NCBI GenBank assembly: GCA_031375485.1
Contig: JANMHX010000025.1
Location: 35,360-99,359 of the forward strand
Direction: 5' to 3'
Source of the DNA: Gemmatimonadota bacterium
GTDB taxonomy: Bacteria; Gemmatimonadota; Gemmatimonadetes; Gemmatimonadales; GWC2-71-9
Length of the DNA stretch: 64,000 nucleotides
The notes under the pieces are model-generated. The model worked only from the letters and a program-made list of their open reading frames with translations. It was not told the origin of the DNA and made no database searches. Numbering within the stretch: position 1 is the first letter of the stretch; every line of letters starts with the position of its first letter. The position numbers were made by a program, and so were the translations under genes. Below are positions 1-64,000 of this stretch, piece by piece.

Positions 1-290
1 CTGATTTCGCTGAGACGGCCTTTGAGATCGTCCGGCAGCAGGGTGGCCATCCGGAGCCGCTCTTCGAGGCGGATCACCCGGTTCTGAACCTGCAACGCGA
101 AACTCCGGGCATAGAACGCCACCAGGAACAGGGCGACACCCGCCGCGAGACCGGCGATGGTTTCGGCGGACGGGGCAGCAACCAACGCCTTGATCGCCAT
201 CCCAATCTGGATGGCGATCAACAGCAGGCCGACGCGATGGTACCCGAAGACAAACTTCTTGTGGTTCGCATAATTCTGAATGTCGGCCAT
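1..290 (-). CDS. DUF6526-like small membrane protein (N-terminal part; gene runs off the window start)
   Basis: ATG at 290-288. It is absent from the ORF track because no stop lies in the window. My translation MADIQNYANHKKFVFGYHRVGLLLIAIQIGMAIKALVAAP...FYARSFALQVQNRVIRLEERLRMATLLPDDLKGRLSEI is stop-free to position 1 and has two hydrophobic helices. The family name is from memory only. Confidence 0.5.
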   Translation of the reverse strand, partial: MADIQNYANHKKFVFGYHRVGLLLIAIQIGMAIKALVAAPSAETIAGLAAGVALFLVAFYARSFALQVQNRVIRLEERLRMATLLPDDLKGRLSEI

Positions 291-325
291 GAAATCCTCG
301 AGTGAACGAGTCGGTTGAGGGGTAC

Positions 326-2125
326 TTACTTCGCGAGATCGGAGACGACGGACGCAAGTTTCCGGACCCGGCTCGAGTCGGCGGCCCTCTCGGCGTCCTT
401 CTCGAGCTGGCCGGCCAGTTTGACGAGCGCGGCCTGCCGGGCATCCCCACCAAGCCGTTCCGCCCGCGCCAAGTCGGCGGTGATCCGAGTCAGCCGGGCA
501 GCCCGGAGACCCTTGTTCCGAGCCAACTGGTCGAGATACGCCCGAGCGACCACAAAACTGGCCGGCCACACGAACTTCGGTTGAAGTTGGGGATTGAACT
601 GCTCCAGCCGGACCGATTCCGCCGCGGCGATCTCATTCTTGGACAGGAGCCGGCCCGGCCGGAGTTTGAGCAGATCGAGCCCCCGGGCAATCTCGGAGCC
701 GATGATGTAGCCGTTGTACCAGTAGGCGGACCAGTGGCCGCCCAGGACCGCCTTGTCCGCGGCCACCGGACCCCGGTCGAAGAAGCCCACCTCGATCGGA
801 TTGGCGGCGTCGGTGAAGTCGACCAACGCCAACCCGCCTTGGTACCAGGCCTGGACCATGATGTCGCGGCCCGGAACCGGAATCATCGACCCGTTGTGGG
901 CCACACAATTCTCCTGGTCGGTCTGGGCCGCCGGCATCTTGAAGAAACTCGCCGGGGTGAGCTTGCCTTGATCGAGCGTGTAGATGGCATCGGCACCCCA
1001 GGTCGGTTTGTCGGTGACGCGGCACCGGGGGCTGGTGCCACCGCCCCACTCGTCCGTGAACAGGATCTTGGTGGCGTCGTTGTTGAAGGTGGCCGAGTGC
1101 CAATAGGCGAAGTTCGGATCACTGACCTCGGCGATCCGCTTGGGATTGGCGGCGTCGCGAATGTCGAGCAAGATCCCGTTCCCCGAACAGGCCCCGGCGC
1201 CGAGACCCATCTCGGGAAACACCGTGATGTCGTGGCACATGTTGGTTTCACCGGTGGTCTGGGTCCCGGGGCCGTGGTCTCCCGCCTTGGCGAGCCCGGC
1301 GACGAAACCGGTCTTCGGATCGGCAAAGACGCGCGCCAGGTTCACGACTTTGGCATCCTGGGGCGACGCGAGCGGCACCCGGATGACTTCCACCTGGAAG
1401 AGTGAGGTGTTGGGATCTTCCTCGGCCAGTTTGCCGGAGCAGCCTGCCAATTCGTTGGCGGAACGCACTCCGGAGGTGCCCGAGACGTACACGTAGAGAT
1501 TCGCCGAGTCGTTAGGGTCGGTCACCAGCGTGTGGGTGTGGGACCCGCGGCAGGTCTGCACGGCGGCGATCTGTTTCGGATGATCGATGTCGCTGATGTC
1601 GAAGATCCGGACGCCGCGGAACCGCTCCGCGCTCACGGTGTCGGCAACACCCTGCTTACCGCAGTCGATCCGCGCGCTGGTTTGCTCGACCGAAATGAAG
1701 AGAAGATTGCCAAAGACGGAGGGATCGCCCTGGCCGCCCGGACAGGGGAACACGGTCCGGATGGTGGGGCTCGCCTTGTTCGAGATGTCCCAGACCTCGA
1801 AGCCGTTGTAGTTGCCCTGAAAGACGAAATCGCCCCGGAAGGCGAGGTCCGAGTTGGCATAGAGGAAGTTCCCCGGCGAGGCGGGGTCGAAGAACGAGGC
1901 CGGCTTCGGCGCCGTCGCCACCAACTCGAGCCCCCGGATCGCGATGCCGGCATCATGGAGGCCCGCCTTGAGGCCGACTCGCGGGTCCTTGGCTGCCGGC
2001 TTGGGTTTGGCCTTGAGCGGCTGGGACTTCGGCTCGTCTTGGGCGGCGACCGTCGCGGGACCGATGAGCGCCAAGAAAGTCAGAGCGAGCGTTGCCAAGT
2101 GACGAATATCGGACCAGGGTCTCAT
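326..2125 (-). CDS. Secreted LVIVD-repeat beta-propeller protein, Cys/His-rich
   Basis: ORF 326..2245. The internal ATG at 2125 gives the signal peptide MRPWSDIRHLATLALTFLALIGPATVAAQ. Repeated blade motifs are present (FEVWDIS, VRIFDISD, LLDIRD, LVDFTD), along with Cys/His clusters (CRGSHTHT, MCHDITVF, CVAHNG). Confidence 0.8.
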   Translation of the reverse strand: MRPWSDIRHLATLALTFLALIGPATVAAQDEPKSQPLKAKPKPAAKDPRVGLKAGLHDAGIAIRGLELVATAPKPASFFDPASPGNFLYANSDLAFRGDFVFQGNYNGFEVWDISNKASPTIRTVFPCPGGQGDPSVFGNLLFISVEQTSARIDCGKQGVADTVSAERFRGVRIFDISDIDHPKQIAAVQTCRGSHTHTLVTDPNDSANLYVYVSGTSGVRSANELAGCSGKLAEEDPNTSLFQVEVIRVPLASPQDAKVVNLARVFADPKTGFVAGLAKAGDHGPGTQTTGETNMCHDITVFPEMGLGAGACSGNGILLDIRDAANPKRIAEVSDPNFAYWHSATFNNDATKILFTDEWGGGTSPRCRVTDKPTWGADAIYTLDQGKLTPASFFKMPAAQTDQENCVAHNGSMIPVPGRDIMVQAWYQGGLALVDFTDAANPIEVGFFDRGPVAADKAVLGGHWSAYWYNGYIIGSEIARGLDLLKLRPGRLLSKNEIAAAESVRLEQFNPQLQPKFVWPASFVVARAYLDQLARNKGLRAARLTRITADLARAERLGGDARQAALVKLAGQLEKDAERAADSSRVRKLASVVSDLAK

Positions 2126-2132
2126 CGGGTTC

Positions 2133-2702
2133 TCATTGGGGTTTGAGGAGCCCACGCATCCGGCGGATCTCCGCGCGCTGGTCGGCGTCGACGTCGGACG
2201 CAAAACGAAAGACGTCGACCTCCTGGCCGGCGCCCGGGGTAGCAAACAAGGCGGCGACCATCGTCACCGCCCCTTCGTGGTGGCGAATCATGAACTCGAG
2301 GAACAGTCGTTCGAACTCGGCGCCCGAGGCCGCACCGAGCGTCGCGATTTCGGCGGCGGTCAACATGCCGGGCATCAGCGCCGCCCCATCGTGATGCATC
2401 TGGTGGGCATCCGGACCCGGCGCGGTCTCGTGGTGGTCGAGGAGCCAGGTCCTCATCAGCTTGATCTCGTCCCGTTGGGACACCGTGATCCGCTCGGCCA
2501 GCATCCGGATCGGCACTCGAGTGGTCCGGGACGGAACCAGATCACTCATCACGATGGCCTGGCCGTGATGCGCGATCATGCCCTGCATGAATTCGACGTC
2601 GGCTTTGGTGTGGCGGGGGCGGGCCGGGTCCGCTTGAGCCGCGGCAGCTCCGGCCACGATCAAGACCAGGAAAGCGGCAAGGCCCGCTGAACGCTTCATC
2701 AT
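2133..2702 (-). CDS. DUF305 family protein (exported, His-rich ferritin-like)
   Basis: Signal peptide MMKRSAGLAAFLVLIVAGAAAAQA. Duplicated motifs MIAHHGQAIVM and MIRHHEGAVTM, plus DQRAEIRRMRGLL, are typical of DUF305. Only a 7-bp gap separates it from the downstream gene. Confidence 0.85.
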   Translation of the reverse strand: MMKRSAGLAAFLVLIVAGAAAAQADPARPRHTKADVEFMQGMIAHHGQAIVMSDLVPSRTTRVPIRMLAERITVSQRDEIKLMRTWLLDHHETAPGPDAHQMHHDGAALMPGMLTAAEIATLGAASGAEFERLFLEFMIRHHEGAVTMVAALFATPGAGQEVDVFRFASDVDADQRAEIRRMRGLLKPQ

Positions 2703-2747
2703 CCCGAGAAGCTATCCCATCGGGTCCCTGCGGGAAAGCCGGGCCGG

Positions 2748-5114
2748 TCAGTTGCTGTACGACAAGGCCGCCGCCGTGGAGATCCGCATCGCCCGGAACG
2801 CCGGCCACGCCGAGGCGATGATCGATACCCCGACCACGACGACGAGCCACCGACCGACGCCGCTCGGTTCGGGAACATAGATAACCGGCACCGGGATCAT
2901 GATGCGTCCGAAAGCTTTGCCCAACAAAACGCTCATGGGAAGCGAGAGGGGAATGGCCAGGAGCCAGCTCAGAATCCCGATCACGAGCCCTTCCACTTGC
3001 ACCATCGTGAGGATCGCGGCCCGCCGGGCGCCGATGGCCCTGAGCACCCCGATTTCCCGCGTCCGCTCGAGGACCGCCAAGCTCATCGTGGACGCGAGGC
3101 CCAATCCTCCGACCACGATCATCAACTGCGACATCGTCATCAGGAAGCCCGCCACCATCAGGAGATGGTCCTCGACCGACCGGCGGCTCTCCGCGAGGAG
3201 CTGGCTCCCCGCCACCGCGAATCCTTGGGTCTCCAGTTCATCGCGCAGGCGGCGGCTCAATTCTCCCTGGGCGGCCGGGACTCGGTCCAGGGCCGACACG
3301 ACGGCCCGATCGATGGTGGCCGTACCGGCCATCGTGGCCATGATTTCCCGGCTGGTGTGCGCCAGCGGCGAGACCCCGGATTCGACCACACCCACCACCG
3401 TCCAATCGGTCCGCCGTCCGTCGATGACCAGGGGGACCACCGCCCCGACCGCGAGCCGAGGCTCTTCGTCCGCTAAACGCCGGTTGACCACCAGGGCGTT
3501 TGAATCGCCGGCGGCAAGGAGCCGGCCCGTCTGGAGCGAGTAACCGGACATTACGGAGCCGAGGGGCGCGGCGCTGATCGGAAAGGTGTTGCCCACGGTG
3601 CCGTCCGGCCGCGGAACGGCAGCCCGGCGGGCGCTCCATCCCTCGACCTTGGCAACACCCACCACGCCGGCCACGACGGCCTCGATGCTGTCGGCCGCGT
3701 GGGGCGTTGAAAACCGGATGGCGATGTCGTACCGCATCGCGTCGAACTGGGCCCCAACCGATCGCTGAATGGCCGCCCGAAGATTCAGTGCGCCCAGGTA
3801 CACCGCCCCGGCGGTGGCCAAGGTGATCAGCGTGAGCGCCATGCGCTGACGGCGGCGGAACGCGTTCCGAAGACTCAACAACAGCGGCCGGGCCAACCCG
3901 CTGACCCGTTGAACCCAAGCCGGCGCCGCGCCTCCGCCATCGATGCCAACATCGCGGAGCGCCTCGCTCACCGGAATCCGGCAACCCCGCACGACCGGGA
4001 TGGCGGCGGCAACGAGCGGGAGTAACGCTCCAGCGGCCAACTCGACGCCGAAGACCCAGCCCGGAATCCCAAACCCGGCCGTGTCGAAATTCAGGAGATC
4101 GGCGGTGAACTCGGCGTACCACCGGCCGATCACCGCCGCCGTCGGCAGGGCCACCAACGAGGCCACGAGGCCCAGGACCAAAGCCAGACCCAGATACATC
4201 CTGGCCAACTGACCCGACTGAGCGCCGATCGTCTTCATGACGCCGATCTCTCGAACCTGCCCGGCCAACATCGCGGTGATCAAGTTGATGACCAGAAACC
4301 CGCTCAGCAGCAACGCCAGCACACCGAAGGCACCCTGGGTATAGAGCAGCGAGTCGATCTGGCCGGCATGGATGTGACGGCCCGGTTCCGGGACATCAAC
4401 ATCAGCCACTGGGCGGCCGGTGGCTTCCACCACGGCCTTGACGTCGAAGGCAATCCGGCGCACCGCGTCTTGGTCGAGCGACCGGTCCTCGACGACGAAC
4501 TGAAGTTGGTTGAACGTGGCGGGCGCGCCCAGCCTCATGAGGGTGGCCGGGGTGACGAAACCATACACGACGTGTTCCATCCAGCCCGGCGCCAGGCCGG
4601 CGTCTCGGGCGATGCCGGCGACCGAGAGTGTCACCGGCGGGGCCGTACCGATCTGGACGGCCGCGACGTCGCCCACGCCGATGGCGGCGAACTCGACCGA
4701 CGACCGTTCGATCACGATCGCCCCATCGGCCGGGGGCCAGGCACCCGACTCCGGTTTCAGCCGACCGATCCCGACGGCCCGGAAGTCGGCCATCGAGAAC
4801 AGAACCGCGGTCCGCCAACCGCCTTGGGCCATGATGCTGGCGGTCACCGTGCGCCGGGCCTCGGCAGTCGCCACGCCCGGCACCGCCTCGATCCGCGCCA
4901 ACAGCGCCGAGTCAATCGCGTCGGTACGGATCGTCGCGGAGGCCGGATTGGTGGCCATGAAGCCCTCGCGGGTTACCCGGCGAACCATGGCCCAGGTGTT
5001 GAGCACCGATCCGGCGCCGATGATGCCCATCGCGATGGCCACCACCACCAGCACGGTCCGCCCCTTGTGGAGCCACACATCTCGGAAGACCTTCCGCCAG
5101 CGCGGCCTAAGCAT
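2748..5114 (-). CDS. ABC transporter permease, duplicated FtsX/MacB-type
   Basis: 788 aa. The N-terminus [25 protein letters not shown] is typical. Two 4-TM FtsX modules each follow a large extracytoplasmic domain. It overlaps the upstream ATPase gene by 8 bp. Confidence 0.9.
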
Positions 5115-5808
5115 GGGCCAGCACCTCGTCGGCGATCACTCGGCCATCCGCGAGCGTGATCGTGCGGGAGGCGAACTCGATCGCGCTCCGTTCGTGGGTC
5201 ACCATCACCACGGTCTGCCCATCCGCCGCCAACTGGGCGAACAGCGCGAGGATCGCCGCCGACGTCTTTGAGTCGAGGTTGCCGGTCGGTTCATCGGCCA
5301 GCAGCACCGCCGGTGCGTTCGCCAGGGCTCGGGCGATCGCCACCCGCTGTTGCTGCCCTCCCGACAGAGTGGCCGGCAGCTTGTCGGCCTGATCGGCCAC
5401 GCCGAGCCGCTCGAGCAGCGCCAGGGCCCGACCGGGGCGCTCCCGGGACGGCCACGCGTTACAAAAATCCATCGGCAGCATCACGTTCTCGAGCGCGGTC
5501 AGGGTCGGCAGCAGCTGAAAGAACTGAAACACGATGCCGACGGTTCGGCCGCGCCAGGCCGCCATCGAACGTTCGGGTAGTGAATGGACCGCGGTGTCGC
5601 CGATCACGACCTCGCCGCGGGTCGGCCGGTCGATGCCGGCCAACAGCCCGAGCAGGGTCGATTTCCCGCTGCCGGACTGGCCGACGATCGCGGCAAAATC
5701 ACCCCGATCGATAGTGAGCGTGATGTCGGCGAGGGCGGTGAATCCGCCGCCGGCGCCCGGGAATACTCGGGCCACATCGCGAAGTGCAATCAGTGGGTTC
5801 GTTGGCAT
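5107..5808 (-). CDS. ABC transporter ATP-binding protein (MacB/LolD-like)
   Basis: Walker [10 protein letters not shown], signature [15 protein letters not shown] and Walker [13 protein letters not shown] are present. I moved the start to ATG 5808 ([12 protein letters not shown]...). The longer ORF to 6183 is Arg/Pro-rich and overlaps the divergent gene. Confidence 0.9.
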
Positions 5809-5857
5809 GCCGCGAACGGTACGGCGGCACGCCGGTCGCCCGCTACGGGGGTCGGTA

Positions 5858-5887
5858 CCGTTCAGCCGGGCCGATGTCCCGTTCAGC
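5858..5887 (+). promoter_or_regulatory. Candidate LytTR-type operator: CCGTTCAGC-N12-CCGTTCAGC
   Basis: Perfect 9-bp direct repeats at 5858-5866 and 5879-5887 are separated by exactly 12 bp. They lie 62-91 bp upstream of the operon that encodes a LytTR regulator. Related copies are at 5814-5822 (inverted) and 5888-5893. Confidence 0.4.
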
Positions 5888-5948
5888 GAACGGACGCTGG
5901 ATCGCCGGGGTGGCCCGTGGCATTGTCCATCCAACCCAAGGAGATCCC

Positions 5949-6530
5949 ATGTCGATCCATCATGCGCTGGTCCTCGCGAGTCTGGTTGCCACGCCGGCTG
6001 CTCTGACCGCCCAGCACGCGGGCGGTGCCGCGCCCGCGGCCCCGACCCGACCCCGCGAAGCCAGTCAGTTCGATTTTCTGATCGGCAAGTGGAATTTGAC
6101 CATCCAGGTCCCGCCACCGAACTTGGCGGCCCGAATCCACGGGATGCCGAAGTTGGTCGGCACCTGGAAGGCCGCCCGCGCACTCGACGGGTGGGGGATC
6201 GAGGACGAGATGCAGATCACCGACGAAGCGGGCAATCCCAAGAGTTTGAGCCATTACGTCCGGGTATTTGACCCTGCCGCGGCCCGCTGGAGCATCTCGA
6301 CGCTCGACGTCTATCGGGCCCGCTTTGCCTCGGCCACGGCCGAGTGGAAGGACGGTCAAATGCGCCAGAGCGCCGAAGGAACCGATCCGGAGGGCAAGCC
6401 AGTGGTGTCACGGACCCGATTCTACGACATTACGCCGAACACGTTCCGGCTCCAGCAGGACCGTTCCTCCGACGGCGGAAAATCCTGGACTGAAGGCACT
6501 CTCAAGATCGAGGCGAAACGAATTCCTTGA
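5949..6530 (+). CDS. Secreted protein, DUF1579/lipocalin-like
   Basis: Internal ATG at 5949 is preceded by AAGGAG (5938-5943). Signal peptide MSIHHALVLASLVATPAALTAQ. The FDFLIGKWNL motif resembles DUF1579. Its stop overlaps the kinase start (TGATG). Confidence 0.7.
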   Translation: MSIHHALVLASLVATPAALTAQHAGGAAPAAPTRPREASQFDFLIGKWNLTIQVPPPNLAARIHGMPKLVGTWKAARALDGWGIEDEMQITDEAGNPKSLSHYVRVFDPAAARWSISTLDVYRARFASATAEWKDGQMRQSAEGTDPEGKPVVSRTRFYDITPNTFRLQQDRSSDGGKSWTEGTLKIEAKRIP

Positions 6531-7558
6531 TGGGGCGGACCCGGTCGTGGCTGTGGCTGCAGCTGATCATCGGTTGGCTCCCGGTGTGGGCACTGTACGC
6601 CCTGCTCATCGTCACCGCTCACCCGGGGAATTCACTCCACACGGCGGCCTTCGCGGCATTGCAGGCCATCGTCCTCGCCGCGCTGCTCGGGCTCGCGGTC
6701 CAACGACTCGTCGCCCGCTTGCCGTGGCCCCACCCCTTCGGTCTCCGTTTCGCCGCGATCCACGTACTCGGGGCCATCCTCTACTCGGCGGCGTGGATCG
6801 GGATGATCGCCGCCCTCGAGACCGTCGTCCATCCCGGCGCCCCAGCCATGGTGGGCTCGATGCCCCAGGGGTATTTCGTCCTCGGCGTGTGGTTCTACGT
6901 CATGGTAGCCGGGATTTCCTACGCCTCGACCGCCGCCGAACGAGCGGCCCGGGCCGAGGCGTTGGCGGCCCAATCGCAGTTGGCGGCGCTCCGGGCCCAG
7001 CTCAATCCCCATTTCGTCTTCAACGCCCTGCACACGGTCGTCCAGCTGATTCCCGGGGACCCGGCGCTGGCGTCTCGCGCGGCGGAGCAGGTGGCCGGTT
7101 TGCTCCGTACCACGCTGGAGGAAGACCGCGATCTGGTGCCGCTGTCGGATGAGGTAGCGTTTGTCGAACAATACCTCGAGATCGAACGGATTCGATTCGG
7201 TGACCGGCTCGACGTTCGGATCCACGTGACCGGAGATGCTGCGGCGGCGACGATTCCTTCGTTCGCGCTCCAGACGTTGGTCGAGAATGCGATTCGCCAC
7301 GGGGCCGGGCCGCGGGTCGAGCCGACGACGATCGCGATCGACGGCCGAGTCGAGGGAGAGATCCTCACTCTGACGGTGCGAGACAATGGAGGCGGCGCCA
7401 GTCCCGAGCAACTCGGTCGGAAGGGGGGGACCGGGCTTTCGAGACTCCGCGACCGGCTCGCCGCGTTGTATCAGGGCCGGGCCCGGCTCGACCTGTCCAC
7501 TGCTCCGGGCACTGGCTTTACCGCCTCGCTGTCGGTTCCCCAGGACACCGGCGAGTGA
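6530..7558 (+). CDS. Sensor histidine kinase, LytS/YehU type (membrane, no large sensor domain)
   Basis: Five to six N-terminal TM helices. The H-box region is LNPHFVFNALHTV and the N-box is LQTLVENAIRHG. ATG at 6530 is preferred over the TTG at 6527 used in the track. Confidence 0.85.
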   Translation: MGRTRSWLWLQLIIGWLPVWALYALLIVTAHPGNSLHTAAFAALQAIVLAALLGLAVQRLVARLPWPHPFGLRFAAIHVLGAILYSAAWIGMIAALETVVHPGAPAMVGSMPQGYFVLGVWFYVMVAGISYASTAAERAARAEALAAQSQLAALRAQLNPHFVFNALHTVVQLIPGDPALASRAAEQVAGLLRTTLEEDRDLVPLSDEVAFVEQYLEIERIRFGDRLDVRIHVTGDAAAATIPSFALQTLVENAIRHGAGPRVEPTTIAIDGRVEGEILTLTVRDNGGGASPEQLGRKGGTGLSRLRDRLAALYQGRARLDLSTAPGTGFTASLSVPQDTGE

Positions 7559-8292
7559 AACTCCGGGCGTTGATCGTCGACGATGAATCGGTGGCGCGCG
7601 CGGGCCTTCGCCAGATGTTGGCCGCGGTCGAATGGATCACCGTGATCGGTGAGGCGGCGAGCGGTCCAGCCGCGGTCGAGGCCATCAGCGCCCTGAAGCC
7701 GGAACTCGTGTTTCTCGACATCGAAATGCCCGGCTTCTCCGGCACCGACGTCTTGAGCCGGGTGACCCACCAGCCCTACATCGTGTTTACCACCGCCTAC
7801 GCGCAGCATGCCGTCACGGCATTTGAGTTGGGCGCCCTCGACTATTTGCTGAAGCCGTTCGGCCCGGAACGATTGGCCACCGCGTTGGAACGGGTTCGGG
7901 CCGCTCTCGGCGAACCGGCCGGGCCCGGGACGTTCGACCGGCTCCGCGAGGCGCTGAGCAACGGGCCGATGACCCGGCTGTTCGTCCGCTCGGGAGCGTC
8001 GGTCATCCCGATTGCGGTGGTGAGTGTGGCGTGGTTCGAGGCCCGAGGCGACTACGTGGCGGCCCACGTCGGGCCGGCGCGCCATCTGCTCCACTTGTCA
8101 CTCACCCGGCTCGAAGCCCGGCTCGACCCCGCCCGGTTCCTCCGAATCCACCGTACCCATATCGTGAATCTCGACCAGGTGTCCGCGTTTCGGCGTGAGG
8201 GCAAGGGACTCGTCGCCGAACTCACTGATGGCAGTCGACTGCCCGTGAGCCGAAATCGGTCTCAGGATCTCCGGGGTCTCCTCAAGGAATGA
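7555..8292 (+). CDS. LytTR/AlgR family response regulator
   Basis: The receiver domain shows LIVDDE and VFLDIEMPG. The C-terminal LytTR domain shows FLRIHRTHIVNLDQV. The GTG start overlaps the kinase stop (GTGA). Confidence 0.9.
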   Translation: MKLRALIVDDESVARAGLRQMLAAVEWITVIGEAASGPAAVEAISALKPELVFLDIEMPGFSGTDVLSRVTHQPYIVFTTAYAQHAVTAFELGALDYLLKPFGPERLATALERVRAALGEPAGPGTFDRLREALSNGPMTRLFVRSGASVIPIAVVSVAWFEARGDYVAAHVGPARHLLHLSLTRLEARLDPARFLRIHRTHIVNLDQVSAFRREGKGLVAELTDGSRLPVSRNRSQDLRGLLKE

Positions 8293-10084
8293 CCGGCAGT
8301 TCGATCGACGAAGGGTAGCGTGCTGAACGGTGGATGGTGATGTTGGCAGGCCGGGTGGCCGCGGGGAAGCCATCCCGATCGGCCCCGGTGATCGTGACTC
8401 TGACCCGGAAACCGGCCCGAAACAGGTACGAGGTCGGCATCAGGTCGAGCACCATCGACTGGGGCCGGTTCGACAACGCCACCACGCCCGCTTGGCTGCT
8501 CGGACGATACGGAAGTCCCATGTTTCGGTACGGCGCCCGGCCCAATCGGGCATGCGAGGCTCGCAGCACGCCGTCCGTGACGAACCTGGATTCGCCGTTC
8601 GGGGCCACTTCTTCGAGGTAGACGAAAAAGTCGGCATCGGTCGTGTCGGCGGTGACCCAGAACCGAACCACCGGATGACCGGTAACCTCGAGTCGTCGGT
8701 CGAGCGGCTCGGTGGTATAGGTCCACCCCTTGGCATCGTTGGTCCGCATGTCCGGATAGCCCATCGGCCCGCCATAGCCGTTGGTCCACCGGGTAGCTTT
8801 GCCGCTCGTCGCGGTCAGGTCAACGAGTTGCGAATCGGCGCCCGGAGCGTCCGGGCGGACCGACAGCCGCCCGTCATTGCGCGACGCCACCGTCCCCGTC
8901 GGGCCGCCGCCGAAGTAGTACCAGGTCCGGCGCTCGTTTGGTAACGGCCATGCCCACGCCGAACGCCACACACTGTCCGGATGCGCGTTGAAGGTGCCGT
9001 AGCGGATCGGGGGCTCCCGCATGATCCCGTTGTCGATCCCCTTGAGCCAGTAGTCGTACCACCGAAGGTGCTCGGCGGTGTTGTCGAGCCCCGTCGTCTG
9101 GGTATGAAACCACGGGCCGACGAGCAGCTTCTGAGGGGTTCGGAGATTGGCGTACCAGACGAAAGCATCCCGGGGCGCCGGGTCGAGCCAGCCGGTCAGA
9201 TGATAGATGGCGACACCCGACCGATTGATCTCCCTGAGATAGCTTCCAGGACTTCGCTCTCGATGAAACGCGACGCCCGTTTCCGGATCCTTGCTGTCGC
9301 GATACGGCACCCGGCGCCACATTTCGCCGATGTCCCAGTTGGCCCGGTGCGCCTCGACGGCCGCGGCCCGCAACGTCTCGCCGGAGTCGCCATCGACCGG
9401 CGCCACCGGCCCAAACGGCACCCCGAACCACTCGAACGTCTTCGACTGGTCGAGATTCGTGGTCAACGTCCGCCAGGTCGGGAGGGCGTACTCCTGGAAG
9501 ATGCCGCCGGGGTAGAGCATCGGATAGAACCCGAAAACCGCCATCTCCGGAAAAATCGCCTTGAGGTGAGGCGGGCGTTCGGCGGCCGCGAAGTACTGGG
9601 CATGGCCGAGATACGACCGGCCGTACATCCCGACCTTGCCGTTGGACCACGGAGCGGTGCCTAACCACTCGGTGACCTCGTACATGTCCCGGGCCTCGTC
9701 GCGGGAGTAGAAGCCCGGCTGGATCCCAAACGACGCGCCGCCGCCCCGTGCGTCAACGACGGCGATGACGTAGCCATGGGCCAACAACGGCCCAATCCAG
9801 TCGAAGGTGGTGCGAAGCCGGCCGTTCACGATCGAGGCCCGATGATACCGCTCGTGGGCCCAGACCACGGGCAGCCGCTCGCTGTGGAGGATTCCCCCCT
9901 TGGTCGGCCGCATGATGTCGATGGCCAGGCGAACCCCATCGCGCATCGTGAGGTAGCGGGCCTCCCGCTGCCACCCGTCGTATCGGGCGGTCGAATACCC
10001 TTGGTACTTTCCCGGCTCGGACACCCGAGGTTGTGCCGTGACCGGGCTCCACGCCGCTGCCAACAGCACCAAACCCCATTTCAT
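8282..10084 (-). CDS. CocE/NonD family hydrolase (S15 X-Pro dipeptidyl-peptidase-like), exported
   Basis: Signal peptide MKWGLVLLAAAWSPVTAQ. The nucleophile motif is GRSYLG. The overall length and N-terminus (YLTMRDGVRLAIDIMRP) are typical of CocE/NonD. It has an ATGA overlap with the upstream MFS gene. Confidence 0.85.
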   Translation of the reverse strand: MKWGLVLLAAAWSPVTAQPRVSEPGKYQGYSTARYDGWQREARYLTMRDGVRLAIDIMRPTKGGILHSERLPVVWAHERYHRASIVNGRLRTTFDWIGPLLAHGYVIAVVDARGGGASFGIQPGFYSRDEARDMYEVTEWLGTAPWSNGKVGMYGRSYLGHAQYFAAAERPPHLKAIFPEMAVFGFYPMLYPGGIFQEYALPTWRTLTTNLDQSKTFEWFGVPFGPVAPVDGDSGETLRAAAVEAHRANWDIGEMWRRVPYRDSKDPETGVAFHRERSPGSYLREINRSGVAIYHLTGWLDPAPRDAFVWYANLRTPQKLLVGPWFHTQTTGLDNTAEHLRWYDYWLKGIDNGIMREPPIRYGTFNAHPDSVWRSAWAWPLPNERRTWYYFGGGPTGTVASRNDGRLSVRPDAPGADSQLVDLTATSGKATRWTNGYGGPMGYPDMRTNDAKGWTYTTEPLDRRLEVTGHPVVRFWVTADTTDADFFVYLEEVAPNGESRFVTDGVLRASHARLGRAPYRNMGLPYRPSSQAGVVALSNRPQSMVLDLMPTSYLFRAGFRVRVTITGADRDGFPAATRPANITIHRSARYPSSIELPVIP

Positions 10085-11286
10085 CGCGACACTCCGGGTT
10101 CAGGGGGCAAGAACCGGACGATCGCCACCATCGTCACGGCCGCGACCAACGCCACCAAGCCAAAGTGGGCCGGATACCCGAACCGGCCCGCAAACCAGGC
10201 CGCCCCGCTCCCGCCCACCACGGCCATCAGCGAGAAGGCACTCGAAATGGCGGTGAAGTCGGTCGCCACCTGCGCCGGCGAGCACCAATTCATCACGTTG
10301 GCATAGAACACCGCGAACATCCCCCCGATGGCCGCGTTCACCAACGCCACGACCACCGTGAGCGGCACCAGACTCCGGATCGAGAGGACCGAAACCAACC
10401 CGGTAACGGCCGCCGCCACCAACCCGGTCGCGATGACCGCCAGATAGGCCCGCCGAAAACCCAGGCGATTGACCGACGCCCCGGCCCCCAAGGCACCGAG
10501 GATGCCGGCACCGGTCCCCGCGACGCCCTGGACCACCCCGACTTCGGACAACGTTAGGCCCGCATCAATCAGATACGGACCTACGATCGGCCCAATCATG
10601 AAATAGCAAAGCCCGGTGAGCACCGCGAGCAACAAGATCCTCGGCGTATCGGACCGCCGGAAGAATCCGGCCAGACTGACCCCGGCTCCGGCTCGCTGGT
10701 CGTTCAGCACGGCCGGCGGTGCTTCCCGCCGAAGCAGGCCCGGCGCCGCGATCAGCGGGATCAGGAGCCCGACAATCGTGAGGGCCGTGCTCCAGCCAAG
10801 CCGGTCGATCAGGACGAGCACCCCGCCCCGCCCCACCAGTCCGCCGCAGGCCAGACCCGCCGACTGAACCCCGTTCCCAACGCCCCGTTCGCTCCGATCC
10901 AGCAGCTCGACCGCATACGCATCGGTGGCGATGTCCATCGTGGAGCCGGTCAGGCTGATCAAGAAGAAAACCACGCCGGCCAAGACGAGATGGTGGTCCG
11001 GCGGAAACCGCGAGAGCAGAAGAAACGAGCCGGCCAAGCCGAACGTCGAAGGAATCAGCCAGGTCCGCCGCCGGCCTAACGCCGGCAGCCAGTACCGGTC
11101 GGCGAGTGGCGCCCAGAGGAACTTGACCGAGTAGAGAATGGCCGGCAAATAGGCGACCCAGAGAAGCGACAGCGGCATTCCATACTTCCGAAGCACGCTC
11201 GGCACCCCAAGGACCAGGAAGGTCGTGGCCACCCCTTGGGCCAGATAGAGGGAAAAGATCAGGCCGAATTTCGGCAGCGACGTCAC
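10081..11286 (-). CDS. MFS transporter, AmpG/PAT (peptide-acetyl-CoA transporter) family-like
   Basis: About 12 TM helices and the motif KFLWAPLADRYWLPALGRRRTW resemble AmpG. I chose the GTG start at 11286 because it gives a GTGA overlap with the upstream stop. The longest ORF extends to an ATG at 11322. Confidence 0.8.
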   Translation of the reverse strand: MTSLPKFGLIFSLYLAQGVATTFLVLGVPSVLRKYGMPLSLLWVAYLPAILYSVKFLWAPLADRYWLPALGRRRTWLIPSTFGLAGSFLLLSRFPPDHHLVLAGVVFFLISLTGSTMDIATDAYAVELLDRSERGVGNGVQSAGLACGGLVGRGGVLVLIDRLGWSTALTIVGLLIPLIAAPGLLRREAPPAVLNDQRAGAGVSLAGFFRRSDTPRILLLAVLTGLCYFMIGPIVGPYLIDAGLTLSEVGVVQGVAGTGAGILGALGAGASVNRLGFRRAYLAVIATGLVAAAVTGLVSVLSIRSLVPLTVVVALVNAAIGGMFAVFYANVMNWCSPAQVATDFTAISSAFSLMAVVGGSGAAWFAGRFGYPAHFGLVALVAAVTMVAIVRFLPPEPGVSR

Positions 11287-12755
11287 GCGCCGCCGCCGAA
11301 CGGATCCGCCACCCGCGGCCAATAGGCGTGATCCCGCTGCCGGTAGGGAATGACCGCCACATCCAGGGTCTGGGCACCCGGCGTCCGAAGAATCTTGAGA
11401 TCGTTCGACACCGTCCGGAATCCTTCCTCACCGTGGCGCCACATTTTGCAAACCACGAGTCGCTTGGCCTTGAGGTCAATCCCGAAATCGGTAATCACGT
11501 TGGGCCGAAGCGTCCCGTTCCGGCGGGAATGCAGAATCAGGTCGAGGCCATTGTCGGCGCTGACCCAGACCCCGGCCCCGAACCGCATCGGACCGAGCGG
11601 GCCCATCGCATCTTGGACCAAATCGGGAATCAGCTTCCGGACCGTGACGACCAAGTCGACCGGGAGTCCCGCCTCCGGACCCGACTTGCCGCCGATCCGA
11701 AGCATGAGTCGGGCTCCCTCGCCAACCGCCGTGCAGATCTCGACGCTCATGGGATCCCAGATTGGACCAAAGACGACATCGCCGAGTCCGCGCTCGACGA
11801 CCTTGGCGAGCACATGGGTGCCATCACCCGCGCTCCCGCCAAGGTGGTTGTCTCCCTGTTCGCAGAGAACCACGGGACCACCGCCGGGCGGAAGGCCCCT
11901 GACGTAGTCGAGCGCCTCGTCGGCGGTGAAGTCGCCTCGTTCGGTAACCTGATCCCGGAGCGCGAAGAACTCCCGGCCCAACCGCTCGGCCACGCTCGCG
12001 GCCAGCGCCGGGTTGGCGTCGGTGGCCACCAGCACCCGGGTCCCGGCCTCCGGCACGTCGGCCCACGGATACCCGTGCGCGAGCGACACCGATAGCACGC
12101 CCGGCTCCCGCTCGACCGCGCTCATCCGCGCCACGAACCCGGCCATGGGTTCGGGCACGGTCGGGTAGGCACCAATCATCCGGCAATCAAAGACGGCCAT
12201 CACCGGCCGGCATTGCCCCGCCCGCGCCGCCAGGACCAGATTGAACACTTCGCGAGCCCGATCCGGCACATCGACATGGGGCCAATGCTTCATCATCCCG
12301 ATGATGGTGGAGTGGCGGGCCATCCGATCGGTGAGATGGCAATGACAGTCGAGACAGACCCCGATCGGGACGTCGGGGCCGACAATGGCGCGGCAGGCCT
12401 CGATCAAGTCACCCTCGGGGTCCGGATACCCATCGGCCACCATGGCGCCGTGGAGATCGAGCAAGACGCCGTCGACCGGACCGGACCGGCGGAGGTCGTC
12501 GAGGAGTTCGTTCCGCATCGATTCATACGCCGCTCGGGTCGTCGGGCCGCTCGGCATGGCCCAGGCCAACAACCCCGGAACGACCTCGTGGCCGGCCTCT
12601 CGAACCAGCCGACGCCACGGACGAGCCGCTGAGAGGACCCAGCCGACGGTATCGTCGTCGGCCCAATCCCGGTGAATCCGAAAGTCCCGCAAGGGAGTAG
12701 GGTAAGAAACGAACCCGTTCGACTCGGTGGCGATACCGCCAATGAAGAATCGCAT
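11283..12755 (-). CDS. M81 family metallopeptidase (MlrC-like)
   Basis: Starting at ATG 12755 gives MRFFIGGIATESNGF, a typical MlrC N-terminus. No signal peptide is present. Length is about 490 aa. Confidence 0.85.
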   Translation of the reverse strand: MRFFIGGIATESNGFVSYPTPLRDFRIHRDWADDDTVGWVLSAARPWRRLVREAGHEVVPGLLAWAMPSGPTTRAAYESMRNELLDDLRRSGPVDGVLLDLHGAMVADGYPDPEGDLIEACRAIVGPDVPIGVCLDCHCHLTDRMARHSTIIGMMKHWPHVDVPDRAREVFNLVLAARAGQCRPVMAVFDCRMIGAYPTVPEPMAGFVARMSAVEREPGVLSVSLAHGYPWADVPEAGTRVLVATDANPALAASVAERLGREFFALRDQVTERGDFTADEALDYVRGLPPGGGPVVLCEQGDNHLGGSAGDGTHVLAKVVERGLGDVVFGPIWDPMSVEICTAVGEGARLMLRIGGKSGPEAGLPVDLVVTVRKLIPDLVQDAMGPLGPMRFGAGVWVSADNGLDLILHSRRNGTLRPNVITDFGIDLKAKRLVVCKMWRHGEEGFRTVSNDLKILRTPGAQTLDVAVIPYRQRDHAYWPRVADPFGGGA

Positions 12756-12774
12756 CCGATTGGCGGGCCTGCGG

Positions 12775-14445
<1,671 letters not shown>

Positions 14446-14525
14446 AGGCTATAACGTGCCGCCCGCCGGGCCCCCAGACAAGGCCTCCCTTGTGCTGGGC
14501 GTTGCCCAAGCGGTACGATTGCAGC

Positions 14526-16010
14526 ATGAGGCCACGGGTTGGTTACCTGGTGATCGTGCTCGCGCTGGGTTGCAAGTTCGAGAAGGAGCTCCTGGCCCCT
14601 CCTCCTGACCGGCTCCGGTCTCCCCCAATAGAACGACCCCCGGCCCTCCCGCCCACCGTCGTCGACATGCCCCTGCTGATCGACCTCAATACCGCGGTCG
14701 ACATGATGGAGCACGAACTGCCCAGACGAATGGGCAACTCCGAGACGCGGATTCCAATTCCCGGCAAGAAACGGACGGCATTTGCCTACGAAATCAGCCG
14801 CAGCCCGTTCGAGATCAAGATCAAAGGGGACACCTTTCAGGTCGCGGCCACGATCCACTATCAAGGCCGGGGCTGGTACAATCCACCGATCGGGCCGGAG
14901 ATCGGGGGCTCCTGCGGCACCACGGGAAAGGAACCCCGAGCCCGCGTAGTGATCTCAATCCAGCCTTCCATCAGTCGCGACTGGAAGCTGGTCGCCAAGC
15001 CCACGCTCACCTATCTCGGCCCCCTCACCAAAACCGAACGGGACCAGTGCGAAGTCACCTTCCTCAAGATCGACGTGACCAGCCGGGTCCTCGAGGCCGC
15101 CCGGGGGGCGATCCGGGGCCAGTTCCCGGGCCTCACCGCCAAATTGAAATCGCTGGACGTCAAGGGAGAAGTCGAGAAGGTCTGGAATGAAATCCAGAAG
15201 CCGATCCAGCTGACGGACAGCGTGTGGCTGATGCTCCGACCCGAGGGACTCCGGTTGGGCGCTTTGTCGGGAAGTCGCGAGATGTTGGGCGGGACGGTCG
15301 GAATCCGGGCCCGGCCCAAGATCGAAACCGGACCCAAGCCGACGGTTGCGCTCGTCGCGCTTCCGCCACTCGATGAGAGCGGCGAGGAAAGCGGTCTCAA
15401 CCTGTTGACGGAGGGGCGCTTCGACTACGGGCTGATCGGCGCGAACCTTACCAAGACGGTGGCCGGCATGAAGATCAAGGTGCCGGGAGGAACCATCGAG
15501 ATCAAAGAAGTAGGTGCCTATGGCATTGGCGGAGGTCGGCTGGCCCTCGGCGTCCGATTCACCGGCACCAGTTCGGGGCAGATCTACTTCGTCGGCACAC
15601 CGAAGTACGACGATTCAACCGGCCACATCGTGGTACCAGACCTCGACTACGACGCCTCGACCACACCGCTTCTGGTCAAGGGCCTGGCCTGGCTGAAGGC
15701 TGATCAGATTCGCGACTTCCTTCGGGCCAAGGCCACCTTTCCGTCGGCCGAAACGATGGACCGGCTTTCAACCCTGGCCGTTACCGGGATGAACCGGGAA
15801 CTGGTACCCGGGATCTTCCTCAGCACCTCACTGAACCGGACTGAGATCGTCCGGTTGTTGCCTCGAATTGACGCCCTCTACCTCCAGGCGCACGCCAGCG
15901 GCCACGCGGCGGTCCACGTCACGGATGTCTTCTTTGCGAGCCTGAAAGCTACCGGATCAGATACCACTGGGTCTGGCGGGGCCAGAAAAACTTCCAACCC
16001 TCCTCCGTGA
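14526..16010 (+). CDS. Hypothetical lipoprotein (possibly DUF4403)
   Basis: Internal ATG at 14526 gives [16 protein letters not shown], which contains a lipobox. The family assignment is from memory and is weak. Its 3' end overlaps the convergent M24 gene by 62 bp. Confidence 0.65.
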
Positions 16011-17283
16011 GATGGGCGTCGTCCTCCATCATCACGTAGACCTTCTGCCCGCCCCACTCCGGCACCGCCGTCGCGGTATTGAGCTCGATCGAGATATAAG
16101 AGCCTATCCGCAACGGCTTCCCCGGTCGACCAGGCGCGCTGCCGAACGACACCCCCGCCCCCAATCCATGGCCCTGATTGCCAATCGGATGAGAGTAGAT
16201 CATCGCCTCGATCCCCTGCTTCTTCATCTCCGCCATGGCGCAGTCGTAGGCCTCGGTGTTGAGCCGGCCGGGACGCGAGCAGGTCCTCATCACGGCGTCC
16301 TGCAACGCATTGGTATTGGCCATCGCCTTCTTGAGGCCGGCGGGTACGCCACGCTCACCGGGTTTCAGCACGTACGCCATCTTCTGCCAATCGGTATCAA
16401 ATCCCATCGCCGTGATGCCCATGTCGATGTGCACCACGTCGCCCCGCTGGATGATCGTGCCCTCCAAGGCCGGTCCCGGCGACGATGGCGTGGCGGCATG
16501 TTTGCCCACCTCGTAGTTGCCGCCGCCGAGCCGCTGGACCCGGACGTCGGGCTGAAACCACGTGGTGGCCCCCCGCCTGGCATACTCGTCGAACAAGAAC
16601 CGCCGCACGTCCCCGACCGTGGTCTTGCCCGGCGTGATCACCGCATTCGACAGGGCCTTCTTCGCGATCTGGTCGGTGATCTTGACGAGGTGTTGGTAGG
16701 TGGCAAACTCCTCGGGAATCCGGGTATCGAGGTGTTCTTCGATCAGCGCGTCCGCGCTGATCTCTCGGCACTCGGCGCTCGGCGCTCGGCACTCGGCGGT
16801 GCTGTCGAGGGCTTGGTGGATCAGGGTGTAGGTGGCGTGGGTGAGGGTTCGGGTGACGCCGCGGGGGCCGTCCATGCCGAGGGCGATGGTTTTGGGTTTG
16901 AAGCGGCGGAACAGATCCGAGAGCATCTTGGAGGGGTTCCGGCCCTCGGGCATCGGCTCGAAGTAGGCCTTGATCGTCTCTTCCGGGTAGCCGGTGATCG
17001 AGAACGCCTTGAGCCGGTCGCCGCCGTCATCGGCGAAGATGAAGAAATCGCGGTTGCCGGCGTAGGGCCGAGGCGGCGCGACCGTGTGGACGATCGGGTC
17101 GTTGTGAAACTCCTCGTTGACCACGATCCACATCGCGACGCCGTGGCGCCGCATCATGGGGAGCAGCATTTCGTGACGTTTGGCCAACCAGCTCTCCCGG
17201 GTGGCGAGTTGGGCCGACCACGACGGCACCACGAGCGGTTGCTGGGCCATCGCGAGCAGTCCGGCAAACAGAAGTCCGGTCAT
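15949..17283 (-). CDS. M24 family metallopeptidase (Xaa-Pro aminopeptidase-like), exported
   Basis: Metal-ligand context is present: [27 protein letters not shown] and VMMEDD. Signal-like N-terminus [15 protein letters not shown]. It starts 3 bp after the upstream S9 gene. Confidence 0.85.
16764..16798 (+). repeat. 35-bp heptamer tandem repeat (CTCGGCA CTCGGCG CTCGGCG CTCGGCA CTCGGCG), copy 1
   Basis: Read directly from the sequence. It differs by 1 nt from the copy at 38185-38219 and is closely related to the copy at 41219-41253. It lies inside the M24 CDS and encodes [12 protein letters not shown]. Confidence 0.85.
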
Positions 17284-17286
17284 CTT

Positions 17287-19491
17287 TCAGTTCTCCAAGG
17301 TCTTGAGAAGGTCGCGCCAAGTAAACCAGCCCGGTTTGCCCCGGATCCATTTTTCAAACCACTGGAACTCGGCGTGGGCCTTGACCAGTTGGTTTCGGGG
17401 CGCGGTAATCCCGTGGGTATCGCCGGGATAGACGAAGAATTCCGTCGGCACGCCGAGTTTCTTGAGTGCCATGTGAAGCTCCTCGGACTGCGGCCTCGGC
17501 ACCCGCGGGTCGCCGTCGACGACGTGGATCAGCGTCGGGGTCGTGGCGGCCTTGATGTACTTGAGCGGCGACACCTTCCAATAGGCGTCGAAGTTGTCGT
17601 ACGGGAGGTCGCCGCCCATATACCACTGCCGGTTCCGCTGGATGTCGCTTTGGGCGTACATCGAAATCCAGTTCATGGTACCGGCCCCGCTCGAAATGGC
17701 CTTGAACCGGGTGGTGTGGGTCAAGATCCAGTTCGAGTAATGGCCGCCGGCGCTCCACCCCATCGCACCGAGACTGTCCGGATGGGCAATCCCTTGGGCG
17801 ATGAGGTAGTCCACGCCCGTCATGATGTCCTCGAAGCCACGGTCGAAGTACTTCCCGACCCCGGCCGTTTCCATCCGGTGGCGCTCGCCGTAGTTGGTCG
17901 ACCCGCGGTAGTTCGGCATCAACACGGCATATCCGGCGCCGGCGTAGACCTCGGAGCCGTACCCGCCATTGAAGCTCAGCAAGTCGGCGCCGGCCGGCCC
18001 GCCGTGGATCTGGACGATCAGCGGATACTGACGGCCCGGGACGAAACCGGCCGGCTTCAGCAACACACCGCCAACCAGCTTGCCGTCCTTTGACTTCCAG
18101 GTAATCTCTTCGGCATTGCCTAACGAAAAGCCGTCCACCTGGGGGTTCGGGTTGGTCAGCCGGATCCAGGCGGCCTGGGTGGCCAGCTCGGCCTCGGTCC
18201 GGACCAGGTATTGGCTGGCCGGCGTCGCGGGATCGCTGTAGTTGACCAGGATGAGGCCGGTATCGTCGTCCCGAGTCGGGGCGATGGTCCCATTGACCTT
18301 GGAGACCTGCGTCACCGTATTCCCCGACAGGTCAAGCGCCATGACCTGACTGGTGGCCTTGATCCCCTCGGTGAAGTAGATCGTCTTGCCGTCCTTCGAC
18401 CACCAATCCACCGATACACTGCCGTCAAACCCATCACCGAGTTTCCGCCACGGCCGGCCCGCGGCCGAGACATCTCGGAGATAGACTCTCGAGTCCCGCG
18501 AATAGGCGAAGTCATTGGCTGCGGAGAACGCGATCCACTTGCTGTCCGGCGAGAATGACAACCCGCTCTCGCCGATCTCGGTGTTGGTGGTCAGGCGTTC
18601 AACTCGGCCGGTCGGCACGTCGAGCAGGTACAGATCGGCAGAGTTGCCGGTCTCGGTCACCGTCCGCTGGTACCGGTCGTTCGGAGTTCCGTTGAATCCA
18701 ATCCATCGGCCATCCGGCGAGACCTCGACGCCGCCGACGGTGTACTCGGTGCCGCCGGTGAGCCGCTTCTCGGCCCGGCTTTCGAGATCGACCGCCCAGA
18801 GATGCCGAAGGGGTGAGTCCTCGTTCCGGATCTTGACATCGAACTTCTTTTCGACCCGGTCCTTGTTGTCTTTGTCGACACTGTCCGGCGCGACGAAGTA
18901 GAGCGACCGGCTGTCGGACGAGACCTCCCACCAGGTTACCGGGGTGGCATGCTTGGTCAGCTGAACCGGCGGCGCAGCCAGATCGGCCACCGCCAAGGCC
19001 CACACCTGTTGTTCGTCGGTCTTGCCCGCTGAGTACACGAGCCACCGGCCGTCCTTCGAGAAGGCGAAGGCGCCGACGCCGTCTTTGGCCTCGGTGATTT
19101 TCCGGGCCTCGCCGCCGTCGGTCCGCATCGCGTAGAGCTGGTTCCCGGCGCCGGAATCGGATCGCTCCCGATTCGAACTGAACACGAAGAACGACCCGTC
19201 GCGAGCCCACCGCGGCGCCGTTTCGTTCTTGTCCTTGGTGAAGGTGAGCTGCCGGGCCGATCCAACCCCTTGGACCGTCGACACCATCCAGATGTCGGTG
19301 AATCGGCGAGCCTCTTTCCAGTCCGGAACCGATAGCGTGTACAACCCGGTGCGGCCATCAGGGGCCAGTACCACATTCCCGGCTTGGTTCATCCGCTGCA
19401 TGTCGAGAAACGTCATCGGCCGCTTGGCCTGGGCCGCGAGCGACGCCGTGACGGCCAAACCGGCAACCGAAACCGCCCGAATCCACCGCAT
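17287..19491 (-). CDS. S9 family peptidase (beta-propeller + prolyl oligopeptidase-type hydrolase), exported
   Basis: Signal peptide MRWIRAVSVAGLAVTASLAAQA. The nucleophile motif is GWSAGGH, with a C-terminal DPRVP...H region. Its start overlaps the upstream stop (TGATG). Confidence 0.9.
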   Translation of the reverse strand: MRWIRAVSVAGLAVTASLAAQAKRPMTFLDMQRMNQAGNVVLAPDGRTGLYTLSVPDWKEARRFTDIWMVSTVQGVGSARQLTFTKDKNETAPRWARDGSFFVFSSNRERSDSGAGNQLYAMRTDGGEARKITEAKDGVGAFAFSKDGRWLVYSAGKTDEQQVWALAVADLAAPPVQLTKHATPVTWWEVSSDSRSLYFVAPDSVDKDNKDRVEKKFDVKIRNEDSPLRHLWAVDLESRAEKRLTGGTEYTVGGVEVSPDGRWIGFNGTPNDRYQRTVTETGNSADLYLLDVPTGRVERLTTNTEIGESGLSFSPDSKWIAFSAANDFAYSRDSRVYLRDVSAAGRPWRKLGDGFDGSVSVDWWSKDGKTIYFTEGIKATSQVMALDLSGNTVTQVSKVNGTIAPTRDDDTGLILVNYSDPATPASQYLVRTEAELATQAAWIRLTNPNPQVDGFSLGNAEEITWKSKDGKLVGGVLLKPAGFVPGRQYPLIVQIHGGPAGADLLSFNGGYGSEVYAGAGYAVLMPNYRGSTNYGERHRMETAGVGKYFDRGFEDIMTGVDYLIAQGIAHPDSLGAMGWSAGGHYSNWILTHTTRFKAISSGAGTMNWISMYAQSDIQRNRQWYMGGDLPYDNFDAYWKVSPLKYIKAATTPTLIHVVDGDPRVPRPQSEELHMALKKLGVPTEFFVYPGDTHGITAPRNQLVKAHAEFQWFEKWIRGKPGWFTWRDLLKTLEN

Positions 19492-22400
19492 CAGCGCTTC
19501 TCCTCGACCGGCGCCGGCACCACTGGATAGAGTCCCGCGTCAGCCAACCGGAGATAGAACGGCTTCAACTTGGCGAGGAACCCGTTGACCTCGGTGACCG
19601 CAGCCGGAACCTCGGTGGCCAGCGCACTCACCGTCTGACGATTCGCCTCGCTCGGTTTCACATGGGCCCCGCCGATGTCACCACCGGTCATCGACAGGCG
19701 GATCGGAAGCGCCCGGCGAAGCTCGGAGAAGTCCATACTGAACAGATCCTCGCCCGGCGTTCGGATCCCAAGCTTCCGCTTGAGGCCGCCCAACTCCTTG
19801 GTGAGCGAATCCATGGTCGCCTTGATCGGCGGCGGGACCTTGGTCGAATCCGGCAGGCCCTTCCGAATCGAGCCCAACTGGTCGTCGGCATCCCGCACGG
19901 CGTCGGTGGCGGCGGTCAGCGTCCGATTCAGACCGTGGAGCTGTTTCAACGCGTCGAACCGTTCTCGCAGATCGGCGTCCGCGATCTGCACCTCGGGATC
20001 GAGCCGGACCTGAACCGGACTCGAGGCCGCCTCCTTGCCGTTGGCGACCAGCACGGCCGTGTACGTACCCGGGAGCACCATCGGGCCTTCCCGCCCACCA
20101 CCAAAGAACGACGGCAGACCCGTGCCGGCTCGTTTGGAGGGTGGCAGCGGCTCGACTCGGAAGTCCCACACCGTCGCATTGATCCCCGAGGCGGCCTTAG
20201 TCTTGGCGCTGTCACCCTTCAGTTCCCGAACGATGGCGCCCGAGCCATCCTTGATCACGATCCGGACGCGGTCGGCTTTGGTCTTCAGATGGTAGGTGAT
20301 CGGCGCGCCAACCGGCGGATTCTCGCCCAAGAACCGCATGTCGCCTTCGAACTCCCGCATCCGATCCTCGGCCCGGACCCGCTCGACCGCCGGCTCGACC
20401 TCGAATACGTGGGCGTCCTTGGCCGCCGCCACGGAGTATTGCTGGAACGGCGTCAGATCATCGAGAATCCAAAGCGCCCGGCCGTGGGTCGCGAGGATCA
20501 TGTCGTTGTCGCGCGGGTGGAGGGTGATTTCATACACCGGCACCGTCGGGACATTCGCCTTGACGCGGACCCACGAGCGCCCCCGGTCCGTGGTGACGAA
20601 CAGCCCGTTCTCGGCACCGAGATAGAGCACGTCCGGATTCTTGAGGTCTTCGGTAATCGTCCGAACCACGACCCCTCCCGGCAGATTCGCGGCGATCGAC
20701 CGGAACGAACCACCGAAGTCGGTGCTGGCATAGACGTAGGTTCCGTAGTCACCGCTCCGGTGACCGTCGAAGGTCACATACACCGTTCCCTCGGCGAATT
20801 TCGACGGCTCGACCTTGGACACGTATGCCCACTTCGGGGCATTGGGAATCTTGGAGGTGACATTGGACCATAGAGCCCCGTCGTCGCGCGACACCGACAC
20901 CTGACCGTCATCGGACCCGGTATAGAGCAGCCCCTTCTTGAGCCGCGACTCGGCAATCGTGAACAGGGTGCCATAGACGGAGACACCGTCGTTCTTGGCG
21001 ATCTTAATATCTTTGCCCTTCATCCCCATCAGATCAACCGTATCCCGATCCAGGGCCAGCGTCAGATCGCCGCTCACGGCTTTCCACGAATGACCCCGGT
21101 CGGTCGTCTTGTAGAGTTTGTTGGCCCCCGCGTAGAGCGTGGCCGGATCGTGGGACGAGAGCATGAACGGGGTGTCCCAGTTCCATCGGAGCGGCTTCTC
21201 ACCTGGAGCCGCCTCGGGGCGGACACTCTTCCGCTCGTTGGTCGTCCGGTCGGTCCGAACGATGTTGCCGTCCTGCGATTCAGCGTAGATGATCTTGTGA
21301 TTGGTGGGATCGATCAGCCCGACGAATCCGTCCCCACCCTGGGCCACGAACCAATCATCGTTGGCGCTCCCGTCCTTGGAGCGGACCTGGCTCGGCCCGC
21401 ACCAGGTGTTGTTGTCCTGGAGCCCGCCGCAGATGTTGTATGGGGTTTGCATGTCGAACCCGACATGGTAGAACTGCCCGACCGGAATGTGCGGCAACCA
21501 CATCCACTTGGCGCCGCGGTCGTAGCTGACTCCGACGCCCCCGTCACCCCCGATCATCAGGTGCTCCGGATCGGACGGGTTGATCCACATCGCGTGATAG
21601 TCGACGTGGATCTTCTCGTCGAGCGACCGGAACGTCTTCCCCCCGTCGTCCGACACCAGTACGTTGAGGCCGGGAACGTAGACGCGGAGATCGTTTTTCG
21701 GATCGACTTTGATGACGCCGAAATACATCGGCCGGGGGTTGGTCGAGCCCATCTTCCGCCAGGTGGCCCCGGCATCGTCGGTCCGGTACACCCCGCCCTG
21801 GGTCGGGTGCTCGATCCGGGCATAGACGATGTTGGGGTTGGCCCGGTAAATGTCGAGCCCCGACCGGCCCAGCGACCCTTCCGGCAGCCCCTTCGTGAGC
21901 CTGGTCCAGGTCCGCCCGGCATCGGCGGTTTTCCAGAGCGCCGAGTTGGGCCCGCCGCCGTTCATACCCCAGGCGGTCCGGCGGCGCTGATAGGTGGCCG
22001 CGTACATCACCTTGTTGTTGGTGGGGTCCATGACGAGCTCGATCCCGCCGGCATCCGGCCCCGGGTCGAGCACCCGGGACCAGGAAATCCCGCCGTCGGC
22101 CGTCTTGTAGATGCCCCGTTCGCCTCCGGCTTTCCAGAGGTCGCCGAGTGCGGCCACGTAGACGACCTCGTGATCGACCGGATCCACGACGATCCGGGCA
22201 ATCTGCTTGGAATCCCGTAGACCCATGTGTTTCCACGACTTCCCGCCGTCCGTCGACTTGTAGATCCCGTCGCCCCACGAAGAGCTTTGGCGGTTGTTCG
22301 CCTCGCCGGTGCCGACCCAGACCAGGTTGGCGTCGGCCGGCGCGATGGCAATGGCACCCACCGACCCCGAGCCGCCTTCGTCAAACACGGGAGTGACAGT

Positions 22401-22601
22401 GATCCCGTTGTTGGTGGTCTTCCACACCCCGCCCGTGGCCGCGGCGACGTAGAAGGTCCGGGGATCGCGAGCCAGGACCGCAAAGTCATCGATTCGTCCG
22501 CTCGGCGTGGCCGGCCCGATGCTCCGGAACTTGAGACCGTCAAATTGGGCGGCGGCGGGCAGCGGCTGAACCAGCGCGAACAGCAAAAGAGCGTGGCGCA
22601 C
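19491..22601 (-). CDS. Sortilin/VPS10-like BNR (Asp-box) repeat protein, exported
   Basis: At least 10 Asp-boxes are present (STDGGKSW, TADGGISW, TADAGRTW, TDDAGATW, SDDGGKTF, TTDRGHSW and others). The GTG at 22601 is preceded by GGAG and gives the signal peptide (M)RHALLLFALVQPLPAAAQ. The longer ORF to 22997 would overlap msrB. Confidence 0.85.
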   Translation of the reverse strand: MRHALLLFALVQPLPAAAQFDGLKFRSIGPATPSGRIDDFAVLARDPRTFYVAAATGGVWKTTNNGITVTPVFDEGGSGSVGAIAIAPADANLVWVGTGEANNRQSSSWGDGIYKSTDGGKSWKHMGLRDSKQIARIVVDPVDHEVVYVAALGDLWKAGGERGIYKTADGGISWSRVLDPGPDAGGIELVMDPTNNKVMYAATYQRRRTAWGMNGGGPNSALWKTADAGRTWTRLTKGLPEGSLGRSGLDIYRANPNIVYARIEHPTQGGVYRTDDAGATWRKMGSTNPRPMYFGVIKVDPKNDLRVYVPGLNVLVSDDGGKTFRSLDEKIHVDYHAMWINPSDPEHLMIGGDGGVGVSYDRGAKWMWLPHIPVGQFYHVGFDMQTPYNICGGLQDNNTWCGPSQVRSKDGSANDDWFVAQGGDGFVGLIDPTNHKIIYAESQDGNIVRTDRTTNERKSVRPEAAPGEKPLRWNWDTPFMLSSHDPATLYAGANKLYKTTDRGHSWKAVSGDLTLALDRDTVDLMGMKGKDIKIAKNDGVSVYGTLFTIAESRLKKGLLYTGSDDGQVSVSRDDGALWSNVTSKIPNAPKWAYVSKVEPSKFAEGTVYVTFDGHRSGDYGTYVYASTDFGGSFRSIAANLPGGVVVRTITEDLKNPDVLYLGAENGLFVTTDRGRSWVRVKANVPTVPVYEITLHPRDNDMILATHGRALWILDDLTPFQQYSVAAAKDAHVFEVEPAVERVRAEDRMREFEGDMRFLGENPPVGAPITYHLKTKADRVRIVIKDGSGAIVRELKGDSAKTKAASGINATVWDFRVEPLPPSKRAGTGLPSFFGGGREGPMVLPGTYTAVLVANGKEAASSPVQVRLDPEVQIADADLRERFDALKQLHGLNRTLTAATDAVRDADDQLGSIRKGLPDSTKVPPPIKATMDSLTKELGGLKRKLGIRTPGEDLFSMDFSELRRALPIRLSMTGGDIGGAHVKPSEANRQTVSALATEVPAAVTEVNGFLAKLKPFYLRLADAGLYPVVPAPVEEKR

Positions 22602-22634
22602 GGGAAACTCCGGGGTAGGGATTATCTTTGGGGC

Positions 22635-23084
22635 ATGAAAGTCAAAATCTTCAATAATCAGAGCCAATTGGTCGCCGCTGAGACCGAGCCCGTCGTCAAG
22701 CCCGATACCCACTGGCGCGCCATGCTGAGCCCCGAGCAATACCAGATTGCCCGGGGTAAGGGAACCGAACGCCCCTTCTGCGGAACGCTCCTCGACAACA
22801 AACGGAAGGGATTTTACTCCTGCGTCTGTTGCGATCTCCCGATGTTTGCGTCCGACGCCAAGTTCGACTCCGGAACCGGCTGGCCCAGTTTCTTCCAGCC
22901 CGTCGCCCCGGAGAACATCAAGACCGTGGCCGACAAGAGCCATGGCATGGTCCGCACCGAAGTCCTCTGCGTCCGGTGCGACTGCCACCTGGGCCACGTC
23001 TTCACCGACGGGCCGGCGCCGACCAAACTCCGGTTCTGCATCAACTCCGAGTCGTTGGTCTTTACGGAGTTGCCGGGCCGGTAA
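22635..23084 (+). CDS. msrB: Peptide-methionine (R)-S-oxide reductase
   Basis: ATG at 22635. Two CxxC zinc motifs are present (CVCCDLPMF, CVRCDCHLGHVF), with GWPSF and the catalytic RFCINS. Confidence 0.9.
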   Translation: MKVKIFNNQSQLVAAETEPVVKPDTHWRAMLSPEQYQIARGKGTERPFCGTLLDNKRKGFYSCVCCDLPMFASDAKFDSGTGWPSFFQPVAPENIKTVADKSHGMVRTEVLCVRCDCHLGHVFTDGPAPTKLRFCINSESLVFTELPGR

Positions 23085-25116
23085 ATTTCTGGTACCAGCT
23101 CATCATGTAGAGCTGGGTCCGGATAAAATTGGACGGCTTCGACGAGGTCCCGTGGTACTCGCCGGAGAACCGGAGGAGCTCAGTCGGCACGTTGAGACGC
23201 TTCAACGCCGCGAAGAACTCCTCCGACTGCGGCATCGGAGTCCGGAGGTCGAGTTCGCCGGTCATCAGGAGCGTCGCCGTCTTGACGTTCTTGACGTACA
23301 TGATCGGTGAGGTCTTGAGCCACGGGGCCGGGTCTTCCCAGAACGGTTTGTCGTAGAAATTGTCGATGAAGAGCGGGACATCGGTCTGTCCCGCCATGCT
23401 CATCCAGTTGGTGACCGGGCACCGAACCGCCGCGGCCGCGAACCGGGTGGTGTGCCCGATGACCCAGCTCGACAAGACGCCACCGCCGCTGCAGCCACCC
23501 ACGTACATCCGGTTGGTGTCGATATACCCCCGGCCCACCACCGTATCGACCCCCGCCATCAAATCGTCATAGTCGACGCCGGGGTACTGCCGCTCGATGG
23601 CGTTCCCGAAGGCGGTGCCGTAGCCGGTGCTGCCCCGCGGATTGGTGAACAGCACCACGTTGCCGTTGGCGGCGAAGTTCTGATACATGTAGCTGAACCC
23701 CACGCCGTACATCCCGTGCGGGCCGCCGTGAATTTCCATGATCAGCGGATATTTCCGGCTCCGGTTGAAATTCGGCGGCTTGACGATCCAGCCCTGGACC
23801 TTGGTACCGCTGGTCGAGGTGTACCAGATCTCCTCGGTGTCGCCGAGCTTGATGTTCTGGAGGACATCGCCGTTGACGTCGGTGAGCTTGGTCACCTCGG
23901 CGGGCCGGGCCACCGGGAACCGAATGATGTCGCCCGGCTCCTTCGGCCCGCTCTTGGTGCCGACCGCGACCCCGGTGTTCGAGATCGAGCTCACGTCGAG
24001 CATGTGGTTGCCCGTCGTCAGTTGCCGATAGCCGCCTTTGACTGACGCGAAGTAGTAGTTGGCGGTGCCCCGATCCTGGATCCCGAAGTACACCCCGCTG
24101 CCGTCCGGCGCCCAGTTGAGGTCGCTCACGTCGCGGTCCAGATCGCCGGAGGCCAGCCGCTGGTTACTGCCGTCGATCCCCATGAAATAGAGTTCCGCGG
24201 TCTTGTAACTCTTCCGGCTCGAGTCAGCCCCGGCAAACGCCACGGTCTTCCCGTCCGGCGACACCACGGGATTGGCCCAACTTCCGGGCCTCGTCGTCAA
24301 GGTCCGAATCGTTCCGGTCCCCACGTCGACGAGGTGAACCCCCGAGTTCCGGTAGTTCTTGTCGGCGTTCGCCTGCCGGTGACCGTCGAACAGGATGCCC
24401 TTGCTGTCCGGCGTCCAGCTATACCCGGCGCCGCCGACCAGTTGGTCGAACCGGGACCCGACGTTGAACTCGCCCTTGGTGATCTGGCGCGGCGTCCCGC
24501 CGTCGGCGGGCACCACGAAGAGTTGGACGTAGGACAGATCCATGAACCCGGCCCGGTCCTGGCGGTAGTGGAGCTCGGTCACCCGCCGCGGAGCCGGGGT
24601 CCACTTGGCGCCCGCCGGCGCCGCCGGCATGCTGATGGCCCAGGGCCGCTCGAACTTGACGCCCATCGTGAAGGAGAGCCACTTCCCATCCGGCGACCAC
24701 GCCAACGCCCCCGGCGCTTCCGTCAACCGGGTGATCTGCGACACTGCCCCCTCCGCGTCCATCCAGCGAACGAAGATCTGCGGTTTCCCATCGGCCTCGG
24801 CGATGTAGGCGATCCGGGTCCCGTCCGGCGACCAGCGCGCCGCGCCACCCTTCAGGAGGAAGCGCTGCTTGGTGCCGTCGGCGCCCATGATCCAGAGCGC
24901 GGAGTCGAATCGATCCTCCATGACATTGACCCACCGGCGGTTGTACACAATCTGGGTGCCGTCGGGCGAGATCTGCGGGTCGGCGACGTTCTCCCAATTG
25001 AGAAAGTGCTGAACGGTGAGCAGGGTGTCGGAGGGCGTCTCCTGAGCGGAGGCGATGGGGGCGGCGAAGGCTACGAGCGAGACCACCCCGGCAACGGCGA
25101 GTCGAATGCGAATCAT
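23062..25116 (-). CDS. S9 family peptidase (acylaminoacyl/prolyl oligopeptidase-like), exported
   Basis: Signal peptide MIRIRLAVAGVVSLVAFAAPIASAQ. Repeated WSPDG propeller motifs are present. The nucleophile context is GGCSGGG. Confidence 0.9.
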   Translation of the reverse strand: MIRIRLAVAGVVSLVAFAAPIASAQETPSDTLLTVQHFLNWENVADPQISPDGTQIVYNRRWVNVMEDRFDSALWIMGADGTKQRFLLKGGAARWSPDGTRIAYIAEADGKPQIFVRWMDAEGAVSQITRLTEAPGALAWSPDGKWLSFTMGVKFERPWAISMPAAPAGAKWTPAPRRVTELHYRQDRAGFMDLSYVQLFVVPADGGTPRQITKGEFNVGSRFDQLVGGAGYSWTPDSKGILFDGHRQANADKNYRNSGVHLVDVGTGTIRTLTTRPGSWANPVVSPDGKTVAFAGADSSRKSYKTAELYFMGIDGSNQRLASGDLDRDVSDLNWAPDGSGVYFGIQDRGTANYYFASVKGGYRQLTTGNHMLDVSSISNTGVAVGTKSGPKEPGDIIRFPVARPAEVTKLTDVNGDVLQNIKLGDTEEIWYTSTSGTKVQGWIVKPPNFNRSRKYPLIMEIHGGPHGMYGVGFSYMYQNFAANGNVVLFTNPRGSTGYGTAFGNAIERQYPGVDYDDLMAGVDTVVGRGYIDTNRMYVGGCSGGGVLSSWVIGHTTRFAAAAVRCPVTNWMSMAGQTDVPLFIDNFYDKPFWEDPAPWLKTSPIMYVKNVKTATLLMTGELDLRTPMPQSEEFFAALKRLNVPTELLRFSGEYHGTSSKPSNFIRTQLYMMSWYQKFTGPATP

Positions 25117-25207
25117 GGATTCTCCTAGAGGGCAGCGGCGAGACTGTATACAATATACTCCGCCCTGACGGGTTCGTTACCCTCCACCGTTATCTTCGCG
25201 GTCTCTC

Positions 25208-25864
25208 ATGAGTGAATTCAGCCAGCGGGTGCTCGCCGAAACGTTGGGGACCGCCGTCCTGCTGACGGCGGTCGTCGGATCCGGCATCATGGCCGAGCGG
25301 CTCGCCGGTGGCAACGATGCCATCGCGTTGCTGGCGAATTCCATTGCCACCGGGGCCACATTGGTCTGCCTCATTCTGGCGCTGGGGCCGGTTTCCGGGG
25401 CGCACTTCAATCCGGCAGTCACGGTCGTCGCCGCGGCGCACGGTGACCTCCCATGGCGCGAGGCGTGGCGATACATCTTGGGCCAGTTGATTGGAGCCGG
25501 GCTCGGTGTGGTCGTCGCCAATCTGATGTTCGGTCTGGATCCAGTATCGCTGTCTACCCACATCCGAACCGGGCCGCACCTCTGGCTCAGCGAGGCGATC
25601 GCCACGGCCGGCCTGCTGGCCGTCATCCTCCTGGTCGCTCGGCAGCGTGCCGACGCGGTTCCCATGGCCGTGGGCTGCTACATCACCGGAGCCTACTGGT
25701 TCACCTCATCGACCTCGTTCGCGAATCCCGCTGTCACCATTGCCCGAACCATGACCGATACGTTCGCTGGAATCCGGCCCGATGACGTAGCCGGATTCAT
25801 TCTCGCCCAATCAGCTGCGGTCGCGATCGTCATCGTCGCCCGCCGAAGGCTCGGCCGCCCATGA
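25208..25864 (+). CDS. MIP family aquaporin/aquaglyceroporin (AqpS-like)
   Basis: Two NPA boxes are present (HFNPAVT, ANPAVTIAR) with six TM helices. It has an ATGA overlap with arsC. Confidence 0.9.
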   Translation: MSEFSQRVLAETLGTAVLLTAVVGSGIMAERLAGGNDAIALLANSIATGATLVCLILALGPVSGAHFNPAVTVVAAAHGDLPWREAWRYILGQLIGAGLGVVVANLMFGLDPVSLSTHIRTGPHLWLSEAIATAGLLAVILLVARQRADAVPMAVGCYITGAYWFTSSTSFANPAVTIARTMTDTFAGIRPDDVAGFILAQSAAVAIVIVARRRLGRP

Positions 25865-26262
25865 CCGCCACCGTCCTGTTTGCTTGCGTCCACAATGCCG
25901 GCCGTTCTCAAATGGCCGCCGCCTGGCTCAACCACCTGGCCAACCCGGCCAAGGCCCGGGCGATCTCCGCCGGTACCGCTCCGGGCAAAGCCGTGCATCC
26001 CGAAACCATCACCATCATGCGCGAAGTCGGGATTGACCTCTCAGAGGCAACGCCGCAGTTTCTGTCTGCCGAGCTCGCCGCAACCGCCGGATACTTGGTT
26101 ACCATGGGCTGTGGCGATGAGTGCCCGGTGGTACCAGGGGCCGTCCGGGCCGACTGGCCCCTACCCGACCCCAAGGGCCAGCCACTCGAAGCCGTTCGGG
26201 CCATTCGCGACGAGATTCGACGGCGGGTCGAAACCATGATCGCGGCCAACGGCTGGACATAA
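25861..26262 (+). CDS. arsC: Arsenate reductase, LMW-PTP (thioredoxin-coupled) type
   Basis: The P-loop is CVHNAGRS (CX5R-S). A downstream Cys pair lies in GCGDECP. Confidence 0.9.
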   Translation: MTATVLFACVHNAGRSQMAAAWLNHLANPAKARAISAGTAPGKAVHPETITIMREVGIDLSEATPQFLSAELAATAGYLVTMGCGDECPVVPGAVRADWPLPDPKGQPLEAVRAIRDEIRRRVETMIAANGWT

Positions 26263-26283
26263 CCTCTTCGAAGGCCCAACCAC

Positions 26284-27318
26284 ATGATGAGAGCGACGAT
26301 GCTGGCGGCGACTCTACTTGGTACCACAGCCTGCGCCAAGCCGGCCGGACAACCGGAGGCTACGAAATCCATGTACCACGACAACACCGGACGAGACGAC
26401 ATCCTGACCGGCGGGGTCAAGATGATCCCGATCACGACCCCCAAGGGAACGTTCAAGGTCTGGACCAAACGGGTCGGCAACAACCCCACGATCAAGGTCC
26501 TGCTGCTCCACGGGGGCCCCGGCTTCACCCACGAATACTTCGAAGCCTTCGACAGCTTCTTCCCGGGCGCCGGGATCGAGTACTACTACTACGATCAACT
26601 CGGCTCCTACTACAGCGACCAGCCGAACGAACCCGATCTCTGGGACCTGCCCCGGTTCGTCGAGGAAGTCGAGCAGGTTCGGGTCGCGCTCGGCCTCAAC
26701 AAAGACAACTTCTATCTCTTGGGACAGTCGTGGGGCGGGCTCCTCGCCATCGAGTACGCCCTCAAGTACCAGCAGAACCTGAAGGGCCTGATCATCTCGA
26801 ACATGATGTCGAGCATTCCGGCCTATGTCTCGTACGCCGAAAACGTCCTGATGCCAGCCATGGACCCGAAGGTCCTCGCCGAGGTCAAGGCGCTCGAGGC
26901 CAAGAAGGACTACGCCAACCCCCGGTATATGGAGTTGCTGATTCCGAACCACTATCAGCAGCACATTCTCCGGATGCCGCCCGACCAATGGCCCGACCCG
27001 GTGAACCGGGCGTTCAAACACGTGAATCAGGCCGTTTATATCCCGATGCAGGGCCCAAGCGAACTCGGCGCGAGCGGCAAGCTGGAGAAGTGGGACCGGA
27101 GTGCCGACCTGGGCCGGATCGCAGTGCCCACCTTGGTGATCGGCGCCATCCATGACTCCATGGACCCCAAGCATATGAAGTGGATGTCGGAGCAGTTCCC
27201 GAAGGGGCGGTATCTCGAATGTCCGAACGGGAGCCACATGGCGATGTACGACGACCAGCAAACGTACTTTCCGGGCCTGATCCAGTTCATCACCGAAGTG
27301 AACGAAGGGAAACCCTGA
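26284..27318 (+). CDS. Proline iminopeptidase-family alpha/beta hydrolase (S33), lipoprotein
   Basis: Lipobox in MMRATMLAATLLGTTAC. The HGGPG oxyanion motif and the GQSWGG nucleophile motif are present. Confidence 0.85.
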   Translation: MMRATMLAATLLGTTACAKPAGQPEATKSMYHDNTGRDDILTGGVKMIPITTPKGTFKVWTKRVGNNPTIKVLLLHGGPGFTHEYFEAFDSFFPGAGIEYYYYDQLGSYYSDQPNEPDLWDLPRFVEEVEQVRVALGLNKDNFYLLGQSWGGLLAIEYALKYQQNLKGLIISNMMSSIPAYVSYAENVLMPAMDPKVLAEVKALEAKKDYANPRYMELLIPNHYQQHILRMPPDQWPDPVNRAFKHVNQAVYIPMQGPSELGASGKLEKWDRSADLGRIAVPTLVIGAIHDSMDPKHMKWMSEQFPKGRYLECPNGSHMAMYDDQQTYFPGLIQFITEVNEGKP

Positions 27319-27319
27319 G

Positions 27320-27691
27320 ATGGCAATGATCCGAGGACTTCGGACCGTGTCGTATCCCGCCCCCGATCTCGCGAAGGGCAAGGCGTGGTACAGCAAGGTG
27401 CTCGAGCAGGAGCCGTACTTCGACGAGCCGTTCTACGTCGGCTACAATGTGGGCGGATTCGAATTGGGATTGGTGCCTGACGCCAAGCCGGGACCCGACG
27501 GGCCGATCGGGTTCTGGGCGGTGGACGACTGCGCCGCCGCCTTGCAACGGCTCGTCGACTTGGGCGCCCCGGTTGTGGCGGGGGTGACGGACGTCGGCGG
27601 CAGCATCAAGGTCGCCACCGTGCTCGACCCCTTCGGCAACACGTTCGGCGTCATCGAGAATCCCCATTTCAACCTGACCGAGGTCCGGTAG
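27320..27691 (+). CDS. VOC (glyoxalase/bleomycin-resistance) family protein
   Basis: 123 aa. The N-terminus is LRTVSYPAPDLAKGKAWYSKVL and the C-terminus is DPFGNTFGVIENPHF, both typical of VOC folds. It starts 1 bp after the upstream stop. Confidence 0.8.
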   Translation: MAMIRGLRTVSYPAPDLAKGKAWYSKVLEQEPYFDEPFYVGYNVGGFELGLVPDAKPGPDGPIGFWAVDDCAAALQRLVDLGAPVVAGVTDVGGSIKVATVLDPFGNTFGVIENPHFNLTEVR

Positions 27692-27707
27692 CACCTCGGA
27701 GTTGGCC

Positions 27708-28607
27708 ATGGAATACCCGTTTTATACCTGCGACGTGTTTACCGATGCCCGGTTCGGCGGCAACCAGCTGGCGGTCTTTCCTCGCGCCGCCGGCTTACGC
27801 GATGGCCAGATGCAGCAGATCGCGCGGGAATTCAACTTCGCGGAGACCTCGTTCGTGCTGCCGCCGGAGTCGGGACATACCCGCCGAGTCCGGATCTTCA
27901 CGCCAACCCGGGAAGTCCCCTTCGCGGGCCACCCGAATATCGGCACGGCCGCCATGCTCGCGGCACACGGCGAGCTTGGGGCGGTCGGGGCCCGTCTCGA
28001 GATCGTCTTCGAGGAGCTCGCGGGACTCGTAGCGGTCACGATCGAACCCCGAGCCGGCGGGCGGTTTTGGTGTGAACTGGCGGCGCCGGAGCCGCTGTCA
28101 CTTGGCCCGCCGGTACCGGTCGCGGCGGTGGCCCGCGCGGCTTCACTCGCGGATGGCGACATCGTCACCACGACGCACGAGCCCCGGGCCGGATCGGTGG
28201 GACTCGCCTTCCTGCTCGCGGAAGTTCAGAACCGGGCCGCCCTCGAGCGAGCCCGGCCGGACATCACGGCGCTCGACCGGCTGGCCGGCCCGGAGTTCGG
28301 GCAGCCGTATCTCCACCTGTATGCTCGAACCAGCGACGGGTTCGACCTCCGAACCCGGCAATTCTCGTCCGGCGACCCGATGTTGGAAGATGCGGCCACC
28401 GGCAGCGCCAACGCGGCCTTGGCCGGCCTCCTGGCTCACTACGATCCGGAAACCAACGGAACGTTTCGCTGGCGAATCGCGCAGGGCGTGGAGATGGGAC
28501 GACCGAGCGTTTTGGAAGCGCGGGCGGACAAACGGGGGGACCACGTCACCGCCGTGTGGATCGCCGGCGAAACCGTGGCGATGACCACGGGTCTCTTCGC
28601 CCTCTGA
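27708..28607 (+). CDS. PhzF family isomerase
   Basis: ATG at 27708 is preceded by GGAG. MEYPFYTCDVFTDARFGGNQLAVF and FAETSFV are PhzF hallmarks. Confidence 0.85.
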   Translation: MEYPFYTCDVFTDARFGGNQLAVFPRAAGLRDGQMQQIAREFNFAETSFVLPPESGHTRRVRIFTPTREVPFAGHPNIGTAAMLAAHGELGAVGARLEIVFEELAGLVAVTIEPRAGGRFWCELAAPEPLSLGPPVPVAAVARAASLADGDIVTTTHEPRAGSVGLAFLLAEVQNRAALERARPDITALDRLAGPEFGQPYLHLYARTSDGFDLRTRQFSSGDPMLEDAATGSANAALAGLLAHYDPETNGTFRWRIAQGVEMGRPSVLEARADKRGDHVTAVWIAGETVAMTTGLFAL

Positions 28608-28622
28608 GCGGACGAAGAGACC
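28590..28622. terminator. Candidate bidirectional hairpin between convergent genes
   Basis: A perfect 10-bp stem (GGTCTCTTCG / CGAAGAGACC) encloses a 13-nt loop containing the PhzF stop codon. No clear U-tract follows. Confidence 0.3.
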
Positions 28623-28636
28623 CCGGTCGGCGTGCT

Positions 28637-31600
28637 TTACGGCTTCTCGACCAGCTTGGGAACGGCCGGGTAGAGCCCCGCCTCCGCCAGCCGCTGATAG
28701 AACGGCTTCAACTTGCTCACCAGCGCATTGACTCGGTCAATCGCCGCGGGCACTTCGGTCTTGAGTTCATTCCATTGCGCCAAGTCCACCTCGGTTGGCG
28801 GAACCGTGGTGCCGCCGATGCTCCCGATGACCCCGCTCAACTTGAAGGTGATCACTTTTCGGAACTCCGAGAAATCGAACTCGGATTCGTCCCCTTCGTC
28901 ACGGATGAAGAAGGTCTTCTTGATCGGCTCGAGCTCCTTGGTCAGACTGTCGTAGGTAGCCCGGATGCCGGCCGGGACCACGGTGGTGTCGGAGAGCGCG
29001 GTCTTCATCCCGGCCAACTGGGTATTGGCGGTCCGTGCCGCCGTCGCGGCCTCCGCTAACCGGGCCTCGAGCCGCTGACCCTCCTTCAAGAGATCGAACC
29101 GGCGCTGGCGATCGGCGTCGGACATTGAGATTTCCCGGTCGCCCTTGACCGAGAACGATTGGGTGGCGACTTCCTTGCCGTTCACCACCAGCGCCGCCGT
29201 GAAGTTGCCGGGAAGAACCCAGGGGCCCCGGGTCCCGCTATTGCCCCTGCCGCCACCGCCGCCGAAGAACCCGCCGCCGGCCGGCGCCGCACCCTTGGGC
29301 GCCGGAATCGGTTCGATCCGGTAGTCCCAATGCACCACGTTCATCCCGGCCGCGCTGCTCTCCTTGACGTCATCGCCCTTGAGTTCACGGACCAGGTTGC
29401 CGGCACCATCCTTGATGACGACCCGGAGGCTGTCCGCCTTGGACTTGAGCCAATAGCTGATCGGGGCGGCGAGCGGCGGGTTCGGCCCGATGTACTGCAT
29501 GTCACCCATGCTGCCGTAGTAGCGGAATCCTTGGGCCGTCTGCTGATACGCGGGCGCCATCGAATAGAGGTATCCGTCGGCCGCTTGGGCCCGGTTCGCC
29601 TCCTGGAACGGGGTCAGATCATCGAGAATCCAGATTCCCCGGCCGTGGGTGGCGAGCAGCATCGCGTTGTCGCGCGGATGGAGCGTGATCTCGTAGATCG
29701 GGACCGTCGGCAGGTTGCCTCGCACCCGGATCCAGGTCTTCCCCCGATCCAGTGTCAGGTAGAGCCCGGTCTCCGTCCCGAGGTAGAGGACGTCCGCGTT
29801 CTTCTGATCTTCGGTGATGGTCCGGGCCACTTCGCCCCGGGGCAAGTTGCCGACGACCGGCTTCCACGAGGCCCCGAAATCCTGGCTGGCGTAGATATAA
29901 CTGCCGTAGTCGCCGGTCCGGTGGGAATCGAAGGTGACATAGACCGTCCCTTCGGCAAACCGCGACGGCTCGACCCGGGACACGTACGCCCACTTCGGAG
30001 CGTTCGGAATCTTGGCCGTGAGATTGGTCCACGTCGTCCCGCCGTCCCGGGTCACGTGGACCTGACCGTCGTCGGATCCGGCATAGATGAGCCCGGCCTT
30101 GAGACGCGACTCCGCGACGTTGAACAACGTGCCGTACTGATCGACCCCGTCGTTCTTGGCGATCTTGACGTCCTTGAGCTTGGCCCCCATCAGCATCATG
30201 GTATCGCGATCAACTGCCGTGGTCAGGTCGCCGCTGATGACCTTCCACGACTGGCCGCGATCGGTCGAACGAAACAGCCGGTTGCCGCCGATGTAAATCG
30301 TGGCGGCATCGTGGGGTGAGATGATGAACGGCGTGTCCCAATTCCACCGATGGGGCTTCTCGGTCGACGGCGCCTCCGGACGAATGCCCTTTTGCTCCCC
30401 GGTCACCTTGTCCATCCGGGAGAAGTACCCCTCCTGGGACGAGGTGTAGATGATCCGGGCATTGGTCGGGTCGATCAGGTTGACGAAGCCGTCGCCGCCG
30501 GGAATGGTCCACCAATCGGCGTCGGTAATGCCTTCGGTGTGCCGGACCTGGCTCGGCCCGCACCACGACTGGTTGTCTTGGAGCCCGCCGCAGACGTTGT
30601 ACGGCGTCTGCATGTCGTAGCCGACGTGATAGAACTGGGCCACCGGCAAGTGCGGAAACCACTGCCAGGTCCGGGCCTTGTCGCGGCTCACCGACACGCC
30701 GCCGTCGTTGCCGATCAGCAAGTGGTTCGAGTTGTTCGGATCGATCCACATGGCATGATGATCGACGTGAATCCGTTCGGCGCCATCGAACCGGAAGGTC
30801 TTCCCGCCGTCGTCGGAAATGCCCAGCGGTGTTTCCGGCAGGTAGACCCGAAGGTCGTTCTTCGGATCGACCCGGATGATCCCGAAATACATCGGGCGGC
30901 CGTTGTGCGAACCCATCTTCCGCCAGGTGGTTCCGGCATCGTCGGTCCGGTACACCCCGCCTTGCTTCTCATGCTCGACTCGGGCGTACAGGATATTGGG
31001 ATTGGTCCGGTAGATATCGAGCCCGACTCGTCCGAGCGATCCGGCCGGCAGGCCGTTCGTCAACTTGGTCCAAGTCCGGCCGGCGTCGGTCGTCTTCCAA
31101 ATCCCGCTGTTCGGCCCGCCGCCGTTGAACCCAAAGCTCGCCCGCCGCCGCTGATAGGTGGCCGCGTAGATCACCTTGTGATTGGTCGGATCCATGACCA
31201 ACTCGGTGCCGCCGGCATCCGGGCCCGCATCGAGCACCCGGCTCCAGGTCAGGCCGCCGTCGGTCGTCTTGTAGATGCCCCGCTCACCGCCGGCGCGCCA
31301 GAGATCGCCGAGCGCCGCGACATAGACGACCTCGGGATCCGTGGGATCGATCAGGATCCGGGAAATCTGCCGGGACTCGCGAAGCCCCATGTTCTTCCAG
31401 GTCTTCCCGCCATCGGCCGACTTGTAGACCCCGTCACCCCACGAGCTGCTCTGCCGGTTGTTGCCCTCCCCGGTGCCGACCCACACCAGGTTCGGATCAT
31501 CCGCCGCCATCGCCACGTCACCAATCGAGGCGGTGGCCGCCGAGTCAAACACCGGCGAGAGGGTAATCCCTCCATTCACCGTCTTCCAAAGCCCACCGGT

Positions 31601-31783
31601 GGCGGTCGCGATGTAGAACACGTTAGGGTCCCGCTCCAACACCGCAAAGTCGTCGATCCGCCCGCTCGGCCCGGTGGGACCGATGTTACGGAACTTGAGC
31701 TTGTCGAAGGGACCGCCCTTCCAGGCGGTGTCGGGGGTCTGGGCGGCGAGCGCGAGAACGAGGAGGATCGGGTGTAGGAACAC
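28637..31783 (-). CDS. Sortilin/VPS10-like BNR repeat protein, paralog of 19491..22601
   Basis: It aligns with the first copy along its full length, with long identical stretches (GPSGRIDDFAVL, NLVWVGTGE, NNRQSSSWGDG, GGERGIYKT). The GTG at 31783 gives (M)FLHPILLVLALAAQ. The ATG at 31858 is the alternative start. Confidence 0.85.
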   Translation of the reverse strand: MFLHPILLVLALAAQTPDTAWKGGPFDKLKFRNIGPTGPSGRIDDFAVLERDPNVFYIATATGGLWKTVNGGITLSPVFDSAATASIGDVAMAADDPNLVWVGTGEGNNRQSSSWGDGVYKSADGGKTWKNMGLRESRQISRILIDPTDPEVVYVAALGDLWRAGGERGIYKTTDGGLTWSRVLDAGPDAGGTELVMDPTNHKVIYAATYQRRRASFGFNGGGPNSGIWKTTDAGRTWTKLTNGLPAGSLGRVGLDIYRTNPNILYARVEHEKQGGVYRTDDAGTTWRKMGSHNGRPMYFGIIRVDPKNDLRVYLPETPLGISDDGGKTFRFDGAERIHVDHHAMWIDPNNSNHLLIGNDGGVSVSRDKARTWQWFPHLPVAQFYHVGYDMQTPYNVCGGLQDNQSWCGPSQVRHTEGITDADWWTIPGGDGFVNLIDPTNARIIYTSSQEGYFSRMDKVTGEQKGIRPEAPSTEKPHRWNWDTPFIISPHDAATIYIGGNRLFRSTDRGQSWKVISGDLTTAVDRDTMMLMGAKLKDVKIAKNDGVDQYGTLFNVAESRLKAGLIYAGSDDGQVHVTRDGGTTWTNLTAKIPNAPKWAYVSRVEPSRFAEGTVYVTFDSHRTGDYGSYIYASQDFGASWKPVVGNLPRGEVARTITEDQKNADVLYLGTETGLYLTLDRGKTWIRVRGNLPTVPIYEITLHPRDNAMLLATHGRGIWILDDLTPFQEANRAQAADGYLYSMAPAYQQTAQGFRYYGSMGDMQYIGPNPPLAAPISYWLKSKADSLRVVIKDGAGNLVRELKGDDVKESSAAGMNVVHWDYRIEPIPAPKGAAPAGGGFFGGGGGRGNSGTRGPWVLPGNFTAALVVNGKEVATQSFSVKGDREISMSDADRQRRFDLLKEGQRLEARLAEAATAARTANTQLAGMKTALSDTTVVPAGIRATYDSLTKELEPIKKTFFIRDEGDESEFDFSEFRKVITFKLSGVIGSIGGTTVPPTEVDLAQWNELKTEVPAAIDRVNALVSKLKPFYQRLAEAGLYPAVPKLVEKP

Positions 31784-31885
31784 GGAGGACGCCTGGATTG
31801 TCGGAGCGAATAACCTAACCGATTGCAACCTTTTCGGCCCCGGCCCCGTCCTAGTCATTACCCCCAGTTACTGGTAGGAGACATC

Positions 31886-32218
31886 ATGGGCACCGACAGC
31901 TCCGTCATCCGGGGCACCCTCGACATGCTGGTGCTGAAAGTGTTGTCCCTCGGCCCCTTGCACGGCTTTGGGATCTCGGAGTTGATCCAAGCCCGCTCCG
32001 CCGACGCCCTCCGAGTGGGCCAAGGGGCACTCTACGCCTCGCTCTACCGCCTCACCCGGGAAGGATGGATCCGGTCGTCCTGGCGGGACACCGAGAACGG
32101 CCGCCGGGCCCGCTACTACGCCCTGTCCCGCGCCGGCGAACAGCAGCTCGCCACCGAAGCCGAGCACTGGCAACGGCTGGCGGGGGGGGTCACGCGAATC
32201 ATGGCACTCTCGACCTGA
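31886..32218 (+). CDS. PadR family transcriptional regulator
   Basis: ATG at 31886 is preceded by TAGGAG. GTLDMLVLKVLSLGPLHGFGISELI is the PadR winged-helix signature. Confidence 0.9.
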   Translation: MGTDSSVIRGTLDMLVLKVLSLGPLHGFGISELIQARSADALRVGQGALYASLYRLTREGWIRSSWRDTENGRRARYYALSRAGEQQLATEAEHWQRLAGGVTRIMALST

Positions 32219-32228
32219 GGATCTCCCG

Positions 32229-34856
32229 ATGCGACGACTGCGCGACCTCTGGTACCGTCTGACGATCCTGATCCGCCCTGGGACCGCTGAGCGCGAAATG
32301 CGCGAAGAGTTCGCGTTCCACCTCGAGATGGAAACCCAGAAACTCGAACAAGCCGGTATGCCGGCCGCCGAGGCGGCGCGGCAGGCGCGAATCCGCTTCG
32401 GCAACCACACTGGGAACCAGCAGGCCGCCCGAGACAGCTGGGGCACCGGCCTGATCCGGGACCTCGCCGCCGACCTGCTCCACACTCTCCGCCAATTTCG
32501 CCGCCGGCCCGCCTTCTCCGCGCTCGGCATCGGTACCCTGGCGTTGGGGTTGGGTGCCACCATCGCGCTCGGCAGTGTCGTGCGGTCGGTGCTGCTCCGG
32601 CCGCTGCCGGTGACCGACGAAGCCGCCCTCCGGGTCTTCTGGTCCGACTACAACTGGCGCGGCGTCGAGTTCGACTTCCTGGCCGAGCGGACCCGGGTGT
32701 TCACGCTCGCCGCCTATTCGACCGACGCGGCCCTGCTCCGGACCGAATCGGGGAGCTCGGCGCTCCTCGCCGGCGTGGTCTCGGCCGGCCTGTTCGACGT
32801 GATCGGCGCCCGGCCGGCCCTGGGCCGGACCTTCCAGAAGGGTGAAGATCGCCCGGGCGCGGAGCCCACGGTGGTCTTGAGCCACGGGGTCTGGCAAACT
32901 GAGCTGGCCGGCGACCCCGCCGTGATCGGCCGCCGGATCGTGCTCGACGGGCAGCCGGTCACCGTGATCGGCGTGATGCCCCGAGGTTTCTTTTTCCCGA
33001 CGCCCGAACTCCGGATCTGGCGGCCGCTCAGCCTCGATCCCGCGGCGGGCGACTATCAGGGCAACGGCTGGCTGGTCGTGCTTGGCCGGGTGGCCGCCGG
33101 CACGTCGGAGTCCCTAGTGGCCGGCGACATCGCCGCCATGGCCAAGGCGTTAGGCGAACGCTTCGAGTACCCCGCCGCCTGGGACAAGACCAAGGACGCC
33201 CACGCCACACCCCTCCGAACCTACCTGGTCGGCGACCAGGGGCCCGGGCTGCTGCTCCTCCTCGGCGCCGGCCTGCTGATCTTGGTCATGGCCTGCGCCA
33301 ACGTCGCGGCCCTGATCCTGGCCCGGACGACCGACCGGACCCAGGAAATCGCCCTCCGGTCGGCGTTAGGCGCCGGCCGGACCCGGCTGGCCCGCCAGAT
33401 CGTGACGGAATCGCTGACCTTGGCGCTGGTGGCCGGCCTTCTCGGCGCGATCGTGGCGGCCCTCGGATTCCGGGTGTTGGTGGCGAGCCTCCCGCTGACC
33501 AACGGCATGGCCGAGACGGTGACGCTCGATTGGACCGCCTTCGCCTTGGGGTTAGCCCTGGCCGCGAGCGTGGGCCTGGCGGTGTCCGCCGTCCCGGTTC
33601 GAAATCTCCTCCGGGGCGAGCTGCAGGGCCTGGGCTCGGAGCGCGGGGTCCGCGGAATCGGCCACCACACCAGCCGGGTCCACGGCGTGCTGGTGACCGC
33701 GGAGGCGGCGGTGGCCGTGCTCCTGGTGGTCGGGGCCGGACTCATGATCCGCTCGGTTGAGCGGCTCTATTCGTTGGACCTGGGCTTCGAGCCTCGCGGC
33801 GTGGCAGCCATCGATCTCTTTGCGGGGAGCACTGACGTTACGCCGGCCACGCGGCGGCAGTTCTTCGCTGCCATCGTTGAACGGGCGGCCGCCCTGCCCG
33901 GAGTCGCCAGCGCCGCCTTGGTGTCGAGGTTGCCGATCCGGGATGGCGGGTGGCAGGGCACCGTGTCGATCGAAGGCAATCCCGACCTTCAGGGGAGTTC
34001 GGCGCCCAACAGCATGTTCCGGCCGGTCACCCCCGACTATTTCAGAACCTTGGGCATCGCCATCACCCGGGGCCGGGGCTTTACCGCCGCCGATCGCGAA
34101 GGCACGCCACCCGTCGCGGTGATCAGTGAGTCGTTTGCCGCCAAGGCCTGGCCCGGATTGGATCCGATCGGCCGTAGGTTCGGGCACAGCTTCGGAGTCG
34201 GCGACAATCTGGTGACCGTCATCGGGGTCACCGAAGACATCAAGATCACCAGCATCACGGGGGTCAATCCGTTGGTGATGTATGTCCCGGTGGCCCAGCG
34301 GGCCGAGCCGCTCGTCGGGTCGGTCCTGGTCGTGGCCGGAGCCGGCGGCGCCAACGAGGCGGTGATCACCCCGATCCGGCAGTTGGTCCGGGAACTCGAA
34401 CCTCGGATTGCCGTCGGCCGGGTGACCGACCTGGAAACCGTCGTGGCGACGGCGCTGGCCGAGCCGCTCCGGCTCCGGTTCTTCCTGACGCTCTTCGCGA
34501 CGCTGGCCTTGGTGCTGGGCGTCGTCGGGGTCTACTCGGTAGTGTCGTACGCGGTGACCCGCCGGCGGAGCGAGTTCGGCGTGCGGATGGCGTTAGGCGC
34601 CGGGGCCGGGCAGGTCCTCCGGCAGGTGATTGGTCGAGGACTGGTGCCGGTGGCGGTGGGAACCGCCATTGGGTTGGTCGTCGCCATCGGACTGGGCCGG
34701 GCGGCATCCGGATTTCTCTATCAAGTCTCCCCTGCCGACCCGGTCAGTTTGAGCGTGGCGGTGGTGTCCTTGCTGGGCGCCGGGATCGCGGCCTCGGTGA
34801 TCCCGGCCTGGCGGGCGGCCCGGGTAAGCCCGGTCGAATCGCTGCGGTCGGAGTAG
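32229..34856 (+). CDS. ADOP-type duplicated FtsX/MacB-like permease (orphan, no adjacent ATPase)
   Basis: 875 aa. It has the N-terminal permease prefix helix MRRLRDLWYRLTILIRPGTAEREMREEFAFHLEMET and two FtsX modules. It starts 10 bp after padR. Confidence 0.9.
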   Translation: MRRLRDLWYRLTILIRPGTAEREMREEFAFHLEMETQKLEQAGMPAAEAARQARIRFGNHTGNQQAARDSWGTGLIRDLAADLLHTLRQFRRRPAFSALGIGTLALGLGATIALGSVVRSVLLRPLPVTDEAALRVFWSDYNWRGVEFDFLAERTRVFTLAAYSTDAALLRTESGSSALLAGVVSAGLFDVIGARPALGRTFQKGEDRPGAEPTVVLSHGVWQTELAGDPAVIGRRIVLDGQPVTVIGVMPRGFFFPTPELRIWRPLSLDPAAGDYQGNGWLVVLGRVAAGTSESLVAGDIAAMAKALGERFEYPAAWDKTKDAHATPLRTYLVGDQGPGLLLLLGAGLLILVMACANVAALILARTTDRTQEIALRSALGAGRTRLARQIVTESLTLALVAGLLGAIVAALGFRVLVASLPLTNGMAETVTLDWTAFALGLALAASVGLAVSAVPVRNLLRGELQGLGSERGVRGIGHHTSRVHGVLVTAEAAVAVLLVVGAGLMIRSVERLYSLDLGFEPRGVAAIDLFAGSTDVTPATRRQFFAAIVERAAALPGVASAALVSRLPIRDGGWQGTVSIEGNPDLQGSSAPNSMFRPVTPDYFRTLGIAITRGRGFTAADREGTPPVAVISESFAAKAWPGLDPIGRRFGHSFGVGDNLVTVIGVTEDIKITSITGVNPLVMYVPVAQRAEPLVGSVLVVAGAGGANEAVITPIRQLVRELEPRIAVGRVTDLETVVATALAEPLRLRFFLTLFATLALVLGVVGVYSVVSYAVTRRRSEFGVRMALGAGAGQVLRQVIGRGLVPVAVGTAIGLVVAIGLGRAASGFLYQVSPADPVSLSVAVVSLLGAGIAASVIPAWRAARVSPVESLRSE

Positions 34857-34933
34857 CGCGATAGTCGCCATCCCGCCATCGCGGCGATAAGATTGAGGAG
34901 GCCACCCGCGATTTGGAGGACCGATTGAAACGG

Positions 34934-35386
34934 ATGACGCTCACTCATCGGGCCGGCGGCGGGCCCTGGCGAACGGCCGCGTCCGTCGCCCTTTTTGCCT
35001 CCGCCATGCTTGCCGGCGCCCCGGCTCACGCGGCGGCCCAAACGTCGATCCCCGATTCGGCGGGCCCCGTGTTTCTCGAAAGGGAGGTCGATCGTCCGGT
35101 TGAGCCGGTCCGCTTCGAGCGACCGGTATTCCCGCCCAGTCTTCGAACGACCACGGCCTGCGGCTGGGCAAACCTCGGCTACATCGTCGGGCGGGAGGGT
35201 CGGGTCGAACGGGCCTCCGTCGTGGTCCTTCGGGCCAGCCATCCCGAGTTCGGCAGGGCGGCAAGCACCGCGATTCTCGGTTCGATGTTCAAGCCCGCCC
35301 TCCGCCGGGGCGATCCGGTCCGCCAACGGGTGGTGCAACGGGTCACGTTCCCACCGCCGTCGGGCTCGCCGGCCCGATGCCGTTGA
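34934..35386 (+). CDS. TonB C-terminal domain-like protein
   Basis: The C-terminal half (PVFPPSLR...GYIVGREGRVERASVVVLRASHPEFGRAASTAILGSMFKPALRRGDPVRQRVVQRVTF) matches the TonB_C pattern. The start is uncertain: ATG 34934, or TTG 34913/34925. Confidence 0.6.
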   Translation: MTLTHRAGGGPWRTAASVALFASAMLAGAPAHAAAQTSIPDSAGPVFLEREVDRPVEPVRFERPVFPPSLRTTTACGWANLGYIVGREGRVERASVVVLRASHPEFGRAASTAILGSMFKPALRRGDPVRQRVVQRVTFPPPSGSPARCR

Positions 35387-35410
35387 ACGGCTCGATCGCC
35401 GGGGTGACCG

Positions 35411-35926
35411 CTACTGAACCGTCACCAATTCGAGGCTGAACACCAGCACGGCATTCGGCGGGATCGGCCCGTTCCCGTTGGCGCCATAGCCCTGTTCCGA
35501 CGGTACGACCAGCAGCCGCTTGCCGCCGACTTTCATGCCGGGCACCCCGTCATCCCAGCCCTGAATGACCCGCTTGTCGCCGATCCGAAAGGTGTACGGC
35601 CTCCCATTGCTGGCGTCGAACTGAGTCCCGTCCGGTAGCGTACCGACGTAGTTGAGCGACGCCGTCGTCCCAACCTTCGCCTCGGCACCGGTGCCGACCA
35701 CCAAGTCTTTGTAGTAGAGGCCCGTAGCGGTCTTCGTCATGGTGGCCACATCGACGCCCAGTGCCGGTGCGAAGGTGGTGGTCGGGATGACGTCAGCGGC
35801 CGGCGCGGCCGGAGCCACAGCCGGCGGCGCTGCGGCAGCCGAGTCGGCGTTGGCCCCGGCGTCGGGTTTCGCGCCACAGGCGGCGAGGATCAGGGCGAGG
35901 GTCGGGTAAATCAGGTTCCGGGGCAT
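35411..35926 (-). CDS. FKBP-type peptidyl-prolyl cis-trans isomerase, lipoprotein
   Basis: Lipobox in LALILAACG. The FKBP core is YVGTLPDGTQFDAS...FRIGDKRVIQGWDDGVPGMKVGGKRLLVVPSEQGYG. Confidence 0.9.
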   Translation of the reverse strand: MPRNLIYPTLALILAACGAKPDAGANADSAAAAPPAVAPAAPAADVIPTTTFAPALGVDVATMTKTATGLYYKDLVVGTGAEAKVGTTASLNYVGTLPDGTQFDASNGRPYTFRIGDKRVIQGWDDGVPGMKVGGKRLLVVPSEQGYGANGNGPIPPNAVLVFSLELVTVQ

Positions 35927-35985
35927 CGAATGACCTACGGGAAATGGTGAGGCGGAAAGATCGCGTCACCACTCCGGCCCGGCAA

Positions 35986-38151
35986 CTACCGCCCGGTCGG
36001 GTCCCGGCGCCCGCTCAGCAACCGGAGCAGCAGTCGCTCCGCCCGAGCCCCGATTCGGTCCTGCCAATCCCGGTCGAGCCGCCATTCGGGGGCCTCCTCC
36101 TGCTCGCACGGTTGGTCCTCCGGCTCGGTGCCGGCCAAGAACACTTCCCGGGTACCACAGTCGCCGTCCCACTCGGAGCCGCCCCGGGCCAGATGGGCCG
36201 TTGCCACGCCATCGGGGACCGGAAACGAGCCGCTCTCGTCCTCGGGATTCGCCTGCCCCAGAAATGCGGCCACGATCGGCAGCGCCGCGGTGGCCCCGGT
36301 CATCCGAAGACTCCGGCCGTCGTCGAACCCGACCCAGACCCCGACCACGAGGGTGGAGGAGTAGGCCACGAACCACGCATCCCGCCAGTCGTTCGACGTG
36401 CCGGTCTTCCCGGCGATGGCGCCGAACCGGCCCCCGACGTCGAGCGCCCGCCCGGTGCCGCGGGTCACCACGCCCTCGAGGGCCGAGGTGACCAAGTAGG
36501 CTGCGGCCGGATCCACGACCCGGGTCACCACCGGTTCGGGCGCCTCGACCCCGGATCCGCCTAACGGTTGGCGGGCCAACACGGCGCGCGACGCCGCCAG
36601 GTCGCCGCCGGTGGCGAACACGCCGTAGGCCCGTACCAACTCCAGCAAAGTGACCCCCGAACTGCCGAGCGCGAGGCTCGGCACCGGATCGAGTGCGCTG
36701 GCGATGCCGAGCCGCCGCGCGGCATCGACGATCCGTTTCGGCCCAACCGCCAAGCCGATCCGAACGAACGGTACGTTGAGCGACTGTTCCATGGCCTGGC
36801 GCACGGTCACCTGGCCTCGGAACTCGTGGTCGTAATTGCTCGGCTCCCACCGGCCGGCGGGCGTCTTGAGACTCAACGGCTCGTCGTCGACGACCGAGGC
36901 CAAGGTGAAGGCGGGGTCTTGGTCACCGTGGCGCTCCAAGGCCGCGAGCGCGACGACCGGCTTGAAGGCGCTCCCGGGCTGACGCCGGGCCTCGGTCGCC
37001 CGGTTGAACTGCGAGGCGCCGTACTCCCGCCCGCCGACCATCGCGAGGATGTCACCGGTTCGCGGATCGATGGCAACCAGCGCAGCCTCGATGCCCCGGT
37101 CCTGAAACCGCGCCAGACCCTCGCGCACCGCCCGCTCCGCCGCCCGCTGGAGCGTGGCGTCGAGCGTGCTCAGCACCGCCACCCCGCGGGCCGGGGTCCG
37201 AGCCGACAACTCGGCCACCGCGAAGTCGCGGAAGTACCGGCTGTCCAGGGTCCGGGAAGCGTAGGTCCGGGTCGGAACCCGGATCCGGCTGGCCCGCTCG
37301 GCCGCCGCTCGAGTGATCCGGCCTTGCTCGACCATCAACTGGAGCACCAAGTTCCGCCGCCGCCGAGCGGTCCACGGATGCCGGCTCGGCGAATATCGGT
37401 TTGGCGCGCTGATCATCCCGGCCAAGAGCGCGGACTCGGCCGGGCCGATCTTCCGGGCGTCCTTCCCGAAGTAGAAGCGGGCGGCCGCCCCAACCCCGTG
37501 GATCTGGTTGCCGCCGTCCTGGCCCAAATAGATCTCGTTGAGGTAGGCCTCGAGAATCTCGGCCTTGTCGTATTGCGCTTCCAAGACCGAGGCATAGGCC
37601 GATTCGCGGATCTTCCGAAGCGGGGTCCGGTCGGCCGACAGAAACAGGTTCTTGGCCAGCTGCTGAGTCAGGGTACTCCCGCCCTGGGCCACCCGGCGGG
37701 CTTTGAGATTGGCCACCAACGCCCCGCCGATCCGCCGGAAATCGAGGCCGTCGTGTTGGTAGAAGCGTTGATCCTCAACAGCCAGTACCGCCTGAATCAG
37801 GTGATCGGGCAGCTCTTCGACCCGAAGGGGAATCCGCTGTTCGGCCAGCCGATCGTCGATCGGGCCGACCGGCACTAGCTCCGCCCGCCGTCCGTCCCCG
37901 CCCCACGGCACCGCTCGCGAATAGACCGCACTCGGCAGCCGGGCCTCGGGGCTCGTCAGCTCGGCGCGAAAGGCCGCCTCGCCGGCGATGCCGAGCCCTC
38001 CCGCCGCCAGCCCCAGCACCAGGACCTGGCCGATCCGCCGGGCCGGAATTCGGGCCCGAAACGCACTGAAGGTCGCTTGCAACCGGGACGTGAAGGCCTG
38101 CCAAGTCACGGGGCGCTCCGGAAAAGGGTTGGGTATCTGTCTTGGACGCAT
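35986..38151 (-). CDS. Class A penicillin-binding protein (PBP1A family transglycosylase/transpeptidase)
   Basis: The GT51 motif is AVEDQRFYQHDGLD. The transpeptidase motifs are SAFKP (SxxK), SLN and KTGTS. Confidence 0.9.
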   Translation of the reverse strand: MRPRQIPNPFPERPVTWQAFTSRLQATFSAFRARIPARRIGQVLVLGLAAGGLGIAGEAAFRAELTSPEARLPSAVYSRAVPWGGDGRRAELVPVGPIDDRLAEQRIPLRVEELPDHLIQAVLAVEDQRFYQHDGLDFRRIGGALVANLKARRVAQGGSTLTQQLAKNLFLSADRTPLRKIRESAYASVLEAQYDKAEILEAYLNEIYLGQDGGNQIHGVGAAARFYFGKDARKIGPAESALLAGMISAPNRYSPSRHPWTARRRRNLVLQLMVEQGRITRAAAERASRIRVPTRTYASRTLDSRYFRDFAVAELSARTPARGVAVLSTLDATLQRAAERAVREGLARFQDRGIEAALVAIDPRTGDILAMVGGREYGASQFNRATEARRQPGSAFKPVVALAALERHGDQDPAFTLASVVDDEPLSLKTPAGRWEPSNYDHEFRGQVTVRQAMEQSLNVPFVRIGLAVGPKRIVDAARRLGIASALDPVPSLALGSSGVTLLELVRAYGVFATGGDLAASRAVLARQPLGGSGVEAPEPVVTRVVDPAAAYLVTSALEGVVTRGTGRALDVGGRFGAIAGKTGTSNDWRDAWFVAYSSTLVVGVWVGFDDGRSLRMTGATAALPIVAAFLGQANPEDESGSFPVPDGVATAHLARGGSEWDGDCGTREVFLAGTEPEDQPCEQEEAPEWRLDRDWQDRIGARAERLLLRLLSGRRDPTGR

Positions 38152-38184
38152 GAGAGGGGCAAAGGGTTTCAGGGTGGAACAGGG

Positions 38185-38219
38185 CTCGGCACTCGGTGCT
38201 CGGCGCTCGGCACTCGGCG
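38185..38219 (+). repeat. 35-bp heptamer tandem repeat, copy 2 (CTCGGCA CTCGGTG CTCGGCG CTCGGCA CTCGGCG)
   Basis: Read directly from the sequence. It is intergenic and flanked on both sides by G-quadruplex-type G-run motifs (38156-38184 and 38219-38242). Confidence 0.85.
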
Positions 38220-38279
38220 GGGGGTGGGTTAGGGTTCAGGGGTGTGAAGGTCGGGCTTCCCCTTGCGAGGAGGTGTTCC

Positions 38280-38522
38280 GTGGCGGCTTCGGTTTCTCGT
38301 CGGCAGGTGGTTGGGGTGATGGCGTTATCGGCGTTGGCGGGTCAGCGAGTTCAGGCTCAGCAACCTCACATGCAGGCGGCCAAGGACAACCTCCAAGAGG
38401 CTTTGCGGCATCTTGAGCAGGCGACGAGCGACAAAGGCGGGCACCGGGTTGCCGCGATCAAGGCGGCCAAGGATGCCCTCGATCACGTCGAGAAGGGCAT
38501 CCGGTTCGACCGGCGGAACTAG
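38280..38522 (+). CDS. Small exported protein (Tat-like signal), unknown function
   Basis: The GTG at 38280 lies 6 nt after a perfect AGGAGG. The N-terminus (M)AASVSRRQVVGVMALSALAGQRVQA has a twin-arginine motif. The mature helical part contains KGGHRVAAIKAAKDAL. Confidence 0.55.
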   Translation: MAASVSRRQVVGVMALSALAGQRVQAQQPHMQAAKDNLQEALRHLEQATSDKGGHRVAAIKAAKDALDHVEKGIRFDRRN

Positions 38523-38525
38523 CGG

Positions 38526-40136
38526 CTAGTTCCGATCGGGAAAGGCCGCCATCGGGAGCCGGGTAATGCCGCGCTCCCGTTTTTGCTTGGCCACCATCTT
38601 CGCCACGTCGTCGAGTAACCGTTTGGCGTCGTAGACGATGCCGTCTTTGATGGTGTACTTGATGCCGCCCACCCGTTCGACTTTGCCGGTCTTGTCGTTC
38701 AACCGGACGAACCCGGAGCCGTAGAGCACTTTCAGGTTGGCGATCGGGTTCTCCGGCACCACGACGAGATCGGCGAGCATCCCGGGACGAATGACCCCGA
38801 AGTCCGGGGCCCGGCCGAGCGGGCGGGTCAGGGTTTCGGCGGCGTGCAGGGTGGCCGCGCGAATCACCTCGAGGGGGTGAAACCCGGCTTCCTGCAACAG
38901 TTCCATTTCCTGAATCGTCGAGAAACCGTAGGTGTTGTAGATGAACCCGGCATCCGAACTCGCCGTGACCCGCCCGCCCATATTCTTGTAATCGTTGAGC
39001 AGTTCGAACCACACCCGATAGAAATTCCGCCAGGCCACCTCGTCCCACGTGGTCCAGTTATAGAAGTAGGCCCCGTGGTTGACGCGGTTCGGGGTATAGA
39101 AATCCCAGAGCGATGGCAGGGTATAGGTCTCGTGCCAGTCGGCATTCCGTCTGGCCATCAAGTCGCGACCCGACAGGTAGGCCGTCATCGTGGGGTCGAG
39201 CGTCACGTCGTGGGCCTTGAGGGTATTGAGCAGGGCCCACCATTTCTCGCCCTTGGGCTTGACCAAGCTCCATTGCCTGGCCACTTGTCCGAAGCGCCAT
39301 TGCTCGTCGTTGTAGTTGTAGCCCTCGGGATACGGCTGCACGTCGGCGTTTTCGTACATCGCTTCGAACAAACCGTAGAAGTGGGTCACCGTGCCGAGCC
39401 CGAGCTTGGCCGCATCCAAGGCGTTGACCTGGTTCACGCCGGTTTGAGCCAGATGGGCCACCGTTCCCATGCCGTTCTTCGCCGCTTCGTCGGTGAGGGC
39501 GCCGAAGATCTCCGGGCGGTAGGACGTCAGCTTCAGCCCGTCGACTCCGCGTTGCTTGGCCTCCCGAACCCAGGCCCGCGCCTGGTCGCCGGTCTGGAAC
39601 GCCGAGGAAAAATCCCAGACGCCTTTGGGAACTTCGTACACCCACATCCGCGGGGCGGTGATTTCATTCTTGGCGCTCCGGGCTTTCTCACTCAGCTGCC
39701 AGGCATCCGCTCCGAACGGCACCCCTCGACCGCTGGTAATCCCGTGGGCCATCCACAGCTTGTAGGCATACTCGGCCTCGGGCGCCTTGGTCCCGTCCTC
39801 GATATGGAGGTGGAGGTCGACGAGGCCCGGCATGACGAACATGCCCTGCACATCGATCTCCTTGGCGGCTCCCGTGGGCCGGCCCTTGGGATCGATCGGC
39901 ACATTCGGAAAACCCACGTCAACGACCTGGGTGATTCGGTTGTTCTCGATCACGATGTCGACCGGACCGCGCATCGGGCCGCCGGTGCCGTCAATCAGAT
40001 TGGCTCCCCGCAGGATGAGTTTGGCCCACGGCCCCTCGCCTTCGGCGCGGGCGGGGGCGGGTTTGGCCGATGGCTGGGCAACGAGCGTGACGGGCGCGAC
40101 AAGCGCCAAGGCGAGGACGAGCGCAGTGGGTGACAT
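38526..40136 (-). CDS. Amidohydrolase family protein, exported
   Basis: Signal peptide MSPTALVLALALVAPVTLVAQ. The HxH metal motif is LVDLHLHI, with a C-terminal SDAGF motif. Confidence 0.85.
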   Translation of the reverse strand: MSPTALVLALALVAPVTLVAQPSAKPAPARAEGEGPWAKLILRGANLIDGTGGPMRGPVDIVIENNRITQVVDVGFPNVPIDPKGRPTGAAKEIDVQGMFVMPGLVDLHLHIEDGTKAPEAEYAYKLWMAHGITSGRGVPFGADAWQLSEKARSAKNEITAPRMWVYEVPKGVWDFSSAFQTGDQARAWVREAKQRGVDGLKLTSYRPEIFGALTDEAAKNGMGTVAHLAQTGVNQVNALDAAKLGLGTVTHFYGLFEAMYENADVQPYPEGYNYNDEQWRFGQVARQWSLVKPKGEKWWALLNTLKAHDVTLDPTMTAYLSGRDLMARRNADWHETYTLPSLWDFYTPNRVNHGAYFYNWTTWDEVAWRNFYRVWFELLNDYKNMGGRVTASSDAGFIYNTYGFSTIQEMELLQEAGFHPLEVIRAATLHAAETLTRPLGRAPDFGVIRPGMLADLVVVPENPIANLKVLYGSGFVRLNDKTGKVERVGGIKYTIKDGIVYDAKRLLDDVAKMVAKQKRERGITRLPMAAFPDRN

Positions 40137-40219
40137 GGGTGCAAGCTACGACGCGGCGCCCCACTTGGGGAGGGCCGCGCGACACCGTATTCTTCACGCT
40201 CACCCGAAGGAGCGCTGCC

Positions 40220-41257
40220 ATGGCACCGAAATCGATGTTGATCTTGGGCGGAACCGGATTCATCGGCCCGAACACCGTCAAATACGCCGTGGCTCGCGGA
40301 CACCGAGTCACCATTCTGACCCGCGGGCGGAGCCAGACGAAAGTCGCCGACGTCGAGCACCTGATCGGCGACCGGGACAACGATCTGAGCGCCTTGGCCA
40401 AACGGAAATGGGACGTGGTGCTCGACAACAACGCCCGGGATTACCGGTGGGTGGACCGGAGCTTGAAGGCCCTCAAGGACGCGACCGGCCACTACCTGTT
40501 CGTCTCCTCGATCTCGGCATACAAGACCGACTCGATGGGTTATCGGTTCAAAGACCGGGTGTTGCCCAAGCCGATCATCGACGAAGACTCCGAACGATTT
40601 ACGCCGCCGGCCACTTGGAAGGAGGGCGACACCGCCCCCTACGGTTTGACCAAGGCGCTCTCCGAAAATCTCTGCCACGCGGCCTTCCCGGGCCGGACCA
40701 CGATCGTTCGGCCGGGCCTGATCGTCGGCCCGACCGATCCGACCGATCGGTTCACGTATTGGCCGGTGCGAATCGACGAAGGCGGCGAGGTACTCGCCCC
40801 CGGCAATCCGAACCACGCTGCGCAAGTCATCGACCAGCGTGACTTGACCGAGTGGATCGTCCGGCTCGCCGAGAATGGGACGATGGGCAACTTCAACGCC
40901 ACCGGTCCAACGGGCCGGATGTCGATCGCCGAGATGTTGTACGGCATCCGGGCCGTCACGGCGGCCCCGGTCAGCTTCACCTGGGTTTCCGAGAGTTTCC
41001 TCGAGGAGCAAAAGGTGGCACCCTGGAGCGATATCCCAGCGTGGTCTCCGGGCGAACCGCTGATGTACGTCAACGTGTCGCGAGCCGTCGCCGCCGGACT
41101 CACCTTCCGTCCGTTAGCCGTCACCGCCCGCGACACGATCGAGTGGGACAAGACCCGTCCCTCCGCCGAGCGAGAGAAACGAGCCGCCGGGATGAGCCGA
41201 ACCCGCGAGAAGGAGCTGCTCGGCACTTGGCACTCGGCACTCGGCACTCGGCGCTAG
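40220..41257 (+). CDS. NAD-dependent epimerase/dehydratase (extended SDR) family protein
   Basis: ATG at 40220 is preceded by GAAGGAG. The Rossmann motif is ILGGTGFIGPN. The last 12 codons are encoded by heptamer repeat copy 3. Confidence 0.85.
   Translation: MAPKSMLILGGTGFIGPNTVKYAVARGHRVTILTRGRSQTKVADVEHLIGDRDNDLSALAKRKWDVVLDNNARDYRWVDRSLKALKDATGHYLFVSSISAYKTDSMGYRFKDRVLPKPIIDEDSERFTPPATWKEGDTAPYGLTKALSENLCHAAFPGRTTIVRPGLIVGPTDPTDRFTYWPVRIDEGGEVLAPGNPNHAAQVIDQRDLTEWIVRLAENGTMGNFNATGPTGRMSIAEMLYGIRAVTAAPVSFTWVSESFLEEQKVAPWSDIPAWSPGEPLMYVNVSRAVAAGLTFRPLAVTARDTIEWDKTRPSAEREKRAAGMSRTREKELLGTWHSALGTRR
41219..41253 (+). repeat. 35-bp heptamer tandem repeat, copy 3 (CTCGGCA CTTGGCA CTCGGCA CTCGGCA CTCGGCG)
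   Basis: Read directly from the sequence. It forms the 3' end of the SDR CDS and ends 1 nt before the interlocked stop codons of two convergent genes. Confidence 0.85.
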
Positions 41258-42459
41258 CGGAGCAGTCGAAAGCGTCGGACGTGAGGGGCGTCGTCGGAGT
41301 CGAGCCAGGTTCCGAGAATCTGATTGGGGCCGATCCAAGTGGGCTCGAAACCGGCCGGTAGGTCGACCGACGTAAGCCAGGCGCCTTCCCGGTCGAAGAT
41401 GGTCCACCGGCCGGGGCGGGTTCGCTGGGACGGCCCGAGGTAGTCCCGAAACCAGAGTTCTCCGTTGGGGCCGGGCACGACCCGGTCGAAGGCCGGCTTG
41501 GTCTCGGGAATCGGCGCCATGCTGAGGAAACTCCGGTAGCGGGCCCGGGCATCCTCGCTAGGCAGTTCGGCCATCTCGAGGTGGGCGGCGAGGTCGGCCG
41601 CGGTCACCGGCTCAGGCTGGTAATCCCGGCTAATCCGGCGCACCAGGCGGCCGGACCCGCTATAGAGGTCGAACCCGTACTGGTCGGTGGGAGCGACCCC
41701 GATCAGGGTGTCCGAGATCCCGAACCAGGATGAACGGCCGAACGGCACGGCGGCGATGTTCACCGAGACCACCTTGCCGCCCTGGGTTTCGACCCGACTC
41801 ACAAGTTGGGTGCCGGGGAACCGGCCGACCTCTGTCACCGACCCATCGGCGCCGACGATCTTGAGGTCGGCGGAGTCACGAACCAGGCCGGAGCTCGTGG
41901 GTTCCCGGCCCGACCGTGCGGGGCTGACCACGATTCGGCCCCCCGGCAAAGCTCCAAGCACGACATTGGCCAAAGTCCCTTGGCCGAGTTCGATCATGCC
42001 GCTGCGGACGATCTTTCCGGTTGACGCGAGGACCGAAAGGCGGCGGGTGCCGCGATCGAACACCAGTAACGAATCACCGGCGCCCACCGTGAGTGAGGCA
42101 ATCTGCTCGAACTCACCCGGCCCCGACCCTTTCCGCCCCACGCTCTGGAGCCGATTGCCCATGCCGTCATAGAACCGAATTTCGCTGGTCCCCTGATTGG
42201 CGACCGCGATCCGCCCGTCCCGAAGCTCGAGTGCGATCACGGTGCCGCTGAACTCATCCGCCGAGTCACCAGTTCCCCCGAGATCCAATCGCGGCACCGA
42301 GTCGACGACATACCACCCCGGCGCGCTCGGCACGGCCGACGTGACGATCGCGATCCCCGCGCTATCCCGCCGGACTGTGCCCGGGGGCGACGACGACGGA
42401 GCATCCCCGCACGCCGACAACCCAACCAGGGCGCCAGCCAGCCACCAGAGCGCTTTCAT
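41254..42459 (-). CDS. Six-bladed beta-propeller (NHL/TolB-like) lipoprotein
   Basis: Internal ATG at 42459 gives MKALWWLAGALVGLSAC, which contains a lipobox. Repeated blade-like segments with GSGPGEF-type motifs are present. Confidence 0.75.
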   Translation of the reverse strand: MKALWWLAGALVGLSACGDAPSSSPPGTVRRDSAGIAIVTSAVPSAPGWYVVDSVPRLDLGGTGDSADEFSGTVIALELRDGRIAVANQGTSEIRFYDGMGNRLQSVGRKGSGPGEFEQIASLTVGAGDSLLVFDRGTRRLSVLASTGKIVRSGMIELGQGTLANVVLGALPGGRIVVSPARSGREPTSSGLVRDSADLKIVGADGSVTEVGRFPGTQLVSRVETQGGKVVSVNIAAVPFGRSSWFGISDTLIGVAPTDQYGFDLYSGSGRLVRRISRDYQPEPVTAADLAAHLEMAELPSEDARARYRSFLSMAPIPETKPAFDRVVPGPNGELWFRDYLGPSQRTRPGRWTIFDREGAWLTSVDLPAGFEPTWIGPNQILGTWLDSDDAPHVRRFRLLR

Positions 42460-42595
42460 GCCGGATAGTACGAACCCCCCAGGCCTCCGGGCAACCAATT
42501 CCTGCACGAGGGGCTCAATCCCGCCATCCCTGTGGGGGGCGCTGGCGCTCCTCGCGGAACGGAGGCATCTTTAGGAACGTGCCTTCCCTTCACCA

Positions 42596-43528
42596 GTGAC
42601 CCGGATACCGATGGCGGAAATCAGCCGCCCACGGGGCTGGCTCAAACATCTCGCACCGCTCGACGTACTCACCATGGTCTATGTGGTGAGTTCTTTTCTG
42701 ATCGTCACGGTTCAAGCCGCCGGTGCCCACAGCCTGCGGCTTTCCGGCATGATGCTCGGGTCGCTGGTGCTAGCCCACGTCCTGCTGTTGGCGTTGGTCC
42801 TGTTGGCGGCGGAAGCCCGGCAACGCCGAACCTGTTCAACCCCCTGCCTGTTGGCGGAGTGGTATCCGTTGGTCGTACTCCTCGCGGTCTATGGCTCGCT
42901 GGATATCATCAACGGGCCCCGGGAAGCCGCCGCGATGTCCTATGATTCCGTCGTTCAGCGATGGGAACTGGTCACCTTTGGGCGTCAACTCGCCCATGAC
43001 TGGAGTCGGTCCCGGAACGGCAGTGCCATGGCCACCTGGCCGCTTTCGATGGCGTACCTCGCGTTCTTTCCGATGGTGATCTCGGCGCCGGCGGTACTCT
43101 GGTGGCGGGGACATTTCGAACGGGCTCGTCAAACCATCTTCGGCATTTCGTTGGCATTCTTCACCTGCTATCTCGTCTTCCTGCTCTTTCCAGTTGCCGG
43201 ACCGAACTACCTGTGGGGCTGGCCGGCGGTCGGCGGCCAGGCCAACCTCCCCGCCCAGCTCGTGCGCGACCTCATTGACCGGGGCGACTCCTGGGGCTCG
43301 GCGTTTCCCTCGAGCCACGTCGCCGGCTCGATGGCGGCCGTGCTCCTGGCATTCCGGAACTGGCGCCCCCTCGGCTGGACCCTGCTCCCGTTTGCCCTCG
43401 GCATTATCGTCGGCGTGGTCTACTTCCAGGTTCACTATGCCGTGGATGCGGTGGCCGGCCTGACCATCGCCGTGCTGGCGACGATCGCCTCCTCCCGCCT
43501 TTGCCCCTTGGCTCGCAACGCCACATGA
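42596..43528 (+). CDS. PAP2 superfamily phosphatase (membrane)
   Basis: The FPSSHVAGS (PSGH-like) and HYAVDAVAG (HxxxD) motifs are present with multiple TM helices. The start is GTG. Confidence 0.8.
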   Translation: MTRIPMAEISRPRGWLKHLAPLDVLTMVYVVSSFLIVTVQAAGAHSLRLSGMMLGSLVLAHVLLLALVLLAAEARQRRTCSTPCLLAEWYPLVVLLAVYGSLDIINGPREAAAMSYDSVVQRWELVTFGRQLAHDWSRSRNGSAMATWPLSMAYLAFFPMVISAPAVLWWRGHFERARQTIFGISLAFFTCYLVFLLFPVAGPNYLWGWPAVGGQANLPAQLVRDLIDRGDSWGSAFPSSHVAGSMAAVLLAFRNWRPLGWTLLPFALGIIVGVVYFQVHYAVDAVAGLTIAVLATIASSRLCPLARNAT

Positions 43529-44520
43529 GCCGGACCTTCCGCCTCCTTGCGATCCTGGCGGGAGTGACGGTGCTGGTCCTACTGGTGCGGCAGGTGGGGC
43601 TCGAGGCCCTGTGGGCGGGGTCCCGCGCCGTCGGGTGGTTGTTGATTCCGATTCTTCTCCTCCACGCCGCCGTGTATGGCCTCAACGCGATCGCGTGGTG
43701 GATCACCCTGGCGCACGAGCCGAACTGCCCCCCCTTTCTGAGCGTGTTCCGGATCTCCGTGGTCGGCTTCGCCATCAATTTCATCACCCCGGTGGTCAAT
43801 GCCGGAGGTGAACCGTACCGGGCCGCCGCCCTGGCGGCCTGGCTCGGCACCCGCCGCGCGGCCGGATCGGTGCTTCAGTACGCGCTGCTCCATGCCATCA
43901 GCTCGCTCTTGATGTGGTTGACGGCGATCGGGTTCGCGCTCTGGGTCGGCCAGATCAGCGGCGAAGTGAGGCTGGCCTTGGCCGGGGCTTGGGCGCTGAT
44001 TGCCGTTGCGCTCCTGGTCGTCCTCACCGGGCACCGCCACGGCTTCGTCGCCAAACTCACGACCGGACTGGCGCGGCTTCGCCTCGGCCGTTTCTCACGG
44101 TGGCTGGCCGCCCGCGAGGCGGCATTCGCGGCGGTCGATGCCCAGGTCACTGCTCTGCATCGGGAGCGGCCCGGGCGCTTGGCGCTCGCGATCTTGGTGG
44201 ACTACGTGTCTCGCTGGGTGGCGGCCGCCGAGCTGCTCTTGGTGGCCTACGGGTTGGGTGTAGCCGTCAGCGTCCCGGCGGCCGCGATGATCTCCGGCCT
44301 GTCGGCCCTCGCGGTCAACCTGTTCTTCATGCTGCCATGGGAGCTCGGGTCCCGCGAGGGATCGCTGTATTTGTTCTTTGCCATGGCCGGCGTACCCGCC
44401 TCCGTTGGACTGGTGGCCGCGATGGCCACCCGGCTCCGGGAGTTCTTCTGGTGCGGGCTCGGACTGGCGCTCGCCGGGCGATCGAACAACCCAAACCCCG
44501 CGCCACCTGCGTCCACCTGA
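43525..44520 (+). CDS. Lysylphosphatidylglycerol-synthase TM-region / flippase-like (UPF0104) membrane protein
   Basis: ATG at 43525 forms an ATGA overlap with the PAP2 stop. The N-terminus is MSRTFRLLAILAGVTVLVLLVRQVG, followed by about 8 TM helices. Confidence 0.75.
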   Translation: MSRTFRLLAILAGVTVLVLLVRQVGLEALWAGSRAVGWLLIPILLLHAAVYGLNAIAWWITLAHEPNCPPFLSVFRISVVGFAINFITPVVNAGGEPYRAAALAAWLGTRRAAGSVLQYALLHAISSLLMWLTAIGFALWVGQISGEVRLALAGAWALIAVALLVVLTGHRHGFVAKLTTGLARLRLGRFSRWLAAREAAFAAVDAQVTALHRERPGRLALAILVDYVSRWVAAAELLLVAYGLGVAVSVPAAAMISGLSALAVNLFFMLPWELGSREGSLYLFFAMAGVPASVGLVAAMATRLREFFWCGLGLALAGRSNNPNPAPPAST

Positions 44521-44524
44521 CCGG

Positions 44525-45487
44525 TCAGCCCCGCCGCGGCTCCGGCGGACCCGCGACCGATTCGAAATACTCAGCCATTCGTTTCCGAACCGACTCATCA
44601 GGCAATCGCCCCATGGCGGCCCCCATGTTGTCGCGCAGGTTGGCCGGCTTACTGGTACTCGGGATCGCCGCGGTCACCGCCGGATGGCCGATGACGAACT
44701 TGAGGAAGAATTGCGCCCAACTGGCGACGTCGATGTCCTTGGCCCACTCCGGCAAGGGCTTCCCGGCCACCCGGGGGAACAGCGCCGCGCGCCCGAACGG
44801 CAGCGCCACCAACACCCCGATCTTCCGCTGCAAGGCCAGCGGCAAGATCACCTCCTCGACATTGCGATTGGCGATCGAGTAATCGATCTCGATGAAGTCG
44901 AGCGGCACGTTCCGCATGATCGACTCAAGCTCGCCGTACTGACTGTCGCTCGTCGTGGTCACCCCCAGGTATCGAATCCGCCCCTGCTGCTTGAGTTCCT
45001 TCAGCACGCCGAGTTGGGTCGGCACGTCACCGAGGTTGTGGACCTGAATGAGATCGATCTTGGATTTCTTGATCCGGGCAAACGAGGTCTCGATTTGGGC
45101 CAGGGCCGCCGCCCGGTCGGCCGATCCGCCGCGGCTTGCCACGTTGACCTTGGTGGCCCAGAACACTTGGTTGGCGACACCGAGCTCCTGGACGATGCCC
45201 CCGGCGACCTCCTCGGAGGCGCCGTAACTCGGTGCGGTGTCGAACACCGTGCCACCGAGATCGACCATCGTCTTCATCACCTCCCGAATCGCCGAGACGT
45301 CCTCGCTCCGGGCCACTTGAGAAAACGTGGCCGAGCTGCCGAGGCCGACCACGGGAATCGCTTCGCCGGAGGACGGGATCGGACGGGTAATCAGCTTCTT
45401 GCCTTGGGCTACCAACACCCGGAGGTCAACGGCGAGGGCGGCCGCAACCCCAGCGGTCAAGCCAATCCACTCACGACGACTTGGCAT
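44525..45487 (-). CDS. Aldo/keto reductase with Tat signal
   Basis: ATG at 45487 gives MPSRREWIGLTAGVAAALA, which carries a twin-arginine motif. The AKR body contains FDTAPSYG and IDLIQVHN. ATG 45499 is an alternative start. Confidence 0.85.
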   Translation of the reverse strand: MPSRREWIGLTAGVAAALAVDLRVLVAQGKKLITRPIPSSGEAIPVVGLGSSATFSQVARSEDVSAIREVMKTMVDLGGTVFDTAPSYGASEEVAGGIVQELGVANQVFWATKVNVASRGGSADRAAALAQIETSFARIKKSKIDLIQVHNLGDVPTQLGVLKELKQQGRIRYLGVTTTSDSQYGELESIMRNVPLDFIEIDYSIANRNVEEVILPLALQRKIGVLVALPFGRAALFPRVAGKPLPEWAKDIDVASWAQFFLKFVIGHPAVTAAIPSTSKPANLRDNMGAAMGRLPDESVRKRMAEYFESVAGPPEPRRG

Positions 45488-45559
45488 CAGGATCTCCATC
45501 AGAGGTCTGAAAAGGTACCGGAATCCTGGAGGCCACGGCAACACGGCACATCGGGTCCG

Positions 45560-46672
45560 TCAGACCCACGAGGGCAGGCGTCCGAGTCCCGTCGCCCCGA
45601 GGAATCGGGACATCCGCTCGAGTTCCGCTTGAATCGCCGTTCGTAAGTCCGGCTCGATCATTCGCTCGGTCACAAAACCGATGTCGGCATCGAGGACGCC
45701 CTCGCGCACCGAGAGGTTACCCCACCCGATGACCTCGTCCCGCCACAAGAGCGGCAACGCGTAGTATCCGAGTTTTCGTTTCGGGGCCGGGGTATAGGCC
45801 TCGAACCGGTAGGCCCAGCCCCAGAACAGCTCAAACCGCCGGCGGTCCCACACCACCGGATCGAACGGGGCGAGGAACCGGGCCTCGTCGAACCGGGCAT
45901 CGGGTTTTCTCGGCACTGACTCGTCCGCGGGCCAAAACCAATCGATGCCGTCGATCCTGGCCCGGGCCAGCCGAGCCTTGGCCCGCAGGAGGGCCCCCTT
46001 CCGCTCGGCTCCGAGTTGCGGGGCGCCGAACCGGAGCCGGTTCACCAGCCCACTCAGACTCGCCGCCGGCAACGGAGCGTACTGCTTGACGACCACATCC
46101 ACCAACGCGTCCATTGCCCGTCGGCGGGACTCGGCGTCGGTCGGCCGGACCGGATGCGTATGGGCGGCATAGATCCGGATCCCGCTCTCCCGCCGCACCA
46201 CCCGAAGCAACCCCTGATAGTGCAGGTTGTTGAGGAGATGCGACGTGGCATTCGAAGAGCCGCCCCAATGATTGGTGACCCGGCCGTGACCGAAATGTTC
46301 GTCGACCACGCGGGGATGCACCGGTCCATGTTCCTGGACGAAGTCCAACAACGCGCGGCTTCGTTTCTTGGTGCTGACCCGCCAGGCTGCTGGAGCTACC
46401 CGCGGGTGCATCAGGGCCTGCGAGGCGCGAGGCAGGAAGCCGTAGTTGACGAAAAAATCTTCTTCGATATCGAGTTTGGCGTAGCGGCGCTCGAGATCGC
46501 CGGCGGTATAACCGGCTACCCGGTGGCGGAGCGTCAGGTCTTGAGCCCGGGCCGGCGCCCGAATCGGATCGGCTTGCACGAAGCCAAGTTTCGTAATGGC
46601 CCGGCCGAGTGTGGTGGGCGGAAACAACGAGCGGGCCACGGCGTAACGCCGAAGCCGGGCGAGCGCTGTCAC
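45560..46672 (-). CDS. YcaQ-like winged-helix DNA glycosylase (HTH_42 family)
   Basis: The N-terminus LGFVQADPIRAPARAQDLTLRHR carries a Q-x-D motif like that of E. coli YcaQ. The C-terminus YYALPLLW is typical. The GTG start overlaps the upstream stop (GTGA). Confidence 0.8.
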   Translation of the reverse strand: MTALARLRRYAVARSLFPPTTLGRAITKLGFVQADPIRAPARAQDLTLRHRVAGYTAGDLERRYAKLDIEEDFFVNYGFLPRASQALMHPRVAPAAWRVSTKKRSRALLDFVQEHGPVHPRVVDEHFGHGRVTNHWGGSSNATSHLLNNLHYQGLLRVVRRESGIRIYAAHTHPVRPTDAESRRRAMDALVDVVVKQYAPLPAASLSGLVNRLRFGAPQLGAERKGALLRAKARLARARIDGIDWFWPADESVPRKPDARFDEARFLAPFDPVVWDRRRFELFWGWAYRFEAYTPAPKRKLGYYALPLLWRDEVIGWGNLSVREGVLDADIGFVTERMIEPDLRTAIQAELERMSRFLGATGLGRLPSWV

Positions 46673-47922
46673 GACCGGCGAAGGACGAAGCTCCGATCAA
46701 TCTCCGCGATCGATCGGGTCCCGCTCTGGCGCATGATGGCCTTGAGTTCACGACGAAACAGTTCGAGCACCATTTCGACGCCCGGTTGGCCAAAGGCGCC
46801 CAAGCCCCAGAGATACGGCCGGCCGATCCCGACACCGCGGGCGCCGAGGGCCAGGGCCTTGAACACATCAGTGCCGCGCCGGAACCCGCCGTCGACCAAA
46901 ACCGGCATCCGGCCACCGACCCCCTCGAGGACTTCCGGCAACGCTTCGATGGTCGACCGATTCGCGTCTTCGGCTCGGCCGCCGTGATTCGACACGACGA
47001 TGGCGTCGATCCCGTGGCGGACGGCCAGGGCCGCGTCTTCTTTGGTGAGGATCCCCTTGAGGATCAGCTTCATCCGGCTCATGTCCCGGATCCGCTTGAT
47101 GGATTCCCACGTCAGCACCGGGGGGTGGAGCGCCGTCACCCGGCTCAAGTCGAGCCCGGAGAACATCGGCTTCCGGCGCATCCGGTTGGCGTAGCGGTCG
47201 CTATCGTGGCAGGCGGTGCACTGCCGGGTATCGGCCCGGGCGCCCCGGACCTCCGTCTCCCGGTTGCTGCCCTCTTTGAGATCCACCGTCACCATCAGGG
47301 CCGGCGACCCCGCCCGCTCGGCGCGTTGGACCATGGCCCGGGCCACGTCCCAGTCATTGGTTGGGTAGAGCTGAAACCAGACCGGCGCCCCGCGGGCTTC
47401 AGTGACCTCTTCGATGGAGCTGGTGGCCACCGTGGAGAGCACCAGATGGTAGCCCTTGGCCAAAGCCGCGCGCGCCACGGCCATTTCGCCGTCGGGATGG
47501 AACGCCTTGCCGCTGCTCGTTGGCGAGAGGAAGATCGGGGTGTCCCAAGCCGCGCCGAGCACCCGGGTAGTGGTGTCGATCACACTGACGTCCCGGAGCC
47601 GGCGGGGGCGCAAGGCAAACCGGCTGAAGCCTTCGCGATTGGCGCGGACGGTGCCATCGGAATCAACCCCCGTGGCGAGGTACGCCCAGTGCGCCGGTGG
47701 GATGGCATTTCGGGCCACCGGCTCGAAGTCCATCACGTTGAGCGCCTGCTCGGGCGCCGTGATCAGCGCGGGCTCCTGAAACACCGAGTCGAGGGCGCGC
47801 TCCGGATCACGGCCGAGGAAGATCCGGCGGAGACCATTGGTCGAAAGCCCCGCGGGCAGTAACGGGCTCGCGGCGAGGAATCGGAGGAATTGGCGGCGGT
47901 TGGCCGTCACGCCCTCGGTCAT
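46669..47922 (-). CDS. FMN-dependent alpha-hydroxy acid oxidase/dehydrogenase with Tat signal
   Basis: The N-terminus ANRRQFLRFLAASPLL is Tat-like. Family motifs VVSNHGGR and DGGFRRGTDVFKALALGA are present. It has an ATGA overlap with the upstream gene. Confidence 0.85.
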   Translation of the reverse strand: MTEGVTANRRQFLRFLAASPLLPAGLSTNGLRRIFLGRDPERALDSVFQEPALITAPEQALNVMDFEPVARNAIPPAHWAYLATGVDSDGTVRANREGFSRFALRPRRLRDVSVIDTTTRVLGAAWDTPIFLSPTSSGKAFHPDGEMAVARAALAKGYHLVLSTVATSSIEEVTEARGAPVWFQLYPTNDWDVARAMVQRAERAGSPALMVTVDLKEGSNRETEVRGARADTRQCTACHDSDRYANRMRRKPMFSGLDLSRVTALHPPVLTWESIKRIRDMSRMKLILKGILTKEDAALAVRHGIDAIVVSNHGGRAEDANRSTIEALPEVLEGVGGRMPVLVDGGFRRGTDVFKALALGARGVGIGRPYLWGLGAFGQPGVEMVLELFRRELKAIMRQSGTRSIAEIDRSFVLRRS

Positions 47923-48968
47923 AGCGCGTGCGCCGCTTGCCGGGCCAGGACCGCGACCCGTTCGTTGAAGGACGCAAACCGCTCATCGCTGGTGAATCCG
48001 CGGACGTAGCGAGCATAGATCTGCTGCAGGATGACCGCCAGCTTGAACACGCCGAAGACGTAGTAAAAGCGGAGATTTCCGACCGTGACCCCGGCCTGCT
48101 CGGCGTACCGGTCCGCGAACCGCTGGCGCGTCCACATCCCGGGCGCGAGCGGCCCCATCGCAGCGGCCCGAAACGGCGCCGGATCGCCCGGCTCGAGCAA
48201 GTAGGCGAGCGCGGTGCCCAGATCCATCAACGGGTCGCCGATCGTGGCCATCTCCCAATCGAGCACCGCTTCCACCCGGCCAAGATCACCGGCGGCCAGC
48301 ATGACGTTGTCGAACTTGAAATCGTTGTGAATGACCGCGGCGCCGCGTTCCGCGGGCATGTTCTCCGCCAGCCACCGCCCGACGGCGTCGAGGTCGGGCA
48401 CCGCGTCGGTCTCGGCTTTGCTGTATCGCTCGGTCCACCCTTTCACTTGGCGGGCCACGTACCCGTCGGGTTTGCCGAAGTCGGCCAAGCCGATCGCTCG
48501 ATAGTCGAGGCGGTGGAGGGCCGCGAGGGTATCCGCCATGGCTTGGCAGAGCCGGCCCACCAGCACCGGATCCGTCATCAGTTCGGGCGGAAACACCTGG
48601 TGGAGCACGACCCCATGACGTCGTTCCATCAGGTAGAACGGCACCCCGAGTACCCCGGGGTCGTCACAGTAGAACAGGGGCCGGGGCGCCGGCCCGAACA
48701 CCGGCGCCAAGGCACTCAAGATCTTGAATTCACGGCCCATGTCGTGGGCCGATTTGACCTGGTTGCCGAACGGCGGACGACGGAGCACGTAGTCGAACCC
48801 GTCGACGCTGACGAGATAAGTCAGGTTGGAATGGCCGTGGCGGAACTGACGGATGACCGGTTCGCTCCGGAGTCCGGGCTGCTGGGCCTTGAGATACGCC
48901 GCGAGCGCGCCCTGGTCCAGTTCCTCGCCGGGGCGAATCGAATCCGCGGCGTTCGGCGGGAGACTCAC
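47919..48968 (-). CDS. APH-like phosphotransferase (ACAD10/11 N-terminal kinase-domain type)
   Basis: The kinase motifs are HNDFKFDNVM and LDWEMATIGDPLMD. The N-terminus QFRHGHSNLTYLV resembles the ACAD10/11 kinase domain. It has a GTGA overlap with the upstream gene. Confidence 0.85.
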   Translation of the reverse strand: MSLPPNAADSIRPGEELDQGALAAYLKAQQPGLRSEPVIRQFRHGHSNLTYLVSVDGFDYVLRRPPFGNQVKSAHDMGREFKILSALAPVFGPAPRPLFYCDDPGVLGVPFYLMERRHGVVLHQVFPPELMTDPVLVGRLCQAMADTLAALHRLDYRAIGLADFGKPDGYVARQVKGWTERYSKAETDAVPDLDAVGRWLAENMPAERGAAVIHNDFKFDNVMLAAGDLGRVEAVLDWEMATIGDPLMDLGTALAYLLEPGDPAPFRAAAMGPLAPGMWTRQRFADRYAEQAGVTVGNLRFYYVFGVFKLAVILQQIYARYVRGFTSDERFASFNERVAVLARQAAHAL

Positions 48969-49734
48969 GCCTGCTCCTCGAGCCGTTGGTGGAGCCGCTG
49001 CATGCCTTTGATCCAGCGATCGCGGTCGGCCGCCTTCCGGGCGATGTATTCACGGACTTGGGGATGGGGCAGGATCAAGAAGGTCTCGGCCTCCATGCCC
49101 CGGACGACGGCCTCGGCCACGGCCTCGGGCTCGATGGCCTCGGGCGACAAGAGCGCCGTGATCCGGTCGTCGCTGGAGGTGAGCATCGGGGTCTTGACGC
49201 CTAACGGGCAGACACAGGAGACCCGGACGCCCAGGGCCCCGTAGGTGACCGCCAGCCACTCGGCAAACGCCACGGCGGCATGTTTGGTGACCGCATACGG
49301 CGCGGATCCGAGTTGGGTCAACAGGCCGGCGGCCGAGGCCACGTTGACGAGGTATCCCTGGCCGCGGCGGATCATGTCGGGCACCAACACCCGGGCGGCC
49401 CAGACGTGAGCCATCACGTTGATATCCATGATCCGGCGCCATTCGGCATCGGGGGTCTCGGGGCCGCCGCCGATGGCAATGCCGGCGTTGGAGACGAACA
49501 CGTCGATCGGCCCGACCCGTTGCTCGACGTGCGCCACCAAGGCGATCAGATCGCGTTCCTGGCTGACGTCGGTCCGGAAGGCCACGCCATTGATGGCCGC
49601 CGCCACCCGTTCGGCACCCGCGAGGTCCACGTCGGTCACGACCACCCGGGCCCCCTCGGCGGCAAACCGGTGGCAGAGGGCCCGGCCGATGCCGCTGGCG
49701 CCGCCGGTGACCACCGCCACCCGGCCGTCGAGTT

Positions 49735-49738
<4 letters not shown>
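48965..49738 (-). CDS. SDR family oxidoreductase
   Basis: ATG at 49738 gives [18 protein letters not shown] and forms an ATGA overlap with the ACAD stop. The catalytic motif is YAVTK. Confidence 0.85.
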
Positions 49739-50946
<1,208 letters not shown>

Positions 50947-50994
50947 CCGCCAAACTTATCTCGCCCGGGTGACCCGCGCGATACTACTCGTGGG

Positions 50995-51627
50995 CTATCG
51001 GATCCCGGCGCCGAGCCGGCCACCGACCCGCGACGGGCCGGAGCTCCGAAGCCCGCCCGGCGTCGAGGGCGACGTCCGGTTGATCGCCACCCCATGATTC
51101 CCATGGGCGCCCGGACGATCGAGGTCGCAGTCATCGTCGATCCCGCCCCGGCCGCCCCGAATCAGAACGGTCGGGCCCCGCCGGGTGAATCCTTCCGAGC
51201 CATCCATGGCCGGGTAGTCGGCGCCGGGAGCCTGAAACGACATCGGGAGCCCCCGGTCCTTGATCTCGACGACGTCTTCGGTGCCGACGGCCGATGCCGG
51301 GGTGGCCGTGGAGGGGCCCCCAACCGGCTGAAGCGTCGGTTCGACCGCAGACGATGTGAGGACCGGTTCAACCGGCGTCGGCTCCGCGACGGGAGCCGGG
51401 ACCGGCTGATCCGCGAGGGCGCGTTCGACCGGGCGATTCTTGGGAGCCACGAGCGGCCGGCCGGCCTCGAGATCCGAGATGGCGGGGGCTTGGCCGGCCG
51501 GGGCCTCGATCAGCTGAAGGTCGCGGGCTGACTTCGCGCCGGTCGCCTCTTGCGGCGAGCGGGCGGGCGTGGAACATGCGGCTAACCAGCCCGCGGCGAC
51601 CAGGCTCGAGACGACGGTGGCTTTCAT
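50995..51627 (-). CDS. Hypothetical lipoprotein, Pro/Ala-rich linker
   Basis: Internal ATG at 51627 gives MKATVVSSLVAAGWLAAC, which contains a lipobox. The remainder is low-complexity, with a C-terminal GGIDDDCDLDRPGAHGNHG segment. Confidence 0.55.
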   Translation of the reverse strand: MKATVVSSLVAAGWLAACSTPARSPQEATGAKSARDLQLIEAPAGQAPAISDLEAGRPLVAPKNRPVERALADQPVPAPVAEPTPVEPVLTSSAVEPTLQPVGGPSTATPASAVGTEDVVEIKDRGLPMSFQAPGADYPAMDGSEGFTRRGPTVLIRGGRGGIDDDCDLDRPGAHGNHGVAINRTSPSTPGGLRSSGPSRVGGRLGAGIR

Positions 51628-51796
51628 GGATGCCCTCGGTTGGAGATCAACTACCAATGTACCGTAATCCGCAGCCCCTGGCTCGACCGCATTTGCCGCG
51701 CCAGTCGGTAAGTTGAGGCGGGACCAGGGGAACCGGGGCCCTCACCGGCTCCAGTGTCACCCCTGGAGTACAGCGATCGTCACTTCGGAGGGACAG

Positions 51797-52291
51797 ATGA
51801 TCAAGCACTGGGGGCTTCGCCTGTGGTTAGCCCAAACCCTGATTGCAGGCTGCCGCGCACCCGAGGTCGAGGGCCGGACGGGCCCGGATGCCGCGCTGGC
51901 CGACACCCTCAAGGCCCGGATCGAAACGGCCTACGACTTCACGAAGCCGGGGGTCGCGGACCGAATGAACGCTCTCTACCCCGATTCCGGCCGGGTGGTA
52001 TCGGCGAGTGGCGGCCAGATCGTCGCATCGACCGACTCGATCCGGGCGGGCATTGCGGCCTTCTGGACCAACGCCGGCCAGAATATGCGGGAGGCCAAGT
52101 GGGTCTGGGGTGAGGTCTACGCTGACCGCCTCGGTCCGGACGGGGGCGTGCTGACGGCGACGTGGTCGATCCCCCACATCGCGCCGACTGGAAATCCGCA
52201 TACCATTCGGGGTGCGTGGACCGCGGTCTTTCGACGGCTTGGCGGGACCTGGATGATCGTGGCCGAGCATCTGTCGGTTCCGCCGACCTGA
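51797..52291 (+). CDS. SnoaL-like/DUF4440 (NTF2 fold) lipoprotein
   Basis: ATG at 51797 is preceded by GGAGGG. A lipobox is present (LIAGC). The C-terminus RGAWTAVFRRLGGTWMIVAEHLS is typical of NTF2-like proteins. Confidence 0.65.
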   Translation: MIKHWGLRLWLAQTLIAGCRAPEVEGRTGPDAALADTLKARIETAYDFTKPGVADRMNALYPDSGRVVSASGGQIVASTDSIRAGIAAFWTNAGQNMREAKWVWGEVYADRLGPDGGVLTATWSIPHIAPTGNPHTIRGAWTAVFRRLGGTWMIVAEHLSVPPT

Positions 52292-52301
52292 GGGCCCGGG
52301 A

Positions 52302-53909
52302 TCAATTCCTCGCGCCGGCTGGCGAGGCACCGGCGGGACACCCGACCGCCCCGTCCACCATCGCCCGCAATCCCTCCGCCTTGACGCTCACCAGGTCGCG
52401 GGCGCTGGCCACCGACCAATTCCAGCTCCGCCAGTCGGCCGCCCCCACGTTCCCCGGACCCCACTGCTTCAACAGCCCGCGCGCGAGAACGCACCGCGGC
52501 CCCGGAGGGAGTTCGGGCAGGGCGGCCAGCAATGTGGGAACGGCGTCGGCGCTGAGCGATGCGAGATAGTCCGCATCGACCGCTGCTCCGGACGGATCCG
52601 CCCCAGGGGGCACTGCCCCGGCGCGCGCCAGGTTGGTCCGGGCGATCCGCATGTCGGGGTTCAACGCCACCAGCACCGCAACGAGCGCGAAGGCGGAGAC
52701 CAGCGCGGCCCTCGCGAAGCGCTCGCGTCGGCCTCGGAGTACGGTGGCGGCGAACCAAAGCGTCAGGAGCGTCAACCACCCGAGGAAGGCGGCCCCGTAG
52801 AACCGCGACTCGGTCAAGCCGTACGCGGCTTGGTAGATCCGGACTCGCTGGAGCGCGGAGGCAATGATCACGAGCAGGAGGAGGAGCAGGAGGCCGCCCA
52901 GCGCGCGGAAGATGACGGCGTCGTGGCGCTGCCGGGGTCGGAGGAGCCAGTCGGCCCCAAGGAGCAACGGGAGCACGAGCGCGCATGCCAGCGCGAGTTG
53001 TCCGAAGCCCTCTCGGACATACTCGGCGTAGGTGAGGCCCGGGGTGACCTCGACGAGGCCGCTCCCGCCGAACAGGTAGCGGAACTGAAAGCTCACGAAG
53101 AGGAGGAAAAGGAGGTCGACCAACAGGAGGGCGGTCCCGATCTCGACGATGCCGGCCGCGGGGCGCGGGCCTAACGCGTCCCTCAGGTTGACAAGCCGGG
53201 TACCGGTCAGGAATCCGGTGAGATACCCACACGCAAGCCAGGTGAGGCCGGCGGTCGCGGCGACGTGCGAGACGAGCTCATGGTAATCGAGATCCACCAG
53301 GTCGGTGACGCGCTCGGCAAAGATCCGGTCGGCGGACATGAAGAGGGCACCGAACGCGAGCAGAAAAGGAATGGCGAGCAGGAGGCCCCGGAACATGGCC
53401 CCGGCGGGATGCCGGGCTGCCTCGCCCGGCGCAACCGAAGTCGCCGGTGATCCACCCTGGGGCGATTTGCCGGCGAACGCCGCTTGAGCCAGCCGGAGCG
53501 CGCCGGCCATCGCGTTGACGCCGGCCCAGGCCACCGCCTCGATCTGCTCGCTCACGCTGCTCTGCCGGAGCCAAGCGGCCCCGGCACGGAGGGCCGGAAG
53601 CGCGAAGGCCACCGCTGCGGCCAGGAACGCGAGTGACCGGAGCGGCTCGGAGCCGCGGAGCACCAGCGTGGCGCCGAACGCAATCCCAACCCCTAGGCTG
53701 ACCCGGGCCTCGCCGCTCGGCACGAGGCCGGCGCGGCGGCAGACCATCCAGACCGCCCCGCCAAGGCCCGCCAGGAGGAGAAAGACATTGAGTCCCGGTC
53801 CGTCGGCGCCGCGAAGCAGGAAATCGCCGGCGACGCCGAGCGCGAGGGCGGCCGCGGCGACGGCGCGGACGGGAAGGACCACGGGCCGGGCGGGTGCAAA
53901 GGGAGGCAT
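52302..53909 (-). CDS. DUF4153/DUF4173 polytopic membrane protein
   Basis: ATG at 53909. About 12 TM helices are followed by a C-terminal soluble domain (DADYLASLSADAVPTLL). The family name is from memory. Confidence 0.7.
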   Translation of the reverse strand: MPPFAPARPVVLPVRAVAAAALALGVAGDFLLRGADGPGLNVFLLLAGLGGAVWMVCRRAGLVPSGEARVSLGVGIAFGATLVLRGSEPLRSLAFLAAAVAFALPALRAGAAWLRQSSVSEQIEAVAWAGVNAMAGALRLAQAAFAGKSPQGGSPATSVAPGEAARHPAGAMFRGLLLAIPFLLAFGALFMSADRIFAERVTDLVDLDYHELVSHVAATAGLTWLACGYLTGFLTGTRLVNLRDALGPRPAAGIVEIGTALLLVDLLFLLFVSFQFRYLFGGSGLVEVTPGLTYAEYVREGFGQLALACALVLPLLLGADWLLRPRQRHDAVIFRALGGLLLLLLLVIIASALQRVRIYQAAYGLTESRFYGAAFLGWLTLLTLWFAATVLRGRRERFARAALVSAFALVAVLVALNPDMRIARTNLARAGAVPPGADPSGAAVDADYLASLSADAVPTLLAALPELPPGPRCVLARGLLKQWGPGNVGAADWRSWNWSVASARDLVSVKAEGLRAMVDGAVGCPAGASPAGARN

Positions 53910-54028
53910 GATACTGCTAACATGGGACAAATCCACTGCTGTGTCAAGTACTTTACAAAACAAAGAACAGGTATCCTCAGACTACCTTCCGAACTGCCCT
54001 GATTGTGGCGTCGGGCTCCAGCCGGGTC

Positions 54029-54658
54029 CTATGGCGTCACAATCCTGGGAGGAGCTTCGCTGAATGAGTACGGCCCTTTGGCGCACTTGACTGCCGAGTT
54101 GGTCGGGGCAAAAAGCCCGTTCGGGTTGTTCTTCCAGAGCCACACGTGCAGATCCCAGTGGTGGAGTTCCTTCGGCAGTACCGGTTCGTGGCCCTCCATC
54201 GGCCCTTGCAGTGACTGGCCGTGGATCGTCGGGGCGGTTTTCGACAACTGGACCGGCATGAACCACTCTGCCCCAGTGAGCTGGAGGCGCTCGCCCACCC
54301 ATTCGTACAGCAGTACCTGCGGCTTCATGGGGTCCAGCGTCGGACCGACCAAGGCCGGGTTCAGGAAGTGGACCCCCATCGCCCCCGGCTGATACGGCAT
54401 GGTCCCATGGCCTGTCCCATGGCCACCCTCGCCCATCGGAAAATCGATGCACCCCAGGGTCGAGAAGTACCCGTCATGCACCGCAACCACCGGATCGCGG
54501 TATTTCTCGAGTGCGGCCTTGACCGGAACGAGATCCGCCGGAATCTTGGGGCCGGTCTGGGCCGGCAGAGTGGTCGCCGCACCGTTGACCATGCCGATCA
54601 GGGCGAATAGGGCGGCCAAGCAGGCGCCGCGACGAGACGGAGGAGCGACCGGGATCAT
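54029..54658 (-). CDS. Hypothetical exported protein with His/Gly-rich loop
   Basis: Signal peptide ...ACLAALFALIGMVNGAATTLPAQ. The loop is GEGGHGTGHGTM and a conserved-looking tail is HHWDLHVWLWKNNPNGLF. Confidence 0.65.
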   Translation of the reverse strand: MIPVAPPSRRGACLAALFALIGMVNGAATTLPAQTGPKIPADLVPVKAALEKYRDPVVAVHDGYFSTLGCIDFPMGEGGHGTGHGTMPYQPGAMGVHFLNPALVGPTLDPMKPQVLLYEWVGERLQLTGAEWFMPVQLSKTAPTIHGQSLQGPMEGHEPVLPKELHHWDLHVWLWKNNPNGLFAPTNSAVKCAKGPYSFSEAPPRIVTP

Positions 54659-54792
54659 GGATCTCCTTCAGCAAGAGAACGGACCCAACAGGCGATCATC
54701 CGAATATCGGGATCGCGGCGGTTTCCCGCTACCCCCGGGCCAATTCACCGCAGGGAGCGGAGTGCCTTCAGCCCGTGCCGGATCCTTCGAGC

Positions 54793-56490
54793 CTAACGCA
54801 CCCTGGTGAATCGCAGATGCCGCACCCGCCCGGACTCGACCAGGAACCCGGTGATCCGCCCTTTCCGGTCCCGTACCACGTCGATCACACTCCCGCCCCG
54901 GGTGAAGCCGTCCTGGTAGCTTGGCTCCAAGACTCCGAGCCGCCGGTAGCCCGCATAGACCGCGAGCTGCCCTTTCTCGACCTTCCAGGAGTGGGTCACG
55001 TCCACTTCGTCGCTCCGATAGTCGCCGGCGTATTCGGCGAGTTTCGCGGCGTCGAGCGCGACGGTGTCGGCGCGGGCGAACGTCGCGACCCCCGCCGCCG
55101 TGCGGACCACCATCCCGGTGGGCACCGGCCCGTCACCCTCGAAGCGGACTTCCGTGCCGCTCTCGGTTCGGAACCGATTCCCGCCTAACGGCACGTACCG
55201 GGTCGGGGGGGTGCCGTCGGAGACGAGCGAGTCGCCCGTCATCCGGGTCCGCCGAACCTCGCCGCGTTCGACGTTCCGCCAGACGCCCGTGAGGCGCCGG
55301 AGTTCCGCCGTGGGCACGTCGACTCGCGGGGCCCGGGCCAGCGGCTCGGTCCAGGCCGCCACGGAGTCCGGCTCCATTCGGTCGCCGAGGTAGATCGCGG
55401 CCACCTTCTGCGCCAGCGAATCCGGGCCCGAGGTCGCAAGGTTACAGAATGTGGCGACGGCAAAGCGCTGGTCGGGAAAGCGGAGGAAGTGGCCCCGGAA
55501 GCCGCCCCAGCTGCCGCCGTGGGATACGACGCGGAGGCCGCGCGCCGTCCCGACCGTGAGGCCGACCGCGTACGCCAGGCCCGGCGCCGAGGTGGCGGGC
55601 GAGCCGTTGGTCAACTTGGTCGCGGTGGTCATGGTGGTGATGATATCGCGGCCGCCGACGGTGGCGGCATCGTAGTTGTTGAGCCAGCGGCCGAAGTCTT
55701 CCACCGTGGTGTGAATCCCACCGGCGCCCATGATCGCCCCGTCGTAGGGGTTCCGCTGGACTCGGTAACTCTTCTCGCGGATGGAGTAGCTCTCGGCCAA
55801 GTTCGGAATGATGGCGGCGCGGTCCACCAGGAAGCGGGTGTCCCGCATGCCGAGCGGCCCGAAGATCCGTTCCTCGGCGAACTGGGCGAGGGTCTTGCCC
55901 GTTAGGCGGTACACGGCTTGGGCGGCCAGGATCCAGCCGGTGTTGGTGTACAGGTACCGCTCGCCGGGTTCGTAGTTGGGCTCGGCCGAGTGGGTGATGA
56001 TGTTGAGCGCGTCGACCGTGTCGCCCGCGAACGTTCGGCCGGTCTGTCCCCAGAGGGTCCAGAGATCGCGGAGCCCGCTGGTTTGGCTCAGAGCCCGCCG
56101 CCAAGTGATCCGGTCGGCATAGGGCGGCATCTCGGGGTAGAGTTTCCGGATCGGATCGTCGAGCGAGAGTTTGCCGTCCTTTTCCAAGAGCAGCATGGCC
56201 ATCGCGGTGAACTGTTTCGAGATCGAGCCGACGTCGAGGACGGTGCGGGGCGAGATCGGGACGCTGTACTCGAGGCTGGCCAAGCCGTAGCCGCGGGCGT
56301 AGCGGATCGCGCCGTTCTCATAGACGCCGAGGGCGCAGCCGGGCGAGTCGGTCCGGTCGAAGGCCCGGAAGACGCTGTCGGCCCGGATGGCCTTGTCGTC
56401 GCGGGAGCCGATGATGTACTGGGCTCTGGCCGGGCTCACAATGGTGAGCAAGGCGAGCGCGGGGACGAGACGGAGGACGTGGCGGAGCAT
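54793..56490 (-). CDS. Serine hydrolase, beta-lactamase/S12 family, exported
   Basis: ATG at 56490 gives the signal MLRHVLRLVPALALLTIVSPARAQ. The SxxK motif is SISK and the YxN motif is YTN. A C-terminal extra domain is present. Confidence 0.85.
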   Translation of the reverse strand: MLRHVLRLVPALALLTIVSPARAQYIIGSRDDKAIRADSVFRAFDRTDSPGCALGVYENGAIRYARGYGLASLEYSVPISPRTVLDVGSISKQFTAMAMLLLEKDGKLSLDDPIRKLYPEMPPYADRITWRRALSQTSGLRDLWTLWGQTGRTFAGDTVDALNIITHSAEPNYEPGERYLYTNTGWILAAQAVYRLTGKTLAQFAEERIFGPLGMRDTRFLVDRAAIIPNLAESYSIREKSYRVQRNPYDGAIMGAGGIHTTVEDFGRWLNNYDAATVGGRDIITTMTTATKLTNGSPATSAPGLAYAVGLTVGTARGLRVVSHGGSWGGFRGHFLRFPDQRFAVATFCNLATSGPDSLAQKVAAIYLGDRMEPDSVAAWTEPLARAPRVDVPTAELRRLTGVWRNVERGEVRRTRMTGDSLVSDGTPPTRYVPLGGNRFRTESGTEVRFEGDGPVPTGMVVRTAAGVATFARADTVALDAAKLAEYAGDYRSDEVDVTHSWKVEKGQLAVYAGYRRLGVLEPSYQDGFTRGGSVIDVVRDRKGRITGFLVESGRVRHLRFTRVR

Positions 56491-56630
56491 GATACGCCTG
56501 GATTGGTGTGACTGAGGTTGGCGGGCCGGGGCTGGCCAGTCAAGGTCCACTCGGGCAACACCGTTCTATCCCTTGTCCCGGCGCGGGGGATACCGTAGGG
56601 TAGACCACTGTCATCCATCCTCTAATCCCG

Positions 56631-58673
56631 ATGCCGATGCCTCTCTGCCGATCCCGTCTCCCGCTCACCGCCGTGCTCGTGATGGCGGCCACCGCGCCGG
56701 CCCGCGCCCAAAGCAAGGTCACCTTGGAACACCTCCGCCAGGTGGTCGGGGTTGGCGGCGTGGTGCTCTCCCCCGATGGCGGAACCGCGATCGTGACGGT
56801 CACCCGCCCCTCCTTCGAGCGGAACCGGAATGAATCGGAGCTGTACGCCGTCAACGTGGCCTCCGGGACGCTGCGGCAGTTGACCTTCGATCGCCGGACG
56901 GTCGGGGGCGCCCAGTTTTCTCCCGACGGCCAATCGCTCGGGTTCCTCGCTCCGGACGCGGATAACCGGATGCAAATCTGGGTTCTCCCCATGGGGGCAG
57001 AGTCCGGCGAGGCTCGGCGGGTCACCTCGCACCCGACCGGCGTCGAGCATTTCAGCTGGCGGCCCGATGGCGGCGCCCTCGCGTTCGCCGCGGGCGACGA
57101 GGCCCCCAAGCGGGAGGGCGAAGCCAAGTTTCTCACCACCTTCACGGTTGGCGCCCAGGATCTCTTTCTTCGCGAAAACCTCGAACCGCAGCACGTGTGG
57201 CTGGTGACGCTGGCCGGGGGTTCGCCCCGGCGCCTGACGAGCGGATCGTGGACCCTCGAGTTCGTGCTGCCGCCGGGGAGCCCGCCCTCGGGATTGAATT
57301 GGTCTCCCGACGGCAAGACGATCGCGATCGCCCAAGTGGTCGCGCCCGAAAGCGGCAAGACCGATTCGGTCCATATCTCATTGCTCGACGTCGCCACCGG
57401 CGCCCTCCGGCCGCTCACCTCGGCGCGGACCTTCGAGAGTAACCCGGCCTTTTCGCCCGACGGCCGGTGGATTGCCTACTGGTATCCCCGGGAGGGCCGG
57501 GGTGATTTGTCTTGGGAGAACGAGGTGTGGATTGCCCCGGTGGCCGACGGGACGCCGCGTCCGCTGACCCGGGCCCTCGACCGAAATCTCTTCGGCGCGC
57601 AGTGGATGCCCGGGGGCAAGGCACTCCTGGTGGCCGGCAACGAAGGCACCTCAGTCGGAGTCTGGATCCAACCGCTCGACGGCGCCGCGGAGCGACTGGC
57701 GCTCGGCGATCTGGTGGTCAACGGCGCCTTCGGGTACGACATCACCGTGGCCGACCGCTCCCCGGCGATTGCCTTCACCGCCACCACACCGGGCCACCCG
57801 TCGGAGTTGTACGTCATGGACTCGCCCGCCGCGGCCCCGCGGCGGCTCACCGCGTTCAACGACTGGGTTTCGGGAGTGGCACTCGGACGGATGGAGCGGG
57901 TGACCTGGAAGTCCGATGGGTTCGAGAGCGACGGGGTCCTGGTCTATCCGCCGGGGTTCGATCCCAATCGGAAATACCCACTGGTTCTGCTGATCCACGG
58001 GGGCCCGACCGCATCGTCGAAGCAGTCCTTCAGCATGCAGGCCCAGCTGATGGCGGCCGAGGGCTGGCTGGTCTTTCAACCGAACTACCGGGGGAGCGAC
58101 AACCTGGGCCACGCCTATCAGGCGGCCATCGTCGGCGATGCCGGGGCGGGACCGGGCCGCGACGTGATGGCCGGGGTCGCGATGCTCCGCTCGCGGCCCT
58201 ACGTCGACCGAACCCGCACCGCAGTGACCGGGTGGTCCTACGGCGGCTACATGACGAGCTGGCTGATCGGGAACTACCCGACCGAGTGGACCTCGGCGAT
58301 GGCGGGGGCACCGGTCACCGATCTCGAAGACCAGTACAACTTCGGCGACGGCAGTATCAGCTGGCGGCACTTCCAGGCGGGGAAATCACCCTGGCTCGGC
58401 GACCAAGAGACCTATCGCCGCCAGTCACCGATCAGCTACGCCGCCCGAATCAAAACCCCGACGTTGGTGATGTCGAACATGGAGGACTTTCGGGTCCCCC
58501 CGACCCAGGCTTTCAAACTGTACCGCGCGATGAAGGACAACGGAGTCGAAACCCAGTTCATCGGCTTCCGGGGGCGGACCCATGCTTCGGCCGATCCGGT
58601 CAACGCCCGGGAACGAAACCGGCTCTGGATCGATTGGGTCAAACGGCATTTCGAGGCGAATCTGGTGCCCTGA
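56631..58673 (+). CDS. S9 family peptidase, exported
   Basis: A signal peptide ends in ATAPARAQ. Propeller motifs FSPDG and WSPDG are present. The nucleophile motif is GWSYGGY. Confidence 0.9.
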   Translation: MPMPLCRSRLPLTAVLVMAATAPARAQSKVTLEHLRQVVGVGGVVLSPDGGTAIVTVTRPSFERNRNESELYAVNVASGTLRQLTFDRRTVGGAQFSPDGQSLGFLAPDADNRMQIWVLPMGAESGEARRVTSHPTGVEHFSWRPDGGALAFAAGDEAPKREGEAKFLTTFTVGAQDLFLRENLEPQHVWLVTLAGGSPRRLTSGSWTLEFVLPPGSPPSGLNWSPDGKTIAIAQVVAPESGKTDSVHISLLDVATGALRPLTSARTFESNPAFSPDGRWIAYWYPREGRGDLSWENEVWIAPVADGTPRPLTRALDRNLFGAQWMPGGKALLVAGNEGTSVGVWIQPLDGAAERLALGDLVVNGAFGYDITVADRSPAIAFTATTPGHPSELYVMDSPAAAPRRLTAFNDWVSGVALGRMERVTWKSDGFESDGVLVYPPGFDPNRKYPLVLLIHGGPTASSKQSFSMQAQLMAAEGWLVFQPNYRGSDNLGHAYQAAIVGDAGAGPGRDVMAGVAMLRSRPYVDRTRTAVTGWSYGGYMTSWLIGNYPTEWTSAMAGAPVTDLEDQYNFGDGSISWRHFQAGKSPWLGDQETYRRQSPISYAARIKTPTLVMSNMEDFRVPPTQAFKLYRAMKDNGVETQFIGFRGRTHASADPVNARERNRLWIDWVKRHFEANLVP

Positions 58674-58772
58674 GGATCGCTCCCGAGTCCCACCTCAAGC
58701 CGAAGGAGGCTGCGGCCGATACTCACAGGGGTCAGGATCATTGTCCACCACGACACTTGGATCACCGACCCT

Positions 58773-59843
58773 ATGTTGCCGTTGCGAGCCTCTGTCCTGT
58801 CCGCGGCCACCGCGAGCGTCTTGGCGCTGGCGGCCTGCGGGGACGTGATCCAAGAGCCGTTGTCCCCGCCCCCCGAGGGCCTCACCGTCTCGCTCCGTGA
58901 CACGGCGTTTGCCGGTGAGATGACGTGGCTCGCAGTCGAGCGGCCGGTCCTCGACACCGGGACCATCAGCTACGAATCCAGCGATCCCACGGTCATCGCC
59001 GTCGACCCCGACGGACGGGTCTTCCCCTTCAAGAGCGGCACGGCCACGATTACCGTCCGGTCCCCCAATCTGTCCGGAACCATCACGCCCCAGATTCGCT
59101 CCCGTCCCGACAGCTTCAAGGTGGCTTTTCGGTTTCGGTGGTCGCCGAACCCGGAGGAGCGGGCGGTGCTCGACCGGGCGGCCATGCGGTGGCAGCGGGT
59201 GCTCCGGCAGGCCGCCCCGACGACGACCGCGTTTCCAGCGGGTGGGTGTCTCCCCGGCACGGCGGCCGAAGCGATCCGCCATCAAGGAGTGACCATCTGG
59301 CTCGATCGGTTTGACGATGGGTCGGTGGCCCCGGGCGTCACCGGAACCGCCGGTCCCTGTGTGGTGGACGAACTCGGACGGACCCGGGTTGGCGTGATGG
59401 CGTTCCGTCGGTCGTTCAGCACGTCCGTGACGACCATGACCGCACTCGAGAAGGCCGCTTGGGAGAATCAGTTCGTCCACCAGTTGGGCCAGAGTTTCGG
59501 ACTGACCGGCCTCACGGTGTTCGGGGTGCCACGTCCGGAACTCGATCAATCGGTGGCCGGACAGCCGCGGTGGACGGGGGCGGCGGCCCTCGCCGCCTAT
59601 CGGGCCGCCGGCGGGACCGGCGCCGGGGTCCCGATCACCGCCGACCTCAACTTCTGGCAGAGCGACGCCGGAACCGCCGGCGACGTGATGCTGGCGTCGG
59701 TGACCGCGGCGAGCCGGATCAGCCGGGTCAGCGCCGGGGCGCTGGCCGACCGAGGCTACTCGGTCGACCTCTCCCGGGCCGAGCCGGTGCCGATTCTCTT
59801 GGCACCGGCCTTGGCGCTCCGAACGGTCCGGTATCAGCCCTGA
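58773..59843 (+). CDS. Lipoprotein with Big_2 Ig-like domain and leishmanolysin-like (M8-like) domain lacking HExxH
   Basis: Lipobox in SVLALAACG. The Big_2-like segment is SSDPTVIAVDPDGRVFPFKSGTATITV. The M8-like layout is FRFRW...RAAMRWQRVL...GTAGPCVV...FVHQLGQSFG. Confidence 0.7.
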   Translation: MLPLRASVLSAATASVLALAACGDVIQEPLSPPPEGLTVSLRDTAFAGEMTWLAVERPVLDTGTISYESSDPTVIAVDPDGRVFPFKSGTATITVRSPNLSGTITPQIRSRPDSFKVAFRFRWSPNPEERAVLDRAAMRWQRVLRQAAPTTTAFPAGGCLPGTAAEAIRHQGVTIWLDRFDDGSVAPGVTGTAGPCVVDELGRTRVGVMAFRRSFSTSVTTMTALEKAAWENQFVHQLGQSFGLTGLTVFGVPRPELDQSVAGQPRWTGAAALAAYRAAGGTGAGVPITADLNFWQSDAGTAGDVMLASVTAASRISRVSAGALADRGYSVDLSRAEPVPILLAPALALRTVRYQP

Positions 59844-59846
59844 CGC

Positions 59847-62800
59847 CTATTGTTGGCGCTTGAACAAATCCTCGCTGAACTTGAAGCCGAAGTGGAGGTA
59901 GAAACCGCGATCGGTGGTGGCGCCGTCGCTGGTCAGGTCCTGATTCTTGAACCCGAGCACGTTGTACCCGACCGCCACCCGCATGTTGGTGACCACCGTC
60001 CGGCCCAGTTCAACCCCCGCCCCATACTGGCGCCCGTTGCTCGACAGCAGGCTCCCGATCAGCCCCGCATCCCAACTCGGCAGGAAGTCATAGAGGGCCC
60101 GGACCGAGCCGAGGACCGCCCGATTCGAGCTGACGAGCCCATTGCTTTGGTCGGTGGCCCACTTGCCCGCCAACCGGCCCGACATCCAGACGCTCCGAAG
60201 CGGCTGATAGTTGAGATGGGCCGACAGGATGTTGGTCTTCTGGACCGTGGCGTCGCCCCCGCTCGGCGCCAAGCGCTCGAACCGGTTTTCCCACCGGGCC
60301 AAGCCGTTCCACCGGTTCCGGTCGGTTTCCCGCCAGGCAAACCCGACCTGGTTCCGGGTCCGTTTGCCGCCGTCGCCGAAGGTGTTGTAGAGGGCCCGGC
60401 CCAACACGGTCCAATCGCGGTCGAGCTTCCGGGCGTAGCCTAACGTGGCCAGGAAGTTGTCACCCGCCGCGTTCGGCGCGAACCGGTATTCGACCCGCGC
60501 GGTACCACGCCAGAGCGGACTGGTGGTGTACTCGACCCCGGCGGTGATAGCCGTCGCCTCGCCCTGACCGACGCCCTTCAGCACATCGACCCGCTCGAAG
60601 CCGGTGTTGAGCACCAACCCGCGGCGAAGGTTCCAGCGATTCCGAAGCCCGATCGCCGCCTCGGTCTGGCGGCCCGAGAAGGCGTCGCTCGCCCGGTACT
60701 CGCCGAAGAACTGGCCATCCTTGGTGTAGCCGGCATCGAGGCCGATGACGGTGGTGGCCTGGCGCTGCGATCCATTCAGGGCAAACGGCCCCGCGAAGGA
60801 ACTCAGGAACTCGTGCCGGCCATAGAGCCGGAGCCGGTCGAACAACACGTATTGACCACCCAGGGCCCCGCGCCGTTGATCGCTCTCCTTCAGATCCTGC
60901 TCGAACTCGCCGAACACCGAGGCCCGTGGCTGGCCCGGCACTTGGACCGTGACCCTGGTGCGGAGCGCGTTGGTTTCGTTGAGGCTGTCGCGGCCGAACC
61001 GATAGCCCAGCTCGGCCCGGACCGACTTGCCGAACTGCCGCTCGAACGAGGCCAGGAACCCGTCCCGCCGCCGACCCGACACTTTGTCGTCGCTCCGAAG
61101 GGCTTCACCAATGAACCGGGTCCGGTCGTCGAGCACGGCACTCCCGCGGATCCCGAGTTCCGACCGGCCCCGCTGGAAGGTCGAGGATTGGTTCGAGAAT
61201 CCACTGTCGCTCGTCGCGCCAAACACCGTCCCCTGGAACTTGGCCGACGCGTGCCGGAGTTCGAACCGCGCGGCGCCGCCCCGGAAGCTGGCCGAGTCGC
61301 CGTCGGTGTGGGCCACTTCCGCGACCAGCACGGTCCCGGGAGCCACCTGCACCGCGGCGTTCGCGCTGTAGAGTTTTCGATTGCTCAGCGGCTGTTCGTC
61401 TCGAACGATGCCACCGCCAATCTCGGCCTTGTCACCCAGCTTCACCTGGCCATCGGCACCGTAGACCCAGAACTCCTGGCCGGCGCGTTCCACCTCATAG
61501 AGCACCCGGATCGAGACCGGATTCAAATCCGCGTCGACACTCGCCACCGGAGCGAAGAACAGCAGGCGTCCGGTGAAGGGCTCCAGGGTGTAGTCCGTGA
61601 ACCGGGTCAACTGGACCGAGGCAATGATCCGGCTCGGTTGGTTCCGGTCCCGGGTCAGGATCTCGACCTTCTCGCTGTTGATCCGGCCGTCGGAGCGCCG
61701 CAATTGATACGGGCCCGAGATGCCTTGCCCCGGAATTTCCTCGACCACTTGGCTCAGCCGGTCGCGGCTCGCGAAGAGGTTCAGTTGTCCGACCCGGCCT
61801 TCGGCATGGCCCAGCGCGCCGGTCAGACTTCGCTGATAGGCACCCAATTCGCGCGCGGCGAGGGCGCCGTTCCCGGCGCTCGGCGTGATGTAGTCGCCGT
61901 AGAGCGCAAAGCTCCGGTCGGCATCGATCCGGACATAGAGCCGGTCGAAGGATTGGGCCCCGAACTCCTTGATCGAGGCATCGCCGTACACCGGATAGAA
62001 CTCGTCGGGCTGGATGTCGCGGAACATCCGGCGTTCCGGATCACCCTCGGTATCGTAGGCCAGGGTCAGGAGCGTCGAGCCCTTGACCTTGCCCTGGAGG
62101 AACAACGCGCCGCGGGCGGCCGCCGTGAACCGGCCGTCATCGCTCGTGGTGCGAAGGTCCTTGAGTTCCCGTTCGAACCGGTCCGATGCGGTGACCTGGG
62201 TCAACCCGTTCTTGAGGAGCGACCGGAGGTCGATCCGGGCTTCGACGAGGCCGTTCACCAACATCGGGCGAGTGGCCGGCAGGAAGACGATCTGCGCCGT
62301 GTTGATCCGGAGGCCGTTGGTGACCCGGATCTCTCCGACACCGGCCTCGGAACTCGCCACGAGCGTAAAGTCGCCCTGGCCGTTGGCCAACATGGCCTGG
62401 ACGCCCGGCTCCACCGGGTCGAGATCCCGGGCCAACCACCGGCCCAGACTGGCCTCGAGGGTGATCGGCTGTTCCGAGGCGATCAGATTCCGGTCGCGAT
62501 CGAGCACTTTGACCCGAACGGCGATGGCGGTGTTGCCGTCGGCCGGCAGGCTTCGCCGAGCCGGTATCAGTTCGATGCTGCCGTTCGGGATGGCGGTAAG
62601 CGGCACCGTCGTGCCGGGGAGCCGGCTGACCGGCAGCCGGTTCGCCTCGTCGATCGGGTTGGCGGATGACTGCGCCGACAGCGGCCGGTAGGCTGGTGCC
62701 CGGGCCGTGTCACTGGCGGCGTCGACGGCCACGATGGGCCGGTCCTGCCCCGGCCGATCGGTACCAGCCAGCGAATCGATGATCACACCGGTGATCTCAC

Positions 62801-64000
62801 CGCGATCGCGGCGGAACCCGACGGTGGCGCCGACCGAGTCGACGAACCGAATCGCGAAGTCGGCTTTGTGGAGCTCGCCATTCTTCAGATCGACGAACCG
62901 GCTGGTGCCGTCGCGGGCGTTTCGGCTGTCGATGTCGATCAGCCGGGCGCCGCCGGGCAGCGTCGTCGGGTCGACCTTCACCACATGGAGACCCGAGACG
63001 ATGCCGTAGAGGTTGTACTTGCCTTCGAGATCGGTCACGACGCTGGTGCCGTCCTCGAGGAAGATCCGGACCCCGGGGACCCCGACACTATCTCGAACCG
63101 CGGCTCGGCTCGAGTCGGGGCCGACGGAATCGCGCTGGGTCAGGTAGACCTTGCCGAAGATGATGCCGCGATCGGTAAAGACGCCCTTGGTGACCCGAAC
63201 CACCGCCATCGCGACCGGTGACTCGAGGCCGGTTCCGCTCTTGGCTTGGGCCCGGTTGGCGCCATCACCGAGGGTGGCGCCGGCGCCGAGCTTGACGCGA
63301 TAGGTGAGCCGGAACGACGCGTTCGGACCGAGGTTTCCGGCCGCGAAGGTGAGCTTCGGCCCGGGAGCCCCGGCCGGATCGGCAATCGGAAGGAGATCGA
63401 TCCGGGCGGTGCTCCGCTGGTAGGTGAAGCCCCGGGGCAAAATGTCGGTGACCGAGACGTCGGGCACCTCGCTCGCGGTCCGGTTGGTGACGACGACGGT
63501 GTAGTCGATCACGTCGCCCACTTCGGCTTCGGACCGGGAGGCCGCTTTCTCGATGACCAACGGGCTGATCCGCTGGAGCGGCGCCGAATCGGTCGCGACG
63601 TTGTTGCCGCTTTCGTCGGTATCGCCGGGGGTGCTGATCACGACCCGGTTGACGACGGTGTTGGCCGCGGTGGCGCCGACCAAGACCTTGAGGGTCACGG
63701 TGGTCGTGGCGCCGACCGCAAACGGCACGGTATCGAACCGGCAGGTCACCACGCGGCCAAGGTTGGAGCAACTCCACCCCGCACCGGCGAACGACCGGTA
63801 GGTCAGACCGGCCGGCAACGTGTCGGTCATCGTGAACGGGCCGATGGTCGACACCGGGCCCACGTTGGTGACGGTGATGGTGTAGGTCGCGATCGCCCCC
63901 GGAATGAAGTCGCCGGTGTGGGCTTTGGCGACGGCCAGGTCGATCGGGGCGACGTCGGTGATCACGATGCCGCCAGGACCGGTGCCGTTGTTGTTGCCCG
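59847..64000 (-). CDS. Giant surface protein: DUF11 repeats + Ig-like/CarboxypepD_reg-like domains + C-terminal beta-barrel (N-terminus outside window)
   Basis: The reading frame stays open to position 64000. The upstream codons read GNNNGTGPGGI, so the GTG at 63965 is not a real start. Two DUF11-type repeats are present (YTITVTNVGP..., YTVVVTNRTA...). The C-terminal roughly 550 aa show alternating beta-strand patterns and end in YLHFGFKF. Confidence 0.85.
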   Translation of the reverse strand, partial: GNNNGTGPGGIVITDVAPIDLAVAKAHTGDFIPGAIATYTITVTNVGPVSTIGPFTMTDTLPAGLTYRSFAGAGWSCSNLGRVVTCRFDTVPFAVGATTTVTLKVLVGATAANTVVNRVVISTPGDTDESGNNVATDSAPLQRISPLVIEKAASRSEAEVGDVIDYTVVVTNRTASEVPDVSVTDILPRGFTYQRSTARIDLLPIADPAGAPGPKLTFAAGNLGPNASFRLTYRVKLGAGATLGDGANRAQAKSGTGLESPVAMAVVRVTKGVFTDRGIIFGKVYLTQRDSVGPDSSRAAVRDSVGVPGVRIFLEDGTSVVTDLEGKYNLYGIVSGLHVVKVDPTTLPGGARLIDIDSRNARDGTSRFVDLKNGELHKADFAIRFVDSVGATVGFRRDRGEITGVIIDSLAGTDRPGQDRPIVAVDAASDTARAPAYRPLSAQSSANPIDEANRLPVSRLPGTTVPLTAIPNGSIELIPARRSLPADGNTAIAVRVKVLDRDRNLIASEQPITLEASLGRWLARDLDPVEPGVQAMLANGQGDFTLVASSEAGVGEIRVTNGLRINTAQIVFLPATRPMLVNGLVEARIDLRSLLKNGLTQVTASDRFERELKDLRTTSDDGRFTAAARGALFLQGKVKGSTLLTLAYDTEGDPERRMFRDIQPDEFYPVYGDASIKEFGAQSFDRLYVRIDADRSFALYGDYITPSAGNGALAARELGAYQRSLTGALGHAEGRVGQLNLFASRDRLSQVVEEIPGQGISGPYQLRRSDGRINSEKVEILTRDRNQPSRIIASVQLTRFTDYTLEPFTGRLLFFAPVASVDADLNPVSIRVLYEVERAGQEFWVYGADGQVKLGDKAEIGGGIVRDEQPLSNRKLYSANAAVQVAPGTVLVAEVAHTDGDSASFRGGAARFELRHASAKFQGTVFGATSDSGFSNQSSTFQRGRSELGIRGSAVLDDRTRFIGEALRSDDKVSGRRRDGFLASFERQFGKSVRAELGYRFGRDSLNETNALRTRVTVQVPGQPRASVFGEFEQDLKESDQRRGALGGQYVLFDRLRLYGRHEFLSSFAGPFALNGSQRQATTVIGLDAGYTKDGQFFGEYRASDAFSGRQTEAAIGLRNRWNLRRGLVLNTGFERVDVLKGVGQGEATAITAGVEYTTSPLWRGTARVEYRFAPNAAGDNFLATLGYARKLDRDWTVLGRALYNTFGDGGKRTRNQVGFAWRETDRNRWNGLARWENRFERLAPSGGDATVQKTNILSAHLNYQPLRSVWMSGRLAGKWATDQSNGLVSSNRAVLGSVRALYDFLPSWDAGLIGSLLSSNGRQYGAGVELGRTVVTNMRVAVGYNVLGFKNQDLTSDGATTDRGFYLHFGFKFSEDLFKRQQ

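Follow-up and report, generated by a model that had tools for sequence, protein, structure and literature searches.

The short tandemly repeated repetitive (STRR) heptamers of heterocystous cyanobacteria (Calothrix/Nostoc) are dispersed, tandemly amplified, and mostly non-coding. Rickettsia palindromic elements (RPEs) are about 100 to 150 bp long, are palindromic, and have a fixed family sequence. REP/BIME elements consist of imperfect palindrome units and are associated with a RAYT transposase. Contingency loci are typically tied to surface, host-interaction, or restriction-modification genes, and their hypermutable tracts are usually longer than five units.

The heptamer GGGAATC of Xanthomonas is present in about 185 copies of 2 to 26 units, with a mode of four, and about 90% of the copies are intergenic (PMC4692102). 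The copies lie nearer the upstream open reading frame (ORF), inverted pairs account for 70 to 75 of them, and species differ in tract length (PMC4692102). The GGGGA(C/T)T repeats of Nostoc PCC 7120 have a similar profile (PMC4692102, Rehm et al. 2015). According to the Xanthomonas study, there was no sign of a regulatory role for GGGAATC (PMC4692102). The same paper passes on an earlier result, the over-representation of heptamers among bacterial simple sequence repeats (SSRs), and the idea that polymerase slippage may favor a unit size of 7 nt (PMC4692102). In marine Beggiatoaceae, TAACTGA forms 2 to 6 or more repeats at about 170 sites, a few of which are in ORFs (MacGregor 2015, PMC4679880). 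TAACTGA is also found in distant phyla; it lies just upstream of start codons, and a role in translational control has been proposed (PMC4679880). Phase-variable heptanucleotide SSRs are known as well, for example in Haemophilus influenzae (PMC2651432).

Here we describe tandem repeats of the heptamer CTCGGCR in a 64-kb stretch of Gemmatimonadota DNA (the window). They are of the same kind as the cyanobacterial STRR, Xanthomonas GGGAATC, and Beggiatoaceae TAACTGA repeats, to which they add a new family. A full-text literature search found no paper containing the CTCGGCR unit sequence, and a search for Gemmatimonadetes together with heptamer repeats found nothing relevant. The window contains three tracts, which lie among the following features:

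15949 to 17283, minus strand: gene for a two-domain, M24 Xaa-Pro-peptidase-like protein of 444 aa (Pfam PF00557, AF2 model, Foldseek)
16741 to 16762, no strand assigned: perfect 9-bp inverted repeat with a 4-nt loop, GATCAGCGC-gtcc-GCGCTGATC, inside the coding sequence, where it encodes ISADALI
16764 to 16798, plus strand: copy 1, (CTCGGCR)5 (sequence reading, pattern search, TRF, ortholog comparison)
38185 to 38219, plus strand: copy 2, five units, in a divergent intergenic spacer (pattern search, L125 comparison)
40130 to 41257, plus strand: gene of the NAD-dependent epimerase/dehydratase family, with its 3' end built from copy 3 (Pfam/ORF and L125)
41219 to 41253, plus strand: copy 3, five units, in the last 12 codons of the epimerase gene (pattern search, L125 comparison)
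41254 to 42507, minus strand: 6-bladed beta-propeller-like gene, convergent with the epimerase gene (Pfam/ORF and L125)

Copy 1 consists of the units CTCGGCA, CTCGGCG, CTCGGCG, CTCGGCA, and CTCGGCG, in this order, both by direct reading and in a pattern search. We queried the window with three consecutive CTCGGCR units, allowing one mismatch. There were 9 overlapping matches, versus 0.00 expected from 100 dinucleotide shuffles, and the matches form three five-unit tracts, all on the plus strand. One unit is a variant in each of copies 2 and 3, CTCGGTG and CTTGGCA, respectively. TRF independently recovered the three tracts as period-7 arrays and gave no further heptamer array of substantial size in the window. 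Reading, pattern search, and TRF thus confirm the 35-bp five-heptamer element and the two further copies described in the original prediction. A search of the window with four units and 3 mismatches allowed found no decayed or further CTCGGCR copies. The flanks of the three tracts have no mutual similarity.

The ORF that contains copy 1 matches Pfam Peptidase_M24 (PF00557) at residues 201 to 426, with an E value of 6e-12. Its AlphaFold (AF2) model has a pLDDT of 86.8, and the best Foldseek matches of the model in the PDB are Xaa-Pro peptidases. The gene is of the housekeeping type and is not a surface or host-interaction gene. The N terminus has a probable signal peptide, which would end in A-M-A, before Q. 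The coding (minus) strand reads copy 1 in frame as (YGCCGAG)5, as predicted. The tract starts at the third position of codon T162, ends at the first position of codon E174, and is translated as a 12-residue segment. In the model, this segment is in the loop that connects helix 149-160 and strand 173-176, between the N-terminal and the catalytic domains. The pLDDT of the loop is 78, versus 93 and 90 on either side.

The closest proteins to the host are Gemmatimonadota M24 peptidases. In an alignment of 30 sequences, the tract is a 7-residue insertion relative to 22 of the 29 aligned orthologs; those without it read (G/A)-P-------EAxxRF at the tract site. The net insertion is 21 nt, or three units. 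Alignment and model together support the suggested insertion of a segment, absent from most orthologs, in a predicted loop. The window protein and P0001 to P0005, which are 88 to 91% identical, carry DST(A/P) at this site. The segment is equally long in P0009 and P0010 (74 to 76% identity), where it reads AECRGTVALCR and AECKGTAARCR, respectively.

The segment did not vary in length among 33 distinct protein variants that cover the region. These variants come from many assemblies and comprise three 90%-identity clusters around P0001 to P0003, plus P0004 and P0005. All 33 differ in the segment by point substitutions only, all 33 keep both cysteines (C-x6-C), and 32 are full length at 444 aa. 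The only frameshifted member is P0142, and its break is about 70 residues downstream of the tract. Cluster members of 157, 105, and 305 aa were considered as possible tract frameshifts, but they are internal-Met C-terminal fragments and one downstream frameshift.

At the DNA level, five units are held in genes that are 85 to 91% identical. The 35-mer is 100% identical in L119 (MAG GFS_5453), where the gene is 84.8% identical. There are three changes in the first unit of L117 (gene 90.7% identical) and several changes within the tract of L123. The tract has decayed in P0005, P0009, and P0010, with the peptide loop kept; in the genes of the latter two (L120 and L122), only a faint heptamer periodicity is left, and C-x6-C is kept. 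Synonymous and non-synonymous changes in the tract showed no robust difference from the rest of the gene. In the test for synonymous-site constraint, the weakest P value was about 0.04, in one of six pairs (L119), and was not robust. Given the identity in L119, some constraint on the DNA itself, or gene conversion among copies, is conceivable. By this sequence comparison, the M24 insertion is old, length-frozen, and evolving as ordinary coding sequence, which argues against phase variation.

Orthologs without the insertion may retain traces of the starting sequence. The tract site of L187 reads GGC GCC GAG GCG TCG AGT CGG, that is, GCGCCGAG-GCGTCGAG, which holds one perfect unit and one near unit and resembles a proto-repeat. 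This proto-repeat is clear in one of the two insertion-free orthologs examined and is less clear in the other, L188. In a neighbor-joining (NJ) tree, the two groups that bear the insertion are not sisters and form an unresolved cluster with insertion-free sequences. The shared DSTAEC motif suggests a single origin of the insertion. Because the two groups are not sisters, a single origin would need a later loss or an unresolved tree.

The original prediction had pointed to a perfect 9-bp hairpin beside the tract. The inverted repeat exists, one base from copy 1. However, when perfect inverted repeats with arms of 9 bp or more and 3- to 8-nt loops are counted, the window has 6 hits from 4 distinct repeats, versus a mean of 5.0 hits, counted identically, in 30 first-order Markov simulations. 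Furthermore, the repeat is not palindromic in any ortholog examined (L117, L119, L123, L120, and L122). Because of this chance-level count and the absence from orthologs, we judge that the hairpin is a coincidence of the ISADALI codons and lies outside the element. It is this chance hairpin that makes the 71-nt M24 segment look stable in RNA folding.

The other two copies in the window are at changeable loci. We compared them with L125, a soil metagenome contig that is syntenic with window positions 35411 to 46028 at about 85% identity. Copy 2 is 33 nt upstream of the start of a PBP1A-like gene (ATG at 38151, minus strand). The orthologous tract in L125 has 8 units versus 5 here, plus an adjacent 16-nt indel. 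Copy 3 ends at CTAG, a palindrome from which both convergent genes take their stop codons; the epimerase ends in ...LLGTWHSALGTRR and the propeller protein ends in ...APHVRRFRLLR. The L125 counterpart of copy 3 is inverted; it lies immediately beyond the stop codon of the epimerase gene and forms the C-terminal tail of the propeller gene. The L125 epimerase ends in ...VLAAWHQRRG, as do other orthologs. The ancestral codons of the epimerase tail (CTC GCC xxx TGG CAC) already resemble two units, and the CTTGGCA variant unit of copy 3 supplies the conserved Trp codon of this tail. The history of copy 3 may have involved two independent gains, an inversion, or differential loss of an ancestral inverted pair.

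Copies 2 and 3 thus change in unit number and orientation between relatives. The description of all copies as plus-strand tracts of exactly five units holds in the window, but L125, with its inverted copy 3 and eight-unit copy 2, shows that it is not a rule for the family. With n = 3, the chance that all window copies are on the plus strand is about 0.25. The GC skew is flat.

We scanned one genome per GTDB species for three consecutive CTCGGCR units and found at least 116 loci, at least 35 of them in Gemmatimonadota MAGs. Other hosts among the matches listed were Acidobacteriota (with Thermoanaerobaculia and Vicinamibacteria), Phycisphaerales, Chloroflexota, Streptomyces, Halomonas, and others. 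The family is common in Gemmatimonadota, where several MAGs have many loci each. Copy numbers per genome are lower bounds: at least 9 loci with at least 13 tracts in MAG SMAG_U1736, at least 6 loci in VAR_78_metabat_238, and at least 5 loci in SOY_31_metabat_400. The tracts among the matches listed have 3 to 44 units (21 to over 300 bp), and those in Gemmatimonadota have a mode of 4 units, with 3 and 5 also common. The preference for the 7-nt period is strong in the 882 kb of sequence fetched, with 121 period-7 arrays versus 1 to 5 arrays each for periods 5, 6, 8, and 9. Units other than CTCGGCR make up 22 of the 121 arrays.

A GC3-based gene call placed 78 of 127 tracts among the matches listed between genes, and most of the others at gene ends. 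The intergenic tracts are close to stop codons: of 57 facing the 3' end of a gene, 20 are no more than 9 nt from its stop codon, versus 6.3 expected from uniform placement in the same spacers. Two tracts among the matches listed start 2 to 3 nt after the 3' ends of tRNA genes, and none lies within 9 nt of a called start. Both orientations occur beside gene ends, and inverted pairs occur too. The spacer between FtsX-type genes in three MAGs, for example, holds 8 units, 5 units plus a partial inverted copy, and a 4+4 inverted pair, respectively. Several tracts follow a -10-like GGAAGATAAT and were considered as marks of transcript 5' ends; this idea was dropped, because that flank is, at one orthologous locus, the leader of an FtsX/MacB-type gene on the opposite strand. 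Slippage by itself accounts neither for the recurrence of CTCGGCR across phyla nor for the tracts that hug gene 3' ends.

The family also includes in-frame copies between the Pfam domains of unrelated proteins:

MutS (L060): in-frame copy between Pfam domains
MrfA-like helicase (L035): in-frame copy between Pfam domains
Lhr (L062): in-frame copy between Pfam domains
Molybdopterin oxidoreductase (L005): in-frame copy between Pfam domains
ImuB-like protein (L114): in-frame copy between Pfam domains

Evidently, (CTCGGCR)n is tolerated in inter-domain linkers, the kind of place that the M24 copy occupies.

We propose that copy 1 is one copy of a lineage-wide, dispersed (CTCGGCR)n microsatellite that was long ago fixed as a 7-residue peptidase loop, and that it is neither a switch nor a palindromic mobile element. 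We assign this reading a probability of about 0.75. The tracts of this family are normally found between genes, typically just after gene 3' ends, where units are seen to be gained and lost. In this scenario, in the ancestor of one Gemmatimonadota M24 subclade, a short proto-repeat in the inter-domain loop would have grown by three units, perhaps by replication slippage or by microhomology-templated copying. Because three units are 21 nt, or 7 residues, the reading frame would have been kept. Its length has stayed constant since; adding or dropping one or two units would break the frame of the enzyme, and such changes would presumably be purged. As seen among the orthologs, the tract now changes by point substitution, as the rest of the gene does. 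The two cysteines of the insertion (C-x6-C) are invariant even where the DNA periodicity has decayed, which suggests a co-opted loop, probably one that is stapled by a disulfide at the surface of a secreted enzyme.

The tracts could instead be functional cis-elements, either protein-binding arrays or REP-like RNA 3'-end elements; the intergenic copies would then act in transcript termination, stability, or regulation, and the M24 copy could be kept partly for that function. The stop-codon abutment, the two tracts behind tRNA genes, the inverted pairs between genes, which are potential hairpins, and the perfectly conserved 35-mer of L119 are consistent with such a role. However, the tracts occur in both orientations beside gene ends, and single tracts have no predicted structure. 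Their RNA folding was no better than that of shuffled sequences; the CUCGGCR strand gave z-scores of +0.8 to +2.3, and its complement gave -1.5. No Rfam family was found in the whole window at the gathering threshold, and scans for promoters and terminators around copies 2 and 3 were negative. In addition, the synonymous-site test was not robust, and in P0005, P0009, and P0010 the M24 tract was free to decay, with the peptide loop retained. For the analogous Xanthomonas family, too, its authors found no regulatory role (PMC4692102). We therefore regard a cis-acting function as unlikely.

A different possibility is that the tracts are written or targeted by a dedicated process and are not passive products of slippage. 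Such a process may favor gene 3' ends, both at stop codons and at tRNA genes, replace the final codons of one or the other of two convergent genes, and be shared or transferred across phyla. We consider this quite improbable. If it were true, the tracts would represent an unrecognized class of 3'-end-associated repeat with a cognate protein. The 3'-end preference and the cross-phylum spread are the only part of this work with real upside.

The original prediction had also compared copy 1 to the RPEs, that is, to a small mobile element that inserts a cassette of roughly 35 bp into new sites, coding sites included. Several observations fit this comparison: there are three near-identical five-unit copies at unrelated sites, the tract at the epimerase-propeller junction is on opposite strands in two genomes that are about 85% identical, CTCGGCR is present in several phyla, and in-frame copies lie in linkers of unrelated proteins. 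However, terminal inverted repeats and target duplications are absent from the tracts, as are shared flanks. The number of units runs continuously from 3 to 44 among the matches listed, which is not a fixed cassette. The sequence is a direct repeat, not a palindrome, and it has no stable fold. Both coding copies, in the M24 and epimerase genes, are at sites where the ancestral sequence already resembled the unit, which fits in-situ expansion. A mobile cassette is thus very unlikely. The idea of a dispersed element that can sit in frame stands, given the dispersed family and the in-frame linker copies; the likeness to RPEs holds only in the loose sense that a repeat is tolerated in frame.

The proposal that copy 1 is a contingency locus, with the M24 peptidase turned on or off whenever a 7-bp unit is gained or lost by slippage, can hardly be right. 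The unit is not a multiple of three, so a one-unit change would frameshift the gene, and intergenic copies do vary in unit number between relatives. The coding copy contradicts the proposal, with equal segment length in 33 of 33 variants from many assemblies, a sole frameshift (P0142) far downstream of the tract, five units held across genes that are 85 to 91% identical, point substitutions that interrupt the repeat, a housekeeping-type host, and a tract that is short for a hypermutable one. Nothing points to a switching function of copy 1.

Our preferred reading, a dispersed microsatellite fixed in a peptidase loop, makes the M24 copy a clean natural example of a microsatellite fixed as protein, in which a three-unit expansion was kept as a Cys-x6-Cys loop while its periodicity decayed. 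For annotation, in-gene tracts in such genomes should not be called phase-variation switches without population evidence. The family also extends the range of known dispersed heptanucleotide repeats by a GC-rich heptamer without G-quadruplex potential, from a phylum that has been little studied.

The comparison with known systems places CTCGGCR among the dispersed heptamers. The copy in the M24 gene resembles contingency SSRs in that a 7-nt unit, which is not a multiple of 3, lies inside an ORF; a change in the copy number of such units would shift the frame or alter the distance between flanking sequences. It differs from them in that the coding copy has no unit-number variation, the tract is short and is interrupted in relatives, and the host is a housekeeping peptidase. 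It resembles RPEs as a dispersed repeat that can lie in frame and that adds, in a tolerant region, a peptide absent from most orthologs. Unlike RPEs, it is a direct repeat, 35 bp long here, with a variable number of units, no hairpin potential, and no conserved flanks. Compared with REP/BIME elements, single CTCGGCR tracts are not palindromic, although inverted pairs occur in related MAGs.

The closest likeness is to the Xanthomonas and Nostoc families. CTCGGCR shares with them a dispersed, specific 7-bp unit, a mode of about four units with a long tail, a minority of copies in genes, proximity to ORF ends, inverted pairs, and length variation at orthologous spacers. It differs in its Gemmatimonadota host, in its presence in several GC-rich phyla, and in having a fixed in-frame coding copy. 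It also has no runs of three or more G or C and no G-quadruplex potential. Lacking G-runs, CTCGGCR is unable to fold into G-quadruplexes of the kind suggested for the Xanthomonas and Nostoc repeats, which weakens G-quadruplex explanations for the favored 7-bp units in bacteria. G-quadruplex potential is not a feature of the STRR heptamers or of TAACTGA either. The STRR heptamers have another unit sequence and base composition and are described as intergenic, whereas one copy is translated here. TAACTGA, like CTCGGCR, is one specific heptamer that recurs in distant phyla and has a few copies inside ORFs. It differs in position: TAACTGA lies upstream of start codons, whereas the CTCGGCR tracts lie at gene 3' ends.

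Among the matches listed, 20 of the 57 intergenic (CTCGGCR)n tracts that face a gene 3' end lay no more than 9 nt past a stop codon, well above the 6.3 expected for uniform placement in the same spacers; loci L019, L032, L033, L045, L068, and L098 exemplify this arrangement. By contrast, none of the matches listed came as close as 9 nt to a start codon, where 4.1 were expected, although the calling of starts is crude. In two Gemmatimonadota loci, a same-strand tRNA gene has its 3' end 2 to 3 nt before the start of the tract:

L009, 3804-3838, tract; 3841-3916, tRNA-Met, same strand
L112, 3178-3205, tract; 3209-3283, tRNA-Arg, same strand

Therefore, the 3'-end association extends beyond protein-coding genes.

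The third copy in the window lies where the epimerase (+) and propeller (-) genes converge. Both stop codons come from a palindromic CTAG at 41254-41257. The heptamer tract flips side of this CTAG, occupying one flank in the window and, inverted, the other flank in a syntenic soil metagenome contig (L125:6105-6150). The C-terminal tail made by the tract thus belongs to a different gene in the window than in L125. The M24 peptidase gene overlaps the 3' end of the convergent DUF4403 gene by 62 nt (15949-16010), and this overlap is kept in relatives (L119:2534-2595 and L120:2825-2886) out to P0009, the M24 protein of L120. Another convergent junction in the window carries a hairpin:

Window 38514-38534, perfect 9-bp hairpin CGGAACTAG-cgg-CTAGTTCCG, convergent junction of a small ORF and an amidohydrolase gene

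It spans both stops (small ORF at 38522, amidohydrolase gene at 38526) and could be a bidirectional terminator.

Tract layout differs between genomes. In the spacer between tandem FtsX/MacB-type permease genes, the orthologous site has a different layout in each of three MAGs: a 4+4 inverted pair in one, 8 units in a single tract in another, and 5 units with a partial inverted copy in the third:

L098, 540-607, spacer tract
L004, 414-469, spacer tract
L065, 1293-1327, spacer tract

In three Halomonas species (L029, L033, and L076), the (CTCGGCG)n tracts follow similar flanking sequence, catcatNctg(cggcg), and have unit numbers of 5, 12, and at least 6. The shared flank suggests that these are one orthologous locus with a variable unit number.

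In L060, a tract is in frame within a coding region, shortly after MutS domain V:

L060, 6224-7999, minus strand, Gemmatimonadaceae MutS gene with a four-unit tract in frame (residues 525-534, RSALGARHAAG)

Therefore, a mismatch-repair gene itself harbors a slippage-prone repeat.

Three arrays of the CTCGGCR family were very long:

L092, 2832-3139, 44 units, Vicinamibacterales chromosome OZ244838.1
L044, 678-908, 33 units, Candidatus Palauibacter
L039, at least 35 units, broken by an assembly gap of Ns, Phycisphaerales

Across all simple sequence repeats in 882 kb of fetched sequence, 7 was by far the commonest period. In six loci (L109, L107, L110, L016, L105, and L027), CTCGGCR tracts are directly adjoined by other heptamer arrays, forming compound heptamer arrays. 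The adjoining units include GGGCCCT, GCAGGCG, CTGCCGG, GGGTATA, and GGGGATC, the last of which resembles the heptamer unit of Xanthomonas.
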